This document shows, in pieces, positions 1 to 64,000 of a stretch of 64,000 bases of DNA (position 1 is its first letter; each line of letters opens with the position of its first letter). A program made the position numbers and the translations under genes. The notes under the pieces were generated by a model, which did not search any database, had not been told where the DNA came from, and worked only from the letters and a program-made list of their open reading frames with translations. Source of the DNA: Eledone cirrhosa (taxonomy: Eukaryota); contig OZ024741.1 in NCBI GenBank assembly GCA_964016885.1, forward strand, positions 207,824,001 to 207,888,000. The letters run 5' to 3'.

Positions 1-290
1 TATGTATGGTCACCAGTTGGTGCTACTGGTAACATGTATCCCAGTACAACCTGTCTCATGGTCGGGTCGTTGGCGACTAAACTGGCAACCCCACCAAGGT
101 TTCTTGGTGAGGAGGGAGACTTTGGACATCCTGCAGGACTAAAAACAAAACCTGTCAAAGGGCAAAGGAGCTCTTAAGAGTCAATGGCCATTCAAAATCA
201 CCGGGAGAGATGACCCCTTAGCCTTTGTCAAGGCAGAATTCTAGGAGAAGGAAAACTCTGATATAACACCTGCAACCCTGACGGTATCCA
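1..290 (+). mobile_element. Possible RTE-type LINE 5' UTR fragment
   Basis: Contains 'ctaggagaaggaaaactctga', which resembles RTE 5' regions as I recall them. No ORF follows. Confidence 0.3.
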
Positions 291-925
291 ATGATGTTGA
301 CTTGTTCTTCTTTTTGGTAAATATCATCTTGGTTAAGAGAGTGGGACTGGCTTTGTGCAGTGCCTTTGCTCACTATAAAAGCTTCACGGCACAGGCATTG
401 CTTTATATCTGGAGATCTCTCTGCACTTGTCGTCACATGGTACCATGGGCCCAGCACTATGTGTCAGTAATTGTCACAAGTGTAGTGTTTGTACCAGAGT
501 TTTCAAGTCGCTGGCTGGACTAAAAAGTCACACTCGTTCAGCGCATCGGTAGGGGTTCTCCTACATGGATATAAAGTAGTGGCCGTACTCGAAAACGAGT
601 TGGCAGCCACCATGTATGTATGTATGTATGTATGTATGTATGTATGTATGTATGTATGTATGTATGTATGTATATATGAATGTGTGTATATGCATGTGTG
701 TATATATTGGTGCCGCCGTCAGCTAGTGTAAAAACCATTTACAAACAAGAGAGAATGGTTATTATCTTGATTCTTCTCCCTACCAAACACAGACACACCC
801 TTCCTATAACTATTTCATTAGACATTCTATTTATTCTATTTATCTTCATTGCCTTCTTTTCACTTATTTATTCCTATCATAATTCTCTTCTTTTAATCCT
901 ATATTCTTTCACCCACCCCTTCATT

Positions 926-985
<60 letters not shown>

Positions 986-1014
986 TCGTTCATTCCTTCC
1001 TTCCCTCTTTCATT

Positions 1015-1203
1015 GTGGATTGGCAGTATCGGGAGAGGGTCGGACGCCATGCTTTGCAGCATAGAGTTACGGCCGTTTATGATCTGAGTTCAAATCCCGC
1101 CAAGGTTAACTTTGCCTTTCATCCTTATGGACTCGATAAAATAAGGTACCAGTAATGTACTGGGTATTTTGCTGGCCTTGTGCCAGAAGTAGAAACAATT
1201 ATT
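1015..1203 (+). mobile_element. tRNA-derived SINE (Nin/Deu-like core)
   Basis: A-box-like tggcagtatcgg, B-box gttcaaatcc, core gcctttcatcc...gataaaataaggtaccag, tail gtagaaacaattatt. About 10 copies in the window. Confidence 0.85.
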
Positions 1204-1942
1204 TCTTTATTGTTATCTGAGGGGTTAGGAGTAAAAGGTTGTATTGGTGATGGTACTGATTGTGTTTCATATGGCAGTGACGGTGGTGGTGTGTGTGTGT
1301 CGGTGTGGTTGAGTGGTTGCGTTGATGATTGTTATGTTTGTTGTAGTGTTTGTGGGAGCTGTAGCAGCGGCGGCGGTGGTGGTGTTGGTGGTAGTGGCCG
1401 CACACACAAATATTCACTGACTATAATACATACATACATACAAATAGAAATACCTTCGTACCTAATTTAGTTTTCGGGTTGTTTTACCATCAGAGTGAAA
1501 ATCGTGATAGAGCAGCGCTCTCATGTACACGAACGTGCACGCACACACTCACACACACACACACATACAGACACACACACATACACACACACACACTCAC
1601 ACTCACACATAAAATTAAAATGTCGTAAACATTACATTACAATACAATAGGAGAGAACATGATAATAGTACCATTGACGATGTTGCAGATGTGCAACGAA
1701 ACAACTTTGATAGACTATATATATACATTCATATCTGTATTTTTAACCGTTGTTCAGTCAATGATAAACATTGATTGCCAAACGAATTAACTATGGCGAT
1801 ATAAAAGATACAGAAGCAAAAACCAACCAAACAGTGAGTGTGTTCTGTTATTATTTCTGGCAATATTATTACAACAATATGACCCTCTACAAATATAACA
1901 ATGTTTGTTTCGACACAGGATTTCATATCAAAAACCTTGCAA

Positions 1943-1988
<46 letters not shown>

Positions 1989-2355
1989 CGTGTGTATATA
2001 TATATATATATATACATGAGCAGCTTGAGTCTTATCCTAACGTTACTAGATAGGTAACATGAACATCAAGATGGTTCAGTAGAGTCGTGAGGGTCTGAGC
2101 ATCCCTTTTTGGAACGCACAGCTCATCCATATATAATATAGAAAATGAATTTATTTACCAAACATGTCTACATTTGCGAGGCAGAGTCGTTATAACATCG
2201 GATATTCGTTTCGGCTCTCGGCTCCCTGAGTTCAAATCCGGCCATTTCACCATTGCATGTCATCCATTCAGTTCTCACGTCCATTCTCTCACACTCTATC
2301 CTTATCTGAAAGAAATCTACTGGATAGGAGATCGGCTACGTCAGGTTTAAAAATG

Positions 2356-2455
<100 letters not shown>

Positions 2456-2526
2456 AGATATATGTCCCAAGGCTCTGATACCATCAACACTATAAACACA
2501 GAGCTCGCATATATAAGAACTGACTA

Positions 2527-2578
2527 ACTGCCTGATGAGATCATAGCCATTCAATGGCTATCATCGAAATATATATAT
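2527..2578 (+). ncRNA. Hammerhead ribozyme, family A, truncated at the cleavage site
   Basis: actgc-CTGATGA-[gatcatagccat tca atggctatcatc]-GAAA-tatataTA. The 3' strand of stem I (gcagt, present at 52621) is missing. Confidence 0.75.
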
Positions 2579-2712
2579 ACATACATGCACACATCGGTTT
2601 ACGGAACATTTATTATAATGCTCGGTTTGTTTGTAAACAAAAAAACAGCCCGAATTACGCCGTACAGTGTTTAGGCAACCACGTCACCTTTTTGTTCAAC
2701 ACTGACACAGGA

Positions 2713-2755
2713 ACGATGTACTAGTTTCAAGCTTATTAGCTATCGTCAGCATCGT
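2713..2755 (-). ncRNA. Minimal type I hammerhead ribozyme (family B)
   Basis: Reverse complement reads acgatg-CTGACGA-tagctaataagctt-GAAA-ctag-TA-catcgt. Confidence 0.9.
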
Positions 2756-3147
2756 ATACCTTCCTGCCCGATGGTTGAACGTCTGAAAGTATATACTTTC
2801 CGTATGCATATTAACGGATGAGCAGCCTAATTTGCATATCAATGCATTATAATAAATGTTCGGTAAACCGATACGTGCATGTATATATGTGTGCATGTAT
2901 GTATATATATACATAGTACTGTGCGTATGTATACATATATGTATGTACATATACATACATACTTACATTTAAGTAAGTGCCGTACTAAGAGTGAGAAATG
3001 AAATTTCGTTTCATTCTATTCCATTTATAGTTTTCGGTGTGCCCGGCCGACTCAACTCTATCGATATGCAAATTTGGCTGCTCAGCCGTTAATATGCATA
3101 AGGAAAGTATATACTTACAGACGTTCAACCATCTGGCAGGAAGGTTT

Positions 3148-3190
3148 ACGATGCTGACGATAGCTAATAAGCTTGAAACTAGTACATCGT
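3148..3190 (+). ncRNA. Minimal type I hammerhead ribozyme (family B)
   Basis: acgatg-CTGACGA-tagct aata agctt-GAAA-ctag-TA-catcgt. 6-bp stem I, palindromic stem III, GUA cleavage triplet. Confidence 0.92.
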
Positions 3191-3466
3191 TCCTGTGTCA
3201 GTGTTGAAAAAAGGTGACGTGGTTGCCTAAACACTGTACGGCGTAATTCGGGCTGTTTGTTTGTTTACAAACAAACAAACCGTGCATTATAATAAATGTT
3301 CGGTAAAGCGATACGTGCATGTATATATGTGTGCATGTATGTATATATATATACACACTACCGTGCGTCTGTATACATATATGAATGTACGTATACATAC
3401 ATACATACTTACATTTAAGTAAGTGCCGTACTAAGAGTGAGAAATGAAATTTCGTTTCATTCTATT

Positions 3467-3530
<64 letters not shown>

Positions 3531-3535
<5 letters not shown>

Positions 3536-6500
3536 TAATAATGATAAATTTGAAGACTAAAATCCAAAGAGGTCTCGATAAGGATAAATATATATTAAAT
3601 ATATAAGAACCGTAGAGCAAATATTTATTAAAATAACAGATTTAAGTTTAAGCAAAGAATCGCTGTTTTCACCCTTAACGCGATCTTCTGAAACTAACAA
3701 AGTCAATCTGTGAACGCAGCAGTGAATATTTCAAAAAACGTTGCAACCGGAGGAAGACAGGAAGACGATAATTTGGTTCGTGGAAACGTTCCCTGGCAAA
3801 TAACGGGAAAAAACGAATATATTACGTAATTATTTGGAGCGGTGAAAAATAATTACACAAGCAAAGACACAACCATGTTTATGGTATAAAAGAAGTCGTA
3901 AACTAATATTCTCTTAGGTGGTTCATAGAGACGTTCTCTGGCAATGAACGGAAAAAACGAAGATAATACGTCATATGTGGAGTGTGGAGAACAATTGCAC
4001 GCAAAGACAAAACCACGTAAATGGTATAACTGAAGTCGTAGACTAAAATTCTAAGTAGGAAACCGAATGATTCTCCGCTTCAGAGTTAAAAATAAATAAA
4101 ATAAAATACAGAGGTAATTGACATTAAACAAAATCATACACGCATCCAACTACGTACATACACAAGCATACGCGAAAACACTCGTCATAGGTATACAAAT
4201 ACACAACATATAAATATGTGTGTGTGTGTGTGCGTGTAAACAAATAATTAAATAAACATATATAAATAAATGAATACGTATATAACAAGCGCGCACACAT
4301 ACCTACATGTACATACCGAAATGTTCGGAGACGTACGTCAACCAAAACACGAAGTACACATATACACACACCCTACACACGTATGAACCCGCATACTCAC
4401 ATAGACGCAAAACTCACGTATACACATAACCAAAAGCATATGTACCAGAATATATAAAATATACGCCATAACATATACAATCAAATATACGTACGAGAAA
4501 GTATACATACCTTCAAAAAAACTTACAGGTAATATATACGTACCTATGCAAATAAGTAATGGTATAAACATAACATATACTTAGCTACAACATCAAGACG
4601 TAAAATATCCGCGTATAGATCGTACTATACGTTAGGGTATAATGTGGGGCTGTAATACAGGAACGTTTTGAGCAATTTATGTTTACAAGCTGAAATTGCC
4701 TCAGATTATTTGTTTAAGATGTGGTCTGTGGCGTAGAGGATTTCCAGGGCCTCAGCGGCGCAGAGGTCGCATGGTCTTTTATTTCCGTTATACGATCTAG
4801 CTCGGATCTCCCAGTGTAACTTATATTGGGTGTGGTTGTCTATTAGACTCCAGATATAAGCTGAAAGTGACGTCATATTCCTTCTTAGAGGGTAACGAAA
4901 ATAATGGGCATGCATGTAAAGACGCTGCTTGAATCTATTGGCGGTTAACCCTATGTAGGCCCTACGGGACGTGGGTGTTTCAACCTTACATTTGTAGACA
5001 ATGTTACTAGAGAGGCATTTCCCGGATAGGGGGCAATCAACCCGATTTCTACAATTACAGTTAGTACTAAATACAGGGTTACACGTGTTCCTACGGCTAG
5101 GTAGTTTAGCTAAATTTGAAGCTGTGATGTTATGTACAAGGTTAGGAGTCGTAGAGTAAGAAATTTTAATAGTATTTCTATTAAACATTATACTATATTT
5201 ACGTGTAGGGGGAAAATGCTTCGTAATAAAGGATAGAAAGATCTTAGCTAATGGTGTGGCCACCTCCATATTATATGGTGGGTTATACCATATAATGCGT
5301 CGGGATCTATTTCTTCTAGGTCTATTCTCGTACTCTGTATATGCTACCTTATCGACAAATCCACTCCGAGCAAGAGCTTCATTGTAATTTGTGGAATGGT
5401 CGTTGGAAATATGCTCGTTAGTAGATAGACGGGAAAGCCTCTAAGAAAAGTTTCTTACCAGGTTCTTGGTTATGCTGGCAGGATGGTTGGAATGCTTACT
5501 TATGTAATTAAGCGTATCATTCGGCTTTCTATACGGGTAAACAAGCCATTCGATAAATTGAGGGTAACGTCGAGGTAATTAATAACCGAGAGGTTGGCCT
5601 CAAACTGTATAGAGAGGTAATAGCCTTTAAAGAAGGCTGTGAGTTCTTTTCTGAACCTGTCGCAAGCACGTGGGCCGCACTTAGTCATGGTCAAAAGACC
5701 GTCATCACGGTACAAACCGCCGCCCATGTTGGGGAATTCTTCCTGGATAGAGAAAAGAAGGAAAAGGCCGATAAGATCAGTAACCTCCGCAGAATCGCTG
5801 GCGTCCATACTCACGTCGAATGGGTTACTATTATATTTTTTAATCCAAATAGAGTCGTCGAAATTAATCACCGACTTACGGGCATTGAGGATGACATCAA
5901 CTTCAAAATCCTTAACCACTGTAAGTGTTTTAGCGAAATTCATAGCTCTAAGGAGAAGTGGTAAAGTGATGGAGGAGTAGTAATTATTGATTTCGAATTG
6001 GATAAAACGGCAATGTTCCTTGTTGCATGTGCTGTTGAACCAATCAATCACCGCGAAAGAATTGTTCCACAGTGCAAAAGGGGCCAAACTTCTAATTTCA
6101 GGTATAATTCTATCAAGAATCCTTTTACTAATTCTACCTAAATCGGACTTCGTAGGGTTAATAAGCCGAATAGAGGGGTTGTTCGGAAAATTGGAATGTT
6201 GATCCTTCAGGGTAAAGTGGGGAGAAATAGTGCTCAGAGGTTCGGTCCGGTCCAGGATATTGAGATCAGAGGTGATTTTAAAGCCAGCATCGTTGATTTC
6301 ATTGATGACGCACCGATTAGTTTTACGGTAATCCTTAGTTACAGCATTATGTAGTAGTTGATGTTCAGTACTGCGGCCCACTTGATATAGATTGCCAGTT
6401 TTGTCGGGGTGGACGTGCACGGCATTAGAATCCTTAATAGAAAGAATTCTATTCTTCAGGTCCTGCTGGAAGGAATTGCTCCTATTCCGAAATTTGATAC

Positions 6501-7645
6501 TCCGTATGAGTTCCAAGACATCATTTTCGAAGGGTAGCAATGCTGGGTTGCACGGATGGTTATTATAGATTTTAAACCCAAATGTATCCTGTTTGTTGGC
6601 TGCTTTTCGCTGATTATCGAAATAGAAGGCACGCCAACGCAACCTTTTATTGAACGCGTCTGTTTTCTGTATCAGGAGTTTTAGGTATGTTTTCCTGCTT
6701 GGTATGGGTATGTTCTTTGTAGAAATATTCAGATGTTTTTTTCTGCATGATGCATATAAGTCAATAGAGAGCTCAACCGAGGGAGGCAAATAGTAATTAT
6801 AATAAATTTGAAGACTAAAATCCAAAGAGGGCTCGATAAGGATAAATATATATCAAATACATAAGAACCGTAGGGCAAATATTTATTAAAATAACAGATT
6901 AAAGTTTAAGCAAAGAATCGTTGCTTTCATCCGTAACGGGATCTTCTGTAACTAACAGAGTCAATCTGTGAACGCAGAAGTGAATATTTCAAAAAACGTT
7001 GCAACCAGAGGAAGACAGGAAGACGATACTTTGGTTCGTGGAAACGTTCCCTGGCAAAGAACGGGAAAAAACGAATATAATACGTAATTATTTGGAGCGG
7101 TGAAACAATTACACGCAAAGACAAAATGACGTTTATGGTATAAAAGAATTCGTAGACTAATATTCTCTTAGGTAGTTCATAGAGACGTTCTCTTTCAATG
7201 AACGGAAAAAACGAAGATAATACGTCATATGTGGAGCGTTGAGAACAATTGCACGCAAAGACAAAACCACGTAAATGGTATAACTGAAGTCGTAGACTAA
7301 AATTCTAACTAGGAAACCGAATGATTCTCCGCTTCAGAGTTAAGAATAAATAAAATAAAATACAGAGGTAATTGAAATTAAATAAATACATACACGCATC
7401 CAAATACGTACATACACAAGCATACGCGAAAACACTCGCCATAGGTATACAAATACACAACATATAAATATGTGTGTGTGTGTGTTTTCACGAACCAAAG
7501 TATCGTCTTCCTGTCTGCCTCCGGTTGCAACGTTTTTTTAAATATTCACTTCTGCGTTCGCAGATTGACTTTGTTAGTTTCAGAAGATCCCGTTAAGGGT
7601 GAAAGCAGCGATTCTTTGCTTAAACTTTAATCTGTTGTTTTAATT
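3531..7645 (-). mobile_element. Penelope-like retroelement 1 (Naiad-like): pLTR-ORF-pLTR plus inverted pLTR piece
   Basis: Direct repeats ~3531-4230 and ~6790-7484 flank the ORF. An inverted pLTR fragment lies at 7486-7645. (TA)n on both sides. Confidence 0.92.
4640..6730 (-). pseudogene. PLE reverse transcriptase + GIY-YIG endonuclease (frameshift ~5540, TAG ~5442, TAA ~4706)
   Basis: HPDKTGNLY, LYRDDGL, YLDVTLNL; after the frameshift YPYRKPND..SNHP, IIWYNPPY, CNCRNRVDCPLSGKCL, IVYKC..AYIGLT..FKQR. Confidence 0.93.
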
Positions 7646-7655
7646 AATATATATC

Positions 7656-7693
<38 letters not shown>

Positions 7694-7780
7694 ATGAAAA
7701 ATTGAACAGGGACAGAACAGAGAGGCAGTACGACAAATGTTTATTAAATTCACGCTCAGGAGAGTGGGGGGTAGGTGGGG

Positions 7781-7815
7781 GACGACGTTTCGGGCATAAG
7801 CCCTTCTTCAGGTGA
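7781..7815 (-). ncRNA. Minimal hammerhead in a short PLE-type remnant (7693-7960)
   Basis: Reverse complement reads cac-CTGAAGA-agggc ttat gccc-GAAA-cg-TC-gtc. Stem I is weak. Confidence 0.7.
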
Positions 7816-7954
7816 GAGTTCAAAAGGTGTGTAGGGGAGTGGTGGAGAGACATATAGCGAAAGGAAACGGTGCGAATGAAAAATTAACAAATAAAGACAA
7901 AAATATAATAAATAATAAATAAAAATAAAGCATGATCAAAATACAAGGAATGAG

Positions 7955-10265
<2,311 letters not shown>

Positions 10266-10420
10266 ATATTTAACTCCGTCATAGCACCACCAACTACAAA
10301 AACAAAGACGGTTGAACTGCTTTACGTTGACTACTCTCTATATTATTGCATTACGATTGACCATACGGAATAGACCAACTCTATACAGTGGTGAACCTCA
10401 AACCTGAATATATATATATG

Positions 10421-10534
<114 letters not shown>

Positions 10535-10541
10535 CATACAT

Positions 10542-10614
<73 letters not shown>

Positions 10615-10672
10615 TATAGTAACGAAACATAAGTCAGTTGCATAAACTCATAATCCTTTATTTACTGCTATA

Positions 10673-12962
<2,290 letters not shown>

Positions 12963-12964
12963 AA

Positions 12965-14740
12965 GGGATGTTTAGGTATGTTTTCCTGCTTGTAGGGGTA
13001 TGTGCTTTGGGCACATAACATCACAGCTTCAAATTTAGCTAAACTACCTAGCCGTAGGAACATGTGTAACCCTGTAGCTAGTACTAACTGTAATTGTAGG
13101 AATCGGGTTGACTGCCCCCTATCCAGGAAATGCCCTCTTGTAACATTTTATCTACAAATGTAAGGTTGAAACACCCACGTCCCGTAGGGCCTACATAGGG
13201 TTAACCGCCAATAGGTTCAAGCAGCGTCGTTACATGAATACACATTCTTTTCTTAACCCTTTAAGAAGGAATATGACGTCACTTTCAGCTTACATCTGGA
13301 GTCGAAAAGACAACCACACCCAATATAAATTACACTGGGAGAACCTAGCTAAGGCTAGATCGTACAACTGTAATAAAAGACCATGTGGCCTATGCGCCGC
13401 TGAAGCCCTGCAAATACCCTACGCCAAAGATCGCATCTTAAACAAATAATCTGAGGCAATTTTGGCTTGTAAACATAACTTGCACAAAACTTTCCTGTAT
13501 TACAGCCCACATTATACCCTAACGGATAGTACGAACTATACGCAGATATTTTACGTCTTGATGTGTTAGCTAAGTATATGTTATGTTTATACCATTACTT
13601 ATTTGTATAGGTAAGTATATATTACCTGTATGTTTTGTGAAGGTTCGTATACTTTCTCGTACGTATATTTGCTTGTATATATTATGGTGTATATCTTATA
13701 TATACTGGTACATGTGCATATGGTTATGTGTATACGTGAGTTTTGCTTATGTGTGAGTATGCGGGTTCATACGTATGTAAGGTGGGTGTATATGTGTACT
13801 TTGTGTTTTGGTTGACGTTCGTCTGCGTACTTATGTGTATTTATAGGTGGTATGTGTGCGAGAGCGTTTATACGTATTTATGTGTGTATATTTATATACG
13901 TTTATATAATTATATGTATACACGCACACTCACACACACGCACACACACATATATATATATATATATTTTATATATGTTTTTATGTGTATTTGGTGTATA
14001 CGTTCGCATGTGTGCGGGTATATGCGTTGCGTGGGTTCTGTATGTGCGTGCGTTTTTTTTTGTTTTTTTTCGTACGTGCTTGTATTGGCTACCCATTGCG
14101 GATGTTTTCGCGTATGCTTGTGTGTGTACGTATATGGATGCGTGCATGTATATATTTAATTTCAATTACCTCTGTAATTTATTTACTTTATTCTTAACTC
14201 TGAAGCCGAGAATCATTCGGTTTCCTAATAGAATTTTAGTCTACGACTTCAGTTATACCATATACGTGGTTTTGTCTTTGCGTGTAATTGTTCTCAGCGC
14301 TCGACATAATGACTTATTATCTTCATTTTTTCCGTTCATTGCCAGAGAACGTCTCCACGTACCACCTAATAGAATATTAGTCTACGACTTCATTTACCAT
14401 AAACGTGGTTTTGTCTGTTCGTGTAATTGTTTTCACCGCTCCAAATTATAACGTATTATCTTTGTCTTTATCCGTTCTTTGCCAGGGAAAGTTTCCACGA
14501 ACCAAAGTATCGTCTTCCTGTCTTCCTTTGGTTGCAACGTTTTTTGAAATATTTACTTCTGCGTTCACAGATTGATTCTTTTAGTTTCAGAAGATCCCGT
14601 TAAGGGTGAAAGCAGCGATTCTTTGCTTAAACTTTAATCTGTTATTTTAATAAATATTTGCTCTACGGTTCTTATATATTTGATATATATTTATCCTTAT
14701 CGAGCCCTCTTTTGATTTTAGTCTTCAATTTTATTATTAT

Positions 14741-14745
<5 letters not shown>
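12965..14745 (+). mobile_element. 5'-truncated copy of Penelope family 1 (GIY-YIG + 3' pLTR)
   Basis: 13010-14745 matches the reverse complement of ~3531-5135 (LRRNMTSLSAYIWS...RPCGLCAAEAL). A ~40-bp oppositely oriented piece of the ORF start (cf. 6679-6720) sits at its 5' junction. Confidence 0.9.
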
Positions 14746-14797
<52 letters not shown>

Positions 14798-15257
14798 GAT
14801 CCGAAGGCATGGTATAGATTTCCAATCACTTTAATCACGACATATGTTTCAATAACAGATATGTCGATAGTGTGGTCATGATCGATTATCACTGATCTCG
14901 TCAGGTGAATAATGAATTATCTTCAAATCTTTGATACGAGGGAGGAAAAACTAACGATGTTCACTCACTTGAGTTCTGTTCCCCATATGAAGATTCAGCA
15001 GCCAAGACACGCCAACTGCTATCGTCTTCAGTCAGGGTCATAAATCTATCAAGTCTCTATCTCTCAATAGCTGTAAAAGACGCTGGACATGTCTAATCTC
15101 AACATCAAATCTGTAGAATTTCGGTCGGTCACAATTAGTGTGAGTGAGAACAGACACACCGACGCGAGGTCAGAAAAAGATATATTTACCAACGTAGTAT
15201 GCACCCAAATTAGGTTACAAAACCACAAACATCAAAGATTTGAAGACAATTCATTAT

Positions 15258-15331
15258 TCACCTGATGAGATCAGTGATAATCGATCACGACCACACGATC
15301 GATCTATTTCTTATTGAAACATTTGTCGTGA
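15258..15331 (+). ncRNA. Hammerhead ribozyme in the Penelope 2 pLTR (copies 14835-14908 on -, 19507-19580 on +)
   Basis: tcac-CTGATGA-[long stem II with atcgatc/gatcgat]-GAAA-cat(a/t)tg-TC-gtga. Confidence 0.85.
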
Positions 15332-15589
15332 TTTAAATGATTGGAAATTTATACCATGCCTTCGGATCTTTATTTTGATACAAATACTCCGCTTTACATC
15401 ATCTAGCTGTTCCCATAAATGGAATTGGAGATATACAGAAGCGTGGAGAATTTAATATTGCTAACAAAAGTTTATTGGACAGTATGACACAACCAATAAT
15501 ACACATTACTATGTAACAACTTAAAGCTCCTAATTGAGCACTTAATGCTGTTAAGCAAAAAATATGATGGAGAAATTCTCGGTGAACTC

Positions 15590-18197
15590 TTCGCTTAAGG
15601 ACATCTCTATGCCTAGCATAAAAGTATTCACAAGTTTGGCGATAGGTAAATCGGACTCCTTTGTCCGTAGAATGCGTTAAAAGGCCTTCCACTTCGATAG
15701 AGGAACACCAACAAACCACACAGGGAGGGAACGTGTGGCATCGAGGGAAAATTCAAATCCAGAAGAAACCCACCATACAATAAGTACCTGGAGGAATTCG
15801 AAAATGAAATGACTAACATAGTATCCAACTTTAAGTTCAGGAAAAACCCACTCAGGAGAAAAGTCTACTTAAAACGACTGAACGGTGATCTAAGAAAACT
15901 AAAGAACTCGACCGGCATTCTGGTGCACGCGGATAAAACGAACAAACTATACGTTATGGATAGAGTAATCTATGACGACCTGAAAAAACTACAGGAAAAC
16001 TACACAGGCCAACCTGGATCTAATCAACACGGAGGCCAATAGCGTCATGACTAAACTGGGTATTGAAAATAAAACTGAGCCCTTCCATCCTAAAATTCTG
16101 AGGATTTTATTGAAAGACCACAAAATAAACTTTGAATCGTCAAGATCTGTCAGGCTAATAGGAATCGTGAGTAAAAACATCCTTGATAAAATAATCCCCA
16201 CTCTAGTTAGGAGATCGAAGCTTAAATTATGGTCAGGAACTAGTGAGGTAATTAACTGGTTTGAGAAATCGCAGAATAAGTTTATACAGTTTGATATCTC
16301 TAACTACTACTCTTCGATCTCTCCAACTCTTCTAGGTAAGGCTCTAAACTTTGCTAGCTTGCACACCAACCTTACATCTAAAGAAATTTACATTATTCTC
16401 CTAGTAGGAAAACCTTAATCGAGTTCAACGGAGACTTGTGGACTAGGAAAGACTGGCCGGACAATTTTGACATCACCATGGGATCCTAGGACTCAGCCCA
16501 GGTGACGGATCTGGTGGGCCTCTACATCTTCGACTGTCTTAGAGTGGAAATGCCCCACTTGGGAGGTGGCGCTTACCGTGACGACGTTTTGTTTACTCTG
16601 TCGTATCATAATAATAGTATGGTAGAGAAGGTGAGGAAAAAACTAAGCAAATTCTTCAACAACATAAACTTAAGTATAGTGTTTGAAGAAAACCTGAAGA
16701 TAGTTAATTTTCTAGATGTTACACTTAACCTCAATTCAGGACTCTTCCAACCCTACCACAAACCCAATGAGAAATTAAATTATGTCAACGCAAAATCAAA
16801 CCACCCTAGAATAATCACTAACGGCATTACAAAAGGCGTCTCTAGTAGAATTTCAGGACTATCTTCCAATGAAGATACATTCGATAGGATCTCAAATTAC
16901 TATAATAGCGCGGGGAATAGCGAGGGAATCTCATTCAAACGTCCCTTAGGTAGTAGTAGCAACATTGTCTGCGATAGCTTAGGCCAAAATAGTGACACTT
17001 TAGTTAACAGCAGGCGGGAGGCGAAGGAGGATCAATATAGACTTCATGTTGTATTGCCTCATAGTCCTAATGACGACGGTACCAATGAGAACAACCACCC
17101 AGGTACAAACACGGTGTCCGAGCACCATACAGCCAACAGAAACTTTAATTGTAACCTTAATTTTAGAGCTGATAAACCAACCGTTGAACGTAAAATAGAA
17201 CGGAGGTCGGGTAGAGGGAATAGGGACAAATGTACACCGCCCCGGAGACTTGGGACGATTCCGAACACCACCTGGACACCCCGGGGCATCATCGACCTAC
17301 AGGCAGTTATCAGTTCTAATAGACCAGTAGCAACCAAGGAGGCAGGTAACACTAGTATAGATAATAAGAACAAGAGTCATCGGACCAGAAAAATCCTGTG
17401 GTACAACATACTCCACCGGCCTGACCACCAGTATAGCTAAGCTTTTCTTTAGGGCCTTCGACAAATGCTTCCCTAGATCACACAAATACTATAAAATATA
17501 CAATAGGAATACCATCAAGCTGTCCTACTCCACAACCAGTAACATAGCTCAGAATATAGCTAAGATGAATTATAGTAGACTTAGGACAGCCCAGGGCGGG
17601 ATGAGGCATGGCAGAACTAATGGCAATTCTATGCATGAACAGACTCATACGCGTGAGGTGAGTCGGACTACCCCAACACCTGGGAACTTACCCATAGAGC
17701 AGACAAGAACTGAGACCAGACACCAGAGGCACCGTGGTTCCTCGGGAACTACCCCGGTCGGTAGCAGAAAATGTAATTGCAGGAACACAGCTTCTTGCCC
17801 CTTGGCTGGGAAATGCTTCACCAGAAACATAGTGTACGATTGTAAGGTCTCCACTTTAGATAGAACGTTCAGGTATGTTGGGGCGACTGCCACTGAATTT
17901 AAGGATAGATGGTATAATCACCGTCAGACCTTTAATATATTAGATAAAAAAATAGCACGGCGCTTTCTGAATTAGTCTGGAAGCTTAAACAACAGAATAT
18001 AGAGCACTCCTTATCCTGGTCCATAATTTGCTCAGCCCAGCCATATAACAGCAACACGGGCGTTTGTAATTTATGTATAGCTGAAACCTTTAATATAATT
18101 AGAGGCGGCCCCCTACTAATCAATAGGAGTGCGGACTCTTTCAGCACCAGCCAGCATAGAACATCGAAAACCTTCCTCAGGAATTTTAGTAAGTAAC
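15590..18197 (+). pseudogene. PLE RT + GIY-YIG, with several stops and frameshifts
   Basis: VHADKTNKLY, FIQFDISNYYSSI, AYRDDVL, FLDVTLNL, SNHP, RKILWYN, CNCRNTASCPLAGKCF, IVYDC..YVGATATEFKDRWYNH. Confidence 0.93.
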
Positions 18198-18640
18198 CTA
18201 CCACTAACTCCACCCTTTTTACCTTAGCCATAGATCTCTCTCAATTAGCAAAAAATAGACAATCACACACTCATGTAGTAGACAACTAAGATCGTTTGCG
18301 CACTTACAAACGGTACTCGGTATGTTTCCACAGAGTTCTCACAGCTGAGTGCACATTTACCATTACTTTAGAATACTGGTTAGTAAATAGTTAGAACAAT
18401 TACACACCCAGTTAAGACCGATTACGCGCACTCACCATTACTTTAAAATACCCTAACGATAGAGTTCTCTCAGTTAGTAAATCGTTAGACGTATTACACA
18501 CTCAGTTAAGAACGATTACGCTCTTTATACTTAATTCTACACACAGTACCCGGTTTTTTTAGACACGGAGTTCCACAGTTATGACTGGTCACGATCCTAT
18601 CAATTGAATACTACACTAGGTTTTTGTTCTGTCATCCTCT

Positions 18641-18712
18641 AATGCTCACAGTTGCTGAATGCTCACAGTTGCTGAATGCTCACAGTTGCTGAATGCTCAC
18701 AGTTGTTGAATG
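18641..18712. repeat. 17-bp minisatellite (aatgctcacagttgctg) x4 in the Penelope 2 3' UTR
   Basis: Read directly from the sequence. Confidence 0.9.
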
Positions 18713-19821
18713 GACAATACTACATACACGCCATCACTTACACACATCCCCGGGGTTTTGTTATTTTATTTTATTTTATTTTATTTTTATTTTTGTGTTG
18801 GGTAACACACCTCCACCACTCAAACACTTATCTTAAAAGCCCGAGGGCCCATATGATGGGAAAACGCACACACTGACACCTTAACTCAAATACCCAACCT
18901 ACAAGGAGCCCCTTGGTGGCCTACATGGCGGGTGCTTGCACGCACTGACTCGGGGACTCAGATTCTCAACGGGACAACGGCACATAGAGAGTTCGATACG
19001 AGCTGACTACTTGCTCTACATATGGATGTGTATATACCAAAACATACACTATTTAGACGATACGGATGTTACAATTCAATCGATACACGTATAGCAGGAC
19101 GCCGAACGGAATTTACTTGCGTGTGTATAGGGTTGTGGTTGACCCAATTTTTCTAATTTACATCGTTAAATTTGAGATTTGACCAATATTACATTTGTTG
19201 TTTTGTAACCTAACTTTCGGTGCATACTATGTTGGTATATATTTTTTTTTCTGACCTCGCGTCGGTGTGTGTGACTGTGTGTGTACTCACTCACACTATT
19301 TGTGACAGACTGAAATTCTACAGATTTGATGTTGAGATTAGACCTGTCCAGCGTCTTTTACAGATATTGAGAGATAGAGACTTGATTGATTTATGACCCT
19401 GACTGAAGACGATAGCAATTGGCGTGTTTTTGCTGCTGAATCTTCATATGGGGAACAGAACTCTATTGAGTGAACATCGTTAGTTTTTCCTCCCTCGTAT
19501 CATTATTCACCTGATGAGTTCAGCGGTAATCGATCATGACCACACGATCGATCTATCGCTTATTGAAAGATGTTTCGTGATTAAAATAATTGTAAAATTT
19601 ATACCATGCCTTCGGATCTTTATTTTGATACAAATACTCCGCTTTACATCATCTAACTGTTCCCATAAATGGAACTGGAGATATACAGCAGCGTGGAGAA
19701 ATTAATATTGCTTACAAACGTTTATTGGACCGTATGACACAACCAATAATACACCTAACTATATAACAACTATATATATATATATATATATAATACTTTA
19801 TATATACTTATATATATATAT

Positions 19822-20007
19822 ATAATTGTTTCTACTTTAGGCACAAGGCCAGCAATTACCCAGTGCATTAGTGGTACTTTATTTTATCGACCCCGTAAGG
19901 ATGAAAGGCAAAATCAACCTCGGCGGGGTTTGAATTCAGATCGTAAAGGGACGTAACTATGCTGGAAAGCATGGCGTCCGACCTTCTACCGATACTGCCA
20001 ATCCGCG

Positions 20008-20008
<1 letters not shown>
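19822..20008 (-). mobile_element. tRNA-derived SINE
   Basis: Reverse complement of the 1015-1203 family. Confidence 0.85.
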
Positions 20009-20084
<76 letters not shown>

Positions 20085-20236
20085 CGATCAAAAGATGGCT
20101 AAAAGAATTCAAAGTATTTTATTATGCGCATTTCAAAAACAAATATCATCATGGGATGATATTTGCGTTCTCATCAGATAAAATAGGGAAACATGATATG
20201 AAGTTTAAAAAACATTTGTGAGCAGTGAAGTTTTAA
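20085..20236 (-). mobile_element. HHR element, family C fragment
   Basis: Homologous to 26968-27120. Reverse complement reads ttttat-CTGATGA...GAAA-tgcgca-TA-ataaaa. Confidence 0.8.
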
Positions 20237-20279
20237 ATATATATATATATATACTTTATATATACTTATATATATATAT

Positions 20280-20650
20280 AGGTAAGTTATTCCGGATTGA
20301 ATCGGAGGTAACCACAGTAAGTAAGGTACTAAATACATAGCGAGAGTAAAACATTTTTAATATAGATGAGATTCAACAGGACTAGAACTGTTTCATTCTT
20401 TAGAAATCATCAGGAATCTGGCTATCCCAAATAAATGTTGTGGTATTTATATCTTTTCATGTGGTAGGAGAGGGTCGGGAGTGGGATGGGTGGAGGTCAT
20501 TGGTTGAAAGAAAAGGGAATTCATTAAAAGCTAATTCTTTAAGGCTATAATTTATATTTAGAGTGACAAAGGCCAAGAGAATTCTATAAACCAATTCAAA
20601 ATATTGGGTGCCTATCATATCATTATTGTCATGTTTCCCTTAAGCTATAT
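20280..20650 (-). mobile_element. HHR element, family D
   Basis: Homologous to 38455-38640. Reverse complement reads agattc-CTGATGA-tttctaaagaat-GAAA-cag..ctg-TT-gaatct. Confidence 0.75.
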
Positions 20651-20699
20651 TCCAGGTGTCAACAGACACATTCACATATACACACACGCACACTTATAT

Positions 20700-20830
<131 letters not shown>

Positions 20831-20897
20831 TACATATAAATATACACATACAAACATAAACAAACACATCTACAGAAATGCACATATACAAAGTACA

Positions 20898-21848
20898 AAT
20901 ATATATAAATACATAATCGGAGAAAGCTAAAAGCGATACTCCGGCCATATTCCAACTCTCTCAACAAACATTAGGAAATACCTGAGTATATTCCCAATTA
21001 AACGTTTGGGGTGCTAACTATATTGTATTGTGTGGATAATTGGCTGTATTATTTAATATGAGGTATATCAAATATATCATTTCCCAGACGACTCGTTTTA
21101 TTATAAGATTTCTACAAGTTGGGTGACATTATACCAAGTTATGTAGAAGCTTGTATAAGATCAACAAATACCTTTTCAAGTGAGCTCTTATAAATCTTCA
21201 GTGGGTACCCAATAATGTTAATATTGATAACCAAATCAACATCAATATTTAGCGATAATCACCATCAGTGCTTTAGGGGACTGCTAGATTGTTAGTCCAG
21301 CAGTTCTAAAGAAAATCTTACACTGTCCAGAAAATGGAAGGAAGGAGGCTACCGCCAAAAACAATACGTGCGTAGGTCGTTGAACTCTGACAAGAATTCA
21401 AGCCACGTGCTAAGAACTCAATTGGATGTGAAAAAATAACCATATGTGCGCATCGCTTTATGACACAGATATTTTCTCGGGCAAAATAACAAAATAAAAT
21501 ACAAGAACAAACAATCAATATTCATATAAAAAATAAAAGAGCGTCATACCTTATATCGGGAAAGTTCATATCTGTTGCTCCAAGAGTAAATATATAAATA
21601 CATAATCAGAGAAAGCTAAAAGCGATATTCAGGCCAAATTCCAACTCACTCAACAAACATTAGGAAATACCTGAGTATATTCCCAATAAACGTTTGGGGT
21701 GCTAACTATATTTTATTGTGTGCATAATTGGCTGTATTATTTCTTATGAGATATATCAAATATATCATTTCCCAGACGACTCTTTTCATTATAAGATTTC
21801 TACAAGTTAGGTGAAATTATACCAAGTTATGTAGAAGCTTGTATAAGA
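20898..21848. repeat. Partial tandem repeat, ~689-bp period (~1.4 units)
   Basis: 20911 'acataatcggagaaagctaaaagcgata' recurs at 21600. Ends in (TA)n. Confidence 0.85.
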
Positions 21849-21899
21849 TATATATATATATGAAGGAGGTTATAGTTCACTTGAAGCATTGTGTAATGA

Positions 21900-22161
21900 G
21901 GTATAAACGTTTGTATATGTATAATAAAACCAAAACAATGCAGGTATGGACATAGAATAAAGAATGTAAATGCAAAAGATATACCATTTCCTTTCAACAT
22001 AACTTGGCAAGCTATTTAGAACACTGGTTTAACCGCTTTACTTCCCTCTGAAGAAGAGATATTATCTCGAAAATTAAATCTAAGGTAAAAGACTAATTGT
22101 CAACATTCTTTATTCTATGTCCATACCTGCATTGTTTTGGATTTATTGTACATATACAAAC

Positions 22162-22168
<7 letters not shown>
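21900..22168 (+). mobile_element. Small fold-back element with decayed HHR
   Basis: 21902-21966 is inverted at 22101-22168. CTGAAGA-agagat att atctc-GAAA at ~22048-22072. Confidence 0.65.
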
Positions 22169-22196
<28 letters not shown>

Positions 22197-22199
<3 letters not shown>

Positions 22200-23060
22200 G
22201 TGTGTCACACTAAGAGTTTTCTCCTTCAAAGTATAATCCCCCTGGAGTATGTATTTTCTCCTTCAAAGTATAATCCCCCTGGAGTATGTAACTGTAATCT
22301 TAGCTCTCTGCAGCGAACAAACTTTTTTCTTCATAATTTTATATACATGTCCTCTTTTTCAGGTCGTCAAGCAATGAGCACAGAGCAACGAACAAACTTG
22401 AAGTTTCTGGTAGGGTTGGGGAAAACTCCGTCAGAAGCACTGGGATGCTGCAGCAAGTGTATGGACGATGTCACGCTCACGTGTTTTTGAGTGGTGCAAG
22501 ATGACCGCAGGAGCGGAAGGCTCTCAACAACCAGGACTGAGGTCAACGTTGAGCGCGTCAGGCAGATGGTGCGTAGCGATCGTCGGCCGACTGTTCGACT
22601 GATGGCAAATGAGCTGGGCATGAATCGGGACAGCGCCTGGAAGATTCTCACTGAAGATTTGGACATGCGGAAAGTCTGCGCGAATATGGTGCCAAAACTG
22701 CTGAACGATGACCAGAAGGGTCGACGCATGCAAGTGTGCCAGGACATCCTCGAGCGTCTTGAAACCGAATCAGACTTGCTAGGGACAGTCATCACCGGTG
22801 ATGAGTCATGGATCTTCGAGTACGACACGGAGGGGACCCGTTTTGAAGACGTGGACGACATCAAAAAGGCCGTGACGACGGAACTACGGAGGATCCCGGA
22901 AGAATCCTTCCAGGAGTGCATGCAAGTGTGGCAGAAAAGGATGGAAAAGTGCATTAGCCTCCAGAGTATATTACTTTGAAGGAGAAAATTCTAAGTGTGA
23001 AGTTTGGGTTTGAAATAAATCTTTTGTGACATCAGTCCTGGAACTTTTCTAACACACCTC

Positions 23061-23062
<2 letters not shown>
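22197..23062 (+). mobile_element. Tc1/mariner transposon, internally deleted pseudogene
   Basis: MSTEQRTNLKFLVGLGKTPSEA, DDRRSGR, CANMVPKLL (WVP-like), VITGDESWIFEYD joined directly to C-terminal GTRFEDVDDIKKAV. Right TIR ...ggaacttttctaacacacctcg-TA. Confidence 0.92.
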
Positions 23063-23093
<31 letters not shown>

Positions 23094-23205
23094 TAGAATA
23101 TTCGAAAATATTCTGTATGTTTATAATAAACATTTTGAAGACCTAATCGCTATAGAATAGAATACGTCACGTATTACAATTAGATTCTCGATAAAAGCAA
23201 GGGAA

Positions 23206-23248
23206 GTAATCTACGCGTTTCATTCTCGTTAGAAATCATCAGGACTAC
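23206..23248 (-). ncRNA. Type I hammerhead ribozyme (first of 7 on -, every 310 bp to 25066-25108)
   Basis: Reverse complement reads gtagtc-CTGATGA-tttct aacg agaat-GAAA-cgcg-TA-gattac. Confidence 0.93.
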
Positions 23249-25345
23249 ATATCCAGTGCTTTTATCGAGAATGACACAGCTAGAGACTTATAGAATACTT
23301 AGCTGTGTACAGGAACTGGTTTGAAAGAGCGGTTGCCGGTCCGGCAGAAATTAGAAATTGGAATAAATGCTCTGAAATAGCGATATATATGTGAATATAG
23401 ACATAGAATATTCGAAAATATTCTGTATGTTTATAATAAACATTTTGAAGACCTAATCGCTATAGAATAGAATACGTCACGTATTACAATTAGATTCTCG
23501 ATAAAAGCAAGGGAAGTAATCTACGCGTTTCATTCTCGTTAGAAATCATCAGGACTACATATCCAGTGCTTTTATCGAGAATGACACAGCTAGAGACTTA
23601 TAGAATACTTAGCTGTGTACAGGAACTGGTTTGAAAGAGCGGTTGCCGGTCCGGCAGAAATTAGAAATTGGAATAAATGCTCTGAAATAGCGATATATAT
23701 GTGAATATAGACATAGAATATTCGAAAATATTCTGTATGTTTATAATAAACATTTTGAAGACCTAATCGCTATAGAATAGAATACGTCACGTATTACAAT
23801 TAGATTCTCGATAAAAGCAAGGGAAGTAATCTACGCGTTTCATTCTCGTTAGAAATCATCAGGACTACATATCCAGTGCTTTTATCGAGAATGACACAGC
23901 TAGAGACTTATAGAATACTTAGCTGTGTACAGGAACTGGTTTGAAAGAGCGGTTGCCGGTCCGGCAGAAATTAGAAATTGGAATAAATGCTCTGAAATAG
24001 CGATATATATGTGAATATAGACATAGAATATTCGAAAATATTCTGTATGTTTATAATAAACATTTTGAAGACCTAATCGCTATAGAATAGAATACGTCAC
24101 GTATTACAATTAGATTCTCGATAAAAGCAAGGGAAGTAATCTACGCGTTTCATTCTCGTTAGAAATCATCAGGACTACATATCCAGTGCTTTTATCGAGA
24201 ATGACACAGCTAGAGACTTATAGAATACTTAGCTGTGTACAGGAACTGGTTTGAAAGAGCGGTTGCCGGTCCGGCAGAAATTAGAAATTGGAATAAATGC
24301 TCTGAAATAGCGATATATATGTGAATATAGACATAGAATATTCGAAAATATTCTGTATGTTTATAATAAACATTTTGAAGACCTAATCGCTATAGAATAG
24401 AATACGTCACGTATTACAATTAGATTCTCGATAAAAGCAAGGGAAGTAATCTACGCGTTTCATTCTCGTTAGAAATCATCAGGACTACATATCCAGTGCT
24501 TTTATCGAGAATGACACAGCTAGAGACTTATAGAATACTTAGCTGTGTACAGGAACTGGTTTGAAAGAGCGGTTGCCGGTCCGGCAGAAATTAGAAATTG
24601 GAATAAATGCTCTGAAATAGCGATATATATGTGAATATAGACATAGAATATTCGAAAATATTCTGTATGTTTATAATAAACATTTTGAAGACCTAATCGC
24701 TATAGAATAGAATACGTCACGTATTACAATTAGATTCTCGATAAAAGCAAGGGAAGTAATCTACGCGTTTCATTCTCGTTAGAAATCATCAGGACTACAT
24801 ATCCAGTGCTTTTATCGAGAATGACACAGCTAGAGACTTATAGAATACTTAGCTGTGTACAGGAACTGGTTTGAAAGAGCGGTTGCCGGTCCGGCAGAAA
24901 TTAGAAATTGGAATAAATGCTCTGAAATAGCGATATATATGTGAATATAGACATAGAATATTCGAAAATATTCTGTATGTTTATAATAAACATTTTGAAG
25001 ACCTAATCGCTATAGAATAGAATACGTCACGTATTACAATTAGATTCTCGATAAAAGCAAGGGAAGTAATCTACGCGTTTCATTCTCGTTAGAAATCATC
25101 AGGACTACATATCCAGTGCTTTTATCGAGAATGACACAGCTAGAGACTTATAGAATACTTAGCTGTGTACAGGAACTGTCGAATATTCTATGTCTATATT
25201 CACATATATATCGCTATTTCAGAGCATTTATTCCAATTTCTAATTTCTGCCGGACCGGCAACCGCTCTTTCAAACCAGTTCCTGTACACAGCTAAGTATT
25301 CTATAAGTCTCTAGCTGTGTCATTCTCGATAAAAGCACTGGATAT

Positions 25346-25388
25346 GTAGTCCTGATGATTTCTAACGAGAATGAAACGCGTAGATTAC
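25346..25388 (+). ncRNA. Type I hammerhead ribozyme (first of 5 on +, every 310 bp to 26586-26628)
   Basis: gtagtc-CTGATGA-tttct aacg agaat-GAAA-cgcg-TA-gattac. Stem I is extended by a 16-bp helix attctcgataaaagca/tgcttttatcgagaat. Confidence 0.95.
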
Positions 25389-26867
25389 TTCCCTTGCTTT
25401 TATCGAGAATCTAATTGTAATACGTGACGTATTCTATTCTATAGCGATTAGGTCTTCAAAATGTTTATTATAAACATACAGAATATTTTCGAATATTCTA
25501 TGTCTATATTCACATATATATCGCTATTTCAGAGCATTTATTCCAATTTCTAATTTCTGCCGGACCGGCAACCGCTCTTTCAAACCAGTTCCTGTACACA
25601 GCTAAGTATTCTATAAGTCTCTAGCTGTGTCATTCTCGATAAAAGCACTGGATATGTAGTCCTGATGATTTCTAACGAGAATGAAACGCGTAGATTACTT
25701 CCCTTGCTTTTATCGAGAATCTAATTGTAATACGTGACGTATTCTATTCTATAGCGATTAGGTCTTCAAAATGTTTATTATAAACATACAGAATATTTTC
25801 GAATATTCTATGTCTATATTCACATATATATCGCTATTTCAGAGCATTTATTCCAATTTCTAATTTCTGCCGGACCGGCAACCGCTCTTTCAAACCAGTT
25901 CCTGTACACAGCTAAGTATTCTATAAGTCTCTAGCTGTGTCATTCTCGATAAAAGCACTGGATATGTAGTCCTGATGATTTCTAACGAGAATGAAACGCG
26001 TAGATTACTTCCCTTGCTTTTATCGAGAATCTAATTGTAATACGTGACGTATTCTATTCTATAGCGATTAGGTCTTCAAAATGTTTATTATAAACATACA
26101 GAATATTTTCGAATATTCTATGTCTATATTCACATATATATCGCTATTTCAGAGCATTTATTCCAATTTCTAATTTCTGCCGGACCGGCAACCGCTCTTT
26201 CAAACCAGTTCCTGTACACAGCTAAGTATTCTATAAGTCTCTAGCTGTGTCATTCTCGATAAAAGCACTGGATATGTAGTCCTGATGATTTCTAACGAGA
26301 ATGAAACGCGTAGATTACTTCCCTTGCTTTTATCGAGAATCTAATTGTAATACGTGACGTATTCTATTCTATAGCGATTAGGTCTTCAAAATGTTTATTA
26401 TAAACATACAGAATATTTTCGAATATTCTATGTCTATATTCACATATATATCGCTATTTCAGAGCATTTATTCCAATTTCTAATTTCTGCCGGACCGGCA
26501 ACCGCTCTTTCAAACCAGTTCCTGTACACAGCTAAGTATTCTATAAGTCTCTAGCTGTGTCATTCTCGATAAAAGCACTGGATATGTAGTCCTGATGATT
26601 TCTAACGAGAATGAAACGCGTAGATTACTTCCCTTGCTTTTATCGAGAATCTAATTGTAATACGTGACGTATTCTATTCTATAGCGATTAGGTCTTCAAA
26701 ATGTTTATTATAAACATACAGAATATTTTCGAATATTCTATGTCTATATTCACATATATATCGCTATTTCAGAGCATTTATTCCAATTTATATATATATA
26801 TATATATACACATAAATATATGTGCTTGTGTGTGTATGTATATATATATGTATATATGTATATATAA

Positions 26868-27245
<378 letters not shown>

Positions 27246-27358
27246 ATTATGTATACTCCAGTCCTACAAACTGTAGAGTGCTTCTTATCCGATATCTGCA
27301 TTGCTTTATTGTACTACAATAAAACTCACCTCCTACATATATATATATATATATATAT

Positions 27359-28001
27359 ATGAAAGACGTAAATAAGAAAGTTATGAAAATTGACTTACTT
27401 ACTAAAATTTCACTCCAACTAATTAGTTTCTGTAAGGGGATAAATATAGTTACGTAATAACTATACAGAAGCCTTACGTCATCAGGCAGTCTATTCTCAG
27501 CTAAGTTTCCAGGCAATGCGGGGACACTGGGAACTTATATAAAAATAATTCAGTGGATGGAAAAAAGCGAGCGGGGCTAGATTCCAAGCCATTGAAAAAT
27601 TCACTGCCTTCTTGGTCAAGTGGCAAATTCAAAAGAATCAATCACGTCACACTGAGGTTAACCAGCTTGGAGTGGGGGTGCTATTAAGACAGAGCCTAGC
27701 TACTACTATCAGTCACAGTAGTAATTTGGCAAATTTTGCTCAACAAATAATTTGGAGTTAATTATAAAGAATTAATATATCTACCGACATATGTATACAG
27801 ATGCATACCTATGCTAGCAGATATATATGTTTTGTCTTAGTAACTTTGTGGTTCAATGCAGGGGAATGCAGAACAATTATATGAAAGACGTAAATAAGAA
27901 AGTTATGAAAATTGACTTACTTACTAAAATTTCACTCCAACTAATTAGTTTCTGTAAGGGGATAAATATAGTTACGTAATAACTATACAGAAGCCTTACG
28001 T

Positions 28002-28006
<5 letters not shown>
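27359..28006 (-). mobile_element. HHR element, 522-bp period (~1.25 units), HHR at ~27414-27490
   Basis: 27361 recurs at 27883. Reverse complement reads actgc-CTGATGA-cgtaagg...ccttaca-GAAA-ctaattag-TT-ggagt. (TA)n flanks. Confidence 0.8.
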
Positions 28007-28043
<37 letters not shown>

Positions 28044-28202
28044 GTCAATACTCATCTTTTTCCATTTATCTGAGGGTTCTAAACCCCATTATCAGGCTAA
28101 ACGAATTTCTTTAGTCAAAAATACTGTGAAAGCTATTCTATTTTCTAATTTCAAACCTGCTCACTGTTTCAAAACATACTTACTTGTCATATATATATAT
28201 AT

Positions 28203-29043
28203 ACTAGCTGACGTACCCAGCTTCGCCCGAGTAAACAGATGATAAGAGAAGACAGGTAAAAAAGTAAATGACTGTATTGAATGTTTGTCTGGTTACAGTA
28301 TGAGGCGAGTCGGTGGTGTCTGTGTGATACAAAAAACAGTAAAAAAATCTTCCAGATATACCAGATTTTTCGTTGTACCGTTTGTGCATAGTTTATGAAC
28401 AATTCTAGGTGCTCCCACCTAGCATAGTGATCTCTAGGAGATGGTTCATCTTCTGCCTGACTGTAAATCATGTATCATTACATAGACGTGGTTGTTCCAC
28501 GTTTCTCAAAAGGATGATGGAAGTTCAAATATTTTATATTATATGTCGATATAGATATAGATAATCAATATAAAAGATGATGCTCAGCCAGTTCGTCTTC
28601 AACCATCGCAGCACGCCGTCACTGGTTGGCTCCAGTGTTTCGTTGGCGTTGTTCAGCCAGCTCCTCTTCATTCATGGCGGCACATCTTCGCCTCTGAAGT
28701 TCGGCGTTCCGATGGCGCTGTTCTGCCCGTTTTTCTTCATTCCTGGCTGCAGGCCGTCGCCGCTGTAGTTCACTGTTTGATAAAGTCGAATTGCTTTTAC
28801 TTTCTGTGGAACGCTGCGCGCACGCACACACACATAAACATACGCGCACGTACAAACACACACATGGTAATAGTTACTGCGTTCATTTTGCCTCTCTGTT
28901 TCCTACTCTCCCCTATCACGCCCTCATTGGCATTATGCACATTAATTTAAGTTTGGCGTCGTTGAGGTGGGCGGAGTCGTTTGAAACCTATGAACCAATG
29001 ATAATCGAGAATTATGACACACGGAATACTGACATTGTTGAAA

Positions 29044-29050
<7 letters not shown>
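28203..29050 (-). mobile_element. Probable non-autonomous Helitron-type element
   Basis: 'actagctgacgtacccagcttcgcccgagta' reads on - as a GC-rich subterminal segment followed by CTAG-t, the Helitron 3'-end pattern. Confidence 0.5.
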
Positions 29051-29092
<42 letters not shown>

Positions 29093-29097
<5 letters not shown>

Positions 29098-29400
29098 AAA
29101 GTTCTATTTAAAGTTGTTGGGATACAACAAGTAAATATTTTTATAACTGATATAAAGCACTCGACAAATTTTTGTAGTAGATATATGATATTAATAAATG
29201 GAAACTATATTTATAAAACCATATTTATTTCATTATACATATTTCAGGGATACCACATTAAATTATGGTATGCCTTCATCAGACAATATATAACAGTTTT
29301 ACAAATAGGTTTGACGTACCCTTTTAAAATACAACCATTACTTTTGGAGGCTGTCTGGATAGTGATTTGTTTATATAATAAGTCATAGTGTTCAGCACAA
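29093..29400 (-). mobile_element. HHR element, family E
   Basis: Homologous to 52868-53250. Reverse complement reads CTGATGA-aggcataccata..tgtggtatccct-GAAA-tatgta-TA. Confidence 0.7.
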
Positions 29401-29692
29401 TTAGAAAAAGACGGAGAGAATGAAAAAAGAAGGAGAGAGAGAAAAGAACAAAGTCGGAGAGAGAGAAAGAAAAGAGAAAGAAAACGTGGAGAAATATCGG
29501 AGAGAGAAATGTATGGAGAAAAGAAAGAGATAGATAAAGATAGGAGGAAATATAAAAGAAAGAAAAGGAAGGAATAAGAAAAACAAAGGAAAGCAACAGA
29601 GAGATATCAAGTCATCATACAGAAAGAAAAACTCAAGAGAGAGAGATACTATATAGAGAGAGGGGGGGACAGTGACAACTTTACGTCATGTC

Positions 29693-29725
<33 letters not shown>

Positions 29726-29731
<6 letters not shown>

Positions 29732-32700
29732 TATGAAGAGAGAAGAAACATTTAGATATAATTAGTAATAAAATGTATCATACCTAAACTGTTCCTAAAT
29801 TCCTCGACTACGTAGTTTCGTGGCATAAACAAAAACAATATATCAAAGATATAGAGTTCTTGCGAGGTCTGCCGACTTATCAAGAGGATACCTCATTTTA
29901 CTAGTCTCAAGAACGCGTCTACACGACGTGAGAAAGAATCCCAAAAGGCGGAGGGGGAGATAGTCACGCGATATAACGGTCGAGAAACAGAGCTAAGCCT
30001 CTTATAACCACGAAGAAAATACCACGGAGGCGGAGGGGGTATTCATATCGAGGCCGTAGAAGAGGTAGTGAAGAAGGCGAGAAGTATGAGTAATGGAAGC
30101 TTTCCAGTTGTCTCCACACTTCAAAGATTGCTCGACCAGAGGGAGTTATTAATATATTAAGAAACACACAGATACATGCGGACACACACATATATACATG
30201 AATGCATCCGCACCCAACTGTGAGTTAAGAGTGCCAACTTCACCGATGTTGCTCTATGAATGACTGGGACAGACCAATTCAGTTTGAACCAGACTGAACC
30301 AGTATCAGAGTTAAAAATACATTATGAAGAGAGAAGAAACATTTAGATATAATTAGTAATAAAATGTATCATACCTAAACTGTTCCTAAATTCCTCGACT
30401 ACGTAGTTTCGTGGCATAAACAAAAACAATATATCAAAGATATAGAGTTCTTGCGAGGTCTGCCGACTTATCAAGAGGATACCTCATTTTACTAGTCTCA
30501 AGAACGCGTCTACACGACGTGAGAAAGAATCCCAAAAGGCGGAGGGGGAGATAGTCACGCGATATAACGGTCGAGAAACAGAGCTAAGCCTCTTATAACC
30601 ACGAAGAAAATACCACGGAGGCGGAGGGGGTATTCATATCGAGGCCGTAGAAGAGGTAGTGAAGAAGGCGAGAAGTATGAGTAATGGAAGCTTTCCAGTT
30701 GTCTCCACACTTCAAAGATTGCTCGACCAGAGGGAGTTATTAATATATTAAGAAACACACAGATACATGCGGACACACACATATATACATGAATGCATCC
30801 GCACCCAACTGTGAGTTAAGAGTGCCAACTTCACCGATGTTGCTCTATGAATGACTGGGACAGACCAATTCAGTTTGAACCAGACTGAACCAGTATCAGA
30901 GTTAAAAATACATTATGAAGAGAGAAGAAACATTTAGATATAATTAGTAATAAAATGTATCATACCTAAACTGTTCCTAAATTCCTCGACTACGTAGTTT
31001 CGTGGCATAAACAAAAACAATATATCAAAGATATAGAGTTCTTGCGAGGTCTGCCGACTTATCAAGAGGATACCTCATTTTACTAGTCTCAAGAACGCGT
31101 CTACACGACGTGAGAAAGAATCCCAAAAGGCGGAGGGGGAGATAGTCACGCGATATAACGGTCGAGAAACAGAGCTAAGCCTCTTATAACCACGAAGAAA
31201 ATACCACGGAGGCGGAGGGGGTATTCATATCGAGGCCGTAGAAGAGGTAGTGAAGAAGGCGAGAAGTATGAGTAATGGAAGCTTTCCAGTTGTCCCCACA
31301 CTTCAAAGATTGCTCGACCAGAGGGAGTTATTAATATATTAAGAAACACACAGATACATGCGGACACACACATATATACATGAATGCATCCGCACCCAAC
31401 TGTGAGTTAAGAGTGCCAACTTCACCGATGTTGCTCTATGAATGACTGGGACAGACCAATTCAGTTTGAACCAGACTGAACCAGTATCAGAGTTAAAAAT
31501 ACATTATGAAGAGAGAAGAAACATTTAGATATAATTAGTAATAAAATGTATCATACCTAAACTGTTCCTAAATTCCTCGACTACGTAGTTTCGTGGCATA
31601 AACAAAAACAATATATCAAAGATATAGAGTTCTTGCGAGGTCTGCCGACTTATCAAGAGGATACCTCATTTTACTAGTCTCAAGAACGCGTCTACACGAC
31701 GTGAGAAAGAATCCCAAAAGGCGGAGGGGGAGATAGTCACGCGATATAACGGTCGAGAATAGCTCTGTTTCTCGACCGTTATATCGCGTGACTATCTCCC
31801 CCTCCGCCTTTTGGGATTCTTTCTCACGTCGTGTAGACGCGTTCTTGAGACTAGTAAAATGAGGTATCCTCTTGATAAGTCGGCAGACCTCGCAAGAACT
31901 CTATATCTTTGATATATTGTTTTTGTTTATGCCACGAAACTACGTAGTCGAGGAATTTAGGAACAGTTTAGGTATGATACATTTTATTACTAATTATATC
32001 TAAATGTTTCTTCTCTCTTCATAATGTATTTTTAACTCTGATACTGGTTCAGTCTGGTTCAAACTGAATTGGTCTGTCCCAGTCATTCATAGAGCAACAT
32101 CGGTGAAGTTGGCACTCTTAACTCACAGTTGGGTGCGGATGCATTCATGTATATATGTGTGTGTCCGCATGTATCTGTGTGTTTCTTAATATATTAATAA
32201 CTCCCTCTGGTCGAGCAATCTTTGAAGTGTGGGGACAACTGGAAAGCTTCCATTACTCATACTTCTCGCCTTCTTCACTACCTCTTCTACGGCCTCGATA
32301 TGAATACCCCCTCCGCCTCCGTGGTATTTTCTTCGTGGTTATAAGAGGCTTAGCTCTGTTTCTCGACCGTTATATCGCGTGACTATCTCCCCCTCCGCCT
32401 TTTGGGATTCTTTCTCACGTCGTGTAGACGCGTTCTTGAGACTAGTAAAATGAGGTATCCTCTTGATAAGTCGGCAGACCTCGCAAGAACTCTATATCTT
32501 TGATATATTGTTTTTGTTTATGCCACGAAACTACGTAGTCGAGGAATTTAGGAACAGTTTAGGTATGATACATTTTATTACTAATTATATCTAAATGTTT
32601 CTTCTCTCTTCATAATGTATTTTTAACTCTGATACTGGTTCAGTCTGGTTCAAACTGAATTGGTCTGTCCCAGTCATTCATAGAGCAACATCGGTGAAGT

Positions 32701-33370
32701 TGGCACTCTTAACTCACAGTTGGGTGCGGATGCATTCATGTATATATGTGTGTGTCCGCATGTATCTGTGTGTTTCTTAATATATTAATAACTCCCTCTG
32801 GTCGAGCAATCTTTGAAGTGTGGGGACAACTGGAAAGCTTCCATTACTCATACTTCTCGCCTTCTTCACTACCTCTTCTACGGCCTCGATATGAATACCC
32901 CCTCCGCCTCCGTGGTATTTTCTTCGTGGTTATAAGAGGCTTAGCTCTGTTTCTCGACCGTTATATCGCGTGACTATCTCCCCCTCCGCCTTTTGGGATT
33001 CTTTCTCACGTCGTGTAGACGCGTTCTTGAGACTAGTAAAATGAGGTATCCTCTTGATAAGTCGGCAGACCTCGCAAGAACTCTATATCTTTGATATATT
33101 GTTTTTGTTTATGCCACGAAACTACGTAGTCGAGGAATTTAGGAACAGTTTAGGTATGATACATTTTATTACTAATTATATCTAAATGTTTCTTCTCTCT
33201 TCATAATGTATTTTTAACTCTGATACTGGTTCAGTCTGGTTCAAACTGAATTGGTCTGTCCCAGTCATTCATAGAGCAACATCGGTGAAGTTGGCACTCT
33301 TAACTCACAGTTGGGCGCGGATGCATTCATGTATATATGTGTGTGTCCGCATGTATCTGTGTGTTTCTTA

Positions 33371-33378
<8 letters not shown>
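29726..33378. repeat. Inverted tandem array of a 591-bp monomer with variant hammerhead: ~3.4 units on - (29726-31759), ~2.7 units on + (31760-33378)
   Basis: 591-bp period (29731, 30322, 30913, 31504). Fold-back apex cggtcgagaa-tagctctgt-ttctcgaccg. (TA)n at both outer ends. Confidence 0.97.
31867..31954 (+). ncRNA. Type I hammerhead with U3-A8 core (also 32458, 33049 on +; 29801, 30392, 30983, 31574 on -)
   Basis: tcctc-TTGATAA-[gtcggca..gcaagaac tc tatatc ttt gatata tt gtttttgt..tgccac]-GAAA-ctacgtag-TC-gagga. Confidence 0.85.
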
Positions 33379-33454
<76 letters not shown>

Positions 33455-33527
33455 GGGAGAGAGACCACTTTCGATTTAACTACTAACTATATATTCTTAC
33501 AATTACAATAAATGCTCATTAGTGTAA

Positions 33528-33720
33528 GGGCGGTGGATTGGCAGTATCGGTAGAGGGTCGGACGCCATGCTTTGACGCATAGAGTTACGGCCCCTTCCAA
33601 TCTAAGTTCAAATCCCGCCGAGGTTAACTTTGCCTTTCATCCTTACGGGGTCGATAAAATAAAGTACCAGTAATGCGCTGGTTAATTGCTGGCCTGGTGC
33701 CAAAAGTAGAAACAATTATT
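33528..33720 (+). mobile_element. tRNA-derived SINE, full length
   Basis: gggcggtggattggcagtatcgg...gttcaaatcc...gtagaaacaattatt. Confidence 0.88.
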
Positions 33721-34949
33721 GTATGGATATCTTGAATTCTATTCTTTATGTTGGTTTTGGTGATTTAATACATATTTACATACCAAATTGAATGTAGTTG
33801 TATCCATGAGCATTTGCGACTGTCTTTCTAGTTTGTTCGACGGAGGCGTCACGCGATCATTAATTTCTATGGGCATCAACCTGCCAGAAACATATATTTC
33901 CAGATGTGGCTAATATTCTTCGAAGTAGTTGTCGTTATATATCATAGTGTAAAAACACAGATGGAAACACACTCCCACACACATTTACACACACTCACAT
34001 ACGCACATACACATACACACACACTCACACACACCACACAACATACATTCACTTACATACATACATACATACATACGTCAGTTTAAGATATCGAAATACA
34101 GATGATTATTGTATTATTAACAGGTATAATGGAATAATAGTGTAATAGTTTTAATTGGGTAATAGAATGGTAAAATAATAATTTAATGGAATTATGTACA
34201 TTTCAGCGACAGAAATCTGTACTGAATTACACCAGCTAACTGAGATTGAAACTTAAATAACCAAACAACTGGTTCTCTTACAATATCGGTATCATTATGT
34301 GAGCGTGTCTTTGATATATATATTATTGGGTCAAGAGGAGATAATTACTGTATAGGAAACCAGAGGTTGGCATTTGAATTTTGATTGCCGCACTTTTAGC
34401 TTGTAATTTCCGACATGAAGATTAAAACAAATTGTGAAAAGTTTACATTTCTGTGAAGGAACGTGGCCCAGTAATTAGGTTGTTGGATCGGTGATCGTAT
34501 GGTCGTGTTTTCAGTATAATGCGCGAGCAAATAATCTCACTACATGTTGTTCCAGTCCACTGAGTTGAAAAAGAAATTGTGTACCAGTGATAGTAAACTG
34601 TATCCTACAATGCAGTAAGAGACAATATATATACAATACAGTAAGTGAAAATATATAGTGACAATATATATAAGTTTTAGTCGGTCGATTGTACCGACAC
34701 CAGTACTTCTTTTCTTTTCATCTGGTACTTACTTTATCAATTTCTAAATGTCAAATCACTAAATTGCGGGACGTGAATATAAAGCAACGTAAATTACTTT
34801 TGAAAATCATAACAACTGTGAAACCGGTAAAGTAAATAAATAAATATTCTTAAAAGACACCAGTCACATTTTCAATTTCTTTTCCTTATACAAGTTACCC
34901 TTGTGGGATATCTTTTAAAAAACATAATTTTCTTATAAATATATATATA

Positions 34950-35660
34950 TATGTTGTTATACTTTGGGAGGGTCATGTTGCCAATATGGAACACACGCAC
35001 CGATGCTTTCACTTATTATAAATTAAATTTATAAATTTAGGAATTTATAAATTTCCGGTTGGGTGGTTGGTTCCACAACCAGACGATTGTTCATATATTG
35101 TCAAAGTTCTTTCGTCACACATTCTGTGACCTCTTCAGTGACTGAGGATTATTTTCTTTGTTTTTGTGCCTCTCCTTTGTCCTGTCCTACGCCATCTTGT
35201 TTTTGTGTGTATTGTGTGCTTAGTTTGCGCATGTGTTGCATCCGGTGTTTATATTTGTTTATTTATTTGTTTATTTACATGTTACTGGTTGGTTGTTTGT
35301 TCTATGTGTGTGTGTTCTTTCATTTTGTCCTTAATTGCAAGTTGTGATGTTGCTATGCCATTCATGCTTGCTATGTAATTTTGGTTGGAGTTCATTTATG
35401 TTTATTGCCTCTGTGATTCGTCTAAACATTGCGTCTTTTCTGTGTGTAGATTCTATTTTTATTTCTATGTTCTCTAATTTACCCTTATGTTCTATTTTAG
35501 CATGTTGGTAGAGTACAGATGATTCTTTACTATCTTGAAGCTCTCGCCAGTGTTCATTTATCCGTTCTCATATACAACGAGCTGTCTCACCTATGTACAC
35601 TATATTCTTATCTCTACATTGTCCTTCAGTACATCTTATGCTATATACTTATATGGAGAA
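34950..35660 (-). mobile_element. PLE 3' fragment: GIY-YIG remnant + hammerhead (35100-35142)
   Basis: Reverse complement translates YSIRCTEGQCRDKNIVYIGETARCI*ERINEH..SVLYQHA. HHR gtca-CTGAAGA-ggtcaca gaa tgtgtgac-GAAA-gaac-TT-tgac. Confidence 0.8.
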
Positions 35661-37257
35661 TTATGTTTGTAAGTATTTATCTTATTACAATATTGTAGTA
35701 GGTTATATGTATAAATATCTGTATATATTAATAATTGCATTTAGTATTAAAGATATATAGATAATTTACAATTATTAGTTGTTTATATTTCTAATATGAG
35801 TTAGGAAGGTTGTTGGTTTTGTGATTTACGTCACGTCATTATTTGATGACTAAAAACGTCATCAACTGATGGGCATTTTTATACACTTAGCGGCGCTGAG
35901 CGAAGTAACATGTTATTCTGAGCCAGATTTATAAATTTACGTGGTATGTAGGCTATCTTTTATAATCTTTATAATCTCTGTATATATGTTTGGGTTTGAC
36001 CCCACCTAGCAGGCATGCTAGGGTACCTGGTGGATTTAATGATTTGGGCACTTTGTGTTATTTTCTTTTTTTGTTTTGTATAGTTTATTTACCCACGTGT
36101 TCTGATGGCTGCTGCTGTTACCAGGCATTTTTTTTTACGTGTTCGTGACTGGATTGTGTGTGGAGACTTTGGTTGTTTTAAATTTGGAACTGAAACTTGA
36201 ACACATTATGATATACGGCCTGGGATCTTAAACATATGGAAGTTTTTTGATGTATAAATCCAGCATGTAATTCTTATTACTGGATGTGATGTTATGGTTG
36301 AGTGATAACTATCCAACTATTTTATACTTTTGAACGATCTACATATGTTGTATTATTTAGACTGATTTGTTATCTGCTGACAATCCTATTTCTATTTAAC
36401 CCCTAGATATTCGGGACGTATGTAACCGATTGGTCTAGGCTATACGGTTAATATATATGTGTAGTAACTCTTTGCCAGTTGATTTTACAGTAACTAAAAT
36501 AAGATTGTGGGGCTTTTGCTTCAGCTCTATCTTGTGTATAGTTTGCTTTATATGTGGTGCCTGTCTATATACTTGTTATACTCAGCTCTATCCTGTAATA
36601 ACCATAATTTGCTTGTGTATGGCTTGCATTTATGTGATACCTGCCTATATGCTTGTGGAGCACCCATGGGCTACGTAATTCGGGTACCTACCAGTATACC
36701 TTGTATATGTATACCATGGCGGGGATTTTGATTGCTGTGGTCTTTCTGTATGTACCTTAACAACCTCTTAGTGCTTATATAACTATATGTTACGGAGATC
36801 CTATTCACTCGTTTTATTAGTGAACAGCACTTAATTTCTTCTGGCTTTTTTATATGCTTAAAACTCTTTCTTTTCTTCGTCCTGTTTTCATTTCTTTTAA
36901 AATTAAAAATAAATTTTTTTACCTTTTTATTTACTTTTTATCTATTTATTTACTTTTTATCTCTTTATATTATCTTCCTTTTTTTATTATTATTATATTA
37001 TTTTATTATATTTCTTTTTTATTATATATATATATTTTTTTATTATGTTTTAACCATTGTTTGTATTGTTTGTTTTGTGTGCCATCAATTGTATCTGCAT
37101 CTTGTGAGATCTGCTTGTGCCCCAGCATTTGGCTGTGGTGCTTAACAACCCCAACATGTACTCCCTCCGTATCCGCCATCTCCGATCTCACTATCTTTAC
37201 CCTCTATTGTATTCCGATTGTTCGTGTGACTAAGCCTGGTAGAGCTTATACTCAGCA

Positions 37258-37327
37258 CAGTGTTTATTAAGCTCTGAGGATTCCTACCAAACGGTATGGA
37301 TGAAACAATGTAAGCAAATAAAAACTG
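37258..37327 (+). ncRNA. Type I hammerhead at the 3' end of an uncharacterised element (~35700-37460)
   Basis: cagtgtttattaagct-CTGAGGA-ttcctacc aaac ggtatggat-GAAA-caatg-TA-agcaaataaaaactg. Confidence 0.85.
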
Positions 37328-37469
37328 TTTGAGTATGTAAGTGTTCTTTGGTTTCTTTTACATATAACGGCTCTGTTCTTGTACATTGAGCTAATACAAT
37401 ACTGTCATTATACAACATGGTGCATATGTGTTTATGCACATATGCTCCGTGCTATACGTATATATATAC

Positions 37470-37601
<132 letters not shown>

Positions 37602-37802
37602 TGAGAAAAACCACAGACCCTCCATCTCAACTCTACTTTTGAAAAGGAGAAGAACTGCGAAACCGGTAAAGGAGCCAAATAAATATATATATTTTTTTAA
37701 AAATAAGACACCAGTTGCATTTTCGATTTCATCTTTTTTTCTTTATACTTTCACTCGTGTAGGACACCTCGGTTATTTTTCAATTTGTAAAAAAAACCTC
37801 AC

Positions 37803-37849
<47 letters not shown>

Positions 37850-37850
<1 letters not shown>

Positions 37851-38300
37851 TGAAAAAATGAAACGAAATTTCATTTCCCACTCTTAGTACGGCTGTTACT
37901 TAAATATAAGTATGTACACGTACATACATATATGTATACAGACGTACAGTAGTATATATATATACATACATGCATCTATATATATATGTACGTATGGATT
38001 CACAGAACATTTATTATAATGCTCGGTGTGTTTGTAAACAAACATCCCGTATTAAGCCGTAGTGTCTAGCAACCATCGTTCCTCGTTTGTTCAACACTGA
38101 CAAAGGAACGCTGTACTAGTTTCAAGCTTATTAGCTATCGTCAGCAACGTATACCTTCCTGCCAGATTGTTGAACGTATATACTTACCTTATGCATATTA
38201 ACGGCTGAGTAGCCCAATTTGCATATCGAGTGGGTAAATCGGCCGGGTGCACCGAAAACGATAAACGGAAAAAATGAAACGAAATTTCATTTCCCACTCT
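37850..38300 (-). mobile_element. Family B HHR element (~1.1 units)
   Basis: Homologous to 2843-3470. The terminal ~33 bp are directly repeated (37851/38268). Confidence 0.85.
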
Positions 38301-38350
38301 TAACCCTAACCCTAACCCTAACGTTAACGCTAACCCTAACCCTAACCCTA
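38301..38350. repeat. Interstitial telomeric repeat (TAACCC)n, ~8 units, 2 degenerate
   Basis: taaccctaaccctaaccctaacgttaacgctaaccctaaccctaacccta. Confidence 0.9.
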
Positions 38351-38454
38351 TAAACGTATGTTACACTAAACTATTTCTTTATTTAATTCATGTACGCATG
38401 AATACGTGAGGGTATACGTGTATATATACATACATATATATATATATATATATA

Positions 38455-38640
38455 GTTTTAATATAGATGAGATTCTACAGGACTAGAACTGTTTCATTCA
38501 TTAGAAATCATCAGGAATCTTTTCTAATGAATGAAACAGTTCTAGTCCTGTAGAATCTCATCTATATTAAAACTGTTATACTCTGCTATGTATTGAGTAC
38601 CTTACTTACTGTGGTTACCTCCGATTCAACCCGGAATAAC
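38455..38640. mobile_element. Family D fold-back with complete HHR on - (38470-38520)
   Basis: Reverse complement reads agattc-CTGATGA-tttctaatgaat-GAAA-cag ttctagtc ctg-TA-gaatct. 38455-38508 is inverted at 38520-38574. Confidence 0.85.
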
Positions 38641-38728
<88 letters not shown>

Positions 38729-38899
38729 ATGTGTGTGTGTGTGTATGTGTGTGTGTGTGTACATATATTAAGGCCAAGTTTTAGTTTTGTTATAATGGCA
38801 TCTTTCCAATGTACTCCACAGAGTTGGTTACACTGTGTACACACAAGAGAAATTCCAGATTAACAAAATTCAAATTTGGATTTTCATAAAGAAAATATT

Positions 38900-39078
38900 T
38901 TTTTCTACTTTTGGCTCAAGGCCAGCAATTACCCAGTGCATTACTGGTGCTTTAGTTTATCGACACTGTAAAGATGAAAACCAAAGCTAACCTCGGCGGT
39001 ATTTGAACTCAGAACGTATAAAGGGCCATAACTCTATGCAGCAAAACAGGTCCGACGCTCTACCGATACTGCCAATCC
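38900..39078 (-). mobile_element. tRNA-derived SINE
   Basis: Same family as 33528-33720. Confidence 0.8.
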
Positions 39079-39219
39079 ATACTCTCTACTATGGTATTCA
39101 GCGCTCACCATTCTCGCGGACATCAAAACTAAACGGATTTATGTATGTATGTCGAATGTATGTCGAACGTATATATGTATATATATTCATATATATATAT
39201 ATTTATATATATATATATT

Positions 39220-39257
<38 letters not shown>

Positions 39258-39289
39258 TATAGGACTGGAGTATACATAATATATAAGAT

Positions 39290-40125
39290 CGCACATATTA
39301 TCAATTCCTTCAATATACAAACCTTAACTTCCCATTATTTTTCTCAAATCATCTAATACACAAACCTTAATAATTTTTTAATACATATTAACCCTTTCTT
39401 CGCACATATTATCAATTCCTTCAATATACAAACTTTAACTTCACATTATTTTTCTCAAATCCTTCTACACACAAACCTTAATAATTTTTTTCGCTTCGTT
39501 AATTTTGAAATTGCCACAATACTTATAAACATACACCTTTTGACGTTAGAATATTCATCCGCAATTATTATTTTTTTCTCTCTATCTTCATACATATCAA
39601 CTCCCTCTCTTTCCTCGTACATATTTTTCCCTTCGTTAATTTTCAAATTCTTTTAATTTATACATTATCTTCCAACGGTTCTCAACCTCTCTATGTAAAA
39701 CAATATATCTTTTCTCAGTTATAAAAACTATCTCTTTCTCTCTATCACCCATCTCTCTATGTAAAACAATATATCTTTTCTCAGTTATAAAAACTATCTC
39801 TTTCTCTCTATCACCCATCTCTCCCTCTCCACCTTCACTCTCATCTCCTCCCCTTTTTTCATCCTTTCCACCCCCCCCCCTAAATAAAATATTTTTTCCT
39901 CGTACATATTTTTCCCTTCGTTAATTTTCAAATTCTTTTAATTTATACATTATCTTCCAACGGTTTTCAACCTCTCTATGTAAAACAATATATCTTCTCT
40001 CAGTTATAAAAACTATCTCTTTCTCTCTATCACCATCTCTCCCTCTCCACCTTCACTCTCATCCATCTCCTCCCCTTTTTCATCCTTTCCACCCCCTCCT
40101 CTCTAAATAAAATATTTTTCCCAAT
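39290..40125. repeat. Nested local tandem duplications (pyrimidine-rich)
   Basis: 39290/39400; 54-bp unit at 39687/39754; ~280-bp unit at 39612/39895. Confidence 0.8.
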
Positions 40126-40429
40126 ATCACACATCAATCTAAAACCACTTTTCATATGTTGATTTAAAACTGCACTATCCACAAGTGTTTTTTAGCCTTC
40201 ATATCATGTTCTCCTGTTTTATCTGATGAAAACACAAATATTATTGCATGATGATGTTTGTTTTTGAAATGCGCATAATAAAATACATGGAACTCCTTTA
40301 ACCATCTTTTGATCTTATATATATAAATATATATATATATATAAACTATAATAAAGTAAGAAGCGTGGGACTGCGTACGGTTTATAATTTTTTATCCCCT
40401 TAGTAAAATAAGTTGGATTACTTTGAATA

Positions 40430-40802
40430 AATAATTGTTTCTACTTTTGGCACAAGGCCAGCAATTACCCATTACATTACTGTTACTTTATTTTATCGTC
40501 CCCGTAAGGATGAAAGGTAAAGTTAACCTCGGCAGGATTTGAACTCAGATCGTAAAGGGACGTAACTACGCTGGAAAGCATGTCTGACCCTCTACCAATA
40601 CTGCCAAATCACCGCCCTTACTTTGTTACTTATTCATTATTTATTACTTTGAATAAATAATTGTTTCTACTTTTGGCACAAGGCCAGCAATTACCCAATG
40701 CATTACTGGTACTTTATTCTATCGAGCCCGGAAGGATGAAAGGCAAAGTTAACCTCGGCGGGATTTGAACTCAGATCATACAGGGAGGTAACTCTATGCT
40801 TC
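40430..40802 (-). mobile_element. Two SINE copies in tandem within a host repeat (40330-41140)
   Basis: 40430-40618 and 40657-40802, each preceded by attactttgaataaataat. Confidence 0.85.
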
Positions 40803-41144
40803 AAAAAATTAGTGACAAAAATATATGTATGTTTATTTAAACGATCGCTAACCGGAAGAGTTGACATTTGAAAATTTTAAAGAAGTGAATCTTTAAATAA
40901 GTAATAAAATATATTTAATGAACAGCCACGAAATTTAGTAGATAAGTTATGTAATATTCATTCATTACTTTGAATAAATAATGAATGAATATTACATAAC
41001 TTATCTACTAAATTTCGTGGCTGTTCATTAAATATATTTTATTACTTATTTAAAGATTCACTTCTTTAAAATTTTCAAATGTCAACTCTTCCGGTTAGCG
41101 ATCGTTTAAATAAACATACATATATTTCTGTCACTAATTTTTTG

Positions 41145-41705
41145 TTTACAAACAAACCGAGCATGATAATAAATGTTCGCGAACCTATACGTACATATAT
41201 ATATATGTGTCTGCATGTATATATGTAAATACATACTACTGTACGTCTATATACATATATGTATGTACGTATACATACTTATATTTAAGTATCAGCCGTA
41301 CTAAGAGTGAGAAATGAAATTTCATTTTCTCGATTTATCGTTTTCGGTACTCCCGGCCGACTAACTCACTCGATATGCAAATTAGACTGCTCAGCCGTTA
41401 ATATGCATCAGGAAAGTATATACTTTCAAAACGTTCAATCAACTGACAGGAAGGTATACGGTGCAGATGACAGCTAATAAGCTAGAAACTAGTTCATCGT
41501 TCCTTTGTCATTGTTGAACAAAAGGGCAACGATGGTTCCCGAACACTGTACGGCTAATAATTCGGGCTGTTTGTTTACGAACAAACCGAGCATTATACTA
41601 AATGTTCGGTAAAACCATACGTACATACATATATGTGTGTGCATGTATGTATGTATATACATAATACTGTACGTCTGTATACATATATGTATGTACGTAT
41701 ACTTA
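41145..41705 (+). mobile_element. Family B HHR element, decayed (~1.3 units)
   Basis: Homologous to 2843-3470. Core reads CAGATGA..GAAActagTT. Confidence 0.8.
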
Positions 41706-42829
41706 CTTATATATATATATATATATACGATATATATATATTTATTACTATTACTATATATATATATATATATATATATATGCATACACGCGTGTTGAGA
41801 TCTCTTGTGTATGTGCGTGTGGGTGGGTGAGAGTTTGTGTGTGTGTGTGTCGGTATTTGTGTGGTTATGTACATTTGTATGTGTGTGTCTTCTGTGTCTG
41901 TTTGCGTCTGTGTGTAATTTATATCAGTTAAACTATCAAAATTTACTGCCATCAGAATTACTATGACAAACGAAAAGAAATAGCCTTCAAATAACTCTAC
42001 GTCCGGTCTTTGTATTTAACTAACAAATCTGATAATCCACTAACACTATGACATTTTCTTTCATCTATATCTTGTCTTACTAATTCTACATGTTATTAAC
42101 CTTTGTCATAAAACAAAGCATTAACTGCTCCCCTCTTTCCGGAATTCTGTTAATTGCATACGGTTATTTATTTCTACTGCTATTTCCACCACCATGGAAA
42201 TAACTTGTCTATCCTGGAGATAAACATTATTTATGAAAATTTCCTCGGCTGTCGTAAAAAAGTAATAATCGTCGTTTGTTCATTTGCTAATGGGATTTTC
42301 TCAGCCCTCTTTGAAAGCGTTGTGCCACTTAAAATTTTATTTCTCGCTAAAGTGGTGTCTTCATAAGCTCGTGTTAAAGAATTAAATGTTTAGGTGGCCT
42401 AGTTGTTGAGTTTCACATAAAATTCGATCACATTCTGTTGTTTGATATTTTCTTGCAGCGCAAACGTAACGGGGGCTATAAACACGTCCATACATAAACA
42501 GCAATAACTCACCACTCACTCAAACGATCATATTGAAGCAAGTCTGTACGTGCAGCCAATGTCGTAACCAACAAGACTATATACATCAACGAGATGCTGC
42601 GTTACCATGCTGTACATGGGAAGAGCAGTCCTCATACTCTGCGGACAAAGCTTGTGTGTGTGTATTCATATATATATAATAAAAAACAACAAAGACCGGA
42701 CTCGAAACACTCTTTAAAGTTTTAATATTGTGAATGCTCTATATGTATTTCAATGGTCTATTTACATTATCCGATCATGATGCAAGATTTAGGCGATTTC
42801 ACCAGGTATGGACTGAAAAATTAGTTATA

Positions 42830-43450
42830 TAAGATGTTTTCTGTTTAATTTTGGTTGGGGTTCGTTTATGTTTGTCGCTTCTGTAATTTATCGAAGCATT
42901 GCGTCTTTTCTGTGTATGGATATCATTTTTATCTCTATGATTTCTAGTGTGCTCCCACGTTCCATTTTGGCATGCTGGTGTTCATTTATTCTTTCTCCTA
43001 TGCTACGGACTGTCTCACCTATGTAAGCTGGAGCATGGAGGCACGCTAGAGAACATAGAGATAAAAATTATATCCACAAACAGAAAAGGCGCAATGCGCC
43101 GACAAATTAAGGAGGCGACAAACATAAACGAACTCCAACCAAGATTAAACAGAAAAGATGAGTGGAATAGTAACAACATCACAGCTAGTAATTAAGGACA
43201 AAATGAAGACACAGAGAGAGAGACATAAAAACCAAACTAATAAAACAAACCAAACACACATAGATAGAACAAGCAACCAACTACAAGGATGTGTGACGAA
43301 AGAGCGTTGACAATAAATAAACAATCATACGGTTATTGAACCAACCAACAAGAAATTTATAATAAATTGAAGTGAAAATCGACAAGTTCGTGTGTTTTTA
43401 TTGGCAGCATGACCCTCCCAAAGTATAATCATATCTGTTTCAACACACGT
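42830..43450. mobile_element. Fold-back PLE GIY-YIG 3' fragment (family of 34950-35660)
   Basis: LEHGGTLENIEIKIISTNRKGAMRRQIKEATNINELQPRLNRKDEW on +, with an inverted copy at 42830-42960. Confidence 0.8.
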
Positions 43451-43475
43451 TTTTAGATTAAAACAAATTCAAAAA

Positions 43476-43527
<52 letters not shown>

Positions 43528-43529
<2 letters not shown>

Positions 43530-45255
43530 CGAAGGAAATGTGGTAAGGAACCAGGTGGACCATAACGCACCAAAGTACTCAATACTTAGGGTAGTAGAGT
43601 GGGTAATAGGAACGAGTAGGACCCCGACGGCTGAGCTCAAGCCGTTTCGACGGCTAATTCTGGACTAAATGAACATTTTTATCCTGGTATATGAATAGCC
43701 GAGCTTCTCAGGGGGTAATTCCAACACAGACATACTTTCCAAAGCCCGGCCCGGCGTCATGCCACCACACTTTTGGGCCATATCTGGGACCTCAAAGATA
43801 ACAATATTACCTATGATCTCACTTGGAGCTTACTGTCCAAAGCCAACTCCTACACGGGAGGACGCCGTCCGTGCAATTTGTGCTCGGAGGAAACTTTACA
43901 AATGCTGTTTTAGACGGACCAACTCCTAAACAAGAAAGACGAACTGGTAACTGCATGCAAACACAGATTGCGTAGGACTTACCTCGCCCTCAAACCCCAT
44001 AATGACCCGGGGGGGGGGGTAGACAGGGGCTGTAACACCCCACTTGCCGACTTTGTAATGGGTAACCGCTGCTTGCAAAGGTAGACGTAAGATCTTCTTT
44101 TATATCTTTTTATCGTTTCCTCTATATTCCCCGCATCCCTTCCTAGTCCTTCCACCACCGTCCTCCTCCTTTGTCGTCGTCCTTTTCACTTTCTCGCCCA
44201 CCCGAGGCAGCCCCTCGGTCCTTTGTAGCCTCAGTACCCCCACCCCCATCCCCTATTCTATGATAGAATTGGCCGACTCCGCTTTTTATAGCAGATGTGA
44301 TAGATTCCAGATACTTGCTTTCTTATTCGATGGCTGCCCCATTTCCGTGCTTCCTACATTTTTTAGTGGTATCTCTGCTTTAATCTCTCGTATATCAGTA
44401 TTTATTTTTTGGGGGGTGGGGGATTCTGAATAAATTATCCATATCAAATTTTTCATATACTTCGTACGAGCATTTATGTAGTTTGCACTAGAATTTTTGT
44501 ATCGTAGCGGCACCCTTAGAGATAGTATTAGTATTCATTTTCGGGATTCTGAATTATTATTTCGTATTAGTTTATTTTTTGCACTGGGTGGTTGCTGGCC
44601 TTGTGCCTAGGGTAGAAACATTTATTTTGTATTAGTTTCGGGACTCTGAATTATTATTTCGTGGTAGTTTCTTTAGTATTTTGGCTCCCCACTTGTTGAC
44701 CTGTCACCGTAAGATATACTCGGTTGATTACTACTAACTCTTAAAATGGTCTCATTACAATTCCGTCCCACCTAGTAAACTTTTCTATAGTTTAGCAGTA
44801 CCAGTGAGAGACTTGATGATTGTGGTTAGGAAATAGTAACCAGAAATTGTTTTTTTATATTTTTAACATTCTTGGTATTCTTCTATATATTTACTCCATA
44901 TTGATTTACTTATTGTTTCGACTTCCTCCCCCTCCCCCTCCCTAGTATACTTGCTTGACCTCCTGCCCTGCTGTAGTTGGCACTATCAACGCACGACTGG
45001 GTTTCCTCCACTCTCTCTCCCTCTTTCTTCTACTGGCAGGTTCAGCTACTCCTTCCTTCCACAAATTGCCATGATAGAATTATGTGTCTCAACAACAAAC
45101 TTTTGAACAATCCTTGTGACAATCACTTTTACCATATATGGAATAACCCCCTGAGAAGCTCGGCTATTCATATACCAGGATAAAAATTTTCATTTAGTCC
45201 AGAATTAGCCGTCGAAACGGCTTGAGCTCAGCCGTCGGGATCCTACTCATTCCTA
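43528..45255 (+). mobile_element. PLE family F: inverted pLTR (43528-43720) + GIY-YIG C-terminus + 3' UTR + HHR (45146-45240)
   Basis: LLGHIWDLKDNNITYDLTW..RRPCNLCSEE..LLNKKDELVTACKH. 45142-45255 is inverted at 43605-43720. Confidence 0.85.
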
Positions 45256-45279
45256 TATATATATATATATATATATATA

Positions 45280-45890
45280 GGAAAAGGTTCAGGACCCCGA
45301 CGACAGAGCTCAAGCCGTTTCGACGGCTATTTCTGGACTAAATTAAAGAAGAAAAAATCTAGACATTAGTGGAGAGCCGACCAGGGCGTGTAACTGCCCT
45401 GATAGATCTACTTGCCCCCTCAACAACAGATGCCGAGAACGTAACGTGATCTACCAATGCAACGTGAGGACGAAAAACTCCAACAAAATTTATAACGGAT
45501 TAACTGCCTGTGACTTTAAGACCCGGCTCTACCAACACCGCATATGTTCAGAAACCCGGCCCAGCGACATGCCACTACACTTTCGGGCCACATCTGGGAC
45601 CTCCAAGATAATGACATCATATACGATCTTACTTGGAGCTTACTTCCCAGGGAAGATGCCATCAGTGTAACTTATGCTCGGAGGAAACGATACAAATGCT
45701 GTTTACGAAGGAACAACTCCTAAATAAAAAAAGACGAATTTGTAATCACATGTAAACATCGATTGCGTAGGACTTACCTTCCTCGGATGGGTAGAAAATG
45801 GCTGCAACATCTTTCTTTTCCCCACTTGCCGAACAAGATAGGGGAAACCCCAGCATACATAGGTAGATGTAATACTTTTCTTATATATAA
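45280..45890 (+). mobile_element. Second family F fragment (inverted pLTR piece + GIY-YIG)
   Basis: CNCPDRSTCPLNNRC..VIYQCNVRTKNSNKIYNGLTACDFKTRLYQH. Confidence 0.85.
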
Positions 45891-46310
45891 ATGGAATAGA
45901 ATGAAACGAAATTTCATTTCTCACTCTTAGTACGGCACTTACTTAAATGTAAGTATGTATGTATACGTACATACATATATGTATACAAAGGTACAGTAAT
46001 ATGTATATATATACACACATGCACACATATATATATGCACGTATCGGTTTACTAACATTTATTATAATGCTCGCTTTGTTTGTTTGTGTCAGTGTTGAAC
46101 AAAAAGGTGACGTGGTTGCCTAAACACTGTACGGCGTAATTCGGGCTGTTTGTTTGTTTACAAACAAACAAACCGAGCATTATAATAAATGTTCGGTAAA
46201 CCGATACGTGCATGTATATATGTGTGCATGTGTGTATATATATACATACTACTGTACGTCTGTATACATATATGTATGTACGTATACATACATATATATA
46301 TATATACATT
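45890..46310. mobile_element. Family B fold-back fragment
   Basis: - arm 45890-46085 joined to + arm 46086-46310. Confidence 0.8.
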
Positions 46311-46957
46311 TAAGTTTGGTGGTTCACCACTGGATAGAACTGGTCATTCCCTATTGCCAACCATGATGTAATATAAGGAAAAGCACTCGACGTTATGCAA
46401 CTCGTCCATCTTTGATGTCATGTTGAATCTTGTTGATGGTGCGAGAACGGATTTAATTATTATTGAGTAAAATAACAGGAGGCCGGAATGGTGAAATTCC
46501 TTCAAAGATTTATTATAGCAAACACTATTTCAGTGGCCAGGTTCCGAAAGATCATGGTGACATCATCAGTTGTTTATTGCATAATAAGTTATATAATAAA
46601 GGAAAAATGGTAAACACAATCCAAAAGGCTATAAGGATATCAAAAATAAAAAAAAACAGAGAAAATCTTTTTCAATCGAAGGCGATCTAGAGGGCCAGTG
46701 GTTGTCAGTTTGGCTGACCACTGGCCCTCTTGATTGCCTTCGAGTCAAAAATATTTTTCTGTTTTCTTTTTATATGCTTATAGCCTTTTGGATTGCGTTT
46801 ACCATTATTCATTTATTATATAACTATTATGCAATAAACACCTGATGATGTCACCAGGTTCTTACGGAACCTGGCCACTGCAATGTACATAGTGTTTGCT
46901 ATAATAAATCTTTGAAGGAATTTCACCAGTCCGGCCTCCGGTCATTTTACTCAATAA

Positions 46958-46991
<34 letters not shown>

Positions 46992-47033
46992 CATACACAC
47001 ACACACATACAAGCATATATATATATATATATA

Positions 47034-47081
<48 letters not shown>

Positions 47082-47146
47082 TTATTGAGTAAAATGACCG
47101 GAGGCCGGACTGGTGAAATTCCTTCAAAGATTTATTATAGCAAACA
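46310..47146. mobile_element. Fold-back HHR element related to 8125-10410
   Basis: 46460-46712 is inverted at 46713-46957. aaacac-CTGATGA-..ccaggttc ttac ggaacctgg..-GCAA-tgtaca-TA-gtgttt (core mutated). End repeated at 47082-47146. Confidence 0.8.
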
Positions 47147-47984
47147 TATATACTGATATACAGAAAATGTCAATGAAAGATAACTAAAATTAGCAATTAA
47201 GAGAATTATATACATTTAATCATTTTCATTATGTTAGCGACGGGTAGATTTCTAGTAAATCAACCTAAAATAAGATCGCATCATCATTAATCTCGCCCTT
47301 ACCCTTCAACAGATAAGACAGGATTAAGCATTTTAATACTTAAAACAGACAATACGGAAGAAATTCAGTTTCATCAGAGGACTTCATTGAAAGTATAAAA
47401 TAATATATAGATATATATGTGCATATATGCAGATAAATATGCACGTATATTTATATTCATATACGTGTGTGTACGTGGCACAGAGGCTGTGACAACAAAA
47501 TGAAAAACAGTTAAACGTAAAAATAAACGTTAAATAATACCCGTCAAACGTTGTCTATTGAATTTCCTAATAGTTTCGATAATCTTAAACAAGACTATTT
47601 CAGCAAATGGTAACAGAGACCTGTAAACGCACCTATATAATACAAGCATTCTTATATGTTTGCTTCTTAAATATAGCGCAAATGGTTCAATGTAACCTGA
47701 AATTGTTTTGATTTATGTTCTCTTCTGCCTAAAATAAATTCCGGCAAATTATTCAATCATAATTTATATGCGAGTACATTAGCAAATGAGTGAATACTTC
47801 ATTTTGATCTTTAGCCTAAGTGCTGTTCTGTTTGGCCAGGCCTAAACACAAAGGGTCCCCTACCATTTCAATTGTCTTGGCTTTTCACATATTGTCTCTA
47901 TTGTGTCACTATGATCAGAATCTATATATGTATATATACACACACACATGGGCGCGCGCGGGCATATATATATATATATGTATA

Positions 47985-48145
47985 ACGAAGAAGGTGTGGT
48001 AAGGAACCAGATGGACCATAACGCAGCAGAGTACTCAATACTCAGGGTAGTAGAGTGGGTAATAGGAAAAAGTTTGACCCCGACGGCAGAACTCAAGCCG
48101 TTTCGACGGCTATTTCCAGAAATAGCCGTCGAACCTTTTCCTATA
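47985..48145. mobile_element. Family F pLTR end as a small fold-back (similar one at 56790-56950)
   Basis: Matches 43528-43665. tcgacggctatt-tccaga-aatagccgtcga apex. Confidence 0.75.
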
Positions 48146-48795
48146 GAGAGAGAGATGTTATCTTTTCCCCTTCTATCTATCTATCTATCTATACATCTAT
48201 TTATCTATCTATCAATGTCAATAGTAACTATTGTTCTCAAGTTATTATTTATTCAAATTATACACCTCTAATTTTTGCTCCTTATGTTACTATTATACAA
48301 TATATCACACATACACTCACACGTTCACTCCACTGCACCATTCTATCCCCACTACAACAACACGACACTTCTCCCCCATTACTACCCGCCAACAAGCCTA
48401 ACACTGTCACAGTTACAGATATAGTCATAGTCAAATGTCTTCAACGCACACCCACAAGTGCGCCACTTGAAACAACTTAGCTGTTCCATGGACTGCTAGT
48501 TGGTGGTGGTGGTGGTGAGGGATCAGCGTCTTCTATTGTTTATATGTATTTGTATTTTTATTTATGTTTGTAAATATACTCACACAAACGCAGACACACA
48601 CACACACAGACACACACACACATATATTTATATGTCAGAAAATGAAATAAGCTGTCTCGCAGAAATATAATTACGCTTGTATAACACATTCACAACTCTC
48701 TCTCTCCTTCCTCCTCTCTCTCTATATATATATGTATATATAGCATTCGTTTGTTTGCCCGCAACCAGAGCTCCGATTATGCTGTACTACTTTCT

Positions 48796-49260
<465 letters not shown>

Positions 49261-49921
49261 ATATCCATATATATGTTGTGTGTGGATAAATGCTAACCGA
49301 CAAATAAACAGACAGACAGCTAGATAGATAGATAGATGTGCGTCTATTCACTCCTCTCTACACTTAACCGCTAGTCTCCTGACACTCTATCAGATATATA
49401 AGATAGAATATAATCTATTTTTCTCTACCCTCTCTTCTTTTTCTAATCACTCAGCATTTCCTTTTTCCTCTCATCCTTCCTCTGTACCATTTTCTCTCTC
49501 TCTCACTCATTATATTCAGTTCCCCCGTTCCTTCCTAATTTTCCCTAGCACATATGCACCCCACCTTTCTTGCATTGTCCATTGCCTCTTTTCTCCTTCG
49601 AAACGTCATCTTTTAAGATATAAAACTCCTCATATAATTTCAAACCAGAGAGCAGCTGCACTGAAAGCAAAAAATGGGGTAACAACAAAACAACAACAAC
49701 AACAACAAAATAAATAAATAAACAAGAATTGGTGCACGCTGCAGCCACTCAATCTTGGACTACCTGTTTTGCAGCTCGTAGCAGATAATTATCTGCATAT
49801 TTGCATAACTTAATTGCGTTGCCTTTCTCTTGACTTAAAAACTTGTCCACAATTTTCGATATGTTATATATTTGTGAGTGTCTGTGCGCCTGTGAATGTG
49901 TGTGCAAGTGTGTGCATATAC

Positions 49922-49952
<31 letters not shown>

Positions 49953-52569
49953 CATAAATATATATATATTAATAAAAGGAATTCCAACTTTATCTGATTT
50001 ACTCGTTTTATTTACAATCCTATTGTATATATATATATATATACATACATACATACATACAACATATACACGGAGGCACACACATGTTAATTTTACTTTT
50101 TACTTTTTAATTTTTTCGTTCATTCTTTCTTTTGTTCTCTCGTTCTTTCATTATTTTCTTCCTGTCTTATTTTGTTTTGTTTTTGCTGTTATTGTGTTAG
50201 TTCTTCAGTGACAAAAATATTCTTAATCTGGATGTCTAACAACAGTCGTCTCCTTTTATTGAATTCATCCTTCAACACTAAATTGCTACTTATTTCTCAA
50301 GCAAGAGTTTCTCTACAAAACAATTTCAGTGGACACGTCATTGTATTAACAGAAATAATGACGAAGACAATAACGAAAACAACAATAACATTACAAACAA
50401 CATCATTGACAAAAAACAAATAACAAAAACAACAAACATAACTACATAACAGACAACAACAACAAAAATGATTATAACTACAACTACCCCCAGCTACAAC
50501 TCTATCTAAACAAACATCATCATCACCACGGCTAACAGTAACATCATCATCAATATCAACAACATCAACAACTGTATTGACTTGTAAATCTACAACTACA
50601 CCATCACCACCAACAACAAAAACAACAACAATGACAACAACTATCACCACTTCTGATAACAACGCCAACAACGACGGAAAGGCGAAATTGCAATTTGACC
50701 ACGACATAAACTCATGCAAATAATATAATCCTTTGTCGAATGGCTGGTTGTGGTTCGGAAAAGAATGAGATGAGGAGATTTGAGAGTCACATCACGTGAC
50801 TTTGGCATACGTGTTAATATTTTGGCTTCTTAAGCCGCTTAAAAATGGCGTCGTTCCCTTGTATTAAGAAACATATATCAAACCATCTTAGTTGGCTCAG
50901 ACAGTTGACACCCCCCGCTTATATTATTCCAATGGCAAAAACACGGTAAAAAACAAAACTTGAGATGACTTATGAGACTTGCTTACTATTAAGGAAGGCC
51001 TGGGTGGAGAATTAACAAAAAATATTGCCAGAAATGTGGTATGAATGAATTCAAAGATTCGGTCTTCAGTGATGGAATATCAAAACAAGTATTCATGGTT
51101 TCTTGTAACTTGGCACAAAACTAAATTATATGAAGTAGAAGAAAGCAGATGGATGGGTGATAAAACAGATATTTTTTTCTAGAAAACGTTTACTGATCAA
51201 CTGAGGTTCAGGCTGTAGATTAACAGCAGCAGTCGCAGTTTCTCGCCATAGTAACTGTGATTTCATCATAAATACAGAGGAAATGTCAACTTTTCAGGCA
51301 AAATACGAAAGGAAGGCACACATACCTATACATCTCGGCTTGATGTTATTAGAATATTTACTCTTCTTAGGTAAATTTAGAGATTTACATTTAAAGCATT
51401 GCGTTAAGTTTGAAATCTTAGGCAACCTTGGAAGGCTTCAAGCAATACGTTTCATATAAAGATATACTTTGTTTCGAAAATAAGCTATTGAGAAGATTGA
51501 AATTCTTAGAAAATGTTGATTTCTCAAACACAGAAAGTAACTGTAATCACAGTCGATTATTATAATTAATAGCTTATAAAATAGAGTACAATAACCCTAT
51601 GGACGGAAAAGTAGTTAACAGCAGCCGCTACGGATTGAGTTTGACTGCTGGCCACGTTTTTCCTTGTATTTTACCCAATTTGCCAAACTATTATAACTAC
51701 CAATTAACTGTAGTTACAGTTACTTTCTTCGTTTGCGATTTCTTTATTTTCTAATAAATTTGCTTACGTTTAAACTAAATTTTCGATTGATTCAGCACTT
51801 TTCAAAGAAAATATTGTTGAAGAAATTAGACAGACAGGCAATACTATCTTATGGTTTAAAAAGGAGTAATTATTTCACCCGCCATATTTACTTTAAGAAA
51901 AATACGTTACTAAAAAAACATTTATAGTTTTACGATATTTCCTTAATAAAGTTTAAATTTGGAGAGTTTAAGCAGACGTAAATTTATGAGTTATTTAGCC
52001 AAATTTAGGCGTAGTCTATTCATTCATTTATTTTTTATTCATTTTTCATATATTTATTAATTTTTTTTCCTAGAGTGGCAAAATAATGTTCTTCAAAACA
52101 CCTGTCATATGATGGGCAACACACTAGTACATATATATATGTATATGTAGGTGGGAGTGTATGTGCAAGTCAACCAACATAAGTCTTTTTATATGTAAAC
52201 TTTCTAGTATTCGACTCTAACCATAATTTTCAGGAGCACCACCCCACATAAATTCCTCAATTTAAGAATGCCCTGTAGTATCTATTTCATACTATAAACC
52301 TCAATTGAATATATATCTGACCAGGAATGCTTTTTGTGAAAATCAGTCATATGGAAATATTGTCATCTTGCCTGACGGTTTGAACTTTACAACTCCACCT
52401 GCTTCTTTGAGGTCAAATACCAACCCTACTAGCATCTACAAACTGACCAATGAGAATTAAGATTATTCCTGCTGACAACATTAAATTATCCCTAACAAGC
52501 TCATATGTCCCTAGGCTGTGATACTATCAACGCCATAAACACAGAGCTGGCATATCTAAGAACTGACTA

Positions 52570-52625
52570 ACTGCCTGATGAGGTCATAGCCATTCAATGG
52601 CTATCATCGAAATATATATAGCAGT
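52570..52625 (+). ncRNA. Intact family A hammerhead (in element ~52135-52672)
   Basis: actgc-CTGATGA-ggtcatagccat tca atggctatcatc-GAAA-tatata-TA-gcagt. Confidence 0.92.
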
Positions 52626-52674
52626 AAATAAAGGATTATGAGTTCATGCAATTGACTTATGTTTCGTCACTATG

Positions 52675-52705
<31 letters not shown>

Positions 52706-52737
52706 AATTGGAAAGGTTTGAAGCGATGAGTATATAT

Positions 52738-52776
<39 letters not shown>

Positions 52777-52804
52777 CACACAGACAAGCACATACACACA
52801 CACA

Positions 52805-53423
<619 letters not shown>

Positions 53424-53789
53424 TGTGTATGTTCCAGCCGAAAATGGTAATTAGCAGTGGGTTTTTGAAGGATTTCGAAAACTTCCGGTTTAAAAAATTG
53501 ACATAAGTTGACATCAGAGAAAACAGTGAGTTGGTGTGGGTAGGTGGTGTTGCACGAAACATGGTGGCGTGAAGGCTATGGAAGGTAAGACATCTGAGAT
53601 GACAGCTATAACTAAGAGCTTCTTGTAAATAGTGTGAAGAAGTGTTTCGTTATTTAGAATTCCTGCGGTTTGCTGCCTTCTGACGTTCTTCGTTTTATAC
53701 TATCTTTAAAGATCTTGTCAGGAAACAGTTAATTTTTTGTTCAAATACTTACTTCCTGTCGGAAATAGTCACCCATCTCAATAGATAGG

Positions 53790-54088
53790 CTTTTCTTCTT
53801 CTTCTTCTTCTTCTTCTTCTTCTTCTTCTTCTTCTTTTTCTTTTTCTTTTTCTTTTTCTTCTTCTTCTTCTTCTTCTTCTTCTTCTTCTTCTTCTTCTTC
53901 TTCTTCTTCTTCTTCTTCTTCTTCTTCTTCTTCTTCTTCTTCTTCTTCTTCTTCTCCTCCTCCTCCTCCTCCTCCTCTTCTTCTTCTTCTTCTTCTTCTT
54001 CTCCCCCTCCTCCTCCTCCCCTTCTTCTTCTTCTTCTTCTTCTTCTTCTTCTTCTTCTTCTTCTTCTTCTTCTTCTTCTTCTTCTTCT
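53790..54088. repeat. (TTC)n/(TCC)n microsatellite
   Basis: Read directly from the sequence. Confidence 0.98.
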
Positions 54089-54169
54089 GCATTTGTTTCT
54101 AACTTAGGTTCTGGGTCAGCATTTAGCGTGGAGGATTTACTTTAAATTCTAAAGTCTAAAGTCTGTTTT

Positions 54170-54430
54170 AAACCAGAAGGCTCATTTGGCCGGTACTTAT
54201 CCCGGATTCATGGCGTGAAGCGACAGAGACAGGACGCCAGTCCCCGGACAGGACGCCAGTCCATCGCAGGGTTAAACCCTCAGTTATTGCTGGTACTCAT
54301 TTTCAGCTGAGTATACTGAAGCGACGTGAAATGAAGTGTTTTGCTCAAAAACACAGCACGCAACCCAGGAATCCAACCCACGACATTATGATCGTAAGTC
54401 CAACATCCTTACCACTAGACCACGTGCCTC
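54170..54430 (-). mobile_element. Second tRNA-derived SINE family (relative at ~34455-34620 +)
   Basis: Reverse complement reads gaggcacgtggtctagtggtaagg...ggttggattcct...ttgagcaaaacacttcatttcac...aatgagtaccagc. Confidence 0.7.
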
Positions 54431-55057
54431 TACTGTTACTTCATATTATCAACACCAAATGCTGACTAGTATTTATTTTATCGACTGCGAAAGACCAAAA
54501 GCTAACATTGACTTTAACTGGATTTGATCTTAGGATGTAGAGCCGTTAAAAATACCGCAATGCATTTTACCATCGCTCTACTGATTCTGCCAATCTAGTA
54601 ATTTCTAGTATAGGGACAAGTCTGATTGTCTTGGATATTGATACAGTCGATTATTTCGGCATTTTTATTTACTTGGTATCTTATTTCCATCGATCCCTAA
54701 AGAATGAAAGACAAATTTGACTTCGATGGGAAGTTACTCAAAGTTTAAATATCGCAAAGGTCAACTTTGTTTTTCATCCTTCCATAGGCTGATGAATCTA
54801 AAGTAATAGTCGGACAAGTTGACATGTGTTATTTTTATGGTCATTTGTGTTTTGAGATCTAATCTCATTGCGGTCTATTTGGGTGACAGACTTAATCTTT
54901 TACTCCCTCGGAGTTTAGCAGAGTCTACTCTGTCGTAAACATTCGACTTGGGTCTTCTGTTAGAGAATATCACTGAAAAGAGTCATGTGCACCGCCCTTT
55001 CCCTCTTGAATAAAATTGAAAAAGACTGGCCAGTTAATATTCCTTCGCCCAATGTCA

Positions 55058-55345
<288 letters not shown>

Positions 55346-55828
55346 AACGGCAACATCAGTAGCAGCAGTAAGAAGAACAACTCAGAACTGACGTCCGATA
55401 ATAGGAAGGAAAAACATATTGCTAGAAGGTATATTTGTTCCTGTAACATGTTTAATATTAGCCGGAAGTGAGGTCTGAATTAACTTGGGACTTCCTGATC
55501 ACTTTATTACGGACATCACACGGAGTGCAATAAAAGACTGATAAATGATGAGTAGGAGACAGACTCACACTTTATAACATTATAACAATTGCACACACAC
55601 ACACACACACGCACACATGTATCTCTCTTTCTCTCTCTCTTACTCTCTCTCTCACTCTCTTTCTCTCACTCACTCTCTCACTCTCTCTCTATCTATCTAT
55701 CTATCTATCTCTGCACTCTCTCTCACTCTCTCTCTCACCCCCTCTCTCTATATATATGAGAGAGAGAGATGCTTGGATATATATATGTGTGTGTATATGT
55801 ATGCATAACCATACGCATATATACATAT

Positions 55829-55894
<66 letters not shown>

Positions 55895-56589
55895 TACATA
55901 TATATTACATCTTTTCTATACAACGTACCACCACCATCATTATATTAACTTGATCACCATCACCATGACTATCAACATCAACATCACAACTGTGTCGACT
56001 ATATTGAAATTACTGCTGTTGCTACTGGAGGTGGAGTGGTATTGGAGAAGGTGGTGCAGATGGAAATGGTCGTTCCTGAATATGGCATGAGAAGTTTATT
56101 AGTTTCCGATATGAGTGACCAGCCTTGGGCAAAGGTGTTTAAGTATCTTGTCCAGAGAATAGCAATGACAAGAACAACTGGAATGACACCAACAACGACA
56201 ACACAAATAACAACGATGATAGAGGCAAAAACACCATCACCACCATCCCCCCCCCCCCCATTCCTCACAATAACAACATAAATAAATAAATAAGAAAAGG
56301 TAACCTTAAACGTAATTTCCTGAACGGTATACCACAATGATCTGTTCTCTTACCTACCATTTTTTAAATTATCGCTTGAGTCCCTATCCAGAAGCCCACA
56401 AACTATACACACATCGTCATATGCAAGTGAAATCACAAGCATCTCTTGTGTACTTAAGAAATCTCATTCGCAATAACGTCGATTCGCATTCGATTCTACT
56501 ATGTGCCTCATTGAGCAAGTATCTTCTACAGGTGACCAATAATTTGTTGAAATTTGTTAGATAAAAGCTGTGCAAAAACACGTCAAATG

Positions 56590-56752
56590 TATACACAGGT
56601 CCTTCGTTAATGAAGTTACTGCAGCGTTAGACGTAGTTATGAATATGTCATATATCCAGATGGAAAACTTCAATGCACATGTTGGTACTGACCACATGGC
56701 ATGGAAAGAAGTGATTGGAAGGAATGGCGACCCCGATTTAAATGCGAATGAG
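56590..56752 (+). pseudogene. LINE (RTE-like) APE endonuclease fragment
   Basis: MENFNAHVGTDHMAWKEVIGRNGDPDLNAN resembles the GDFNAHVG..W..VIG..G...N.NG motif. Confidence 0.65.
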
Positions 56753-57063
56753 ATGTATATATATCAGAATGGGGGCGGGGTAAAACCCAGTTAGACCATT
56801 ACTCACCAGAGTACTCGATACTTGGGGTAGTAGAGTGGGTAATATCAAAAATTCGGGACCCCGGTGGCTGATCTCCGGTCGTTTCAACAACTAATTCGGA
56901 TCTAGCTGTTGAAACAGCCGGAGTTCAGCCGTCGGGGTCCCGAACATTTCATATATGTATATATATATATATATTGGTATTTTACCGCCCAAGTTTAGAG
57001 GCCCACCCTTGACAAGGGTGGACCTCTAAACTTTGGCGGCAATATATATATATATATATATAT

Positions 57064-57738
57064 AACTATCTGGCAGATGGGTAAACGGTGCTGATGATAG
57101 CTAACAAGCTTGAAACTAGTACATCGTTCCTGTGTCAGTGTTGAACAAAAAGGTGACGTGGTTGCCTTAACACCGTATGGCATAAATTTAGGCTGTTCAG
57201 TTTGTTTACAAACGAACAAAGCGACGTTATAATAAGCGCCTCTAAACTGATACGTGCATATATGTATGTGTACCTGTATGCATATGTATATATATATGTA
57301 TATTTATATATATATGTGCATGCTACTGTACGTCTGTATACATATATGTATGTACGTATACATGCATACTTACATTTAAGTAAGTGCCATACTAAGAGTG
57401 AGAAATGAAATTTCGCTTTCATTTTGTTTCAATTTATCGTTTTCGGTATGCCTGACCGATTTAACTCACTCAATATGCAAATTAGGCTGCTCAGCCGTTA
57501 ATTTTCATAAGGAAAGTATATACTTTCGAACGTTCAACTATCTGGCAGATGGGTAAACGGTGCTGATGATAGCTAACAAGCTTGAAACTAGTACATCGTT
57601 CCTGTGTCAGTGTTGAACAAAAAGGTGACGTGGTTGCCTTAACACCGTATGGCATAAATTCAGGCTGTTCAGTTTGTTTACAAACGAACAAAGCGACGTT
57701 ATAATAAGCGCCGCTAAACTGATACGTGCATATATGTA
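57064..57738 (+). mobile_element. Family B element, 472-bp period (~1.4 units), two HHRs (57085-57127, 57557-57599)
   Basis: acggtg-CTGATGA-tagctaacaagctt-GAAA-ctag-TA-catcgt occurs twice, 472 bp apart. Confidence 0.9.
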
Positions 57739-57739
57739 T

Positions 57740-59471
57740 TTCGAAGGCTATTTCTGGACTAAATTAGATAAATAGCCGAACTTTTCAAGGGCTAACTCCA
57801 TATATGGGAAGATTCTAGTTGTCAAAAGGATTGGTAAAAATTTCTTGTAAACACAATTAAATCTTTCATGGCGGTGGGTGGGGGTGGCTGAACTTGCCTG
57901 TAGAACAATGAGGGAGAGGGTGGAGCCATCAAGCGTTGAAAGTGAATTCTATACAGCAAATTCTAAGGAGTGTGGTTAGCTAGAAAGCAGGCGAAAAAAG
58001 AATTCAGGAGGAATCTGAGAGTGGGAAGTTATAAAATTAAAAAATTAATAAATTTAATTAAAAAATTATTAAATAATTGTTTCTACTTTAGGCACAAGGC
58101 CAGCAATTATCCAGTGCATTACTGGTACTTTATTTTATCGACCCCAAAAACCTAGAGTCTAAAACAGCTGCTATAATTTTAGGTGGTATTGCGTTTTCGG
58201 CCAATGCTATATAGAATTTACTGAGGTGGGGGTACTGAGGCTACAAAAGCCCGGTGGGCTGTATCAGGGTAAGCGAAAGAGGAAAAAAGAAAAGGAATAG
58301 GAGGGGTAGTGGAAGGAATTGAGAAGAAGAGATAAAGGGAAAGAAGAAAATAAGTACAGCTACCTATGTATGCTGGGGTTTCCCCTATCTTGTTCGGCAA
58401 GTGGGGAAAAGAAAGATGTTACAGCCATTTTCTACCCACCCGGGTCATGAGGGGGTTTGAGGGCGAGGTGAGTCCTATGGAATCGGTGTTTACATGCGGT
58501 TACAAGTTCGTCTTTTCTGTTTAGGAGTTGGTCCTTCGTAAACAGCATTTGTATCGTTTCCTCCGAGCATAAGTTACACGGACGGCGTCTTCCCGTGTAG
58601 GAGTTAACCCTGGAAAGTAAGATCCAAGTAAGATGGTATGTGATGTTATTATCGGGTCGGGTTTCTAAACGTATGTCGATGTTAAAGTCACAAGCGGTTA
58701 ATCCTCTATAGGCTCTGTTGGAGTTTTCCGCCCTTACGTTGCATTGGTAGATTACGTTACGTTCTTGGTATCTGTTGTTGAGGGGGCACGTAGATCTATC
58801 AGGGCAGTTATACCTCCTGGTCGGCTCTAATGTTTAGGTTGTTTCTTCCATAGGAGTTGAGTTTTTTGTTTTTGAGGAGGCGATGTTTTGTGCGAAGTTG
58901 GGTGTAGTGCTGTAGGAGAGTTTGATAATGTTTTTGTTGATTATGTTGTGGTAGCGGTGTTGTGGTGGGAAGTGTTTTTCGAGGAGCCTAAAGAAGATTT
59001 TCCCGATTGGTGTTGCAACCTCGTCATTGTGGGGAGGGTTGAACCACGTTACGTGGCGTGAGTGGCGGCGTCGACTGCTGGTTCTAGTTAGCCTAATTTC
59101 ATCCATACTCCTTAGAATTTGTTATATAGAATTAATTTTCAACGCTTGACCGGCTCCACCCACTCCCTCATTGTTCTACAGGCAAGTTCACCCACCTCAT
59201 CCCCACCCATTGCCATGAAAGATTTAATTGTGTTTACAAGAAATGTTGACCAATCCTTTTGACAACTACAATCTTCCCGTATATGGAATTACCCCTTGAA
59301 AAGTTCGGCTATTTATTACCACGCTAAAAATCTAATTTAGTCCAGAAATAGCCGTCGAAACGGCTTGAGCTCTGCCGTCGTGGTCTTGAACATTTTCCTA
59401 TTACCCACTCTACTACCCTAAGGACTATGGTGCGTTATGGTCCACATGGTTCCTTACGACACTTTCTTCGT

Positions 59472-59472
<1 letters not shown>
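57740..59472 (-). mobile_element. Family F PLE, 5'-truncated (linker + GIY-YIG 58440-59100) with inverted pLTR 59105-59472
   Basis: RRRHSRHVTWFNPPHNDEVATPIGKIFF..IKLSYSTTPN. 59105-59360 is the reverse complement of 57740-57972. Confidence 0.87.
59291..59384 (+). ncRNA. Family F hammerhead with U3-A8 core
   Basis: acccc-TTGAAAA-gttcggctattt...aaatagccgtc-GAAA-cggc ttgagctct gccg-TC-gtggt. Confidence 0.75.
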
Positions 59473-59504
<32 letters not shown>

Positions 59505-59505
<1 letters not shown>

Positions 59506-59622
59506 GTAATAATAATAAATTTGAAGACTAAAATCCAAAGAGGGCTCGATAAGGATAAATATATATAAAAAATATAAGAAAGCAGCGATTCTTTGCTTAA
59601 ACTTTAATCTGTTATTTTAATA
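59505..59622. mobile_element. Tiny fold-back remnant of the Penelope 1 pLTR
   Basis: 59505-59580 matches 3533-3609; 59579-59622 matches 14609-14652 (opposite sense). TA flanks. Confidence 0.8.
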
Positions 59623-60897
59623 TATACATATATATATATATTGGTATTTTCTCACCCTTGTCAATCTCTCCATCATAAAAGCAACAAACCAGTGATAAGA
59701 CTGCTGGAAACCAAGCGCCAATGACGCAATAATTTAGAAAATATTTAAAAAATAAAAACTGAAACTATAACTAAGACCGTCACCAATACTATCTCTACTT
59801 CCACCACTAACAGCAAATCTACCAACACTAACACTATTCCCACTACTACTACCACATCTACAACTCTCTTCACTACGCCTACCATTACTATTCTTACCAG
59901 TAACACCACCACTAGCATCACCTATACTACCACCACCAGCCCCACCAATTCTACCACCACTAACATCACCTATACCACCACCACCACCAATTCTACCACC
60001 ACTAGCATCACTGCCACCATCAACACCACTACTACAACCTCCCACTACCACCACTACACCCTTACGACTAAACTCCACTACCACCACTACTACCCTTCAA
60101 TACCACCACCTACTACCTGTCTACATTATCCCGCCTTGAAGAATATTTATTAGAATGGACAGCAGCGTTTACTATTTGCATCAGTGGGCAATTGAATATG
60201 TATCAGTGGTAGGGAGAGGGGGGGGGGAGCATTTTACACGACAATATGTAACATCACCACCAACATCATCTTCAATGCCTCCTTTATCATCGTTATTGTT
60301 GTTGTTTTTACCGTGTCTTTAGGAAATATATTACAGTTTAGTAATAATGAAATAAGAATTACAGGAGCCACGTGAATAAAACACACCGTCATACACACAC
60401 TCAGACATATACACACTGACACATAACTAACATACACATACATACACAGGCACATATACATGCACTGGCACACACTAACATAACATACAGTAGCAAGCAT
60501 AAACGCACACATACACACACAATGACAATCATACAGAGAAACACACAAATCATCAACATTCTTTTCATCAACATCATCATCCTTATCATTGCCACCACCA
60601 TCATCATCATTGCTATCCTCTTCAACATCAGTAACAGCAGAACTATCTATCATTACTAACATCACCATCCCTTCCATCAAATTCATCATCATCGACTTCA
60701 TCACCATTGTCTTCATCATCATCGTCAGTTGTAGACTTTTATTCTGAAAAGACATTTCACGCCGAGTTCGATGTCAAGATAAGTTCTGTTTTTCGTAAAA
60801 TTATATGAACATTTTCAGTTAAACATAAATTGCACCATTTTGATCCGTTGATGAATGATGTCGATATTTCCAAAATATACTATGTGATTTTACTTGT

Positions 60898-61167
60898 GTT
60901 GGCAGTATCGGTAGAGAGTCGGACGCCATACTTTGACGCATAGAGTTACGGCCCTGGCCATTCTGAGTTCAAATCCCGCCGAGGTTAACTTTGCCTTTCA
61001 TCCTTTCGGAGTCGATAAAATAAAGTACCAGTAATGTACTGGGTAATTGCTGGCCTTGTGCCAAAAGTATAAACAATTATTATGTACTGGGGTCGATTTG
61101 ATCGACATTCCCTCCCGTTAAAATTGCTGGCCATGTGCCTAAAGTAGAAACAAGCATTATTATTATT
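60898..61167 (+). mobile_element. tRNA-derived SINE with duplicated 3' portion and (ATT)n tail
   Basis: Family of 33528-33720. Confidence 0.85.
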
Positions 61168-64000
61168 GTTCCTTCGCTCAGCTTCTAACGCTGGAGTTGT
61201 ATTACCAATGAACTGAGGTAAGATCCCATATTTTTCGAGTACCTTCCGGATTATTCGAGCTGTTCCAAGCAATGCTCTCTTTTGTAAGTGTTCCAACCGT
61301 ATTGCAATCGCAATCTTAACTCTAATAAAGAAAGGAGTGCGGGACTGCGTACAGAATATATATTTTTTATCCGGTTTGTAAAATAAGTTGTATTACTTTG
61401 AATATATAATTGTTTCTACTTTTGGCACAAGGCCAGCAATTATCCCAATGTATTACAGGTATTTTATTTTATCGACCTCGTAAGGATGAAAGGCAAAGTT
61501 AACCTCGGCGGGATTTGAAAACTCAATATTACTTTGAATAAATAATAAATGAATATTACATAATTTATCTACTAAATTTCGTAATTCTTGATTAAATATA
61601 AATAATTTTGTTGCTTATTTTAAGATTCACTTCTTTATAATTTTCAAATGTCAACACTTCCCGTTAGCGATCGCTTATATAAACATTCATATATTTCCGT
61701 CACTAATTTTCTCCTAATGCAGTTTATATATAATATCGTCTTTTTTTAATGTATCATGGATTACTTTACTGATTACATAAGAGAGTGTAACTCAGACTTC
61801 GTTCAATTTCTGTACATATTGTCAATTACGATTTCATTTGATTTATCATATCTATATGTACATATATTTGCGTATAATATCAATATGCACAATACACATG
61901 CTAGCAGAAAACCACTCGAAGGGTGGTTTTTCTGCTAGATTGTTTAATGTACTTCTCACAATCTTTACTCATTATTCCCAAGACTCCAACTATTATTGGT
62001 ATTACCACCACCTTTTTCAGTGATCAAAATTGCCTAACCGTCATATCTATCCTTTTTTCCTTCTTTATCACATACTGTGTTATCACTTGGACAAACAATA
62101 CCTATGATCCAACACTCTTTGCTTTCTTTCTCAATTAATACAATGTCTGGTCTCCTATGCTCAATACCATGGTCACACTGTATCAAAAAGTCCCACAAGA
62201 TATTTGCATCAATATTTTCGAAAACACCCTCAGTGTTCGTACCATTTTGCTGCTGTCAAGTACATATTTGCCACAAAGTGCCCAATGGCCTATCTTTGGT
62301 ATGTTGTCGTGACGTCTCTTATATTCTCTTTGAGCTAGTGGTGCGCATTGACAGGTAATATGTAATACAGTTTATCCATTCATGCTACAAATTTTACACA
62401 TCACTTTCTGCAGTGTGGTTTATCCTTGCTTGATGTAGCTAGTTCTTAGTACTTGTTATTTACCAGCACAGATTAAGGCTTCGGTTTCCGGTTTTAGATC
62501 AATTTTAGCCATCCATAACCACCTTTTTGTGTCTGTCTGTCCTAACTTCAACATCTCTATAGAATTGTCCATACATTCTTTTTTTCTATTCTTCTACTTT
62601 CAGTTTCATCCATCTTCAAATGCTTGCACTGTTTTTTGGGGGTTTTTTCCTATGCAATCTTCTATTTTGCACAGCCTTAACCTTCTTACTTCCAGCAACA
62701 GCGGTTCTCTAGAATTTGTTATGTAACATGCCATATTATATTTCTTCTATTCTAATGCTGTCATCTCACCCCATCAGTCCTCTTCTTCCTCTTTTTCTTG
62801 GTATATATAATCTGTCTGTGTTGCTCTTTGGGTGAAACATCACATATCTAGTCAATATCTTTCTTGTCTTTCGATATAAACTGTTTAGCTCTTCCACAGT
62901 CCACATGATCACTTCTGTCCCATATCTAAGGAGTGGTACGTCCATTCAGTTTCGATTTAAGAATAATTCTCAGTTTTCACATGTATTCCACTTTAATGTT
63001 TTCTTTCATTTCCTCCTGTATTATCTTATCAACTTCCTTATAACCTCCCCTCTTCTATTTGCTTCATAACCTTTCTTGATGGTAGCACAAACCCCTCAAT
63101 GTTTTTAATCTTTAAATCCGAGCTCCATTCTGATGTCAGCACTAAATGTATATACCGTATCAACGAGAGAACCAAGCTGGGATTCATTTATACCATAATG
63201 TTTGAGGTCGTTCATGAATAATAAGTGGTTGATTTTTTTGCTGGTGACGTTTGAATTCATACTCAGCCTCAACTTTTCTCAATATCATTGCCAGTGGTAT
63301 CATGCACAGCACAAACATCAGTGGTGACAGGCAGTCTCCTTGGACTATACCTTTCTTGATTTCTATCGTTCCCAAATCTCTTCCAAAAGCTATCATTTCA
63401 GTCTTTCACTCTCTCCTACTTTTCCTTAAGAATCGTTCAATATTTGATAAGTTACCACATTCCATATTTCAAGAGTGCGGAATCATGTCATAGGCTTTGC
63501 GATAATCGATCCACGCCATGGTCAAGTTGGTTTTCCTCCCCTTGCTATCTTTAAGCATAGTTTTATCTAACAAAAGCTGGCACTTACGCTTGCACCCTTT
63601 CTGCTCATCTGGCAAAACTCCATTTCCTTCAAGATGCCCGTACATTGATTCTGCAATTAATCCAGTCAATAATTTCCACATAAGTGATAAGCATGTTATC
63701 GGTCTGTAGTTGTCTACCGCGTTCTCTTTAGTGATATCTTTTTAAGTACAAAACTGTCCTCTTCTTTGTTAGCCACTCCAGTATCAATTGATCAGCATTT
63801 AGCATGTGTTTAGGTGTTCAGTTATTCGTTCATGGCATTTATTAAATCTTTTGATCCAGTAGTCTTGAATTCCCTCTAGTCCCAGAGAGTTCCAGTTGCT
63901 CATCTTTTTTCTGGTTTCCTTCATGTCCCTAGCTGAAATGACTAGTTCTGCCTGTCGTGGACAAACTCTCGTTTGTTTAAGTTCTTCTTGTGCTCCTTCT
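61168..64000 (-). mobile_element. R4/Dong-like non-LTR retrotransposon (RT + restriction-like endonuclease), pseudogene, interrupted at ~61318-62030, runs off the window
   Basis: [82 protein letters not shown]-terminal LQKRALLGTARIIRKVL. 3' end abuts (AAT)n. Confidence 0.85.

What the first reader, a model, noticed from the sequence alone, without database searches (positions are those of the whole stretch)
29726..33378. Second palindromic array: 591-nt monomer with a compensatory U3-A8 hammerhead core
Seen: 7 identical motifs tcctc-TTGATAA-stem II-GAAA-ctacgtag-TC-gagga, and a tight fold-back apex with a 9-nt spacer at 31760-31768. Known: C3 and G8 form a Watson-Crick pair in the active HHR, and U3-A8 is a tolerated rare covariation. 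Both positions change together here, which argues for selection on cleavage. A CTGANGA pattern search would miss this family. The unit is longer than the metazoan retrozyme monomers I recall.
Basis: partly seen in the sequence, partly recalled or inferred. Interest (0 to 1): 0.85.

Follow-up and report, generated by a model that had tools for sequence, protein, structure and literature searches.

The report
Two-armed retrozyme with swapped hammerhead core
This is one young copy of a very abundant non-coding repeat with a predicted self-cutting RNA motif (its base swap is already published), and its two back-to-back arms end at two different fixed points, which likely records a Penelope-type enzyme copying one RNA, probably a circle, onto both ends of a DNA break.

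Summary
In detail: a 591-nt unit, seven identical type I hammerhead motifs with a U3-A8 core, two head-to-head arms between (TA)n tracts. It is one young insertion of a non-autonomous retrozyme family with thousands of copies (about 7,300 cores). U3-A8 is published for Penelope-element hammerheads. No C3-G8 relative was found, and the free position N7 is just as invariant, so the swap alone does not show selection. 591 nt lies within published sizes. The near-perfect apex is chance (2 of 20 loci). The informative feature is the ends. Two-armed insertions pair one end at unit position 261 with one at 426 (20 of 21 fetched loci, 26 of 26 pairs in a second sample, none of like type), and private variants are shared by both arms. 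That is the Penelope 'tail', here 165 nt, and it suggests both sides of one break primed on one RNA, probably circular. Cleavage, expression and the partner element are untested. The scan reported this family (e1-9590809) and this model for other families before.

The parts
29693..29728 (.). (TA)n target tract, left
29726..31759 (-). Left arm, 3.44 units; its 3' (outer) end is at unit position 261 and its 5' stop at unit position 1 (unit position 1 = window 31769)
31760..33378 (+). Right arm, 2.74 units; 5' stop at unit position 583, 3' (outer) end at unit position 426-428
31759..31768 (.). Head-to-head junction of the two arms, no overlap; the 9-nt 'spacer' is the offset between the two 5' stops
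33371..33450 (.). (TA)n target tract, right
31867..31954 (+). Type I hammerhead, U3-A8 core, 5-bp stem I, long bulged stem II, palindromic stem III; predicted cut after 31949
   Evidence: cleavage not tested
32458..32545 (+). Hammerhead copy; predicted cut after 32540
33049..33136 (+). Hammerhead copy; predicted cut after 33131
31574..31661 (-). Hammerhead copy
30983..31070 (-). Hammerhead copy
30392..30479 (-). Hammerhead copy
29801..29888 (-). Hammerhead copy
31950..32540 (+). One complete cut-to-cut 591-nt monomer; non-coding (longest stop-free frame 86 aa), 41% GC, strongly folded as a circle
   Evidence: -173.6 kcal/mol against -131.2 +/- 5.1 for 30 shuffles, z = -8.3
31950..32029 (+). 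Long hairpin after the cut site that takes up the 3' strand of stem I and ends near the first inferred reverse-transcription start (unit 261, 80 nt after the cut)
   Evidence: predicted fold
32030..32194 (+). 165-nt 'tail' between the two family-wide end points (unit 262-426); present at the outer end of one arm only

Best explanation
This is a young insertion of an abundant protein-free repeat whose two head-to-head arms end at two different fixed sites; it is likely a retrozyme whose RNA, predicted to be cut by the hammerhead and probably closed into a 591-nt circle, was likely copied by a Penelope-type reverse transcriptase onto both ends of one cut in a (TA)n tract. Shown: family size, (TA)n targets, the two end points 165 nt apart, their one-of-each pairing, variable 5' stops, and variants shared by both arms. 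Inferred: arrays are transcribed; tandem hammerheads cut during transcription, helped by pairing of the palindromic stem III between neighbours; the monomer is ligated and refolds so that the ribozyme is switched off; a PLE protein (Hydra clade is the best candidate) cuts both strands of (TA)n; one 3' end primes at unit 261 and the other at unit 426 of the same RNA; both enzymes run round the template for variable lengths; the two cDNA ends are joined head to head, often over a few matching bases. The palindrome is a by-product of insertion, not a functional hairpin.
For: Family: 851 candidates, best 40 at 97-100% identity; 2,506 end-261/(TA) and 1,085 end-426/(TA) junctions, controls 0; 7,428 core hits against 112 control. 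Pairing: of 40 loci examined, 21 are two-armed; 20 of 21 pair 261 with 426, one pairs 261 with a non-TA end at 60, none is like with like. On C1:1-104.6 Mb, 26 of 26 head-to-head pairs are mixed, P about 2e-10 if ends were drawn independently; one locus is shared with the first sample. The 81%-identical sister subfamily keeps both sites, 10 of 11 two-armed loci mixed. The 310-nt family of this window: 12 of 13 mixed. One template: 9 of 21 two-armed loci carry non-majority variants fixed in every covering copy of both arms (19 variants), and no site has the arms fixed for different letters. Only 1 of 40 5' stops lies near the cut site, so copying runs through it. Literature: a PLE protein nicks and extends both strands and starts at two internal sites that bound the genomic 'tail', the first 85-92 nt after the hammerhead cut by my arithmetic (PMC11167929); here it is 80 nt. 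Head-to-head inversion with a one-sided tail is the PLE signature (PMC8557442, PMC3846280). Hydra-clade PLEs insert in (TA)n, and a young family with open frames up to about 830 aa and the DKT, RW(R) and CxCX5C motifs is present. Structure: 13 of 146 confident pairs broken in the sister against 26.1 +/- 3.5 expected, 1 of 2,000 permutations; one stem I pair occurs as U-A, U-G and C-G.
Against: Cleavage, transcription and circles were not tested. The active fold is not the predicted ground state: 7.4 kcal/mol above it, with a stem I pair probability of 0.5% or less. The hammerhead alignment shows no covariation above its shuffle control. U3 and A8 are no more invariant than N7. In vitro, a PLE used unprocessed RNA, did not need its ribozyme, and showed no strand difference in start site. 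Eight of nine Xenopus retrozyme dimers did not cleave. Four loci have variants in some but not all copies (L036, L054, L067 and this window at unit 465), which a single circle does not predict without template switching or later exchange. The arm-discordance test needed two copies per arm and so had power at few loci. One like-with-like pair occurs in the 310-nt family, and the small element at 27002-27207 ends at the same site on both arms. In some loci the second arm is foreign sequence (L043, L064, L067). No autonomous PLE sharing the unit was found. Target-site duplications cannot be read inside (TA)n.
Confidence: 0.65

Rival explanations
1. Same PLE two-site priming, but on an uncut linear multimeric transcript of a young, uniform source array; the ribozyme is weak or dispensable and no circle is involved.
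For: Unprocessed RNA was the main substrate of a PLE in vitro. The active fold is disfavoured. Four loci show partial variants. Copying through the cut site fits this too.
Against: Source arrays gather single-copy changes (66 singletons over 40 loci), yet daughters are uniform with private variants fixed across up to 10 copies in both arms, as expected if one unit was the template. The hammerhead and the overall fold are kept across 19% divergence.
Confidence: 0.22
2. Fold-back self-priming: one cDNA arm is made, its end folds back, and the first arm is copied to give the palindrome (the first reader's 'fold-back apex'; self-priming was proposed for PLEs in PMC3846280).
For: This locus and L039 have near-mirror junctions. 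Shared variants in both arms follow naturally.
Against: 18 of 20 junctions are not near-mirror, median offset 221 nt. Either arm can be the longer (261 arm longer in 14 of 20) and lengths are uncorrelated. Copy-back gives no reason for strict one-of-each ends.
Confidence: 0.06
3. A satellite made by DNA-level amplification (unequal crossing-over, inversion, gene conversion) of a solo PLE terminal repeat; the hammerhead is a passenger.
For: Proposed as a route to tandem retrozymes in bioRxiv 10.64898/2026.07.22.740005. Two adjacent copies here share a variant (unit 465), which may be local exchange.
Against: Thousands of dispersed loci share two exact end points against (TA)n and have variable 5' stops. 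That is the signature of target-primed reverse transcription, not of local amplification.
Confidence: 0.07

Closest known systems
Metazoan non-LTR retrozymes (Cervera and de la Pena 2020, PMC7229834; Li, Clavereau and Pollet 2026, bioRxiv 10.64898/2026.07.22.740005)
   Same: Non-coding tandem units with one type I hammerhead each, GC under 45%, strongly self-paired monomer, dispersed high copy number, proposed PLE mobilisation through circles.
   Different: 591 nt against 170-400 nt in the tested invertebrates (but within 51-972 bp predicted in vertebrates); U3-A8 core; two-armed multimeric insertions with fixed, unlike ends, which I did not see described in the parts read. RNA and cleavage are untested here.
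PLE hammerheads, including the U3-A8 variant of Schistosoma Cercyon elements (Cervera and de la Pena 2014, PMC4209133)
   Same: U3-A8 core, short stem I (4-5 bp), large stem II with a bulged base near its 5' end, palindromic stem III suited to dimers, motifs in opposite orientation close together.
   Different: There mostly single motifs in PLE terminal repeats, without stem III; here a 3-bp stem III and multimeric arrays with no linked ORF.
EN+ PLE insertion architecture: inverted 5'-truncated copy plus one-sided 30-40-bp tail from two RT start sites (PMC8557442, PMC3846280, PMC11167929)
   Same: Head-to-head arms, variable 5' stops, two 3' end points shortly downstream of the hammerhead, AT-rich or (TA)n targets.
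   Different: The tail is 165 nt, both arms can be multimeric (6 of 20), and the two end types are paired one of each, whereas the tail is described as optional.
Twin priming of L1
   Same: Two target ends prime on one RNA and the cDNAs are joined over microhomology.
   Different: In L1 the second site is variable and the parts do not overlap; here both sites are fixed and the arms repeat the same sequence.

Membership tests
Metazoan non-LTR retrozyme | Tandem units each with a type I hammerhead | tested here: met
   7 of 7 units that span the site carry the motif
Metazoan non-LTR retrozyme | No protein coding, GC under about 45-50% | tested here: met
   Longest stop-free frame 86 aa; GC 41%
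Metazoan non-LTR retrozyme | Dispersed, high copy number | tested here: met
Metazoan non-LTR retrozyme | Highly self-paired monomer | tested here: met
   z = -8.3 against 30 shuffles; pairing kept in the sister subfamily
Metazoan non-LTR retrozyme | Expressed as linear and circular monomer RNA | not testable with these tools
   No run on record as RNA was available
Metazoan non-LTR retrozyme | Self-cleavage | not testable with these tools
   Bench assay needed; the equilibrium fold disfavours the active form
Type I hammerhead ribozyme | Core with a 3-8 Watson-Crick pair, GAAA and NUH, and three helices | tested here: met
   U3-A8, GUC triplet; stems I, II base and III 100% paired in 12 of 12 aligned copies
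Type I hammerhead ribozyme | Covariation supporting the helices | tested here: inconclusive
   One stem I pair seen as U-A, U-G and C-G, but no measure exceeds the shuffle control
Type I hammerhead ribozyme | Loop I-loop II tertiary contact | not tested
   Not modelled; loop 1 is poorly defined, as in PLE hammerheads
PLE-mobilised non-autonomous element | Head-to-head inverted, 5'-truncated arms | tested here: met
   21 of 40 loci two-armed
PLE-mobilised non-autonomous element | Two 3' end points bounding a one-sided tail | tested here: met
   Unit 261 and 426; 165 nt rather than 30-40
PLE-mobilised non-autonomous element | Sequence shared with the terminal repeat of an autonomous PLE | tested here: inconclusive
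   One young Hydra-type family examined (30 + 5 loci): only low-complexity matches; other PLE families were not examined
Autonomous PLE | ORF with RT and GIY-YIG endonuclease | tested here: not met
   No such ORF in the unit or array

The most novel reading that the evidence does not exclude
Each two-armed insertion is the record of a PLE reverse-transcriptase dimer sitting on one covalently closed 591-nt ribozyme RNA, priming both ends of a double-strand cut at two structure-defined sites 165 nt apart and rolling round the same circle twice over. The PLE 'tail' and inverted repeat would then be the obligatory product of paired priming on one template, and a circular RNA would be shown as the transposition intermediate.
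Probability: 0.45. Interest if true: 0.72.

Novelty: new variant of a known kind. Interest (0 to 1): 0.5.

Why it matters
How PLEs form their tandem and inverted insertions is named as an open question (PMC8557442), and circles as templates were proposed in 2014 without direct evidence (PMC4209133). This family supplies thousands of near-identical natural products with a widely spaced, easily scored pair of start sites and private variants that mark the template. That makes the one-template, two-primer model testable by counting and in an existing type of in vitro assay. The U3-A8 core itself matters mainly as a reminder that standard searches undercount such families.

Tried and rejected
Rfam at gathering thresholds: no hit. 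Search for a C3-G8 relative: none with the family's flanks or with the same stem III and a long stem II. Counting single mutants as evidence of selection: rejected, because the control position N7 gave 9 against 11 (U3) and 15 (A8). Fixed variants avoid the hammerhead core and stems (1 of 47 variant positions within 44 positions, and that one is the bulge), too few to test. Covariation test on 12 aligned hammerheads: not above control; my first reading of a clean compensatory change from one locus (L059) was corrected when most sister copies showed U-G at that pair. Fold-back apex: rejected. Partner search: two loci join the unit head to head with Hydra-type ORF pieces (L062/L070, L067), but the two pieces are not the same family and the L070 family shares only low-complexity sequence with the unit and gave no clear hammerhead; a later insertion explains them equally well. 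Pfam and solved structures did not recognise the PLE proteins; the Hydra label rests on motifs read against PMC8557442 section 11. Sequencing runs: no RNA holder listed. Four runs of unknown kind were laid; one holds a single 621-nt contig (unit plus 30), which a tandem DNA repeat and a circle would both give, so it is not used as evidence. Junction offsets show no significant clustering (Rayleigh p about 0.15).

Full report
Observation. The region 29726-33378 is two head-to-head tandem arrays of a 591-nt unit. Unit position 1 is set at window 31769. The left arm lies on the minus strand (29726-31759) and the right arm on the plus strand (31760-33378). The mirrored parts differ at 2 of 1,610 positions, and the DNA outside the two (TA)n tracts is not mirrored, so the palindrome is not a read artefact. 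Rfam reports nothing at gathering thresholds. The unit has no stop-free frame over 86 aa, is 41% GC, and folds as a circle far more stably than 30 shuffles (z = -8.3).

The family. The genome G000 (3.0 Gb) gave 851 candidate loci, of which 40 were scored, with full-length matches at 97-100% identity. A 14-letter core pattern gave 7,428 hits against 112 for the reversed control. I fetched the 39 other scored loci and mapped their arms with the window's. Nearly all 3' ends fall at one of two places, unit 261 or unit 426 (range 260-262 and 426-431), and run into (TA)n. Exact junction patterns gave 2,506 and 1,085 hits, controls 0; both are lower bounds because variants are missed. A sister subfamily with a 597-nt unit, 81% identical and with copies 94-97% alike, uses the same two sites.

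The ends are paired one of each. Of 40 loci, 21 are two-armed; 20 join a 261 end to a 426 end, one (L044) has a 261 end and a non-TA end at unit 60, and none joins like with like. As a second sample I paired the 100 listed 261 junctions with the 44 listed 426 junctions on C1:1-104.6 Mb. All 26 head-to-head pairs within 8 kb were mixed (P about 2e-10 under independent draws); two further pairs were same-strand 261 duplicates; one locus is shared with the first sample. In the sister subfamily, 11 of 14 loci are two-armed and 10 of these are mixed, the other having one irregular end. In the 310-nt, C3-G8 family of this window, 12 of 13 head-to-head pairs are mixed and one is like with like (64 and 100 listed junctions). 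The small element at 27002-27207 ends at the same site on both arms, so the rule is not universal in this genome.

The apex is not a fold-back. Among the 20 regular two-armed loci, only 2 (this one and L039) have junctions within 10 nt of a mirror, against 0.7 expected; the median offset is 221 nt. Either arm can be longer (261 arm in 14 of 20), lengths are uncorrelated, both arms exceed one unit in 6 of 20, and junctions overlap by 2.6 nt on average as read from BLAST ends. The 9-nt spacer is the offset of two independent 5' stops.

Both arms come from one haplotype. In 9 of 21 two-armed loci, non-majority variants are fixed in every covering copy of both arms (19 variants; up to 10 of 10 copies in L046; three in this window). 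No site has the two arms fixed for different letters, though that test needed two copies per arm. Only 1 of 40 5' stops lies within 6 nt of the predicted cut. This fits repeated copying of one unit, that is, a circle. Against it, four loci have variants in some but not all copies, including unit 465 here, and some loci have foreign DNA as the second arm.

The ribozyme. Stem I has 5 bp, stem II has a bulged third base and a long extension, and stem III is 3 bp within a 10-nt palindrome that pairs with a second copy at -14.3 kcal/mol. In 12 aligned copies from both subfamilies, stems I and III, the base of stem II and U3-A8 are fully paired; one stem I pair is U-A in 6, U-G in 4 and C-G in 2. 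No measure exceeds the shuffle control. Over the whole unit, 13 of 146 confident pairs are broken in the sister against 26.1 +/- 3.5 expected (1 of 2,000 permutations), so RNA structure is under selection. The active fold lies 7.4 kcal/mol above the predicted ground state, where both strands of stem I are held in other hairpins. This may mean poor cleavage, or cleavage only during transcription or with protein help. It would also keep a mature circle intact. That reading is inference.

Mechanism. A PLE protein from Anolis nicks AT-rich DNA and extends both strands, starts at two internal RNA sites that bound the genomic 'tail', and is predicted to be a dimer (PMC11167929, parts 1-2 of 4 read). 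Its first start lies 85-92 nt after the hammerhead cut by my arithmetic; unit 261 lies 80 nt after the cut here. Inverted 5'-truncated copies with a one-sided 30-40-bp tail are the PLE signature (PMC8557442, passages and section 11; PMC3846280, passages). I therefore infer that both ends of one cut prime on the same RNA, one at each site, and that the two cDNAs are joined at their far ends. Two primers cannot occupy one site of one molecule, which would explain the absence of like pairs. The same paper found the ribozyme dispensable in vitro and no strand difference in start site, which keeps the linear-multimer rival alive. Hydra-clade PLEs target (TA)n. Fragments lie in this window, and a young family with 97-99% identity over the region searched and open frames up to about 830 aa carries the clade's DKT, RW(R), CxCX5C, CxxC and CxH motifs. 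It shares no specific sequence with the unit, so the partner is unidentified.

Comparison with what is known. The class is known: metazoan non-LTR retrozymes (PMC7229834, passages) and their PLE link (bioRxiv 10.64898/2026.07.22.740005, parts 1-3 of 5), where units span 51-972 bp and 8 of 9 dimers did not cleave. U3-A8 is known in nature (PMC3088659, one passage) and in about 1,300 Schistosoma PLE hammerheads; that paper also proposes circles as templates for more-than-unit copies (PMC4209133, parts 1-2 of 4). Six literature searches showed no paper describing strict one-of-each ends on two-armed retrozyme arrays, but the library lacks most subscription journals, most listed papers were seen only as listings, and no supplements were read; supplements of the PLE papers may show tails of other lengths. 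L1 twin priming is recalled, not read. Earlier notes of this scan, consulted after my reading was formed, report the same model for other families in this genome and note this 591-nt family; they are not independent support. Their label 'cephalopod' was not tested here.

Verdict. The feature is real and belongs to a known kind. The headline base swap is published and does not by itself show selection. The value lies in the insertion footprint, which narrows how a PLE enzyme copies these RNAs. Confidence: PLE-mobilised retrozyme about 0.9; both arms primed on one RNA at two fixed sites about 0.8; circular template about 0.6-0.65. Interest 0.5.

Noticed in passing
window 23073-26789: Two-armed array of a 310-nt unit with a C3-G8 hammerhead; its two ends are about 42 nt apart in the unit and 12 of 13 pairs genome-wide are mixed.
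   Followed up: partly
window 26960-27260; related copies at 20080-20230 and 40140-40320: Short element with a C3-G8 hammerhead; the copy near 27100 is head to head and both arms end at the same site, unlike the multimeric families.
   Followed up: partly
window 52570-52625; similar motifs in L072 near 4140 and L070: Another C3-G8 type I hammerhead of a different repeat family.
   Followed up: no
window 4706-6852 (-), 13011-13446, 15582-18127 (+), 43719-45654, 58432-59052 (-): Broken Hydra-type PLE ORF fragments; the first is flanked by 140-bp repeats at 3774-4052 and 7044-7306.
   Followed up: partly
L124:3211-5652; tandem spacing about 6.9-7.4 kb in L124 and L127: Young Hydra-type PLE family with an open 814-aa frame and a very long (TA/TG)-rich 3' region; no hammerhead found by my search; not recognised by Pfam or solved structures.
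   Followed up: partly
L067:3281-3505; L043:3390-3484; L064:3440-3501; L062:7016-7140: Retrozyme arms joined at their 5' stop to foreign sequence, in two cases PLE RT coding pieces; possibly capture of other RNAs by the second primer.
   Followed up: partly
G000:C19:18237718 and 18238309; C5:39920686 and 39921283: Two adjacent units each with a non-A8 core (U3-G8 wobble; U3-U8 mismatch), the only cases among 15 where such a variant is shared by neighbouring copies.
   Followed up: no
window 22367-22990: Mariner-like transposase fragment (label from recall of the translation).
   Followed up: no
window 38301-38350: Interstitial (TTAGGG)n tract, about 8 copies on the minus strand.
   Followed up: no
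runs X1, X2, X5, X6: The unit is held by runs labelled with three coded organisms; X6 and X5 also show sister-like variants.
   Followed up: no
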